Shown here: positions 1 to 37,695 of the stretch, piece after piece | How positions within the stretch are numbered: position 1 is the stretch's first letter | How the letters are laid out: every line of letters starts with the position of its first letter | IMG/VR virus record: IMGVR_UViG_2541047812_000003 | Length of the DNA: 37,695 nt | Direction: 5' to 3' (one strand) | DNA from: a virus | Taxonomy: Duplodnaviria; Heunggongvirae; Uroviricota; Caudoviricetes | Position numbers and translations under genes: made by a program | The notes under the pieces: model-generated | What the model was told of the DNA's origin: nothing | Database searches by the model: none | What the model saw: the letters and a program-made list of their open reading frames with translations, nothing else

Positions 1-1254
1 ATGCTGGAACAAATGGGCATTGCCGCGAAGCAAGCCTCGTATAAATTAGCGCAACTCTCCAGCCGCGAAAAAAATCGTGTGCTGGAAAAAATCGCCGATG
101 AACTGGAAGCACAAAGCGAAAGTATCCTCAACGCTAACGCACAGGATGTTGCAGACGCGCGTGCCAATGGCCTTAGCGAAGCGATGCTTGACCGTCTGGC
201 ACTGACGCCCGCACGGCTGAAAGGCATTGCCGACGATGTGCGCCAGGTGTGCAATCTCGCCGATCCTGTGGGGCAGGTAATCGATGGCGGCGTACTGGAC
301 AGCGGCCTGCGTCTTGAGCGTCGTCGCGTACCGCTGGGGGTGATTGGCGTGATTTATGAAGCGCGCCCGAACGTGACGGTTGATGTTGCTTCCCTGTGCC
401 TGAAAACCGGTAACGCGGTGATCCTGCGCGGCGGCAAAGAAACCTGTCGCACTAACGCTGCAACGGTAGCGGTGATTCAGGACGCCCTGAAATCCTGCGG
501 CTTACCGGCGGGTGCCGTGCAGGCAATTGATAATTCTGACCGTGCGCTGGTCAGTGAAATGCTGCGTATGGATAAATACATCGACATGCTGATCCCGCGC
601 GGTGGGGCTGGTTTGCATAAACTGTGCCGCGAGCAGTCGACAATCCCGGTGATCACAGGCGGTATAGGCGTATGCCATATTTACGTTGATGAAAGCGCAG
701 AGATCGCTGAAGCATTAAAAGTGATCGTCAACGCGAAAACTCAGCGACCGAGCACATGTAATACGGTAGAAACGTTGCTGGTAAATAAAAACATCGCAGA
801 TAGCTTCCTGCCCGCATTAAGCAAACAAATGGCGGAAAGCGGCGTGACGTTACACGCTGATGCAGCCGCGCTGGCGCAGTTGCAGGCAGGCCCCGCGAAG
901 GTGGTGGCTGTTAAAGCCGAAGAGTATGACGATGAGTTTCTGTCATTAGATTTGAACGTCAAAATCGTTAGCGATCTGGATGACGCCATTGCCCATATTC
1001 GTGAACACGGCACGCAACACTCCGATGCGATCCTGACCCGCGATATGCGCAACGCCCAGCGTTTTGTTAACGAAGTGGATTCCTCCGCTGTTTACGTTAA
1101 CGCCTCTACGCGTTTTACCGACGGCGGCCAGTTTGGACTGGGGGCGGAAGTGGCGGTAAGCACACAAAAACTCCACGCGCGCGGCCCAATGGGGCTGGAA
1201 GCACTGACCACTTACAAGTGGATCGGCATTGGTGATTACACCATTCGTGCGTAA
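1..1254 (+). CDS. proA: gamma-glutamyl phosphate reductase (glutamate-5-semialdehyde dehydrogenase), complete
   Basis: 417-aa ORF beginning at window base 1 with ATG; translation matches the ProA family along its whole length (from memory of E. coli ProA); stop TAA at 1252-1254. Confidence 0.95.
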
Positions 1255-1368
1255 ATAAAACCGGGTGATGCAAAAGTAGCCATTTGATTCACAAGGCCAT
1301 TGACGCATCGCCCGGTTAGTTTTAACCTTGTCCACCGTGATTCACGTTCGTGAACATGTCCTTTCAGA

Positions 1369-1444
1369 GCCGATATAGCTCAGTTGGTAGAGCAGCGCAT
1401 TCGTAATGCGAAGGTCGTAGGTTCGACTCCTATTATCGGCACCA
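1369..1444 (+). tRNA. thrW: tRNA-Thr (anticodon CGT)
   Basis: 76-nt GCCGATATAGCTCAGTTGGTAGAGCAGCGCATTCGTAATGCGAAGGTCGTAGGTTCGACTCCTATTATCGGCACCA: 7-bp acceptor stem, D-loop AGTTGGTA, anticodon loop TTCGTAA (CGT), T-arm GGTTCGACTCC, encoded CCA end. Sits 115 bp downstream of proA. Confidence 0.9.
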
Positions 1445-1458
1445 TTTAAATCAATAAG

Positions 1459-2622
1459 TTACACATCATTAGTACCTTCCTTATTTTTTGACTGGGACAA
1501 ATTTGGGACCGATGGGTTCAGGATCGAGTCTATTTGCCGTGCGTGTTCGGTAAGGTGATTAGGTGCAAGGTGAGCATATCGACGAACCATTTCGATAGAC
1601 TCCCAGCCTCCCATTTCCTGTAACACTGACAACGGGACTCCGGCTTGAACCAGCCAACTTGCCCAGGTGTGTCTCAAGTCGTGAAATCTGAAATCATCAA
1701 TACCAGCCCGTCTCAGCGCCGCTTTCCAGGCTGTGTTTGCGTCATACCGCATCTTCCTTACTGTTGGCGCTTTCGTTCCGTCTGGTTTGGTACAGCTTTC
1801 CTTGTACACAAATACCCAACGGTGATGATTCCCGATTTGTTTTTTCAAAACGCGACATGCAGTATCATTCAGCGCAACGCCAATTGCGCGGTTTGATTTA
1901 CTCTCTTCCGGGTTTATCCATGCCACCCGGCGCTGCATATCTATTTGTTGCCATTCAAGGTTGATGATGTTCGAGCGTCTTAAGCCTGTTGCCAGTGCAA
2001 ATTCAACAACAGACTTTAATGGCTCCGGACATTCATCAATCAGCCTTTGTGCTTCATGGGGCTCCAGCCAGCGGATCCGTTTATTCTTTGGTTGAGGCAC
2101 TTTAATAATTGGTGCCTTATCCAGCATTTTCCATTCACGCTCTGCGGCTCTTAGTAGGGCCTTTATAAATGAAAGATGCGTAGCCTTCGTTGCAACGGAC
2201 GCTGGTTTTGGCGTGTATTCTGGAACAGGTTTCCCTTTTTTTCTGCATGCTTCTGCCCTGAGTTTCCAGTTTTCCTCATGACGCCGGTTCGTCATTTTCT
2301 GCATTGCTGAATAAATTTTTGATTCAGTAATGTCTCTTAGTTGCATTCCTGCGAAATGTTGAAGCCAGAATCCGATCCGGCTTTTGTCATCGTCCAGTGA
2401 TTTTTTATGTGCTTTCTCTTCAAGCCACCTGACACACGCTTCCTCGAACGTTATATCAGGTATTTCACCAAGTTTGCTGACCCGCCATGCTTCAGCCTTT
2501 AGCTTGTCATGGAGTTCTGTCGCCTGCCTTTTGTCCTTTGTTCCAAGAGACTGTTTAAATCTTTTACCGTTCGGCAATGTGAAACTGGCGTACCATATTT
2601 CACCTCTGCGGAAGAGTGACAT
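1459..2622 (-). CDS. int: tyrosine-type site-specific integrase
   Basis: 387-aa ORF; N-terminus [14 protein letters not shown] typical of phage integrase arm-binding domains; C-terminal catalytic region with [17 protein letters not shown] and [16 protein letters not shown] (R..HxxR..Y signature). Adjacent to the tRNA. Confidence 0.9.
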
Positions 2623-2849
2623 TTTCTTTCCTCTGTTATGCCATCACCCGCGCTCACCTGGACAGTATGCAGCGGAGACTGAAGAGCCGCAATGCAGGCT
2701 TGTCGTGTTGTGAGGTAAGGAGATTTATTCTTAGTGGGATCTTTGCGTGTTGCCTGAAGACGCCCTGTGCGTATCCAGTTAATGGCAGTCGGTCTGGATA
2801 TCTTGAGAAAATGACAGGCCTCATCGAGTGTGAGGCTGTATGGCTCCAT
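2499..2849 (-). CDS. excisionase-like HTH protein (Xis/AlpA type); start taken at internal Met
   Basis: Internal Met ([31 protein letters not shown]) of track ORF 2499..2933 preceded by a GAGGTG Shine-Dalgarno; HTH-like N-terminus; located directly upstream of int and overlapping the int 5' end by 124 nt, which is unusually long. Confidence 0.5.
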
Positions 2850-3154
2850 TATTTCACCTCTTGCTGTGACATTGTTGAAAAATGGATACCAGCTCGTTGC
2901 TGCCAGACGATCCAACCGAGAGTCATATCCCATGCCATGTATTCGTTATCGCCGTTTTTTGCTCTCCGACGATCTACTAAGTCACCGAAACGCTTTTCCA
3001 TGAATAATTCATAAGTTTCGCGTTCATCTGGTTCTACTTCCAGAGATAGGAGTGCGATTTCATAAGCACGGCGCTCAATATCGTCTCGCACGTCAAGGCT
3101 GCTGATACGCTCTTTAATTTCTTTAATCAGTTCTTTGTCGGTAAAAGTGGTCAT
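2849..3154 (-). CDS. phage early protein, 101 aa (YfdT-like by length and position; from memory)
   Basis: ATG at 3154 with upstream GGAG; stop overlaps the downstream xis start; part of a tightly packed leftward operon. Confidence 0.55.
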   Translation of the reverse strand: MTTFTDKELIKEIKERISSLDVRDDIERRAYEIALLSLEVEPDERETYELFMEKRFGDLVDRRRAKNGDNEYMAWDMTLGWIVWQQRAGIHFSTMSQQEVK

Positions 3155-3516
3155 TATGCTCCAGCCTCCGGTGCTTTTGGCATTACTGCCCAGTGAGTGA
3201 TATTGACGTTTTCAAGGTCCCCGACCTGAAATGTCCACTGCCATTCTCCGGTTTCTTTTTGTCCCCAGGTGTACCAGAGAGAACGCCAGCCAATTAGCCA
3301 GCCTTCTCCGTTAGCATCGAATAACAAAACACTTTCATTTGCTGGTGGCAGTTCAGTTGACACTGGTATTACTTTGTTTTCCTGTGCTGCACATTTAGCT
3401 TCAAGCGCATCGAATTTACGCACCAGGTATTCAGCATCTGTTTCATTTACTTTCAGATCTCGCGGTACACATCTCCCACGAAGAAACCCTTCCATTTCGA
3501 AAACATTCATGCGCAT
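3154..3516 (-). CDS. DUF551-like phage protein (YfdS-like)
   Basis: 120-aa ORF with C-terminal ...ITHWAVMPKAPE resembling the DUF551 HWMPLP-type ending; GGAG Shine-Dalgarno 8 nt upstream of ATG; stop/start overlap with neighbours. Confidence 0.6.
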   Translation of the reverse strand: MRMNVFEMEGFLRGRCVPRDLKVNETDAEYLVRKFDALEAKCAAQENKVIPVSTELPPANESVLLFDANGEGWLIGWRSLWYTWGQKETGEWQWTFQVGDLENVNITHWAVMPKAPEAGA

Positions 3517-4043
3517 TTGCGTAACTCCGATAACTCGTTAAAGCGTTCCATAAACATCCCGTAGGCATGGCCCGGTGCCAGTGGAATCACGTTGAACATC
3601 TCTGTTGCCGGGATACCTTCCAGTACAGGCCAGAAAGAGCCATCATCAAGCCCGAGATCGCGGCGTTCGGTTGCCAGCATGATGAGATCGGCATATTTCA
3701 CGGGCGTACTCATAACTGGGGGTAACCCGTATTTCTCACGGATTACGGCGTCTATTTTTTCTTCCATTTGTTTATAGTCAGGAAGAAGGCGTTTCAGTGG
3801 TGCGGGAATGTCCTGGCAATACGCTTCTGTTGCATCATGCATTAACGCTTCAAAAGCAAATTCCTGCGGCACCAACTGGCTGCAAAGAACCGCATGTTGG
3901 GCGACGCTGTAGAAGTGCGAAAGATGACCGGCAAAGCGACAGATATTTGAAAGGGAAACCGCGATATCGTTAATATCGATGTCGTCTTTATTTATCCTGT
4001 CATAATAAAAATGCTTCCCGGAAAAAGTTTTAATAAATGACAT
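3507..4043 (-). CDS. HD-domain phosphohydrolase (YfdR-like 5'-deoxynucleotidase)
   Basis: Start at internal ATG (MSFIKTFSGK...) preceded by GGAG, rather than the track GTG at 4070; contains H...H and the HD dyad (EALMHDATEAY) of HD hydrolases; 178 aa. Confidence 0.75.
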   Translation of the reverse strand: MSFIKTFSGKHFYYDRINKDDIDINDIAVSLSNICRFAGHLSHFYSVAQHAVLCSQLVPQEFAFEALMHDATEAYCQDIPAPLKRLLPDYKQMEEKIDAVIREKYGLPPVMSTPVKYADLIMLATERRDLGLDDGSFWPVLEGIPATEMFNVIPLAPGHAYGMFMERFNELSELRKCA

Positions 4044-4170
4044 TTTGTTCTCCACGTATATGCGCTGCACCGCGCTGAATTCTGGTAAAAAGAATCCCTC
4101 ACCATCCGGCGATTATTGAGTAAATTACGTTTCCATAAATGCCCCCGCAAGGGCATTTGCAGTAATGAAA

Positions 4171-4995
4171 TCAGGCGGTGAAAGTACCAATAAAGGTTTC
4201 TACTTTGCTGTCCTTGAATTTCTCAACAAGCAGATCACGAAATTCGTTAGCCATTTCTTCCTGCACCGCCTCCAGCTGAATAATGCGCAGAACCAGTACA
4301 GGACGATCGCCAGTGATAATACTGAGGCGTAATTTAAACGGACGTTCTTTCAGACCTTCAAACGGAACGCATTTAAATTCAAATGCCACTGGCATAATGT
4401 CTTTGGTCTTCGCTTCGACAGACTCCATCAGGGAGCGTTTGCCGCTGAAGTCATTATCTTCAAAATCAGCGGTCTGGTTTGCTTCAATCGTGATTTTACG
4501 GACAGCCGCAGCCGCTTTTGTTGCCTGAATAGCGTCACCATTAGCATCAAAGCCCACAAGATAGTCGGCCCAGTCTTCAATCCATTCTGCCAGTGACTTC
4601 TGGGAGTTACGCTCGCCGTTAACAGACAACAGAGCAGAGAACGGTGCTGTCTTTTTCAGTTTGAGTGTGGCGGTGTTATCTGCGTGACCTGGTTCATCAA
4701 TAGTACCCAGGTTAAGCATACTGACGGCACGCATATTATCAGCATCGATAAAGCAGCGGGTGCCTTCATCTGCAAGATCTTTAGAATAACGGGTAAAGTC
4801 ATCGATGCTGGCAGTGGAAAGCGCACCACGGAAACGGAAGCGATTTAAATTAAATTTTTCCAGATCATGAATGCGGAAATTCTCAGGCAATGCCACAGCA
4901 TCGGCACCAATCTTACTGATAATTTCATTAACACCCTGAGCAGAAATAAGGGCATGGATTTGATTAATTGCGGTTGCGTCTAAGTTCTGAGACAT
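4171..4995 (-). CDS. DUF2303/YfdQ-like phage protein
   Basis: 274-aa ORF with ATG and GAGGA Shine-Dalgarno; length and position match YfdQ of the CPS-53 early block (assignment from memory, no search run). Confidence 0.65.
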
Positions 4996-5061
4996 AATAA
5001 GTCCTCACTATATTAAAGATATTCAGTGATAAGATGAATAATTAGTTTATTAAAAACGATA

Positions 5062-5424
5062 TTAACGACCTGCTGCGCGGAGTTTTCCGTCAGGTTCACC
5101 GGCAAGAGTCAGTAATTGTCCCTGGTCTTCCTGCAGAATAGTCAGGCGACCACCGCGATTGACATACATCGGCGTTTCGGTGGTGTCTTCTTCGGAAATT
5201 TTCCCGCGGTTAGTCGGGCGAACATATGAGAGTTTGTGTTTGATTTTCACACGGTTCTCATCAAATGGTTCGATTTCCAGGTTGAGCGAGACCTTACCTT
5301 TGGTTTTCGTGTTCATCACACCGGAAGCGACTTCACTGAGAACTGCGCCGATTTTGGTTTCAAATACGCCGCCGTCCAGCTCCCCGATAAATGCCTGCAC
5401 ATCAGTACTGCGTTCGCTAGCCAT
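5062..5424 (-). CDS. phage early protein, 120 aa (YfdP-like)
   Basis: Start at internal ATG (MASERSTDVQAFIGELDGG...) preceded by GAGGAG; the upstream 106 codons of the track ORF are Cys/Arg-rich and not protein-like, and overlap the structured non-coding region. Confidence 0.55.
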   Translation of the reverse strand: MASERSTDVQAFIGELDGGVFETKIGAVLSEVASGVMNTKTKGKVSLNLEIEPFDENRVKIKHKLSYVRPTNRGKISEEDTTETPMYVNRGGRLTILQEDQGQLLTLAGEPDGKLRAAGR

Positions 5425-5472
5425 TTTGCTGCTCCTCATCATATCGACCCTGCAAGGTCGGTTGGTTTCTCC

Positions 5473-5561
5473 ACAAAACAGAGAAGAACACCTGCGGTGG
5501 CAGCCGCCCGGATGGATTGGGTTATGAGCCCGTCGTCCGGTGATGCTCTTCTCTGTTTTGT
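5473..5561. repeat. perfect 15-bp inverted repeat (ACAAAACAGAGAAGA / TCTTCTCTGTTTTGT) flanking a 59-nt GC-rich segment
   Basis: Read directly from the sequence; lies in a ~470 bp stretch (5425-5892) with no convincing ORF, alongside further hairpins (GGTACCAG...CTGGTACC) and GGTGCC direct repeats. Confidence 0.6.
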
Positions 5562-5825
5562 AAAAAGGACGGTACCAGCCGGAAGCAAGGGTACAAACTG
5601 GTACCTCCAGGACTACACACAGCATAAAGTTGTGGTGCCGGGTGCCTCCCGGTGCCTGGCGAAGGTTGCACACCAGACGGGTGGGTATCCACAGAAGGTC
5701 GACTGTCAGCCTCAACCTTAACCCGCGTGCGCTGAGCCGCATTCACCACAACGCTAAGGATTCTCTCTGGTTAAAAATACTTAGCTGTTATGTGCCTGCT
5801 TTTAGCCACATCAGGCGAGGTGGAC

Positions 5826-5877
5826 CTGGTTATTCCCCAACAACAAGGATTCGGTTAATCTGGTTATTCCCAACAAC
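5826..5877 (+). repeat. two direct repeats CTGGTTATTCC(C)CAACAAC spaced 34 bp, immediately upstream of the 5893 gene
   Basis: Seen in sequence; the second copy ends 15 nt before the ATG and abuts the AAAGGAAAAG ribosome-binding region. Confidence 0.5.
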
Positions 5878-5892
5878 GCAAAAGGAAAAGAA

Positions 5893-6327
5893 ATGTCCGG
5901 TAATATCTACACGCTGTACAAATCCCACTGTGAAAATGTTGGAAAGTATCGGGGCATTGAAATCAGTGGGGTAGTGTCATCAGTCGAAATAAGCAAAGTG
6001 GAATCAAGGGCAACATTACTTACTCTTCTGGACCTTGTCTTACATGAGCACCGGAAGAAATTCGGCACTCCCTATAATCAGTTGAATGGGAAAAAGGCTC
6101 TGGTTCACCTTATTCTGATGAAGCATCACTGGATGCCAAAACAGATTAATGAGATGAAATTTGATGAACTTCTTCTTTCAATTCAGGATGAACTCACACT
6201 TGATAAAATAAGCGTAACCGCCCAGAAATTTTTAGATTATCGAGACTGGAGATCACAAATTCATCACTTTGATGATTTTGACGAAAATGAATGGGATCCT
6301 AATTTGTCTGCACAATATCTAAAGTAA
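5893..6327 (+). CDS. hypothetical protein, 144 aa, low-GC orphan gene opposite to the early-left operon
   Basis: ATG with purine-rich Shine-Dalgarno; markedly AT-rich versus neighbours; no family recognised; followed by a plus-oriented intrinsic terminator near 6564-6590. Confidence 0.55.
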   Translation: MSGNIYTLYKSHCENVGKYRGIEISGVVSSVEISKVESRATLLTLLDLVLHEHRKKFGTPYNQLNGKKALVHLILMKHHWMPKQINEMKFDELLLSIQDELTLDKISVTAQKFLDYRDWRSQIHHFDDFDENEWDPNLSAQYLK

Positions 6328-6505
6328 CATCCTGTGATAAAACCGTGATTTCCTGATCCAGTTTTTTTAAGGAGTCTATTGTTTCCTGTCGATAAGACAG
6401 CACTTCACGAAGCTGGTTTATAGCTGCCAGCTTCTTTGCCATCCACTCGTAAATTTCCTCATTTGTGTATCCGGGCGCGACGATTGTGGGTTCTGTTTTG
6501 TGCAT
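6299..6505 (-). CDS. small hypothetical protein (68 aa), first gene of the leftward transcript
   Basis: Internal ATG (MHKTEPTIVAPGY...) preceded by a strong GAGGAGGTG Shine-Dalgarno; downstream of a consensus-like leftward promoter; predicted coiled-coil-like; 3' end overlaps the convergent 5893..6327 gene by 29 nt. Confidence 0.5.
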   Translation of the reverse strand: MHKTEPTIVAPGYTNEEIYEWMAKKLAAINQLREVLSYRQETIDSLKKLDQEITVLSQDVTLDIVQTN

Positions 6506-6563
6506 TTCACACCTCCTCAAGTTATCAGTTACTTGTTGATGGGGACCAGATTGTTAAAGAGCT

Positions 6564-6590
6564 AAGCGTCCTGTAGGGCGCTTTTTTGTT
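6564..6590 (+). terminator. candidate rho-independent terminator (plus orientation)
   Basis: AAGCGTCC-TGTA-GGGCGCTT hairpin followed by TTTTTTGTT; would terminate transcripts from the 5893..6327 gene. Confidence 0.45.
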
Positions 6591-6672
6591 GCTAACGAAT
6601 CACCCTAGACTTTATATGCCCCAGGCGGCTACTTCGTGGGCGTCCTGCCTGTTCGTTGTTTCTCTTGGGTAC

Positions 6673-6700
6673 ATTATGTATCTCATGGGTACATTGTCAA
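6673..6700 (-). promoter_or_regulatory. sigma70-type leftward promoter (PL-like) with overlapping direct repeats
   Basis: On the minus strand TTGACA-N16-CATAAT; GGGTACATT occurs twice (about 6667-6675 and 6687-6695, plus-strand reading), overlapping the -35/-10 region as candidate operator sites. Confidence 0.5.
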
Positions 6701-6703
6701 GTA

Positions 6704-6725
6704 TAAAAAAACCTGCCGAAGCAGG
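6704..6725 (-). terminator. rho-independent terminator downstream of the repressor gene
   Basis: Minus-strand hairpin CCTGC-TTCG-GCAGG followed by an 8-nt U-run (plus-strand A-run at 6704-6711), 15 bp after the repressor stop. Confidence 0.55.
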
Positions 6726-6739
6726 TTCATAAACATTGA

Positions 6740-7414
6740 TTAGGCTTTGATTTTGTATCTTCTTGGTTTTCCTGAGAAAATCACAGTTCCAATTATAGAG
6801 CAATTACCGTTGATCTTAATGTAAGGCTCAGGCCAGTTTGGGTTTAACGCTTTGAGATAACGCTGTGTCCCATCTTCTATCAACCTTTTGAAGGTGGTTT
6901 CACCTGTATCGTGCATCAATGCAATAACGTCGTCACCGTGGCAGGCAGGGACTTCGGGATCAACAAAAATCATGTCTCCAGGGCGGTACTCATCAATCAT
7001 TGAATCACCAATCACCCGCAAGATATAAGTCATTTCGCCACAGGGTACAGGGCAGGGGTAAGTTTCTGCTGTGCTCAAATCAACCTCAGAATAGCCAACT
7101 TCTTTCCATGCTCCGGCCTGTACCCATGATATGACAGGGACTAACGTTATTTGTTTGTTAGTGATTGAAACATCAGGTTTTTTTGTGATGTTCGTGGTCT
7201 GGTGTTCTTGATCAAGCCATCCGACAGGCAGGTCGAAACATTTTTCGATGTGCCGCGCCATGCTGTCACCGATATTTTTAGTAGCACCATCTCCCATAAA
7301 CCTGCTGGTCTGGGTTGGCTCGCGATCAATCATGGTGGCAAAGGAAGAATTCCCGCCAACACCATCTCTCAGTTTTCTGGCGTTAGACCGCCGGATGTCA
7401 TGGATTGTTTTCAT
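6740..7414 (-). CDS. CI-like prophage repressor (N-terminal HTH, C-terminal S24 LexA-type self-cleaving peptidase domain)
   Basis: 224 aa; C-terminal half carries ILRVIGDSMIDEYRPGDMIFVDP (Ser nucleophile in GDSM) and a downstream Lys region typical of the S24 family; divergent from a Cro-like gene. Confidence 0.85.
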   Translation of the reverse strand: MKTIHDIRRSNARKLRDGVGGNSSFATMIDREPTQTSRFMGDGATKNIGDSMARHIEKCFDLPVGWLDQEHQTTNITKKPDVSITNKQITLVPVISWVQAGAWKEVGYSEVDLSTAETYPCPVPCGEMTYILRVIGDSMIDEYRPGDMIFVDPEVPACHGDDVIALMHDTGETTFKRLIEDGTQRYLKALNPNWPEPYIKINGNCSIIGTVIFSGKPRRYKIKA

Positions 7415-7430
7415 AACGAAATTAAAACCT

Positions 7431-7449
7431 TTGTACCGATAAGGTACAA
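7431..7449. promoter_or_regulatory. operator-like palindrome TTGTACC-GATAA-GGTACAA in the repressor/cro divergent promoter region
   Basis: Perfect 7-bp inverted repeat with 5-bp spacer, 17 bp upstream of the repressor start codon; the GGTACA half-site recurs at the leftward promoter near 6667-6695. Confidence 0.45.
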
Positions 7450-7504
7450 GTATCTTGAAGGTTCATTTCAATCATGTAATATGTATATCGGAGGTACATA
7501 TTGT

Positions 7505-7705
7505 ATGAAAGCGTATTGGGACTCTTTAACCAAAGAACAGCAGGGCGAGTTGGCCGGAAAAGTTGGCTCAACACCTGGCTACTTACGGCTGGTTTTCAAT
7601 GGTTATAAAAAAGCCAGTTTTGTGCTGGCGAAAAAACTTGAGCAATGCACGTCAGGTGCAATTACGAAATCTGACTTAAGGCCGGATATCTATCCGAAAG
7701 ATTAA
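7505..7705 (+). CDS. Cro-like HTH regulator (66 aa; alternative start 7481)
   Basis: Small basic HTH-like protein (MKAYWDSLTKEQQGELAGKVGSTPGYLRLVFNGYKK...) transcribed divergently from the repressor; GGAGG upstream; track ORF 7202..7705 is over-extended into the repressor gene. Confidence 0.65.
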   Translation: MKAYWDSLTKEQQGELAGKVGSTPGYLRLVFNGYKKASFVLAKKLEQCTSGAITKSDLRPDIYPKD

Positions 7706-7736
7706 CAGAACACCTTCAATTTTTAACCACAGAACG

Positions 7737-8300
7737 ATGAGGCTAACCGTGGGTAAGTATCACTGGAAAGTAGAAAAACAGCCTGAGTGGTACGTGAAAG
7801 CTGTCAGAAAAACTATCGCAGCGTTGCCGGGTGGTTACGCTGAAGCAGCTGACTGGCTGGATGTAACAGAGAACGCATTATTTAACCGCCTTCGTGCCGA
7901 TGGCGATCAGATTTTCCCGCTGGGATGGGCAATGGTTTTACAGCGCGCGGCTGGCACTCACTACATTGCGGATGCTGTCGCACAGTCTGCTGGTGGGGTG
8001 TTCGTATCGCTTCCTGAAATTGAGGAAGTAGAGAACGCCGATATAAACCAGCGCCTGCTGGAAGTCATCGAACAGATCGGGAATTACTCAAAGCAGATTC
8101 GTTCGGCAATCGAAGATGGGGTCGTGGAGCCACACGAGCAGACAGCAATTAATGATGAGTTGTATCTGTCAATTTCGAAGCTCCAAGAGCATGCAGCACT
8201 GGTCTACAAAATCTTTTGCGCTCCAGAAAAGAGTGACGCCCGCGAGTGTGCAGCTCCGGGCGTCGTGGCGTTTTGTGTCTGTGGAGAAACTAACGCATGA
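7737..8300 (+). CDS. CII-like phage regulatory protein (possible CP76-type)
   Basis: 187-aa ORF directly after cro in the rightward operon; family call from position and general resemblance only; start could be the in-frame GTG 12 nt downstream, which has a GAGG Shine-Dalgarno. Confidence 0.5.
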   Translation: MRLTVGKYHWKVEKQPEWYVKAVRKTIAALPGGYAEAADWLDVTENALFNRLRADGDQIFPLGWAMVLQRAAGTHYIADAVAQSAGGVFVSLPEIEEVENADINQRLLEVIEQIGNYSKQIRSAIEDGVVEPHEQTAINDELYLSISKLQEHAALVYKIFCAPEKSDARECAAPGVVAFCVCGETNA

Positions 8301-16405: not shown

Positions 16406-17019
16406 TGAACCAACAATTATTTCAAAAGGCGGCTGGTATTAGCGCCGGGCTGGCTGCGCGCTGGTTTCCGCACATTGATGCGGCGATGAAGGAATTCGGC
16501 ATTACAGCACCAGCGGATCAGGCAATGTTTATCGCTCAGGTAGGCCATGAGTCGATGGGGTTTAGCGCCGTAGTTGAAAATTTTAACTACACACCATCTG
16601 CGCTGGTGGCGACGTTCGGAAAGAGGATCACACAGCAGCAGGCTGATGCCCTTGGCAGAACATCCGGACATGCAGCTCGTCAGGATGCTATTGCCAATCT
16701 GGTGTATAGCAACCGACTGGGTAACAAAGCACCAGGTGATGGCTGGAAATATCGTGGTAGAGGATTAATTCAAATCACTGGCCTCCATAATTATCGCATC
16801 TGTGGCGCGGCGCTGAAGTTAGATCTGGTGACTTCACCTGAACAACTGGAACAGGAACTACAGGCTGCGCGCTCAGCTGCATGGTTCTACATCTCTAAAG
16901 GTTGCATGATCTACGGTGCCGATATTAACCGTGTTACGCGCATCATTAACGGCGGTTTGAACGGTATTGAGGATCGTAAGGTCCGATACAACAAGGCGCG
17001 GGCGGCGCTGCTGGTATGA
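16405..17019 (+). CDS. endolysin, glycoside hydrolase family 19 (chitinase-like lysozyme)
   Basis: GH19-type motifs (FIAQVGHESMGF, YRGRGLIQITG) with the catalytic Glu in HES; 204 aa; GAGG Shine-Dalgarno. Confidence 0.8.
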   Translation: MNQQLFQKAAGISAGLAARWFPHIDAAMKEFGITAPADQAMFIAQVGHESMGFSAVVENFNYTPSALVATFGKRITQQQADALGRTSGHAARQDAIANLVYSNRLGNKAPGDGWKYRGRGLIQITGLHNYRICGAALKLDLVTSPEQLEQELQAARSAAWFYISKGCMIYGADINRVTRIINGGLNGIEDRKVRYNKARAALLV

Positions 17020-17408
17020 AGATGAGTTATTGGGCGCTCATTTTAACGTTTATTGCTTGTGTCGCTGGTGGTCTTGTCTGGTCAGCGAATCACTATCATG
17101 GAAAGTTTCTGGAGGAGCAGAAGCGTGCTGATGCTGCGGAACAGCGAGCTGATTCTACTGAGGCTATCACCGCGAATGTTCTGCGTACTATGGCAATAAC
17201 GAACATCATTCAGGAGGCGAATCAACATGCAAAACAGCAGATCGCACTGGAGTCACAGAGAACCCAGGAAGATATCAAAGTGGCTGTTGCGGATGATGAT
17301 TGTGCTTCACGTCCTGTGCCTGCTGCCGCTGCTGACCGGTTGCGGAAGTACGCGAACAGTTTACGTCCAGGTTCCGGTAGTTCCGTTACCAGCCAGCCTG
17401 ACGGCTGA
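17016..17408 (+). CDS. i-spanin (Rz-like)
   Basis: 130 aa; N-terminal transmembrane helix (YWALILTFIACVAGGLVW) followed by a charged coiled-coil-like periplasmic domain; directly after the endolysin. Confidence 0.7.
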   Translation: MKMSYWALILTFIACVAGGLVWSANHYHGKFLEEQKRADAAEQRADSTEAITANVLRTMAITNIIQEANQHAKQQIALESQRTQEDIKVAVADDDCASRPVPAAAADRLRKYANSLRPGSGSSVTSQPDG

Positions 17409-17562
17409 AACCCCTCAGCCTGATTTACCTGATCATTTTACGTGGGGCTCGAGCTTAGATCTGAATGTCGCCTTGTTGTCTGCATTGGCGCAGTGTAATA
17501 CCGATAAAGCTGACATCAGAAGGATTGAAGTTGAGCGTGGTCACATCATGCAAAAAAAATGA
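17293..17562 (+). CDS. o-spanin (Rz1-like lipoprotein), overlapping the 3' part of the i-spanin gene in another frame
   Basis: Internal ATG gives MMIVLHVLCLLPLLTGCGS with lipobox LLTG-C and a Pro-rich mature region; starts inside Rz and extends past its stop. Confidence 0.6.
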   Translation: MMIVLHVLCLLPLLTGCGSTRTVYVQVPVVPLPASLTAETPQPDLPDHFTWGSSLDLNVALLSALAQCNTDKADIRRIEVERGHIMQKK

Positions 17563-17654
17563 TGTTAACTTTGTTTTGTTCCTTGATTTGATATGTGATG
17601 GCCCAATAGATACAAAGCACCTGATTTTGGTGACTCTTTTAAAGGGCTTTACAC

Positions 17655-17975
17655 ATGAAAGATGGTATCTATTTTGTTGTTTTCAGAAGCAATCAACGTG
17701 ATTTTGGTAATGGTACCGTAGTTGTCAAAAACAATGCAGTAAACGGCGGAGATTTTGGTTTTACGTATCAGGGAAAAATTGACGGTAGCCAACTTATTCT
17801 GCGCGTATCGCAGCATGATTTAAATGTCACCTCGGTTTTCCCTGGGGTAAAGAACTTTGAATTGAGTCTTTCTTTGCAGGAACGAGGACGTGATTACCTG
17901 TTAAATGGATCTGTGGTCGGAATGCCTCAGATGCAAATTTCAATTAGTGCAAAATACATTGGTGATCTGATTTAG
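17655..17975 (+). CDS. GrlR-family-like small protein (106 aa), low-GC moron
   Basis: MKDGIYFVVFRSNQ...GNGTVVVKNN...NGGDFGFTYQGK follows the N-terminal pattern recalled for GrlR-type regulators (KDGIY...SN...G.G...KN...GGD...YQG); followed by a strong intrinsic terminator. Confidence 0.5.
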   Translation: MKDGIYFVVFRSNQRDFGNGTVVVKNNAVNGGDFGFTYQGKIDGSQLILRVSQHDLNVTSVFPGVKNFELSLSLQERGRDYLLNGSVVGMPQMQISISAKYIGDLI

Positions 17976-17994
17976 TTTATCGAGATGATAATTG

Positions 17995-18016
17995 AACCGC
18001 CTCCGGGCGGTTTTTT
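17995..18016 (+). terminator. rho-independent terminator
   Basis: AACCGCC-TCCG-GGCGGTT hairpin followed by TTTTTTATT, 20 bp after the stop of the 17655..17975 gene. Confidence 0.6.
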
Positions 18017-18067
18017 ATTGCCATTTCTATGGTCTGTTCCATCGTAATAACTTAAAGGGAAGCATTA

Positions 18068-18418
18068 ATGCCGCCACGAACCCCGAAAGCCTGCCGTGTT
18101 CGCGGCTGCCGCCATACCACTACTGACCCTTCAGGCTACTGCGAAAGCCACAAAAGCGAAGGCTGGAAGCAATACAAACCTGGACAATCCCGTCATCAGC
18201 GCGGCTACGGTTCGAAGTGGGACAGTATCCGCGCGCGTGTTCTGAAGCGTGACAAAGGTCTGTGTCAGTTATGTCTGCGTGCTGGTGTGGTGCGTGAGGC
18301 GAAAACTGTTGACCACATCATCCCTAAAGCGCATGGCGGCACTGATGCTGACAGTAATCTGCAGAGTCTGTGCTGGTCGTGTCATAAGGCGAAGACGGCC
18401 CGTGAACGGTTAAAGTGA
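18068..18418 (+). CDS. HNH endonuclease (terminase-associated)
   Basis: 116 aa; Cys-rich zinc-finger pairs (CRVRGC...CESH; CWSCH) and HNH core (DHIIPKAHGGTDADSNLQSLCWSCHKAK); AAGGGA Shine-Dalgarno; immediately upstream of the terminase genes. Confidence 0.8.
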   Translation: MPPRTPKACRVRGCRHTTTDPSGYCESHKSEGWKQYKPGQSRHQRGYGSKWDSIRARVLKRDKGLCQLCLRAGVVREAKTVDHIIPKAHGGTDADSNLQSLCWSCHKAKTARERLK

Positions 18419-18444
18419 TAATAATTCTCAACTGTCTGAGGGGA

Positions 18445-18493
18445 GGGGCGGGTCAAATCCCTGCAGCCTGACGTCTTCCGGACTGCCCGCCCC
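18445..18493. other. GC-rich inverted repeat (GGGGCGGG ... CCCGCCCC) followed by a T7 run, between HNH and small terminase; candidate terminator and/or packaging (cos-region) element
   Basis: Seen in sequence; 8-bp perfect arms separated by 33 nt. Confidence 0.3.
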
Positions 18494-18543
18494 ATCGTTT
18501 TTTTATACCCGCGAAAAATGAAATTTAACCAGGAGTGCCGCAT

Positions 18544-19038
18544 ATGGCTGGAACGGCGGGGCGTTCCGGGCGTCGCCCCAAGCCAACGGCGCGCAAGGCG
18601 CTGGCCGGAAACCCCGGCAAGCGAGCCCTGAACAAAGATGAACCTGTTTTTACGCCCATCAAAGGTGTTGAGCCACCGGAGTGGTTCGCAGAAGAAGATC
18701 TCCCTCTCGCCACGATCATGTGGCAACTGACAACCAAAGAACTCTGCGGTCAGGGCCTGCTGTGCGTGACTGACCTGGCGGTACTTGAGCGGTGGTGCGT
18801 GGCCTATGAGTTCTGGCGACGTGCCGTGAAAAATATTGCCAGCCAGGGCAACACCATCACCGGCGCAATGGGCGGCAGGGTCAAAAACCCGGAGCTGACC
18901 GCCAAGAAAGAACAGGAGTCCGAGATGAGCAGCACGGGGGCAATGCTCGGACTCGACCCCAGCAGCCGCCAGCGTCTGATAGGCCTGGCGGGGCAGAAGA
19001 AAGCCACTAACCCGTTTCTGAAAATCATCGAATCATGA
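18544..19038 (+). CDS. terminase small subunit (P27-like family)
   Basis: ATG with AGGAG Shine-Dalgarno (track start is an upstream GTG); N-terminus [30 protein letters not shown] typical of P27-type small terminases; stop overlaps the large terminase start. Confidence 0.8.
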
Positions 19039-20768
19039 GCCGGAAATCTTACCCCAACGTAAATGCTGCCAATCAGTATGCCCGTGATGTCGTGCGGGGA
19101 AAGATTGTGGCCTGCCAGTTTGTGATTCAGGCCTGCCAGCGCCATCTTGATGACCTGATGGCGGAAAAAAGTAAGTCGTTTCGTTACCGCTTCGACAAGG
19201 ACCTGGCTGAACGGGCCGCCAAATTTATTCAGCTGTTGCCGCACACCAAGGGTGAGTGGGCATTTAAGAGGATGCCCATCACGCTGGAGCCGTGGCAGCT
19301 CTTTGTGATCTGCTGCGCGTTTGGCTGGGTCAATAAAGGCTCCCGGCTGCGCCGCTTCCGTGAGGTGTATACCGAAATCCCCCGTAAGAACGGCAAATCG
19401 GCAATCTCTGCCGGTGTCGCCCTGTATTGTTTTGCCTGTGATAACGAGTTTGGCGCGGAAGTGTATTCCGGTGCCACGACAGAGAAACAGGCGTGGGAAG
19501 TCTTTCGCCCGGCGCGACTGATGTGTAAACGCACACCCATGCTGACGGAAGCGTTCGGGATTGAGGTTAACGCCTCAAACATGAACCGTCCGGAGGATGG
19601 CGCGCGGTTTGAACCGCTGATCGGTAACCCCGGTGATGGATCATCACCCCACTGTGCGGTGGTGGATGAATATCACGAGCACGCCACCGATGCGCTTTAC
19701 ACCACGATGCTTACCGGGATGGGGGCGCGACGTCAGCCACTGATGTGGGCCATTACTACTGCCGGGTACAACATTGAGGGGCCGTGCTACGACAAACGGC
19801 GGGAAGTTATCGAGATGCTCAACGGTTCGGTACCCAACGATGAACTGTTCGGGATCATCTATACCGTTGACGAAGGTGACGACTGGACCAACCCACAGGT
19901 GCTGGAAAAAGCCAACCCGAATATCGGGGTGTCGGTTTACCGTGAGTTTTTGTTAAGTCAGCAACAGCGTGCGAAAAATAACGCCCGTCTGGCAAACGTC
20001 TTTAAAACAAAACACCTCAATATCTGGGTGTCGGCGCGTTCGGCGTATTTCAACCTGGTGAGCTGGCAGAGCTGCGAGGATAAATCACTGACTCTTGAGC
20101 AATTCGAGGGGCAGCCGTGCATTCTGGCCTTTGACCTGGCACGTAAACTGGATATGAACAGCATGGCGCGACTTTATACCCGCGAGATTGACGGTAAAAC
20201 GCATTACTACAGTGTGGCCCCGCGTTTCTGGGTACCGTATGACACGGTGTACAGCGTCGAGAAAAATGAAGATCGCCGGACAGCCGAACGCTTTCAGAAA
20301 TGGGTGGAAATGGGCGTCCTGACCGTTACCGATGGTGCAGAGGTGGATTATCGCTACATCCTCGAAGAGGCCAAAGCGGCGAACAAAATCAGCCCGGTCA
20401 GCGAGTCACCCATCGACCCCTTCGGGGCGACCGGGCTGTCACATGACCTTGCTGATGAAGACCTGAATCCCGTCACTATCTTCCAGAACTTCACCAATAT
20501 GTCCGATCCGATGAAAGAGCTGGAAGCAGCGATTGAATCGGGACGTTTTCATCATGACGGCAATCCCATCATGACCTGGTGTATCGGCAACGTGGTCGGC
20601 AAAAACATGCCGGGTAACGATGATGTGGTGAAACCCGTCAAAGAGCAGGCGGAAAACAAAATTGACGGTGCAGTTGCGCTGATTATGGCGGTTGGCAGAG
20701 CCATGCTGTACGAGAAAGAAGACACGCTGTCTGATCACATTGAGTCCTACGGGATCCGCTCGCTTTAA
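19035..20768 (+). CDS. terminase large subunit
   Basis: 577 aa; ATPase region with Walker A-like ([13 protein letters not shown]) and Walker B-like (AVVDEYHEH) segments, C-terminal nuclease-like region with acidic motifs. Confidence 0.9.
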
Positions 20769-20779
20769 CTGAGGTAATT

Positions 20780-20962
20780 ATGATCATGCTGATTCTCGCG
20801 CCTCTGGTGGGCGTGCTGGGGGTGCTTTTGCTGGCGTATGGTGCCTGGCTGATTTATCCCCCGGCGGGGTTTGTTGTTGCCGGGGCGTTGTGCCTGTTCT
20901 GGTCGTGGCTGGTGGCGCGATATCTCGACCGTACACAGATGTCTGTTGGTGGAGGTAAATAG
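20780..20962 (+). CDS. small hydrophobic protein (60 aa)
   Basis: Two predicted transmembrane segments; GAGG Shine-Dalgarno; fills the gap between terminase and portal exactly. Confidence 0.35.
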
Positions 20963-22203
20963 TGTTCTTTTCGGGATTATTTCAACGAAAAAGTGACGCA
21001 CCGGTGACCACGCCAGCAGAGCTGGCGGATGCTATCGGGCTGTCATACGACACCTATACCGGAAAGCAGATCAGCAGCCAGAGGGCCATGCGACTGACGG
21101 CGGTTTTTTCCTGTGTCAGGGTGCTGGCGGAGTCGGTCGGGATGTTGCCCTGCAACCTGTATCACCTGAACGGCAGCCTGAAGCAGAGAGCCACTGGCGA
21201 ACGTCTGCATAAGCTGATCTCCACGCATCCCAATGGCTATATGACGCCGCAGGAGTTCTGGGAGCTGGTGGTCACCTGTCTGTGCCTGCGGGGAAACTTT
21301 TACGCCTACAAAGTGAAAGCATTTGGCGAAGTGGCTGAACTGCTGCCCGTCGATCCCGGCTGTGTGGTACCGAAGCTTAACAGTAGCTGGGAGCCGGTCT
21401 ATCAGATCACATTCCCGGATGGCTCCTCGGATGTACTGAGCCAGGAGGATATCTGGCATGTGCGCACGCTGACGCTGGACGGACTGGTGGGGCTGAATCC
21501 CATCGCCTATGCCCGCGAGGCAATATCGCTGGCGGCAGCGACCGAAGAGCACGGGGCCAGACTGTTCAGCAATGGCGCGGTGACGTCGGGTGTGTTGCGT
21601 ACAGAGCAGACGCTGTCAGATCAGGCTTATGAGCGCCTGAAGAAAGATTTTGAGGAGCGTCACACCGGGCTTGGCAATGCTCACCGCCCGATGATCCTTG
21701 AGATGGGGCTGGACTGGAAGTCGATGGCGCTGAACGCCGAGGACAGCCAGTTCCTGGAAACCCGCAAGTTTCAGCTTGAAGAAATCTGTCGTCTGTTCCG
21801 GGTACCGTTGCACATGGTGCAGAACACCGATCGCGCCACCTTCAACAATATCGAAGAACTGGGGCTCGGATTTATCAACTATTCACTGGTGCCGTATCTG
21901 ACCCGCATCGAACAGCGGATCAACACCGGACTGGTACGAAAAAGTAAGCAGGGCGTTTATTACGCCAAATTTAACGCCGGGGCGTTACTGCGCGGGGATA
22001 TGAAGTCCCGTTTTGAAGCCTACGCCACCGGGATTAACTGGGGAATTTACTCTCCCAATGACTGCCGCGACCTGGAAGATATGAATCCGCGTCCCGGTGG
22101 TGATGTCTATCTCACACCGATGAACATGACCACGAAACCCTCCGATGGCAGTAAGGCCGGTAAGCAGAAGGATAACGCCAATGCAGACGAAACAACGTCT
22201 TGA
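20962..22203 (+). CDS. portal protein (HK97-type)
   Basis: 413 aa; GTG start with GGAGG Shine-Dalgarno; position between terminase and prohead protease; portal-family resemblance by eye. Confidence 0.85.
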   Translation: MFFSGLFQRKSDAPVTTPAELADAIGLSYDTYTGKQISSQRAMRLTAVFSCVRVLAESVGMLPCNLYHLNGSLKQRATGERLHKLISTHPNGYMTPQEFWELVVTCLCLRGNFYAYKVKAFGEVAELLPVDPGCVVPKLNSSWEPVYQITFPDGSSDVLSQEDIWHVRTLTLDGLVGLNPIAYAREAISLAAATEEHGARLFSNGAVTSGVLRTEQTLSDQAYERLKKDFEERHTGLGNAHRPMILEMGLDWKSMALNAEDSQFLETRKFQLEEICRLFRVPLHMVQNTDRATFNNIEELGLGFINYSLVPYLTRIEQRINTGLVRKSKQGVYYAKFNAGALLRGDMKSRFEAYATGINWGIYSPNDCRDLEDMNPRPGGDVYLTPMNMTTKPSDGSKAGKQKDNANADETTS

Positions 22204-22831
22204 TGTACCGCTGAGTCTGAAATCTGTCAGTGACTCCGGTGAGTTTGAAGGGTATGGCTCCGTCTTTGGTGTAAAGGACAGCCACGATGATGTGGTGATG
22301 TCCGGGGCATTTGCTGCTTCCCTGCGGGCGTGGAGTGACAGAAAAGCGTTACCTGCGCTGCTCTGGCAGCACCGCATGGATGAACCCATCGGTGTTTACA
22401 CCGAAATGAAGGAAGACGATGTCGGGCTTTACGTCAGGGGACGGTTGCTTATTGATGATGATCCCCTGGCAAAACGCGCACATGCACACATGAAGGCCGG
22501 TTCGTTAACCGGCCTTTCTATTGGGTACGTCCTGAAAGACTGGGAATACGACCGGACGAAAGAAGCCTTTTTGCTGAAAGAAATCGACCTCTGGGAAGTC
22601 AGTCTGGTGACGTTTCCGTCTAACGACGAGGCGCGGATCAGCGACGTCAAGAACGCGCTGGCCCGCGGGGAAATCCCTGAACAGAAAAAAATCGAAAGAG
22701 TCCTGCGTGATGTCGGACTCTCCCGTACCCAGGCCAAAGCATTCATGGCCGGGGGCTATGGCGCACTGTCCCTGCGCGACGCTGAGGATGTGGGCTCTGC
22801 ACTGAATGCACTGAAAAATCTGAACTTCTAA
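22181..22831 (+). CDS. prohead serine protease (HK97-type)
   Basis: Start at internal ATG (MQTKQRLDV...) with AAGGA Shine-Dalgarno; HK97-type protease N-terminal region (GYGSVFGVKDSHDDVVMSGAF); overlaps the portal 3' end. Confidence 0.8.
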   Translation: MQTKQRLDVPLSLKSVSDSGEFEGYGSVFGVKDSHDDVVMSGAFAASLRAWSDRKALPALLWQHRMDEPIGVYTEMKEDDVGLYVRGRLLIDDDPLAKRAHAHMKAGSLTGLSIGYVLKDWEYDRTKEAFLLKEIDLWEVSLVTFPSNDEARISDVKNALARGEIPEQKKIERVLRDVGLSRTQAKAFMAGGYGALSLRDAEDVGSALNALKNLNF

Positions 22832-22845
22832 TCAGGAGAAATACG

Positions 22846-24051
22846 ATGGCGGTTGATATTAAAGATGTGGAACAGGTCGCGCAGGAGCTGCAGCAGAAGT
22901 TTGACGACTTCAAGGCAAAGAACGACAAGCGCGTGGATGCGATTGAGCAGGAAAAAGGCAAACTTGCCGGGCAGGTGGAAACCCTGAACGGGAAACTCAG
23001 CGAGCTGGAAAATCTCAAAAGCGACCTTGAAAAAGAGCTGCTTGAGCTGAAACGTCCGGCAGGTGGTGTGCAAAATAAACTGGCCACTGAGCATAAAGAA
23101 GCGTTTGTGGGCTTTCTGCGTAAAGGCCGTGAAGACGGTCTGCGCGATCTGGAGCGCAAGGCATTACAGGTGGGCACCGATGAAGACGGTGGCTATGCCG
23201 TGCCGGAAGCACTGGATCGCAACATTCTCACCCTGCTGAAAGATGAAGTGGTGATGCGCCAGGAAGCCACGGTGATCACTGTTGGCGGTTCCGACTACAA
23301 AAAACTGGTGAATCTGGGCGGCACGGCTTCCGGATGGGTGGGCGAGACTGACGCGCGCTCCCAGACTGCCACCTCAAAACTGGGGCTGATTGAACCTTTC
23401 ATGGGGGAAATCTACGGTAACCCGCAGGCCACTCAGAAAATGCTGGATGATGCCTTCTTCAACGTGGAGGCCTGGATCAACAGCGAGCTGGCGACCGAAT
23501 TTGCTGAACAGGAAGAAATTGCCTTTACCACCGGTGATGGCACCAAGAAGCCAAAAGGGTTCCTGGCGTATGAATCCACCGATGAAACCGATAAGGTTCG
23601 TGCGTTCGGTAAACTTCAGCATATTGTATCCGGTGAAGCGACGACGGTGACCGCAGACGCCATTATCAAACTGATTTACACGCTGCGTAAGGCACACCGC
23701 ACTGGCGCGAAGTTCATGATGAACAACAACAGCCTGTTTGCCATCCGTCTGTTGAAAGACACCGAGGGTAACTATCTGTGGCGTCCGGGGCTGGAGCTGG
23801 GGCAACCGTCCTCTCTGGCGGGTTACGGTATCGCTGAAAACGAACAGATGCCGGATATCGCCGCTGATGCCAAAGCTATTGCATTTGGTAACTTCAAGCG
23901 GGGTTACACCATCGTTGACCGTATCGGTACCCGCATTCTGCGTGATCCGTACACCAATAAACCATTTGTCGGTTTTTATACCACCAAGCGCACCGGCGGC
24001 ATGCTGGTCGATTCGCAGGCCATCAAACTGCTGAAGATTGCAGCGGCGTAA
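22846..24051 (+). CDS. major capsid protein (HK97 fold) with N-terminal scaffolding-like delta domain
   Basis: 401 aa; coiled-coil-rich N-terminal ~100 aa, then a capsid domain; AGGAG Shine-Dalgarno; followed by a GC hairpin. Confidence 0.85.
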   Translation: MAVDIKDVEQVAQELQQKFDDFKAKNDKRVDAIEQEKGKLAGQVETLNGKLSELENLKSDLEKELLELKRPAGGVQNKLATEHKEAFVGFLRKGREDGLRDLERKALQVGTDEDGGYAVPEALDRNILTLLKDEVVMRQEATVITVGGSDYKKLVNLGGTASGWVGETDARSQTATSKLGLIEPFMGEIYGNPQATQKMLDDAFFNVEAWINSELATEFAEQEEIAFTTGDGTKKPKGFLAYESTDETDKVRAFGKLQHIVSGEATTVTADAIIKLIYTLRKAHRTGAKFMMNNNSLFAIRLLKDTEGNYLWRPGLELGQPSSLAGYGIAENEQMPDIAADAKAIAFGNFKRGYTIVDRIGTRILRDPYTNKPFVGFYTTKRTGGMLVDSQAIKLLKIAAA

Positions 24052-24059
24052 TCATTCAT

Positions 24060-24077
24060 GGGCGCGGAACCGCGCCC
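24060..24077 (+). terminator. GC-rich hairpin after the capsid gene (candidate attenuating terminator)
   Basis: GGGCGCG-GAAC-CGCGCCC starting 9 bp after the capsid stop, followed by a short T-containing stretch (CCTGTTCTG). Confidence 0.35.
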
Positions 24078-24100
24078 CCTGTTCTGACGGGTGAAGAATC

Positions 24101-24301
24101 ATGATCCTGAAACAAGATCTGAAATGGTCACCGGACGGTATGCGTGTTGAGGTCATTCGGGCCGGTGAGTATGACGACGGGGCGCTTCCTGCCCGTGTGC
24201 AGGAGATTGCACTTCAGGCCGGGTTAGCAGAGCGCGGAATCAGTGCAAAAAGCAGTAAAGCGGCAAAAGAGAAAAAAGCCACGACCAGTAAAGAGGGCTG
24301 A
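24101..24301 (+). CDS. small hypothetical head-module protein (66 aa)
   Basis: ORF filling the gap between the capsid and connector genes; Lys/Ala-rich C-terminus; no family recognised. Confidence 0.4.
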   Translation: MILKQDLKWSPDGMRVEVIRAGEYDDGALPARVQEIALQAGLAERGISAKSSKAAKEKKATTSKEG

Positions 24302-24303
24302 GC

Positions 24304-24627
24304 ATGCTTCTGACAATGGAAGAGATTAAAGCCCAACTCCGGCTGGATGAGGATTTCGATACTGATGACCGCCATCTGCAACTGCTGGCCTGTGCGGCAC
24401 AAAAGCGGACGGAAACGTATCTGAACCGGAAGCTCTATGCACCGCATGAAACCATTCCGGACAGCGATCCGGACGGGCTGCACCTGCCGGATGATATTCG
24501 TCTGGGGATGCTGATGCTTATCAGCCATTTTTACGAAAACCGCTCGTCGGTTACGGAAGTGGAGAAACTCGACATGCCGCAGAGTTTTGGCTGGCTTGTC
24601 GGCCCGTACAGGTACTTTCCGCAATGA
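24304..24627 (+). CDS. head-tail connector protein (gp6-like)
   Basis: 107 aa; N-terminus MLLTMEEIKAQLRLDEDFDTDD typical of head-tail connector proteins; GAGGG Shine-Dalgarno; overlaps neighbouring stops and starts. Confidence 0.7.
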   Translation: MLLTMEEIKAQLRLDEDFDTDDRHLQLLACAAQKRTETYLNRKLYAPHETIPDSDPDGLHLPDDIRLGMLMLISHFYENRSSVTEVEKLDMPQSFGWLVGPYRYFPQ

Positions 24628-25034
24628 AAATTCGTCAGGCGCAGACCAGCGCAACCTACATTCTGCCGGACCCCGGTGAACTGAATAAACGCGTCCTGAT
24701 CCGCCAGCGGGTGGATATGCCCGCGGACAACTTTGGCGTGGAGTCTCAATACCCGGTTACGTTCCGGACATGGGCGAAGGTTATCCAGACCAGTGCCACC
24801 ACCTGGCAGGAAACCGCGCAGACCGGGGACGCCATCACCCATTACATCACCATTCGCTACCGCCGGGGGATCACCGCTGATTATGAGGTGGTCTGCGGTG
24901 ACAGTGTGTACCGGGTGAAACGTCAGCGCGATCTGAACGGGGCGCGGCGCTTTCTGCTGCTGGAGTGTACGGAACTGGGCGAATTTACGCAGAGTCACGG
25001 AGGCAGCAATGGCGACTTCCTTTTTTCACGTTGA
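24624..25034 (+). CDS. head closure / head-tail adaptor protein
   Basis: 136-aa ORF in the conserved position after the connector gene; assignment by synteny and size. Confidence 0.55.
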   Translation: MKIRQAQTSATYILPDPGELNKRVLIRQRVDMPADNFGVESQYPVTFRTWAKVIQTSATTWQETAQTGDAITHYITIRYRRGITADYEVVCGDSVYRVKRQRDLNGARRFLLLECTELGEFTQSHGGSNGDFLFSR

Positions 25035-25515
25035 TTTTCAGCAGCCCGCGGAGATGCGCTTTAACCGCGCCCGTGTCCGGCGGGCGTTTGTCACGATTGG
25101 TCAGCGTCATATGCGTGATGCCCGTCGGCTGGTGATGCGCCGTGCGCGGTCGGCACCAGGTGAAAACCCCGGTTATCAGACCGGACGCCTGGCTCGTTCG
25201 ATTGGTTACATGGTGCCGAGAGCCAGTAAAAAGCGAGCCGGTTTTATGACACGCATTGCCCCTAACCAGCGCAACGGGAGGGGGAACCGGATGATCTCTG
25301 GTGACTTCTATCCGGCGTTTCTGTTTTTTGGTGTCCGGGGAGGAGCAAAACGTCGTCGCAGTCATCATCGTGGTGCATCCGGTGGCAGCGGCTGGCGACT
25401 GGCTCCACGTAATAACTTCATGGTGGAAACTCTTGAAAAGAACCGCAGCTGGACACGCTATTTTCTGGCGCGGGAATTGCGTAAATCACTGAAGCCGGAG
25501 CGACGACACAGATGA
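25009..25515 (+). CDS. HK97 gp10-like head-tail joining protein
   Basis: 168 aa; GGAGG Shine-Dalgarno; basic protein in the expected position; assignment mainly by synteny. Confidence 0.55.
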   Translation: MATSFFHVDFQQPAEMRFNRARVRRAFVTIGQRHMRDARRLVMRRARSAPGENPGYQTGRLARSIGYMVPRASKKRAGFMTRIAPNQRNGRGNRMISGDFYPAFLFFGVRGGAKRRRSHHRGASGGSGWRLAPRNNFMVETLEKNRSWTRYFLARELRKSLKPERRHR

Positions 25516-26072
25516 AACTGACGCCTGTTATTGCTGCGCTGCGTGCCCGCTGCCCGTATTTTGAAAACCGGGTGGCAGGCGCGGCACAGTTCAAAAATCT
25601 GCCGGAGGTCGGAAAGCTGAGACTCCCGGCGGCGTATGTGGTACCGGGGGATGATTCTCCGGGAGAAAACAAAAGCCAGACCGACTACTGGCAGGAGCTG
25701 AAAGAGGGCTTCTCCGTGGTTGTCATACTGAGTAACGGGCGTGATGAGCGCGGTCAGTTTGCTTCGTATGATGTGGTGGACGATGTCCGGCAGATGCTCT
25801 TTAAGGCCCTGCTGGGCTGGAACCCGGAAGAGTGCGGTAACCCGATTAACTATGACGGCGGCACGCTGCTGGATCTGAATCGTCATGAGCTGATTTATCA
25901 GTTCGATTTTTCGATCATCAGCGAGCTGACTGAAGACGATACCCGCCAGCAGGATGACCTGAACAGTCTGGATGAACTGCGAACGCTGGCGATTGATGTT
26001 GATTATCTCGATCCCGGTAACGGGCCTGACGGCGATATCGAACATCACACCGAAATAACCCTTCCTTCCTGA
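25512..26072 (+). CDS. putative tail completion / sheath-associated protein
   Basis: 186-aa ORF immediately upstream of the sheath gene cluster; acidic C-terminus; assignment by synteny only. Confidence 0.45.
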   Translation: MKLTPVIAALRARCPYFENRVAGAAQFKNLPEVGKLRLPAAYVVPGDDSPGENKSQTDYWQELKEGFSVVVILSNGRDERGQFASYDVVDDVRQMLFKALLGWNPEECGNPINYDGGTLLDLNRHELIYQFDFSIISELTEDDTRQQDDLNSLDELRTLAIDVDYLDPGNGPDGDIEHHTEITLPS

Positions 26073-26080
26073 GAATCTTC

Positions 26081-26251
26081 ATGTTTGTGAAACCTGTTAA
26101 AGGGCGGTCAGTGCCTGACCCTGCCCGCGGTGACCTTTTGCCCGCCGAAGGGCGAAATGTTGACGAGAACAACTACTGGCTGCGCCGTGAAGCAGCGGGT
26201 GATATCCGGCGCGTGAATAAAAAGGTGAACACCGATGACGATAAGCTTTAA
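26081..26251 (+). CDS. small DUF2635-like protein (56 aa), not in the supplied ORF track
   Basis: ATG at 26081 gives MFVKPVKGRSVPDPARGDLLPAEGRNVDENNYWLRR..., resembling a small protein commonly found just upstream of Mu-like sheath genes (from memory); overlaps the sheath start by 17 nt. Confidence 0.5.
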   Translation: MFVKPVKGRSVPDPARGDLLPAEGRNVDENNYWLRREAAGDIRRVNKKVNTDDDKL

Positions 26252-27731
26252 CACCATTCCGTCGAATACGCTGGTTCCGATTTTTTATGCGGAAATGGAT
26301 AACTCGGCGGCGAATACTGCACAGGACAGCGGAGCATCGCTGCTGATTGGTCATGCCAATAACGGTGCAGAGATTGTTGCCAACAGTCTGGTGCTGATGC
26401 CATCGGCAGACTATGCACGCCAGATTTGTGGTGCGGGAAGTCAGCTGGCGCGTATGGTCGAGGCTTATCGCCAGACCGACCCGTTTGGTGAACTGTATGT
26501 GATTGCCGTTCCTGAATCCACGGGCGCGGCGGCAACAGTTACGCTGACGGTGACCGGCGCGGCAACCGAAACCGGCACGGTGAATGTTTATGTGGGACGT
26601 ACCCGCGTGCAGGCACCGGTGACCAACGGCGATAACGTCGCGACGATTGCCAGCAGTATCCAGGATGCCATCAATGCCGTTCCGACCCTGCCGTTTACTG
26701 CCTCATCTTCGGCAGGCGTGGTCACACTGACCGCGCGTCATAAGGGGCTTTGCGGGAATGAAATTCCTGTCAGCCTCAATTACTACGGCTTTGGTGGGGG
26801 CGAAGTGTTGCCAGCGGGCGTACAGATTGCCGTGGCGACGGGTACCGCCGGAACGGGCGCTCCTGTTCTCACCGGCGCGGTGGCTGCAATGGCGGATGAG
26901 CCGTTTGATTATATCGGCCTGCCGTTCAACGACACGGCCTCCGTTAACACGCTGGTGACCGAGATGAACGATACCAGCGGTCGCTGGAGCTATGCGCGTC
27001 AGCTGTATGGTCATGTGTATACGGCAAAGATCGGCACGCTGTCAGAACTGGTGACCGCAGGTGACCAGTTTAACCAGCAGCACATTACCCTGGCGGGGTA
27101 CGAAAAAGACACCCAGACGCCTGCCGACGAGCTGGCGGCAAGCCGTACCGCCCGCGCAGCGGTGTTTATCCGCAACGATCCGGCACGTCCCACGCAGACC
27201 GGTGAGCTGGTGGGTATGCTGCCTGCGCCGAAGGGAAAACGGTTCACGATGACCGAACAACAGACCCTGCTGTCTCATGGCGTGGCAACGGCGTATGTCG
27301 AAAGCGGGGTACTGCGCATTCAGCGTGATGTCACCACGTACAGGAAAAACGCTTACGGGGTTGCGGATAACAGCTACCTCGACAGCGAGACGCTGCATAC
27401 CAGCGCGTATGTACTGCGCAAACTGAAATCCGTCATTACCAGTAAGTACGGGCGTCACAAGCTTGCCAGTGACGGTACCCGCTTTGGTCCCGGTCAGGCG
27501 ATTGTCACCCCGGCGGTGATCAAAGGGGAACTGCTGGCAACCTACCGTCAGCTCGAGCGTGCGGGGATCGTGGAAAACTACGAACTGTTCAAGCAGTACC
27601 TGGTTGTGGAGCGTGATGCCAGCGATCCGAACCGCCTGAACACGCTGTTCCCGCCTGACTATGTTAACCAGTTGCGTGTCTTTGCCGTGGTTAACCAGTT
27701 CCGTCTTCAGTATTCAGAGGAGTCTGCATAA
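26235..27731 (+). CDS. contractile tail sheath protein (Mu gpL-like)
   Basis: 498 aa; size and position ahead of the tube gene; stop/start overlap with the tube gene (TAATG). Confidence 0.8.
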   Translation: MTISFNTIPSNTLVPIFYAEMDNSAANTAQDSGASLLIGHANNGAEIVANSLVLMPSADYARQICGAGSQLARMVEAYRQTDPFGELYVIAVPESTGAAATVTLTVTGAATETGTVNVYVGRTRVQAPVTNGDNVATIASSIQDAINAVPTLPFTASSSAGVVTLTARHKGLCGNEIPVSLNYYGFGGGEVLPAGVQIAVATGTAGTGAPVLTGAVAAMADEPFDYIGLPFNDTASVNTLVTEMNDTSGRWSYARQLYGHVYTAKIGTLSELVTAGDQFNQQHITLAGYEKDTQTPADELAASRTARAAVFIRNDPARPTQTGELVGMLPAPKGKRFTMTEQQTLLSHGVATAYVESGVLRIQRDVTTYRKNAYGVADNSYLDSETLHTSAYVLRKLKSVITSKYGRHKLASDGTRFGPGQAIVTPAVIKGELLATYRQLERAGIVENYELFKQYLVVERDASDPNRLNTLFPPDYVNQLRVFAVVNQFRLQYSEESA

Positions 27732-28087
27732 TGTCCCGTATCGGGGGAACCTGTTATTTCAAAATTGACGGTCAGCAGCTATCGCTGACCGGCGGCATTG
27801 AGGTGCCCATGAACAGGACGGTCAATGATGACATCATCGGCCTGGACGGCTCAGTGGACCGCAAGGAAACTCACCGTGCGCCTTATGTCAAAGGGACCTT
27901 CAAGGTGCCGAAGAATTTTCCGGTGAACAAAATCACCTCGTCTGATGAGATGACAATCACTGCCGAGCTGGCGAACGGTCAGGTCTATGTACTGTCGTCT
28001 GCCTGGCTGCACGGCGAAGCGAACCATAATGCCGAAGAAGGCACGGTTGATCTTGAGTTCCACGGTGAAGAAGGGGATTACCAGTAA
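27731..28087 (+). CDS. tail tube protein (Mu gpM-like)
   Basis: 118 aa, directly after the sheath gene and before the chaperone/tape-measure genes. Confidence 0.75.
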   Translation: MSRIGGTCYFKIDGQQLSLTGGIEVPMNRTVNDDIIGLDGSVDRKETHRAPYVKGTFKVPKNFPVNKITSSDEMTITAELANGQVYVLSSAWLHGEANHNAEEGTVDLEFHGEEGDYQ

Positions 28088-28356
28088 TGAAAGAGCTTGA
28101 GTTAAAGAAACCGATTACCGCTCATGGCGAGACACTCTCCGTACTGGAGTTTGATGAGCCCACCGGGAAAGATGTCCGCGAGCTGGGATATCCCTACCAG
28201 ATGAATCAGGATGAGTCCGTCAGACTTCTGGCGCATGTGGTATCGAAATACATCGTGCGGCTGGCGAAAGTGCCGCAAAGCTCTGTCGACCAGATGTCTC
28301 CGGCAGATCTGAATGCAGCGGCGTGGCTTGTGGCCGGTTTTTTCCTCCAGGCCTGA
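28087..28356 (+). CDS. tail assembly chaperone (short, in-frame form)
   Basis: 89-aa ORF immediately upstream of the tape measure gene; ends just after a T-TTT-TTC slippery heptamer. Confidence 0.65.
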   Translation: MKELELKKPITAHGETLSVLEFDEPTGKDVRELGYPYQMNQDESVRLLAHVVSKYIVRLAKVPQSSVDQMSPADLNAAAWLVAGFFLQA

Positions 28357-28505
28357 CGGCTGAATACCTCACTGATCGCTTCTTTGACTGCGCCAGTTAC
28401 TGGCGCATTAATCCTTTCGAATTGCTGAATATGCCGATCAGTGAAATTCCCTTACTGGTCAGTCAGGCAAACAGGATAGAGCAGGAGAAACGCACACATG
28501 GCTGA
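28338..28505 (+). other. -1 programmed frameshift site and extension ORF yielding the long chaperone form
   Basis: Slippery heptamer T TTT TTC at 28338-28344 in the 0 frame (codons GGT TTT TTC); the -1 frame continues ...RFFPPGLTAEYLTDRFFDCASYW... to a stop that overlaps the tape measure start (28498). Confidence 0.5.
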
Positions 28506-30330
28506 ATTTGAGCTTAAGGCGTTGATCACCGGTGTCGACAGGCTTTCTCCCGCGCTGTCGAAAATGCAAAAGAAAATCCGGGGATTTAAACGCCAGGCGG
28601 AAGAAGCGTCACAGGGTGGGCTGGCGCTTGGTGGCGGACTGGCAGCGGGTCTGACGCTTTCCCTGAAATCTTATGCCGATCAGGAAAACGCCGCCACCGG
28701 GCTGAAAGTCGCCATGATGGATGCGAACGGCGAGGTTGGAAAGAGCTTTCAGGACATCAATAAACTGGCTATTGGCCTGGGTAACCAGCTACCCGGTACA
28801 ACGGCTGATTTCCAGAACATGATGCAGATGCTGGTGCGTCAGGGGATCCCGGCAGAAAACATTCTGGGTGGTGTGGGTAAAGCGACAGCTTATCTTGCGG
28901 TACAACTGAAAAAAACACCGGAAGCGGCTGCTGAGTTTGCTGCAAAGATGCAGGATGCTACCGGAACGGCGTCAGAAGACATGATGGGGCTGTTCGACAC
29001 TATCCAGAAGGCGTTTTATCTGGGCGTTGACGATACCAACATGTTGTCCTTCTTCACTAAAACCAGTTCTGTTCTGAAGATGGTGAACAAGGATGGTCTT
29101 CAGGCTGCGCAGAGCCTTGCCCCCATCAGCGTCATGATGGATCAGATGGGGATGAACGGGGAGTCGGCAGGTAATGCCCTGCGAAAAGTTATCCAGTCCG
29201 GATTAAGCGTTAAGAAAATCAGGGACGTTAATAAAGTTATGGCCCGCCAGAAACTCGGGGTACAGCTCGATTTTACTGACGGCAAAGGAAGTTTTGGCGG
29301 TCTTGATAACATGTTCAGGCAACTGGCAAAGCTGCGAAAACTGACCGACGTTAAGCGAACAGGTGTACTTAAGGCAATATTTGGTGATGATGCCGAAACC
29401 CTTCAGGTGGTCAATGCACTAATCGATAAAGGAAAGGATGGCTACGATCAGATCCAGCAGAAGATGAATAAACAGGCCAGCCTGAATAAACGTGTTCAGG
29501 CACAGCTTGGTACGCTGTCCAACCTGTGGGAGGCAATGACAGGGACCGCAACTAACGGCCTTGCGGCTATTGGCGGCGCATTTTCTGGTGACGCTAAAAA
29601 TATCACGCAATGGCTGGGGGAGTTGGGGGAGAAATTCACGAAATTTGCGGATGAAAATCCCCGGGTTATTCGCGGCGTCGTCGGGCTTGCTGCCGGTCTT
29701 GCGATTCTGAAACTGGGATTGATGGGCGTGGGCAGTGCCATCAGTATTGTCAGCAGGATTATGTCGATGACGCCGATAGGCATGATTGCGACGGCGATTG
29801 CTCTGGCTGCGGGATTAATTATCACTAACTGGGATGTTGTCGGACCTTATTTTAAGAAGCTCTGGGAAACCATTGGTCCTTATTTTGAGGCTGGCTGGGA
29901 ACTTCTGAAGAAAGTTTTTGCCTGGTCGCCGCTGGGAATGGTGATCAATAACTGGGGACCGGTTGTTAAGTGGTTTCAGGATATGTGGGACAAGCTGAAG
30001 CCAATTATTGAGTGGTTTACCGACAGTTCCGGTGACACGGTCGATGCCATTAACTCTGCGCAGTGGGGCGCGGGTGCTTATGATGCTTATGGGACGGGAA
30101 TACCGGCGCGGGGATACACACCTTATCCGGCGGTGGATCCGGCTCAGTCAAACAACGCCTCCGATGCCACAGGCTCGAATCCCTTCATGATTAACAAAGC
30201 TTCTGTGCCAAAAGTTGATGGTGAGATCAAGGTATCTTTTGTGAATTCGCCTCCGGGTATGCGGGTTATGGAAACGCGATCCAGCGGTTTTGATGTCAGC
30301 CATGATGTTGGCTATACGCGGTTCAGGTAG
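28498..30330 (+). CDS. tail tape measure protein
   Basis: 610 aa; helical/Ala-Gly-rich with a hydrophobic segment near residue 400; follows the frameshifted chaperone pair. Confidence 0.85.
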   Translation: MAEFELKALITGVDRLSPALSKMQKKIRGFKRQAEEASQGGLALGGGLAAGLTLSLKSYADQENAATGLKVAMMDANGEVGKSFQDINKLAIGLGNQLPGTTADFQNMMQMLVRQGIPAENILGGVGKATAYLAVQLKKTPEAAAEFAAKMQDATGTASEDMMGLFDTIQKAFYLGVDDTNMLSFFTKTSSVLKMVNKDGLQAAQSLAPISVMMDQMGMNGESAGNALRKVIQSGLSVKKIRDVNKVMARQKLGVQLDFTDGKGSFGGLDNMFRQLAKLRKLTDVKRTGVLKAIFGDDAETLQVVNALIDKGKDGYDQIQQKMNKQASLNKRVQAQLGTLSNLWEAMTGTATNGLAAIGGAFSGDAKNITQWLGELGEKFTKFADENPRVIRGVVGLAAGLAILKLGLMGVGSAISIVSRIMSMTPIGMIATAIALAAGLIITNWDVVGPYFKKLWETIGPYFEAGWELLKKVFAWSPLGMVINNWGPVVKWFQDMWDKLKPIIEWFTDSSGDTVDAINSAQWGAGAYDAYGTGIPARGYTPYPAVDPAQSNNASDATGSNPFMINKASVPKVDGEIKVSFVNSPPGMRVMETRSSGFDVSHDVGYTRFR

Positions 30331-30411
30331 TGTACAAAATGATTAATGTGTTTTTGTCTGGCATAATTTGGGTTTTCAGCTTTAAGTAGTTAATATAATC
30401 ATTCCTTACAA

Positions 30412-30924
30412 ATGATTGAAGGGATGATTATGCGTATCTTTGTTTTTTTTATATCTGCACTTTTATCTTTTAACTTGGCTGCGGAAGAGTGTAAGTTCAG
30501 CTTTAATGAGTCAGAATTAATCTCTTCTATAGGTATTGCACCAGTTAAGCAAGAGATAATAAAGGATGAAGGAATAACTAAGCGGCAATATGAATTCAGA
30601 AGAGAATTATCTTCTGAAGAAATGCTTAGTGATGACGCTGATGAAAAATATGAGCCGCAGTTTTATATATCTGTTTATAATCCATTATGCCCACAAAAGG
30701 TTATTGTTTGGTTTTTCAAAGACAATAAAAACACAATGGATTTAAGTAATGAGGTCCTTGCTGGTAGAGCGTTCAAGTATTTAACTGGTGTTAATGAAAG
30801 TATTTTTGAAAATAAAATGAAAAAGTTTTTAAAGGTACAGTCATTTGAATCTTTTGATGAAAGGACAGATTCTAAATTTATAAAGAGTGGTGATATTTAT
30901 TCCATTGATGTTCAACTCAGATAG
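30412..30924 (+). CDS. hypothetical secreted protein (signal peptide), low-GC moron inside the tail module (likely start 30430)
   Basis: MRIFVFFISALLSFNLAAEE... is signal-peptide-like; strongly AT-rich gene with a TATAAT -10 element upstream (~30394-30399) and a terminator-like structure downstream; no family recognised. Confidence 0.55.
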   Translation: MIEGMIMRIFVFFISALLSFNLAAEECKFSFNESELISSIGIAPVKQEIIKDEGITKRQYEFRRELSSEEMLSDDADEKYEPQFYISVYNPLCPQKVIVWFFKDNKNTMDLSNEVLAGRAFKYLTGVNESIFENKMKKFLKVQSFESFDERTDSKFIKSGDIYSIDVQLR

Positions 30925-30943
30925 TAATTAAAAATATTAGGTT

Positions 30944-31000
30944 CCCGCCACATCTTCTGCGATGTAAATAATTGACAAAGCAGATTTGGCGGGTTTTTTT
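30944..31000 (+). terminator. candidate terminator after the moron gene
   Basis: CCCGCCA ... TGGCGGG inverted repeat (with an inner CATC...GATG hairpin) ending in TTTTTTT, 20 bp after the moron stop. Confidence 0.4.
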
Positions 31001-31015
31001 GTATCCGGAGTTTAT

Positions 31016-32344
31016 ATGACGTGGAAAGACAGGCTTCAGGATGCGTCATTTCGCGGCGTACCGTTTAAGGTTGAAGAAGAAAGTGCGGGAACCGGTCGCC
31101 GTGTGGAAACACACGAATATCCGAACCGCGACAAGCCCTATACCGAAGACCTGGGAAAAGTCACTTTCCGCCCGTCCATCACAGCTTATGTGGTGGGAGA
31201 TGACTGCTTTGACCAGCGCGATCGCCTGATTGAAGCGCTGAATAAACCCGGTCCCGGCACGCTTGTCCACCCGACATATGGTGAGCTGAAAGTCTGTGTT
31301 GACGGGGAAGTTCGGGTCAGCACATCGAAAAGTGAAGGGCGTATTGTCCGCTTTGACCTGAAGTTTGTCGAAGCAGGAGAACTCTCTTACCCCACATCAG
31401 GTGCGGCGACGGCGCAAACGCTGATGTCATCCTGTTCTGCACTGGATGACTGCATCAGTGATAGCTTCAGTGGTTTCAGTATCGATGGCGTGGCAGATTT
31501 TGTGCAGAACGACGTCGTCGGTAATGCCAGCACAATGCTTGGGTATGTTTCTGATGCGATGAAAGTGGTGGATTCTGCCGTATCGGATGCCGCCAGGCTG
31601 TTGCAGGGGGATATCTCGGTACTTCTGCCGCCGCCATCGTCAGGCAAAAATTTCGTTGAGCAGGTGCAGAAAATGTGGCGTACCGGGAAACGCCTTTATG
31701 GTAACGCCAGCGACCTGGTCACCATGATCAAAACGCTTTCCGGTGTCAGCCTCGGCAGCGATCTGCAACCGCGCGGCGTCTGGAAAACGGACAGTAAAAC
31801 CACCGCCACGGCGACGCAGCAGCGTAACGTGGTTGCCAGCACCCTTCGTACGACCGCAATCAGCGAAGCGGCGTATGCCGTCACCCGATTGCCTGCGCCA
31901 ACAACTTCCGCGGTGATGCAGAATTCCGCAGTGGGGCAGGCAACAACACCTGCGCAGAGCACTGGCTGGCCTTCCGTCACGCATCCGGCACTGAACAATG
32001 CACCGGCGGTGAAAAACACGGTTGACCTGCCGACGTGGGAAGAACTGACTGACATTCGCGACACACTGAATACGGCAATTGATAAGGAGTTGTCCCGTAC
32101 AACCAGTGATGCGCTGTTTCTGGCGCTGCGCCGGGTGAAAGCAGATCTGAATGCGGATATCAACACGCGCCTTGAACAGTCTGCACGGATCATTCAGCGC
32201 ACACCGGATGAGGTTTTACCCGCGCTGGTGCTGGCGGCGACCTGGTTTGATAACGCGGCGCGTGACGCGGACATTATCCGGCGTAATGCCATTACGCATC
32301 CCGGCTTTGTGCCGGTGATCCCTCTGAAGGTGCCAGTGCAATGA
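31016..32344 (+). CDS. DNA circulation protein (Mu gpN-like)
   Basis: Start at internal ATG (MTWKDRLQDASFRGVPF...) with GGAG Shine-Dalgarno, rather than the track TTG at 30986; N-terminal region typical of Mu gpN-type proteins. Confidence 0.75.
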   Translation: MTWKDRLQDASFRGVPFKVEEESAGTGRRVETHEYPNRDKPYTEDLGKVTFRPSITAYVVGDDCFDQRDRLIEALNKPGPGTLVHPTYGELKVCVDGEVRVSTSKSEGRIVRFDLKFVEAGELSYPTSGAATAQTLMSSCSALDDCISDSFSGFSIDGVADFVQNDVVGNASTMLGYVSDAMKVVDSAVSDAARLLQGDISVLLPPPSSGKNFVEQVQKMWRTGKRLYGNASDLVTMIKTLSGVSLGSDLQPRGVWKTDSKTTATATQQRNVVASTLRTTAISEAAYAVTRLPAPTTSAVMQNSAVGQATTPAQSTGWPSVTHPALNNAPAVKNTVDLPTWEELTDIRDTLNTAIDKELSRTTSDALFLALRRVKADLNADINTRLEQSARIIQRTPDEVLPALVLAATWFDNAARDADIIRRNAITHPGFVPVIPLKVPVQ

Positions 32345-33420
32345 ACGACAATGTCACGCTACGGGTAAATGGCCGGGAGTGGAATGGCTGGACATCGGTG
32401 CGCATCGGTGCCGGTATTGAACGGCTGGCGCGGGATTTCAGTGTGGAGATCACCCGCCAGTGGCCGGGAGATGAGGGTATTACCACGCTTCAGCCGCGCA
32501 TTAAAAACGGTTCAAAAGTGGAGGTGCTGATTGGTGATGAGCTGGTGATCACCGGCTGGGTGGAGGCGACGCCCGTTCGTTACGATGCCCGTTCGGTCAG
32601 CACCGGTATTGCCGGACGCAGTCTGACTGCTGACCTGATTGACTGTGCAGCCGAACCGACACAGTTTAACGGACGATCGCTGGTACAGATTGCGCAGGCG
32701 CTTGCTGCGCCTTTCGGCATTGAGGTGGTGAACAACGGTGCGCCGTCGGGTGTTATTCCTGATGTCCAGCCTGATCACGGTGAAACGGTGATTGAGGTAA
32801 TCAACAAAATACTCGGTCAGCAGCAGGCACTGGCTTACGACGACCCGCACGGCAGGCTGGTGATTGGCGGTATTGGCTCAACGCGGGCACATACTGCGCT
32901 GGTACTCGGGGAAAACATCCTTTCCTGCGATACGGAGAAGAGTATCCGGGAGCGGTTTTCTGTTTACCAGGTGGCGGGGCAGCGTGCCGGAAACGACGAT
33001 GATTTCGGTGAGGCCACCACCACCGCGCTGCGGGCCCGCACAGAGGACGCATTTATTGCCCGTTACCGTCCGATGTATATCAGGCAGACAGGGCAGGCTA
33101 CGGGGGCAGGCTGTATTGCCCGTGCGGACTTTGAAGCCCGACAACGGGCGGCGCGGACGGATGAAACCACCTATGTGGTGCAGGGCTGGCGACAGGGTAA
33201 CGGTACGCTGTGGCAGCCCAACCAGCGGGTGATTGTCTTTGATCCGGTCTGTGGTTTCGACAATACCGAACTGCTTGTTTCGGAAGTCACGTTTACTCAG
33301 GACCAGAACGGCACCCTGACGGAAATCCGTGTCGGCCCACCTGATGCTTATCTGCCTGAACCCGAAGCCCCCGGCGCGCGGAAAAAGAAAAAAGCCAGAG
33401 TACAGGAGGACCCGTTCTGA
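32341..33420 (+). CDS. baseplate/tail protein (Mu gpP-like)
   Basis: 359-aa ORF overlapping the upstream stop; position between the DNA circulation and baseplate V genes. Confidence 0.7.
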   Translation: MNDNVTLRVNGREWNGWTSVRIGAGIERLARDFSVEITRQWPGDEGITTLQPRIKNGSKVEVLIGDELVITGWVEATPVRYDARSVSTGIAGRSLTADLIDCAAEPTQFNGRSLVQIAQALAAPFGIEVVNNGAPSGVIPDVQPDHGETVIEVINKILGQQQALAYDDPHGRLVIGGIGSTRAHTALVLGENILSCDTEKSIRERFSVYQVAGQRAGNDDDFGEATTTALRARTEDAFIARYRPMYIRQTGQATGAGCIARADFEARQRAARTDETTYVVQGWRQGNGTLWQPNQRVIVFDPVCGFDNTELLVSEVTFTQDQNGTLTEIRVGPPDAYLPEPEAPGARKKKKARVQEDPF

Positions 33421-33968
33421 TGAGGACGATTGAAGCCATGCAGCGACAACTTCTCGGCCTGATTGGGCGGGCAGTGGTGAAAAGCATCAGTGCCGCCACG
33501 AAATGTCAGACCGTGGATGTGTCCCTGATTGCCGGTGAACCCAAAGCCGGGGTTGAACATCTTGAACCCTACGGTTTTACCGCAAGGGCAAACAGCGGTG
33601 CGGAAGCGGTGGTGTTGTTTCCGGATGGCGACCGTTCTCATGCGGTGGTTGTTACGGTGTCGGACCGGCGCTACCGCCTGAAAGGGCTGCAGACGGGTGA
33701 GGTGGCTGTCTATGACGATCAGGGGCAGTCTGTGACGCTGACCCGGGAGGGGATCGTGGTGGACGGTGCAGGTAAAACGATCACGTTTCGCAATGCGCCC
33801 AGAGCACGTTTTGAAATGGACCTGGAAGTGACCGGACAGGTGAAAGACCTGTGCGACTCCGGCGGTACCACCATGTCAGCGATGCGGCTTGCCTATAACG
33901 GGCATCGTCACAGAGAGAACGGTCAGGGCAGTAACACCGACAAACCTGATAAAGCGATGGAGGCATGA
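33420..33968 (+). CDS. baseplate assembly protein V (spike, Mu gp45-like)
   Basis: 182 aa; gpV-like N-terminal region (IAGEPKAGVEHLEPYGFTARANSGAEAVVLFPDGDRSHAVVV). Confidence 0.7.
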   Translation: MRTIEAMQRQLLGLIGRAVVKSISAATKCQTVDVSLIAGEPKAGVEHLEPYGFTARANSGAEAVVLFPDGDRSHAVVVTVSDRRYRLKGLQTGEVAVYDDQGQSVTLTREGIVVDGAGKTITFRNAPRARFEMDLEVTGQVKDLCDSGGTTMSAMRLAYNGHRHRENGQGSNTDKPDKAMEA

Positions 33969-34393
33969 TGGAACTGTGGCTGACGGTGAACGGTAAACGC
34001 ACCTGCGCCAGCGCACAGCTGGATCCGCTGACCCGCGCCGTGGTGATTTCCCTGTTTACCTGGCGGCGGGCGGAGCCTGATGACAACGCCGATGTCCCGA
34101 TGGGATGGTGGGGGGATACCTGGCCTGCGGTACAGAATGACCGTTACGGCTCCCGACTGTGGCTGCTTCAGCGCAGCAAACTGACCAATCAGCTGGTGCA
34201 GACGGTAAGGGGGTATATCCGCGAATGCCTGCAATGGATGATTGATGACGGCGTGGTGTCCCGTATTGATCTGGATATCCGCCGCACCGGGATTAATGAA
34301 CTGGGTAACAGTATCACTCTCTGGCGTCGTGACGGACCGGTAATGATTTCTTTTGATGATCTGTGGAGTGCGATAACGCATGGCGGACAGTGA
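33965..34393 (+). CDS. baseplate protein (Mu gp46-like / gpW-type)
   Basis: 142 aa; GGAGG Shine-Dalgarno; conserved position between the V and J baseplate genes. Confidence 0.65.
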   Translation: MMELWLTVNGKRTCASAQLDPLTRAVVISLFTWRRAEPDDNADVPMGWWGDTWPAVQNDRYGSRLWLLQRSKLTNQLVQTVRGYIRECLQWMIDDGVVSRIDLDIRRTGINELGNSITLWRRDGPVMISFDDLWSAITHGGQ

Positions 34394-35438
34394 ATTTCAG
34401 CGCCCGACGCTGGCAGAAAATATCAGTATGCTCCGTAACGATTTATTCGCCAGGCTGGACGTCAGCGACATGCTCCGGCGCATGGATGAAGACGTGCGGG
34501 CAAAGGTGTATGCGGCGGCGCTGCATACGGTTTACGGGTACATCGATTATCTGGCAATGAACATGCTGCCTGACCTGTGCGATGAGTCCTGGCTGGCGCG
34601 ACATGCTGCGATGAAACGGTGTCCGCGCAAGGGGGCCACGGCTGCCAGCGGGTATATGCGCTGGGAAGGTGTCAGCGATGGCCTGAAGGTGACCGCCGGA
34701 AGTGTTATTCAGCGCGATGACCTGGTTCAGTACACGGCAACTGCCGATGCAACCAGCACCGGTGGTGTCCTGCGCGTGCCGATCGCCTGCTCAAGTGCAG
34801 GCGCGGTCGGTAACGCTGACGACGGTACGTCATTAATCCTGGTCACGCCGGTTAATGGTCTGCCGTCTTCCGGCGAGGCAGATACCCTGACAGGTGGATT
34901 TGATACTGAAGAGCTGGAAACGTGGCGCGCCCGCGTTATTGAGCGGTATTACTGGACGCCTCAGGGCGGGGCTGACGGGGACTATGTCGTCTGGGCTAAA
35001 GAAGTGCCCGGCATTACCCGCGCATGGACATACCGACACTGGATGGGAACGGGGACTGTCGGTGTGATGATTGCCAGCAGTGACCTGATTAACCCCATTC
35101 CGGAAGAATCAACGGAAACGGCGGCAAGACAACATATCGGGCCACTGGCCCCGGTGGCAGGCTCTGATTTGTATGTATTCAGGCCGGTGGCGCACAAAGT
35201 GGATTTTCATATCCGCGTGACGCCGGACACACCGGAAATACGGGCTGCCATCACCGCGGAGTTGCGTTCATTCCTGCTGCGTGATGGTTATCCGCAGGGA
35301 GAACTGAAGGTATCGCGTATCAGTGAGGCGATTTCCGGTGCGAACGGGGAATACAGCCATCAGTTGCTTGCACCGGCGGACAATATCCCCATTGCGAAAA
35401 ATGAACTGGCGGTACTGGGGACGATTTCATGGACGTGA
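34380..35438 (+). CDS. baseplate J-like protein (Mu gp47-like)
   Basis: 352 aa; baseplate-J-like N-terminal region ([48 protein letters not shown]). Confidence 0.8.
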
Positions 35439-36013
35439 CAAACGATGATTATATCCGCCTGTTGTCGGCACTGTTGCCCCCCGGTCCGGCGTGGTCAGCC
35501 AGCGATCCGGCGATTGCCGGTGCGGCACCGTCATTAACCCGTGTTCATCAGCGTGCGGATGCCCTGATGCGGGAGCTGGATCCGCGCACCACCACTGAAC
35601 TGATAAACCGCTGGGAGCGTCTGTGCGGTCTGCCGGATGAATGTATTCCCGCAGGGACACAGACCCTTCGCCAGCGTCAGCAACGGCTGGATGCGAAGGT
35701 TAACCTGTCGGGTGGCATCAACGAGGATTTTTATCTTGCACAGCTTGCTGCCCTGGGCAGACCAGATGCTACCATCACGCGATACGACAAAAGCACGTTC
35801 ACCTGCTCATCGGCCTGTACTGACGCGGTGAATGCGCCGGAATGGCGGTATTACTGGCAGATCAACATGCCAGCCGCCACCAACACCACCTGGATGACAT
35901 GTGGCGATCCCTGTGATTCCGCACTGCGTATCTGGGGCGACACCGTTGTCGAATGTGTGCTTAACAAACTCTGCCCGTCGCATACCTACGTAATTTTTAA
36001 ATATCCGGAGTAA
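35429..36013 (+). CDS. tail protein (DUF2313 / YmfQ-like, Mu gp48-like)
   Basis: 194 aa; N-terminus [19 protein letters not shown] typical of this family (from memory); directly precedes the tail fiber gene. Confidence 0.7.
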
Positions 36014-36016
36014 TCC

Positions 36017-37695: not shown

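Follow-up and report, generated by a model that had tools for sequence, protein, structure and literature searches.

The PL leader of phage lambda carries nutL, tL1 and, ahead of N, a large RNase III hairpin. Lambdoid phages also carry small RNAs of the STnc100/PasD family, and the described copies are all late-region units with a promoter of their own. PasD gives a band on northern blots and depends on Hfq for its stability (PMC8550237), STnc100 copies are expressed in EDL933, one of them confirmed by northern blot (PMC5331693), and the two RNAs have been reported to be homologous (bioRxiv 10.64898/2026.05.13.724894). Here we describe a divergent relative of these RNAs in a different context, between cI/PL and a yfdP-like gene, in a 37,695-nt stretch of viral DNA that we refer to as the window.

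A noncoding stretch in an SfIV/SfV-type prophage

With 98.9% identity to phage SfIV, the window is an SfIV/SfV-type lambdoid prophage. Its genes run from cI through PL and a leader to the yfdP-like gene, and the region of interest, 5425-5892, is flanked by that gene (ATG at 5424, minus strand) and by a divergent gene of 144 aa (ATG at 5893, plus strand). The same layout is found again in ST64B, cdtI, Ayreon, Stx2a_1447, Flotzy, phiNP and e14, and homologues of the yfdP-like gene, about 120 aa long, are annotated in ST64B, Stx2a_1447 and cdtI. Some part of 5425-5892 is present in 2781 of 5426 complete E. coli genomes and most of it in 1626, and the element also occurs in phages of Shigella, Salmonella, Klebsiella and Cronobacter. 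Conservation as seen by BLAST has sharp mosaic boundaries. A scan of genome contigs with 15-mer patterns returned almost exclusively chance matches in unrelated phyla, along with one useful E. coli locus (L196). The region functions on its minus strand, the direction of transcription from PL, and is modular, with a core, a terminator and a long hairpin. In that direction its parts are as follows:

5786-5892, strand not assigned: upstream segment with two tandem direct repeats of about 34 nt (GTTGTTGGGRAATAACCAG, minus strand) and module M1 (CCACCUCGCCUGAUGUGGCUAAAAGCAGGCACAUAACA)
5753-5785, minus strand: hairpin P0, GCUAAGUA.../...UCCUUAGC, directly 5' of the core
5629-5752, minus strand: pseudoknotted core, a divergent "class W" STnc100/PasD member by Rfam, a family covariance model (R1) and covariation
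5752-5744 with 5637-5629, minus strand: P1, the closing helix of the core
after P1 and before P2, minus strand: GAAU junction of the core
5741-5728, minus strand: P2, a hairpin of the core
within the core, minus strand: P2.1, GGG/CCC
5719-5713 with 5668-5662, minus strand: P3, a pseudoknot whose second strand lies inside the P4 loop
5678-5673 with 5659-5654, minus strand: P4
5652-5648 with 5642-5638, minus strand: P5, with loop AGGCA
5609-5628, minus strand: conserved single-stranded linker with the motif UGCUGUGUGUA (5624-5614)
5562-5608, minus strand: intrinsic terminator T1, GGA-GGUACCAG / CUGGUACC-(G)-UCC, then UUUUU (5566-5562)
5473-5561, minus strand: T2, a Y-shaped hairpin of 89 nt with two hairpins inside and a basal stem of 20-25 bp, perfect in its outer 15 bp
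5425-5472, minus strand: proximal 5' UTR of the yfdP-like gene, GGAGAAAC, with a small hairpin (5462-5443) and the RBS GAGGAG (5436-5431)

Existing records leave this stretch unannotated or fill it with hypothetical proteins (SfIV orf34-N, SfIV orf35 and K-12 YmfH). A first-pass annotation, made from the sequence alone, had seen no protein-like ORF here, only reading frames that overlap one another. Both observations hold: the overlapping frames lie on both strands, Pfam has no family for them, and no Pfam or PHROG family covers the orf34-N, orf35 or YmfH stretches. The PHROG 204 match to the 226-aa ORF deposited as SfIV orf34 is limited to residues 101-225, which places the real start of that gene at 5424. 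In comparisons with ST64B, Kp4866-6 and e14, substitutions in the noncoding stretch are flat across codon positions (20/19/14, 20/19/20 and 12/9/13, respectively) as against 19/22/64 in the adjacent CDS, and numerous indels break the frame. The noncoding stretch is nonetheless the better conserved of the two (83% vs 68%). Homologous phages might have revealed a conserved protein gene broken here by frameshifts; their flat codon positions and frame-breaking indels speak against it. In CAUGGUG-type copies the 3' strand of P1 contains an AUG that could open a small ORF; we rejected this possibility, as the peptides are unconserved and the AUG is missing from GUGGUG-type copies. What is annotated in E. 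coli K-12 as the "ymfH" ORF is the e14 version of the element, in a decayed state.

A pseudoknotted STnc100/PasD-like core

An Infernal scan of Rfam, which the first-pass annotation had proposed, gives a minus-strand match to STnc100 (RF02076) over the whole model length, at 38.4 bits (E = 1.2e-6); this is below the family's gathering score of 47 bits, and no match in the window reaches gathering threshold. Close homologues score below it as well, in a range of 35-41 bits (phiES15 40.6, ST64B 35.1), and with E-values up to 10 the interval 5200-6100 otherwise holds only weak, chance-level matches. The 22-mer that is invariant in the STnc100 family, CACCGGGAGGCACCCGGCACCA, occurs exactly at 5654-5633 on the minus strand, where none is expected by chance; exact copies are found in more than 120 viral contigs, and it is nearly invariant even among copies chosen by the 5' motif alone. 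The GGUGAAU block at the 5' side of the core and the ACCGGGAGGCACCCGGCACCA block are present too. R1 has the core as its sole match in the window, at 78 bits with the window sequence in its seed, and scores homologues outside the seed at 38-81 bits. The fold that characterizes the family (P1, P2, P2.1, P4 and P5 with the P3 pseudoknot) is found here, as is an intrinsic terminator 30-70 nt past the core, namely T1 (5608-5562). Two further family traits are replaced. Where a promoter would adjoin P1 there is P0 and, as a matter of sequence pattern, no -10-like hexamer; and the late-region neighbourhood of Q, stx, esterase and lysis genes gives way to a position between cI/PL and the yfdP-like gene.

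Judged from its sequence, 5629-5752 is an unannotated, divergent copy of the prophage STnc100/PasD small-RNA family; the likeness of class W to PasD runs through STnc100 and the reported homology of the two RNAs, not through the PasD sequence itself. Members of the STnc100-type family are found in several kinds of position, and some phages have tandem arrays of 3-5 copies.

The fold is preserved through covariation. In the family alignment 97.4% of cells are paired, as against 41-48% with the partners slid, and 19 of 25 base pairs covary, changing on both sides. A per-sequence shuffle test of the pseudoknot had too loose a search space and gave weak significance, and we replaced it with a comparison of own and mismatched partners and with changes between lineages. 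In 87% of sequences the P3 strand can form 6 bp or more with the loop of its own sequence; for mismatched partners the figure is 19%. When the helices were tabulated across eight lineages, P3 was seen to change within class W from AAGGUUG/CAACCUU to AAGGCUG/CAGCCUU or GAGCCA/UGGCUU, and P5 from CCGGG/CCCGG to GGUGG/CCACC, and in phages of Salmonella, Klebsiella and Cronobacter compensatory changes preserve every helix. Compensatory, helix-preserving changes and variable inserts, the pseudoknot included, are the signature of selection on an RNA fold. The suggestion that this is a structured RNA gains support from the STnc100 match, the covariance model and covariation alike.

Terminator, long hairpin and upstream segment

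Folding of both strands (467 nt), another check that had been proposed, gives z = -3.98 for the minus and -2.82 for the plus strand. The first-pass annotation had described the whole region as highly structured, which is right for about 360 of its 470 nt and wrong for 5786-5892 (about 107 nt), a segment no more structured than shuffled sequence (z = +0.27), so the structure is carried by the rest. The cluster of GGTGCC repeats to which it drew attention is real (copies at 5634, 5641 and 5651), and on the plus strand they complement the 3' strands of P5 and P1.

A hairpin noticed earlier near 5571-5605, in which GGTACCAG (5571-5578) pairs with CTGGTACC (5598-5605) at 8 of 8 positions, lies within T1. 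The T1 stem has 11 bp and one bulge and is followed by UUUUU; it folds with -18.5 kcal/mol (z = -2.9). At least five different stems occupy the T1 position across lineages, with a U-tract after each. The e14 homologue is listed in the E. coli Term-seq catalogue (PMC7815308), where a 3' end at 1201195 coincides with the last U of the T1 tract and a further 3' end lies just 3' of P1 (supplementary file 1); read counts at both ends are near the lowest listed for the strand, and the end in M1, upstream, is much stronger. T1 thus combines a GC-rich hairpin, a U-tract and an in vivo 3' end, the last observed in the e14 homologue only. With five U residues, the tract is short for a strong Hfq-binding tail. 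Directly upstream of the terminator, the linker motif UGCUGUGUGUA recurs in e14, ST64B, Kp4866-6, phiES15, Flotzy, phiNP and two IMG/VR contigs (L011 and L059), and it is retained also in lineages with a different core or terminator stem. We infer that the linker may be a seed or Hfq-contact region; within the phage, matches to the motif as a target are no more frequent than chance.

The perfect 15-bp inverted repeat first noted at 5473-5561, with 59 nt enclosed, proved to be the outer part of T2 (ACAAAACAGAGAAGA / TCTTCTCTGTTTTGT). Its full arms, 5473-5497 and 5537-5561, are 25 nt each and 84% complementary, and the hairpin, which has an A-rich 5' and a U-rich 3' flank, folds with -45.5 kcal/mol (z = -7.3). 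The basal stem and both inner hairpins show compensatory changes in e14, ST64B, Kp4866-6, Flotzy and phiNP, and T2 is always about 45 nt upstream of the yfdP-like start codon. Both hairpins of the first-pass annotation are preserved in other genera by compensatory changes. As the U-rich 3' flank is unconserved in Klebsiella, Flotzy and phiNP, it is doubtful that T2 is a terminator. RNase III hairpins call for at least about 20 bp of dsRNA in a leader, and the basal stem of T2, about 20 bp with 25-nt arms, is of that size and conserved. T2 may act as a second barrier, as a site of RNase III processing, or both. The T1 and T2 module (5426-5609) shows 97% conservation in many phages, Stx phages among them, in which the upstream core is different.

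At the other end, the segment 5786-5892 abuts the ATG at 5893 of the divergent 144-aa gene and is more likely to be the promoter or 5' region of that gene. M1 is conserved in e14, phiES15, Kp4866-6 and Flotzy, and a strong minus-strand K-12 Term-seq 3' end lies inside e14 M1 (1201423) under all three conditions. Long-range pairing between M1 and the linker was considered and discarded, since it amounts to just 5-6 bp and is inconsistent. P0 (z = -4.3) is replaced at its place by different, fully complementary stems in ST64B (GAUAAGAGUU/AACUCUUAUC) and phiES15 (AUGAAGCGCAUU/AAUGCGCUUCAU).

Proposed function of the leader and comparison with known systems

In the most likely reading, which we hold with about as much doubt as confidence, the region is the distal part of a long untranslated PL leader and acts as an attenuator, releasing an STnc100-like RNA at T1 and allowing delayed-early genes to be expressed by read-through. 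After inactivation of the repressor, transcription would proceed from PL (candidate promoter at 6700-6673) through P0, the pseudoknotted STnc100/PasD-like domain of about 120 nt and the conserved single-stranded linker, and polymerase would then meet T1 and immediately afterwards T2. Some transcripts would stop at T1 and yield a stable, structured RNA that ends, as Hfq-bound RNAs typically do, in a hairpin and a U-tail; this RNA would probably act in trans as its relatives do. Transcripts that read through would go on to the yfdP-like, DUF2303 and phosphatase genes and then to xis and int, and T2 would probably serve as a second barrier and/or as an RNase III site that fixes the 5' end of the yfdP-like mRNA, for which the large RNase III hairpin of the lambda N leader is a precedent. 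Direct support exists for the noncoding status, the fold and its covariation, the family relation, the position and the 3' end at T1 in the K-12 homologue; the ratio of termination to read-through at T1, Hfq binding and targets in trans are expectations of the model. [quoted passage not shown]

It is also possible, if fairly unlikely, that the core or the whole leader controls read-through in cis, either by modifying RNA polymerase in the way of HK022 put or by switching its fold as a riboswitch or attenuator. In at least eight lineages the element sits in the PL leader immediately before an intrinsic terminator. No ORF is annotated between cI/PL and T1 in ST64B, cdtI, Stx2a_1447 or phiNP, so that their left transcripts would encode no antiterminator protein, and the sole ORF between PL and T1 in the window encodes a 68-aa protein of no known family. 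Such a setting, a PL leader upstream of terminators with no recognisable N found, is that of put, with the N-less lambdoid phages HK022 and HK639 as precedent (PMC9378689; HK639 annotation). The compact pseudoknotted fold with its invariant junction nucleotides is aptamer-like, and leaders of related phages have other cores at the same place with the same closing P1. However, the element is unlike HK022 putL/putR and the HK639 putL-like RNA in sequence and structure. Homology to put was rejected, as those sequences have no core motifs, and R1 has no match at the HK639 putL-like RNA (L125, 34187-34312) or in the HK022 PL/PR region (L129); its sole match in HK639 is a late-region copy. Canonical family members also have efficient terminators of their own and build up as discrete sRNAs, which argues that the core is not a general antiterminator. 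A riboswitch or attenuator of the switching kind should have a conserved, mutually exclusive pairing between sensor and terminator, and inspection of the sequences reveals none: in the core-T1 antiterminator pairing that we considered, the P4/T1 arms differ among the window, ST64B and Kp4866-6, and it is absent in phiES15. Moreover, there are alternative loading sites: the PL transcript begins with a separate conserved element, and a boxA-like 12-mer is also present.

An ultra-conserved pseudoknotted 5' domain is odd in an sRNA that works by simple base pairing, and it hints that the RNA may do something else or something more. One could imagine, as a doubtful proposition, that the STnc100/PasD core is a compact domain that recognises one partner sequence-specifically (RNA polymerase, the ribosome via an exposed hairpin containing GGAGG, or a protein of phage or host) and that it also governs tL read-through in N-less phages of the SfV/e14/ST64B type. 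If true, this would be a new RNA-based early-gene switch in a modular PL leader of 0.5-1 kb, distinct from N/nut and put.

That the element is a free-standing sRNA gene, made in the lysogen independently of PL from a promoter somewhere in 5786-5890, we consider distinctly unlikely. Canonical copies, with a -10-like hexamer about 7 nt upstream of P1, are expressed in lysogens, and K-12 has minus-strand 3' ends here without induction. In L011 and L059 the leader precedes a cargo gene that opposes the structural genes, so that an own promoter would be needed there. Against this stand the result of the promoter scan, the covarying hairpin upstream of P1, which argues that the RNA extends further 5', and the expression of e14 ymfH, which follows SOS induction.

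A role as no more than a transcriptional barrier or insulator, with termination or processing at T1 and T2 and the remainder a decaying, functionless STnc100 relic, seems highly unlikely. The T1 and T2 module does keep its conservation where the core upstream differs, and e14 has lost part of P5, which indicates that the core can decay; but such decay is seen in that defective prophage only, the core is better conserved than the neighbouring CDS, and compensatory changes maintain it in phages of Escherichia, Salmonella, Klebsiella and Cronobacter.

We give very little credence to a MITE-like non-autonomous element, the other suggestion of the first-pass annotation, or to a DNA-level site (operator, recombination or replication signal): P1 resembles a 9-bp terminal inverted repeat, and the varied positions, tandem arrays and mosaic boundaries of the family would suit mobility, but the window holds a single copy with no flanking direct repeats or target-site duplication, and copies diverge by compensatory substitutions that preserve helices, with variable inserts, also at the pseudoknot. 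Finally, the deposited protein annotations (SfIV orf34 as 226 aa, SfIV orf35 and K-12 YmfH) reflect open frames that do exist in SfIV (KC814930) and K-12 and are almost certainly wrong, given the Pfam results, the PHROG 204 boundaries, the substitution pattern and the overlap of the frames on both strands.

Recognition of the element corrects the SfIV orf34-N, SfIV orf35 and K-12 YmfH annotations. It also places a prophage sRNA family with links to virulence (PasD; STnc100 beside stx2) in a new genomic context and adds a pseudoknot to its fold, P3 being absent from the printed Rfam consensus structure of STnc100. The attenuator reading points to a terminator checkpoint between immediate-early and delayed-early left genes, xis and int among them, in lambdoid phages without a known N, and this checkpoint is directly testable in E. 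coli K-12 e14 and in SfV/SfIV lysogens.

Among known RNAs, the element shares most with the STnc100/PasD/EcOnc27 sRNAs of Salmonella and pathogenic E. coli, which are likewise carried by lambdoid phages and have the same GGUGAAU, P2 hairpin, pseudoknot-loop hairpin, (C/U)ACCGGGAGGCACCCGGCACCA and P1, and likewise a linker and an intrinsic terminator after the core. It differs from STnc100 in the sequences of P2 and of the junction before P4, and misses the Rfam cut-off; it has the extra hairpin P0 beside P1 where canonical copies have an AT-rich -10-like hexamer; and it lies in the PL leader upstream of yfdP/kil/xis, whereas STnc100/PasD are late-region RNAs, encoded between Q and either lysis genes or stx. 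The put RNAs of HK022 and HK639 are also structured PL-leader RNAs in phages with no recognisable N, placed before terminators that precede delayed-early genes, but put is a two-stem RNA of about 70 nt at the 5' end of the transcript with no similarity to this element in sequence or fold, and the relatives of our element, unlike put, terminate at their own terminators. HK639 has both kinds: its PL leader contains the putL-like RNA, and a canonical STnc100 is found among its late genes (44780-44985). With the lambda PL leader the locus shares a long double-stranded hairpin shortly before the first downstream gene, a terminator between immediate-early and delayed-early genes, and a boxA-like 12-mer (GCTCTTTAACAA, 6562-6551); in the window leader no N homologue or boxB-type hairpin was identified, and T2 is Y-shaped, unlike the lambda N-leader hairpin, and a candidate RNase III site. 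Finally, sRNAs derived from 5' UTRs and riboswitches in E. coli Term-seq data (PMC7815308) likewise have their 3' end at an intrinsic terminator in a leader before an ORF, but the leader domain described here, unlike theirs, is homologous to free-standing sRNA genes.

Setting and coding status of the region

The region at 5425-5892, read on the minus strand, lies in an SfIV/SfV-type prophage and is 98.9% identical to positions 27224-27690 of Shigella phage SfIV.

Features around the region (window positions)
1-1254: ORF at the left end, beyond the tRNA gene
1369-1444: tRNA-Thr(CGU), left end of the window
1459-2622, minus: integrase gene, after the tRNA gene
Beyond the yfdP-like gene, minus: DUF2303 gene, phosphatase gene and, further on, xis and int
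5424, minus: start codon of the yfdP-like gene, adjoining the region downstream
5062-5742, minus: SfIV orf34, its N-terminal 100 residues overlapping the structured RNA
5630-5974, plus: SfIV orf35, overlapping the structured RNA
5893-6327, plus (opposite strand): 144-aa ORF of unknown function
Between candidate PL and the region, minus: 68-aa ORF
6700-6673, minus: strong promoter-like site, TTGACA-16-CATAAT, candidate PL
6740-7414, minus: cI-type repressor, its own terminator next in minus-strand order
8657-8733 and 8758-8845, plus: isrK and C4 antisense RNA, Rfam matches above threshold

Because tRNA-Thr(CGU) is followed by an integrase gene, the ORF at 1-1254 looks like host DNA, in which case the window would span the junction of a prophage with its host at a thrW-type site. 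In the right operon, the isrK (60 bits) and C4 (68.4 bits) matches look like a P1/Gifsy-type antirepressor control module; the pair also occurs in Stx2a_1447 and cdtI, and ST64B has isrK alone. Separately, K-12 Term-seq shows an extremely abundant minus-strand 3' end at 1203751, antisense to ymfL (14-50 million reads), whose surrounding sequence, judged by eye from the ORF translation, appears to match the reverse-complemented 3' portion of window ORF 7737-8300, the apparent ymfL homologue, at about window 8230-8290 minus.

Every feature named in the first-pass annotation lies where it was placed, and its left boundary is exact, at the yfdP-like start codon. When both strands were folded, the 467 nt beat shuffled sequences, more so on the minus strand (z = -3.98 vs -2.82 on the plus). 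The claim of dense structure holds for 5443-5785, the source of the signal (z = -7.3 for an 89-nt hairpin and -4.3 for a hairpin at 5785-5753), and fails for 5786-5892, which folds no better than chance.

The region is also non-coding, as had been proposed. Overlapping ORFs matched no Pfam family, and a PHROG 204 match to the 226-aa ORF annotated in SfIV as orf34 is limited to its C-terminal 125 residues. The three codon positions take roughly equal shares of the substitutions (20/19/14 vs ST64B, 20/19/20 vs Klebsiella phage Kp4866-6, 12/9/13 vs the defective prophage e14), whereas those in the adjacent CDS concentrate at third positions (19/22/64), and the same three comparisons reveal frame-breaking indels. 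Conservation with ST64B is higher in the region (83%) than in the adjacent CDS (68%). YmfH of K-12, the N-terminal 100 residues of SfIV orf34 and SfIV orf35 are probably annotation artefacts.

A divergent member of the STnc100/PasD family

A permissive Rfam scan gave one meaningful match, to STnc100 (RF02076), full-length on the minus strand at 5782-5560; its score (38.4 bits, E = 1.2e-6) falls short of the family cut-off (47), and it favours the structured-RNA reading. Inside it lies an exact 22-mer, CACCGGGAGGCACCCGGCACCA, found in more than 120 IMG/VR contigs and nearly invariant also in copies gathered solely by their 5' motif. The element's relatives are real transcripts: EDL933 expresses eleven STnc100 copies, one with northern blot confirmation (PMC5331693), and PasD, a reported structural homologue of STnc100 (bioRxiv 10.64898/2026.05.13.724894), depends on Hfq for its stability and has partners in RIL-seq (PMC8550237). 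The RNA family is already known, so the element is not a new kind of object.

About 90 distinct copies share one architecture, which runs through a closing helix P1, a GAAU junction, hairpin P2, short helix P2.1, P3, P4, a variable insert and the P5 hairpin (CCGGG-AGGCA-CCCGG), with the P3 strand pairing with the loop of P4 to form a pseudoknot. In an alignment of 98 matches to a covariance model built here, which is fitted to the model and so biased toward the structure, 97.4% of cells hold a pair, against 41-48% with slid partners, and 19 of the 25 base pairs show changes on both sides. The pseudoknot was left out of the model, so its pairing is an independent test: in 87% of sequences, at least six contiguous complementary bases join the P3 5' strand to the P4 loop of the same sequence, compared with 19% when loops come from sequences with a different 5' strand.

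Within the family, the window copy falls in a divergent subgroup, class W, together with copies in ST64B, phiES15, Kp4866-6, Flotzy, three IMG/VR lineages and e14 of E. coli K-12. Class W differs from canonical STnc100 in the sequence of P2 (UGCG-GCUCAG-CGCA, then CGCGGG) and in the junction before P4 (CCG rather than GCG); canonical copies have an AT-rich -10-like hexamer some 7 nt before P1, whereas class W lacks this hexamer and has a hairpin, P0, adjoining P1 in its place. Class-W copies score 35-41 bits, all below the Rfam cut-off, and therefore escape annotation by standard pipelines. As the first-pass annotation had suggested looking for, substitutions covary: all helices are retained through compensatory changes, in P3 (AAGGUUG/CAACCUU, AAGGCUG/CAGCCUU, GAGCCA/UGGCUU, AGACUGACAAA/UUUGUCAGUCU), in P5 (CCGGG/CCCGG or GGUGG/CCACC around an unchanged AGGCA loop) and in P0, which takes three complementary, mutually unrelated stems. 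The e14 copy, annotated as YmfH, has lost part of P5.

The P5 hairpin (window 5652-5638 minus) is invariant in all family members and exposes a Shine-Dalgarno-like GGGAGG. Ribosome footprints are notable on several STnc100 copies in EDL933, where ribosomal coverage values reach 3.2 (PMC5331693), so STnc100-type RNAs may contact 30S subunits. Some phages have three to five STnc100-type units arranged head to tail at intervals of about 260 nt, and every unit has a terminator. A class-W-type leader (upstream modules, core, linker and terminator) also precedes unrelated cargo genes in two loci, where ORFs of 305 aa (L011) and 264 aa (L059) separate the terminase gene from the portal gene and are transcribed against them; the leader thus acts like a movable cassette.

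Loci in compared sequences (IMG/VR except L126)
L009 2327-3349: tandem array
L056 4381-5458 and 8381-8514: tandem array
L025 1727-2340: tandem array
L017 374-987: tandem array
L011 ~4457-4900: leader before cargo gene
L059 ~1057-1400: leader before cargo gene
L126 3576-3887: YmfH of K-12, overlapping the structured RNA

Linker, terminator and flanking modules

Downstream of the core, a short linker motif, UGCUGUGUGUA, is kept by almost every class-W lineage, and by phiNP as well, which has something else in place of the core. The second hairpin of the first-pass annotation, GGTACCAG, is real and extends to an intrinsic terminator, T1 (5562-5608), an 11-bp stem with one bulge followed by UUUUU; other lineages place at least five different stems here, each followed by a U-tract. 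MG1655 Term-seq maps minus-strand 3' ends at 1201195, 1201257 and 1201423 (PMC7815308, supplementary file 1). Because the first is the last U of the tract in the e14 homologue of T1, T1 is a terminator used in vivo, at least in e14. The second falls three nucleotides past P1 of the e14 copy. The third, with 109,000-285,000 reads in all three conditions and scored as not Rho-dependent (PMC7815308), lies upstream of the core in a conserved module, M1, at about window 5793, with no U-tract after it, which points to an RNA end made by processing or stabilised in some other way.

The perfect 15-bp repeat noted earlier is the base of T2, the 89-nt Y-shaped hairpin at 5473-5561, whose long stem and two inner hairpins all covary. 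Since conservation of its U-rich 3' flank was not seen across lineages, we do not call T2 a terminator with confidence. T1, T2 and the 5' UTR make up module A (5426-5609), which many phages, Stx phages among them, share at 97% conservation; these carry other cores upstream, closed by the same P1 (GUUGUGGU.../...ACCACAAC). At the far end of the region, two tandem direct repeats of about 34 nt (GTTGTTGGGRAATAACCAG..., minus; 5819-5885) sit shortly before the start of the divergent 144-aa gene and may be regulatory sites for that plus-strand gene; e14 and phiES15 have related single copies, and Kp4866-6 a different repeat pair in the same place.

Position in the PL transcript and possible function

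Across phages the order is constant: repressor, PL, long untranslated leader, core, terminator, delayed-early genes. This position, a scan next to P1 that found no promoter, the covarying P0 and the joint induction of e14 ymfH, xisE and intE by DNA damage (PMC11228462) together make it most likely that the element sits within the PL transcript and is not a separate gene, with the TTGACA-16-CATAAT site taken, from its sequence, to be PL. Just downstream of this site, at 6590-6650 minus, the 5' end of the transcript has a conserved structured element (AACGAACAGGCAGGACGCCCACGAAGUAGCC, a hairpin, then GAUGAUUCGUU) whose closing stem (AACGAA/UUCGUU vs AGCGAA/UUCGCU) and inner hairpin show covariation among e14, ST64B, Flotzy and phiNP; an antitermination complex could be assembled there. 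A 12-mer at 6562-6551 minus, GCTCTTTAACAA, matches the rrn/nut boxA consensus exactly, right after a hairpin (6583-6564) that reads on the plus strand as a good terminator for the 144-aa gene. This boxA-like match alone is weak evidence, because 14% of shuffles contain it with one mismatch allowed.

Given the placement in the PL transcript and the genuine RNAs among its relatives, we favour a leader/attenuator model, to which we give about an even chance. Another model is that the element controls read-through in cis, like a put RNA or a riboswitch. As such control might lead one to expect, no N protein is recognisable and in several of these phages no gene lies between PL and T1, but the element is unlike the HK022 or HK639 put RNAs, canonical copies stop at their own terminators, and a search for a conserved alternative pairing with T1 found none; we think this rather unlikely. 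A free-standing sRNA gene would need a promoter that escaped the scan at P1, and seems more doubtful still. We see little prospect that the region is a bare barrier with a relic core, given the compensated helices, and even less that it is a mobile element or DNA-level site. A protein-coding role, set against the flat codon positions and indels, is barely conceivable.

Under the leader/attenuator model, a fraction of PL transcripts would terminate at T1 and release an STnc100-like RNA, whose conserved linker and terminator could plausibly serve as seed and Hfq module, with Hfq binding and targets predicted by analogy; the remaining share, read-through transcripts possibly processed at T2, would allow delayed-early gene expression. 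Of the parts of this model, the fold, its conservation, its position and the 3' end at T1 have been demonstrated; the promoter, the proportion of read-through, Hfq binding, the targets and the role of T2 are inferred.

What is new is the sub-threshold class-W variant, the early-left leader context kept in several genera, a pseudoknot supported by covariation, and the reassignment of K-12 ymfH and SfIV orf34-N/orf35 as RNA. A simple base-pairing sRNA would not usually have an invariant GGAGG-exposing hairpin, a pseudoknot and, in some phages, tandem arrays of as many as five units, which leaves room for a more interesting function. The lambda N leader carries an RNase III hairpin, and T2, with its stem of about 20 bp placed 45 nt before the first long ORF, recalls that hairpin and may be its counterpart.

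What the first reader, a model, noticed from the sequence alone, without database searches (positions are those of the whole stretch)
30331..31015. Secreted-protein moron between the tape measure and DNA circulation genes
A strongly AT-rich cassette interrupts the conserved Mu-like tail gene order. It has a TATAAT -10 element upstream, a 164-170-aa protein with a signal peptide (MRIFVFFISALLSFNLAAEE) and no recognised family, and a terminator-like structure downstream. Autonomous promoter and terminator plus atypical composition are moron hallmarks; a periplasmic or secreted product in a lysogen suggests exclusion at the cell envelope or a host-interaction factor.
Basis: partly seen in the sequence, partly recalled or inferred. 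Interest (0 to 1): 0.6.

Follow-up and report, generated by a model that had tools for sequence, protein, structure and literature searches.

The report
Exported-protein gene in tail-operon cargo slot
A small, AT-rich gene for an exported protein of unknown function sits in a slot of a prophage tail operon that holds different cell-envelope genes, or nothing, in related phages; it most likely helps block infection by other phages, but that has not been tested.

Summary
Between the tape-measure gene (28498-30330) and the DNA-circularization/hub gene (31016-32344) of an SfV/SfII-like prophage lies a 685-bp AT-rich segment (GC 0.31 against about 0.55 in the flanks). It carries one real gene, 30430-30924 (164 aa). 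The protein has a conserved Sec-type signal peptide and two invariant cysteines.

The moron reading is partly right.
- The gene is dispensable and the site is polymorphic. Of 1097 E. coli genomes with this junction, 531 have an empty site, 85 have this gene, and the rest mostly carry one of three unrelated genes (a lipoprotein, a membrane-anchored OB-fold "Sie-like" protein, a 176-aa anchored protein).
- Outside Enterobacterales the two tail genes abut.
- The terminator belongs to the phage backbone, not the cassette. It is conserved in empty and filled sites alike.
- The promoter is weak evidence: a perfect -10, a poor -35 and a 15-nt spacer.
- The AT-richness does not mark recent import. Every homolog found (27-98% identity) sits in this same slot, diverges in step with the tail genes, and stays AT-rich.
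- The protein matches phrog_8976 (unknown function). It has no Pfam, NCBIfam or PADLOC hit and no convincing structural match.

The most likely role is periplasmic superinfection exclusion. This is inferred, not shown. I rate it a new member of a known kind, of moderate interest.

The parts
28498..30330 (+). Tail tape measure gene (left flank). Its stop codon is the left edge of the cargo slot.
   Evidence: PF10145 E 1e-26 and phrog_28. Homology with empty-site phages breaks at the last few codons.
30373..30399 (+). Candidate sigma-70 promoter: -35 TTTTCA (30373-30378), 15-nt spacer, -10 TATAAT (30394-30399). Unproven.
   Evidence: My relaxed scan scores it 10 of 12. The tool scan, which requires a 16-18 nt spacer, does not report it. 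The chance expectation for TATAAT in the leader is 0.15. A -10-like hexamer ends 31-36 nt upstream of the ATG in 6 of 9 cargo leaders compared.
30394..30432 (+). Leader hairpin that pairs the Shine-Dalgarno (AGGGA, 30420-30424) and the AUG (30430-30432) with the segment that overlaps the TATAAT.
   Evidence: dG -16.5 kcal/mol, z -3.5, 1 of 200 shuffles fold as well. Mean paired probability of the ribosome-binding site is 0.95 against 0.65 +/- 0.11 when the upstream part is shuffled, 0 of 300. With only a 24-nt leader it falls to 0.54, and a 30406-30450 transcript has almost no predicted structure (dG -3.1). The same occlusion is seen in L017 but not in L008, L010 or L014.
30430..30924 (+). Cargo gene: a 164-aa precursor of an exported protein (phrog_8976). 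An alternative upstream ATG at 30412 would give 170 aa.
   Evidence: AlphaFold2 mean pLDDT 87.8 with a 13-sequence alignment. 39 invariant columns, including C21 and C87.
30430..30483 (+). Codons for the predicted Sec signal peptide (M1-A18, MRIFVFFISALLSFNLAA, predicted cleavage before EEC).
   Evidence: The n/h/c-region pattern and the nearly invariant A18 are conserved in all aligned homologs. pLDDT is below 55 for residues 1-20, so they are not part of the fold. SignalP was not run.
30944..31000 (+). Intrinsic-terminator-like hairpin: stems 30944-30950 and 30987-30993, then T7 at 30994-31000. It is the backbone terminator of the slot, here carrying a roughly 32-38-nt insertion in its loop.
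   Evidence: Orthologous position and sequence (ACCCGC-TTCG-GCGGGT-T7) in empty and filled sites.
31007..32344 (+). Shine-Dalgarno GGAG (31007-31010) and the DNA-circularization/baseplate-hub gene (ATG 31016), the right flank.
   Evidence: PF07157 E 4e-34, phrog_184.

Best explanation
The segment is the filling of a defined cargo slot in the tail operon of SfV/SfII-like temperate phages of Enterobacterales, which combine an HK97-type head with a Mu-type contractile tail.

The slot lies between the stop codon of the tape-measure gene and a conserved backbone intrinsic terminator. That terminator sits just upstream of the ribosome-binding site of the DNA-circularization/hub gene.

In this prophage the slot holds one non-structural gene. 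Its 164-aa product is exported by the Sec pathway. The signal peptide is cut after Ala18, leaving an acidic periplasmic protein of about 17 kDa, probably with one disulfide (C21-C87). It belongs to a tiny orphan family found only in this slot.

During lytic growth the gene is necessarily transcribed with the tail genes by Q-antiterminated RNA polymerase. It may also be transcribed in the lysogen from a weak promoter of its own, and the backbone terminator would then keep that transcript out of the baseplate genes.

The most likely job (inferred) is superinfection exclusion. From the periplasm, the protein would interfere with envelope penetration or DNA injection by incoming phages, most plausibly phages with related tails. 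This would be analogous to HK97 gp15, Ltp, Cor/Llp and T4 Spackle.

Shown: the anatomy, dispensability, polymorphism, slot fidelity, signal-peptide conservation and backbone terminator. Inferred: export, expression in the lysogen and the exclusion function.
For: 1. Dispensable and polymorphic. Of 1097 of 5426 complete E. coli genomes carrying the junction, 531 have the empty SfII-type site and 85 have this gene. A further 179 have a 176-aa N-terminally anchored protein, 54-79 an N-terminally anchored OB-fold protein on the opposite strand, and 55 a 225-aa lipoprotein with an LLGGC lipobox. The viable phages SfV, SfII and SfI lack it; phage SKA5 and Pantoea phage AH07 have it.
2. The slot is clade-specific. 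In 18 of the 19 relatives outside Enterobacterales where the TMP gene could be located, the TMP stop and the DNA-circularization start abut (-1 to +18 nt). In Enterobacterales the gap is either 33-73 nt (empty, terminator only) or 270-2877 nt. The filled gaps hold at least 10 unrelated cargo types, and most of them have an N-terminal signal or transmembrane segment.
3. A neighbouring allele of the slot, the OB-fold protein, matches phrog_8545 'superinfection exclusion Sie-like' at E 1.5e-49. The lipoprotein allele also occurs in the cargo region between the replication gene gpA and the portal gene of Fels-2, and next to the TMP gene in an Acinetobacter phage.
4. Export signals are conserved: the signal peptide, the nearly invariant A18, and the invariant C21 and C87.
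5. The protein folds confidently (pLDDT 87.8) and evolves faster than its structural neighbours. Cargo identity is 57-62% where TMP is 70-78% and the hub gene gpP 81-83%.
6. The prophage has a Q antiterminator (PF03589), so the terminator need not block late tail expression.
7. Precedents: HK97 gp15 is a moron next to the TMP gene that blocks injection in a tail-dependent way (PMC3594210). Ltp targets the TMP (Bebeacua et al. 2013, as cited in PMC3952083). Polymorphic lipoprotein genes inside the structural cluster of mEpimmI coliphages were shown to exclude phages (PMC11893012).
Against: - No exclusion, expression or localisation data exist for this protein.
- The promoter is weak by consensus. 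In L018, L021 and AH07 the gene is packed 15-17 nt behind the TMP gene, which fits a purely late-expressed operon member.
- Some cargo types in the slot look cytoplasmic: a 134-aa protein, and a 183-aa protein that I take by eye to be Clp-protease-like. So the slot is not exclusively for envelope proteins.
- The guilt-by-location argument rests on a database name (phrog_8545), not on an experiment.
Confidence: 0.45

Rival explanations
1. Late lytic-cycle periplasmic helper. The gene is simply a member of the Q-dependent late operon and acts only in infected cells. It might stop progeny being wasted on the dying cell or its debris (the T5 Llp logic), or modulate the envelope or peptidoglycan around lysis. 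It would have no role in the lysogen.
For: Same strand as the late tail operon and inside it. In L018, L021 and AH07 only 15-17 nt with a Shine-Dalgarno separate it from the TMP stop. No consensus promoter is found. It diverges in step with the tail module over its whole depth, cargo 98 to 27% against TMP 98 to 58%. That looks like a long-resident operon member, not a hopping moron.
Against: In the window's leader the ribosome-binding site is strongly occluded on read-through transcripts, which would damp exactly this mode of expression. About half of close relatives manage without any gene here. The alternative occupants of the slot include a Sie-like annotated protein and a lipoprotein found in prophage cargo regions. 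Persistent AT-richness is typical of accessory genes that the host silences or regulates.
Confidence: 0.2
2. Lysogenic-conversion or fitness factor unrelated to phages. The periplasmic protein would change host envelope physiology, stress tolerance or host-animal interaction, in the way lambda Bor or Lom do.
For: It is an exported product in a temperate phage. The cassette is AT-rich and followed by a terminator. Many carriers listed are poultry or APEC isolates, and SKA5 comes from an APEC strain. Morons have varied host-benefit roles (PMC3594210).
Against: The family exists only in this tail-operon slot and diverges with the tail genes. That is hard to explain for a host-directed factor, which would be expected to move between phage types or have chromosomal homologs. 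None were found among 5.8 billion sequences or among representatives of 15 billion. The poultry bias is anecdotal and was not tested.
Confidence: 0.17
3. Classical recently acquired moron. A foreign AT-rich gene, with its own promoter and terminator, was recently inserted by horizontal transfer from an AT-rich donor.
For: GC 0.31 against 0.55 in the flanks. TATAAT upstream and a hairpin plus T-run downstream. Absent from SfV, SfII and SfI.
Against: All homologs, down to 27% identity, are in the same slot in tail modules that have diverged in parallel. They keep GC3 at 0.25-0.31 (0.42 in the most distant, L018), so the low GC is maintained rather than a fading import signature. No homolog occurs outside this context. 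The terminator is backbone.
Confidence: 0.08
4. Tail structural or assembly protein, for example a chaperone or tail-tip component, in which the hydrophobic N-terminus is not a signal peptide.
For: Its position is between the TMP and hub genes, and it diverges in step with them.
Against: It is absent from infectious relatives whose flanks are 97% identical (SfV, SfII, SfI) and from 531 E. coli prophages. It is replaceable by unrelated genes, one of them on the opposite strand. It is absent from all relatives outside Enterobacterales. The conserved n/h/c signal-peptide architecture and the cysteine pair point to export.
Confidence: 0.03

Closest known systems
HK97 gp15 moron (Cumby et al. 2012; reviewed in PMC3594210)
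   Same: An extra gene next to the tape-measure gene inside a tail operon of a temperate coliphage. It has atypical GC and an envelope-located product, and it is dispensable for the virion. Exclusion by gp15 depends on the incoming phage's tail region.
   Different: gp15 lies upstream of the TMP gene in a siphovirus. It is a small inner-membrane protein related to host YebO and has chromosomal homologs. The protein here is a soluble, Sec-exported 164-aa precursor with no homolog outside this slot and no sequence similarity to gp15. Exclusion is untested here.
Ltp (TP-J34) and the Cor, Llp and mEpimmI Lpp exclusion lipoproteins
   Same: Exported phage proteins that act outside the cytoplasm to block DNA injection or mask a receptor. 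Ltp targets the TMP. The mEpimmI Lpp genes are polymorphic and lie within the structural gene cluster (PMC11893012). The 225-aa allele at this same slot is a lipoprotein.
   Different: The window protein has no lipobox and no sequence or structural similarity to them. These are different phage lineages.
T4 Spackle (Sp)
   Same: A small periplasmic protein with a signal peptide that blocks envelope penetration by an incoming contractile tail (from general knowledge).
   Different: Spackle is an early gene of a lytic phage and is helical (from memory), and it inhibits gp5 lysozyme. The model here is an alpha/beta sheet protein with no similarity found, and no lysozyme domain was detected in the flanking tail proteins.
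phrog_8976 (PHROGs v4)
   Same: The protein is a full-length member (E 2e-106, residues 7-170 of the 170-aa ORF onto profile positions 1-164).
   Different: The family has no assigned function or category, so membership adds a name only.
Cargo/defence hot spots of temperate phages (for example the P2-like region between the replication gene gpA and the portal gene)
   Same: A fixed genomic slot with conserved flanks that is empty or carries diverse, unrelated, AT-rich accessory genes. The lipoprotein allele of this slot also occurs in that region of Fels-2.
   Different: This slot lies inside the late tail operon, is bounded by a conserved intrinsic terminator, and carries mainly single small envelope-protein genes rather than cytoplasmic defence systems. 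I found no description of it in the searchable literature.

Membership tests
Moron (sense of Juhala/Hendrix 2000, as summarised in PMC3594210) | Extra DNA between genes that are adjacent in related phages | tested here: met
   Empty site in SfV, SfII, SfI and 531 E. coli genomes. TMP and DNA-circularization genes abut outside Enterobacterales.
Moron (sense of Juhala/Hendrix 2000, as summarised in PMC3594210) | [quoted passage not shown] | tested here: met
   GC 0.31 against 0.52-0.56; GC3 0.26 against 0.56-0.60. The difference is maintained in deep orthologs, so it does not imply recent transfer.
Moron (sense of Juhala/Hendrix 2000, as summarised in PMC3594210) | Own promoter | tested here: inconclusive
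   TATAAT with a TTTTCA -35 at a 15-nt spacer. The consensus scan is negative. The chance expectation for the -10 is 0.15. A -10-like hexamer recurs 31-36 nt upstream of the ATG in 6 of 9 leaders. In three relatives there is no room between the genes.
Moron (sense of Juhala/Hendrix 2000, as summarised in PMC3594210) | Own terminator | tested here: not met
   A terminator is present, but it is a backbone element shared by empty sites and unrelated cargo.
Moron (sense of Juhala/Hendrix 2000, as summarised in PMC3594210) | Expressed from the repressed prophage | not testable with these tools
   Needs RNA-seq or 5' RACE on an uninduced lysogen.
Moron (sense of Juhala/Hendrix 2000, as summarised in PMC3594210) | Disseminated among unrelated phage genomes by horizontal transfer | tested here: not met
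   Every family member whose context was read (16 loci from 6 look-ups, 3 species-scan loci, 2 isolated phages and the E. coli prophages) lies in the same slot of the same tail type. The lipoprotein allele, by contrast, does meet this.
Sec-exported (type I signal peptide) protein | Positively charged n-region, hydrophobic h-region of 10-15 residues, small residues at -1 and -3 of the c-region | tested here: met
   By inspection: MR / IFVFFISALLSF / NLAA|EE. A18 is nearly invariant. Orthologs show ATA|E, SIA|E, VIA|D and VNA|E. In the window protein -3 is Leu, which is less typical. SignalP was not available.
Sec-exported (type I signal peptide) protein | Experimental processing or periplasmic localisation | not testable with these tools
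   The two invariant cysteines (C21, C87) are consistent with a periplasmic disulfide. Their distance in the model could not be read.
Known superinfection-exclusion and defence families (gp15/YebO, Ltp, Cor, Llp, Sie, PADLOC set) | Sequence or fold homology to a characterised member | tested here: not met
Known superinfection-exclusion and defence families (gp15/YebO, Ltp, Cor, Llp, Sie, PADLOC set) | Exclusion phenotype | not testable with these tools
   Needs plating, adsorption and injection assays.
phrog_8976 | Full-length profile match | tested here: met
   E 2.3e-106, profile positions 1-164 of 164.
Core Mu-type tail/baseplate component | Present in all tail modules of the type | tested here: not met
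   Absent from most close relatives and from all relatives outside Enterobacterales.

The most novel reading that the evidence does not exclude
The family is a slot-locked periplasmic exclusion factor that co-evolves with its own phage's tape-measure/tail-tip proteins. It would recognise the tail tip of its own and sibling phages as it crosses the periplasm, which would explain why the family is never found outside this slot and diverges in step with the TMP gene.

In addition, the window allele may carry a promoter-dependent translational switch. Late read-through transcripts would fold the 30394-30432 hairpin that hides the ribosome-binding site. A transcript started from the TATAAT that forms the hairpin's 5' arm would lack that arm and could be translated in the lysogen.

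On this reading, the conserved backbone terminator and the maintained low GC3 would be parts of a dedicated lysogen-only expression slot built into a late operon.
Probability: 0.2. Interest if true: 0.65.

Novelty: new member of a known kind. Interest (0 to 1): 0.4.

Why it matters
If the exclusion reading is right, this locus gives a compact, testable system. One well-defined slot in a very common family of E. coli and Shigella prophages, present in about 20% of complete E. coli genomes, swaps single envelope-protein genes. These genes could decide which phages can enter a lysogen. That bears on prophage competition, on Shigella serotype-converting phages and on phage-therapy host range.

The conserved terminator inside a late operon, and the long-term maintenance of low GC in a gene that diverges with its neighbours, are also useful cautions. 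'AT-rich plus terminator' does not by itself show recent horizontal acquisition or an autonomous transcription unit.

If the protein has no phenotype, the finding reduces to an ordinary hypothetical accessory gene.

Tried and rejected
- Remote homology gave no functional lead. Pfam, NCBIfam and PADLOC found nothing for the protein. A profile search of PDB sequences returned only spurious hits, best E 0.004.
- The exhaustive profile search of 1.84 billion representatives found only 12 proteins, all the same small family.
- An Rfam scan of 30100-31200 found nothing credible. No repeats suggest a transposon or integration scar at the cassette edges.
- Ribosome-binding-site occlusion as a family-wide feature was rejected. 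It is significant only in the window and in L017, not in L008, L010, L014 or the other cargo types.
- A structural tail role was rejected because the gene is dispensable.
- A lipoprotein was rejected because there is no lipobox before C21.
- Literature searches found no paper on this locus, on phage SKA5, or on this family.
Full report
**1. What is there**

The window is an SfV/SfII/SfI-like prophage inserted beside proA. The proA ORF is at 1-1254 and the integrase at 1459-2622 (PF00589). A near-identical prophage in E. coli WP4-S18-ESBL-08 sits at tRNA-Thr/proA. The phage has an HK97-type head and a Mu-type contractile tail. The tail genes run sheath 26235-27731, tube 27731-28087, chaperone 28087-28356, tape measure (TMP) 28498-30330, DNA-circularization/hub 31016-32344 and gpP-like hub 32341-33420.

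The flagged interval 30331-31015 is exactly the stretch between the TMP stop and the DNA-circularization ATG. GC drops to 0.29-0.34 there, against 0.50-0.60 in the flanks.

The interval contains one substantial ORF, 30412-30924. The real start is almost certainly ATG 30430, giving 164 aa:
- A GAAGGGA Shine-Dalgarno lies 5 nt upstream.
- RefSeq annotates 164 aa.
- The PHROG profile has 164 positions.
- All orthologs align from this Met.

The gene is real. It has orthologs down to 27% identity with 39 invariant columns. AlphaFold2 gives mean pLDDT 87.8 from only 13 sequences, with the first 20 residues disordered, as expected for a signal peptide.

**2. The three 'hallmarks'**

*Signal peptide.* The sequence MR-IFVFFISALLSF-NLAA|EEC has the n/h/c architecture of a Sec signal. 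Ala18 is nearly invariant. Orthologs show ATA|E, SIA|E, VIA|D and VNA|E. Two cysteines, C21 and C87, are invariant. This supports export to the periplasm. SignalP could not be run.

*Promoter.* TATAAT at 30394-30399 is real, but it is expected 0.15 times by chance in this AT-rich 99-nt leader, and a second copy lies inside the ORF. The tool's sigma-70 scan finds no + strand promoter. The best pairing is TTTTCA, a 15-nt spacer, then TATAAT. Across nine cargo leaders, from family orthologs and two other cargo types, six have a -10-like hexamer ending 31-36 nt before the ATG. In L018 and L021 that hexamer lies inside the TMP 3' end. This is suggestive, not proof.

*Terminator.* The hairpin 30944-30993 plus T7 exists, but it is not part of the cassette. 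The motif (A)ACCCGC-T[TC]CG-GCGGG(T)-T6-7-...CCGGAG-...ATG is conserved in front of the DNA-circularization gene throughout the Enterobacterales clade. It is found in empty sites; in some of them the TMP stop codon overlaps the stem. It is also found behind unrelated + strand cargo genes. SfII's authors annotated a terminator at the empty site. The window copy differs only by an insertion of roughly 32-38 nt in the loop.

**3. The site is a cargo slot**

Counts among 5426 complete E. coli genomes, of which 1097 carry the junction:

| Slot content | Genomes |
|---|---|
| Empty, SfII-type junction in one piece | 531 |
| This gene | 85 |
| 176-aa N-terminally anchored protein | 179 |
| N-terminally anchored OB-fold (PF12869) protein, opposite strand | 54-79 |
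| 225-aa lipoprotein (LLGGC lipobox) | 55 |

The flanks remain 95-98% identical across these alleles, so turnover is recent.

I also scanned one genome per species:
- Outside Enterobacterales (alpha-, beta- and other proteobacteria), the TMP stop and DNA-circularization start abut or overlap, at -1 to +18 nt, in 18 of the 19 relatives where the TMP gene could be located.
- In Enterobacterales the gap is either 33-73 nt (terminator only) or 270-2877 nt.
- The filled gaps hold at least ten unrelated cargo types. Most have an N-terminal signal peptide or transmembrane segment. A few look cytoplasmic: a 134-aa protein, and a 183-aa protein that I take by eye to be Clp-protease-like.

The OB-fold allele matches phrog_8545, 'superinfection exclusion Sie-like', at E 1.5e-49. 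The lipoprotein family also occurs in Fels-2, in the cargo region between the replication gene gpA and the portal gene, and beside the TMP gene of an Acinetobacter phage.

**4. This family is slot-locked and old**

The family is tiny. It gave 16 hits among 5.8 billion sequences and 12 among 1.84 billion representatives with a profile. Two isolated phages carry it: SKA5 and Pantoea phage AH07.

Every member whose context I could read lies between the TMP and DNA-circularization genes on the same strand. These include Kosakonia, Atlantibacter, Kluyvera, Pantoea and several metagenomic contigs.

Identity to the window protein falls in step with the tail genes:

| Comparison | Cargo | TMP | DNA-circ. 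|
|---|---|---|---|
| E. coli alleles | about 98% | flanks 97-98% (nt) | - |
| L017 | 62% | 76% | 72% |
| L010 | 60% | 77% | 76% |
| L008 (Kosakonia) | 59% | 78% | 74% |
| L014 (Atlantibacter) | 57% | 70% | 64% |
| L021 | 36% | 60% | 56% |
| L018 | 27% | 58% | 43% |

So the gene has been inherited with the tail module, and it evolves about 1.5-2 times faster than its neighbours.

It stays AT-rich everywhere. Its GC is 0.33-0.37, and its GC3 is 0.25-0.31 (0.42 in the most distant ortholog, L018), against GC3 of 0.49-0.64 in the flanks. At this divergence synonymous sites should have equilibrated. The low GC is therefore maintained, for reasons unknown; H-NS targeting or low expression are possibilities. 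It is not a sign of recent import.

In L018, L021 and AH07 the gene starts 15-17 nt after the TMP stop.

**5. Expression logic (inferred)**

The prophage encodes a Q antiterminator (14162-14914, PF03589). Late transcription should therefore read through the slot terminator, and the cargo gene is unavoidably part of the late transcript. If a promoter fires in the lysogen, the backbone terminator would insulate the baseplate genes from it.

In this allele a strong hairpin (30394-30432, dG -16.5, z -3.5) pairs the Shine-Dalgarno and AUG with the segment beginning at the TATAAT. The paired probability of the ribosome-binding site is 0.95, against 0.65 +/- 0.11 when the upstream part is shuffled (0 of 300). 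With only a 24-nt leader it falls to 0.54, and a transcript starting near 30406 (folded as 30406-30450) has almost no predicted structure (dG -3.1). This could favour translation of promoter-proximal transcripts over read-through ones. However, the feature recurs only in L017 and not in L008, L010 or L014, so I treat it as a lead.

**6. Function**

No family, defence-system or structural match gives a mechanism. The mature protein is acidic and about 17 kDa. It has a seven-stranded sheet packed by two long helices.

The best-supported inference is a periplasmic superinfection-exclusion or entry-blocking protein. The grounds are:
- it is dispensable;
- it is exported;
- it evolves faster than its structural neighbours;
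- it lies next to the TMP gene;
- it is allelic with a Sie-like annotated protein and a lipoprotein.

There are also precedents. HK97 gp15 is a moron beside the TMP gene whose exclusion depends on the incoming tail (PMC3594210). Ltp targets the TMP (Bebeacua et al. 2013, as cited in PMC3952083). Polymorphic exclusion lipoproteins are encoded within the structural cluster of mEpimmI coliphages (PMC11893012).

I put about 0.45 on this reading, about 0.2 on a purely late-acting periplasmic role, about 0.17 on a host-directed conversion factor, about 0.08 on recent horizontal acquisition as its origin, and about 0.03 on a structural role.

**7. Verdict**

It is an accessory, moron-like cargo gene for an exported protein. 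The terminator, however, is backbone, the promoter is unproven, and the AT-richness is maintained rather than recently imported.

I rate it a new member of a known kind: an envelope-protein accessory gene in a tail operon. Two features deserve a closer look. One is a conserved, terminator-bounded cargo slot that I could not find described. The other is an orphan family that never leaves that slot. Interest 0.4.

Noticed in passing
window 15012-15602 (+): A 196-aa ORF with GC 0.33 and no Pfam hit. It lies between the Q antiterminator gene (14162-14914) and the holin gene (15751-16137), the classic position for a moron between Q and the lysis genes.
   Followed up: partly
window 17655-17975 (+): An AT-rich 106-aa ORF (region GC 0.39) with a borderline match to the T3SS regulator family GrlR (PF16518, 26.7 bits against a cutoff of 26.8). 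It lies between the lysis genes and the HNH/terminase genes, so it may be a second accessory gene.
   Followed up: partly
window 30394-30432: A leader hairpin sequesters the cargo gene's Shine-Dalgarno and AUG, and its 5' arm is the TATAAT itself. This could link translation to the choice of promoter. A similar occlusion occurs in L017 but not in three other orthologs.
   Followed up: partly
window 30944-31000; L022-L066 slot regions: An intrinsic terminator (ACCCGC-TYCG-GCGGGT plus a T-run) is conserved between the TMP and DNA-circularization genes of this tail type across Enterobacterales, even in empty sites where the TMP stop overlaps the stem. Relatives outside Enterobacterales lack it. 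The window copy has a loop insertion of roughly 32-38 nt that contains TTGACA.
   Followed up: yes
window 30430-30924 and orthologs in L008, L014, L018, L021: GC3 stays at 0.25-0.31 (0.42 in L018) in orthologs that have diverged to 27-62% identity, while neighbouring genes sit at 0.49-0.64. The low GC is maintained and has not drifted toward the flanks; the cause is unknown.
   Followed up: partly
L014 6980-8778 (Atlantibacter MAG): Two extra genes (506 aa and 93 aa, no Pfam) lie between the DNA-circularization and gpP-like hub genes. This is a second insertion point in the same tail operon.
   Followed up: no
L061, L062 (Lonsdalea) and L044, L064 (Mangrovibacter) slot regions: In these species the slot holds multi-gene inserts of 1.8-2.9 kb. 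In Lonsdalea they include a signal-peptide protein plus larger ORFs of about 300 aa. They were not characterised.
   Followed up: no
NZ_CP193494.1 (E. coli O121 WL1277), hit H33: An IS3-family transposase interrupts the tape-measure gene of the related prophage, so that prophage is probably defective.
   Followed up: no
L103 (Fels-2) 3447-4178; L104 (Acinetobacter phage Ab1656-2) 3501-4181: Relatives of the 225-aa lipoprotein allele occur in Fels-2, in the cargo region between the replication gene gpA and the portal gene, and just upstream of the TMP gene in an Acinetobacter phage. This shows that this allele, unlike the window's family, moves between phage types.
   Followed up: partly
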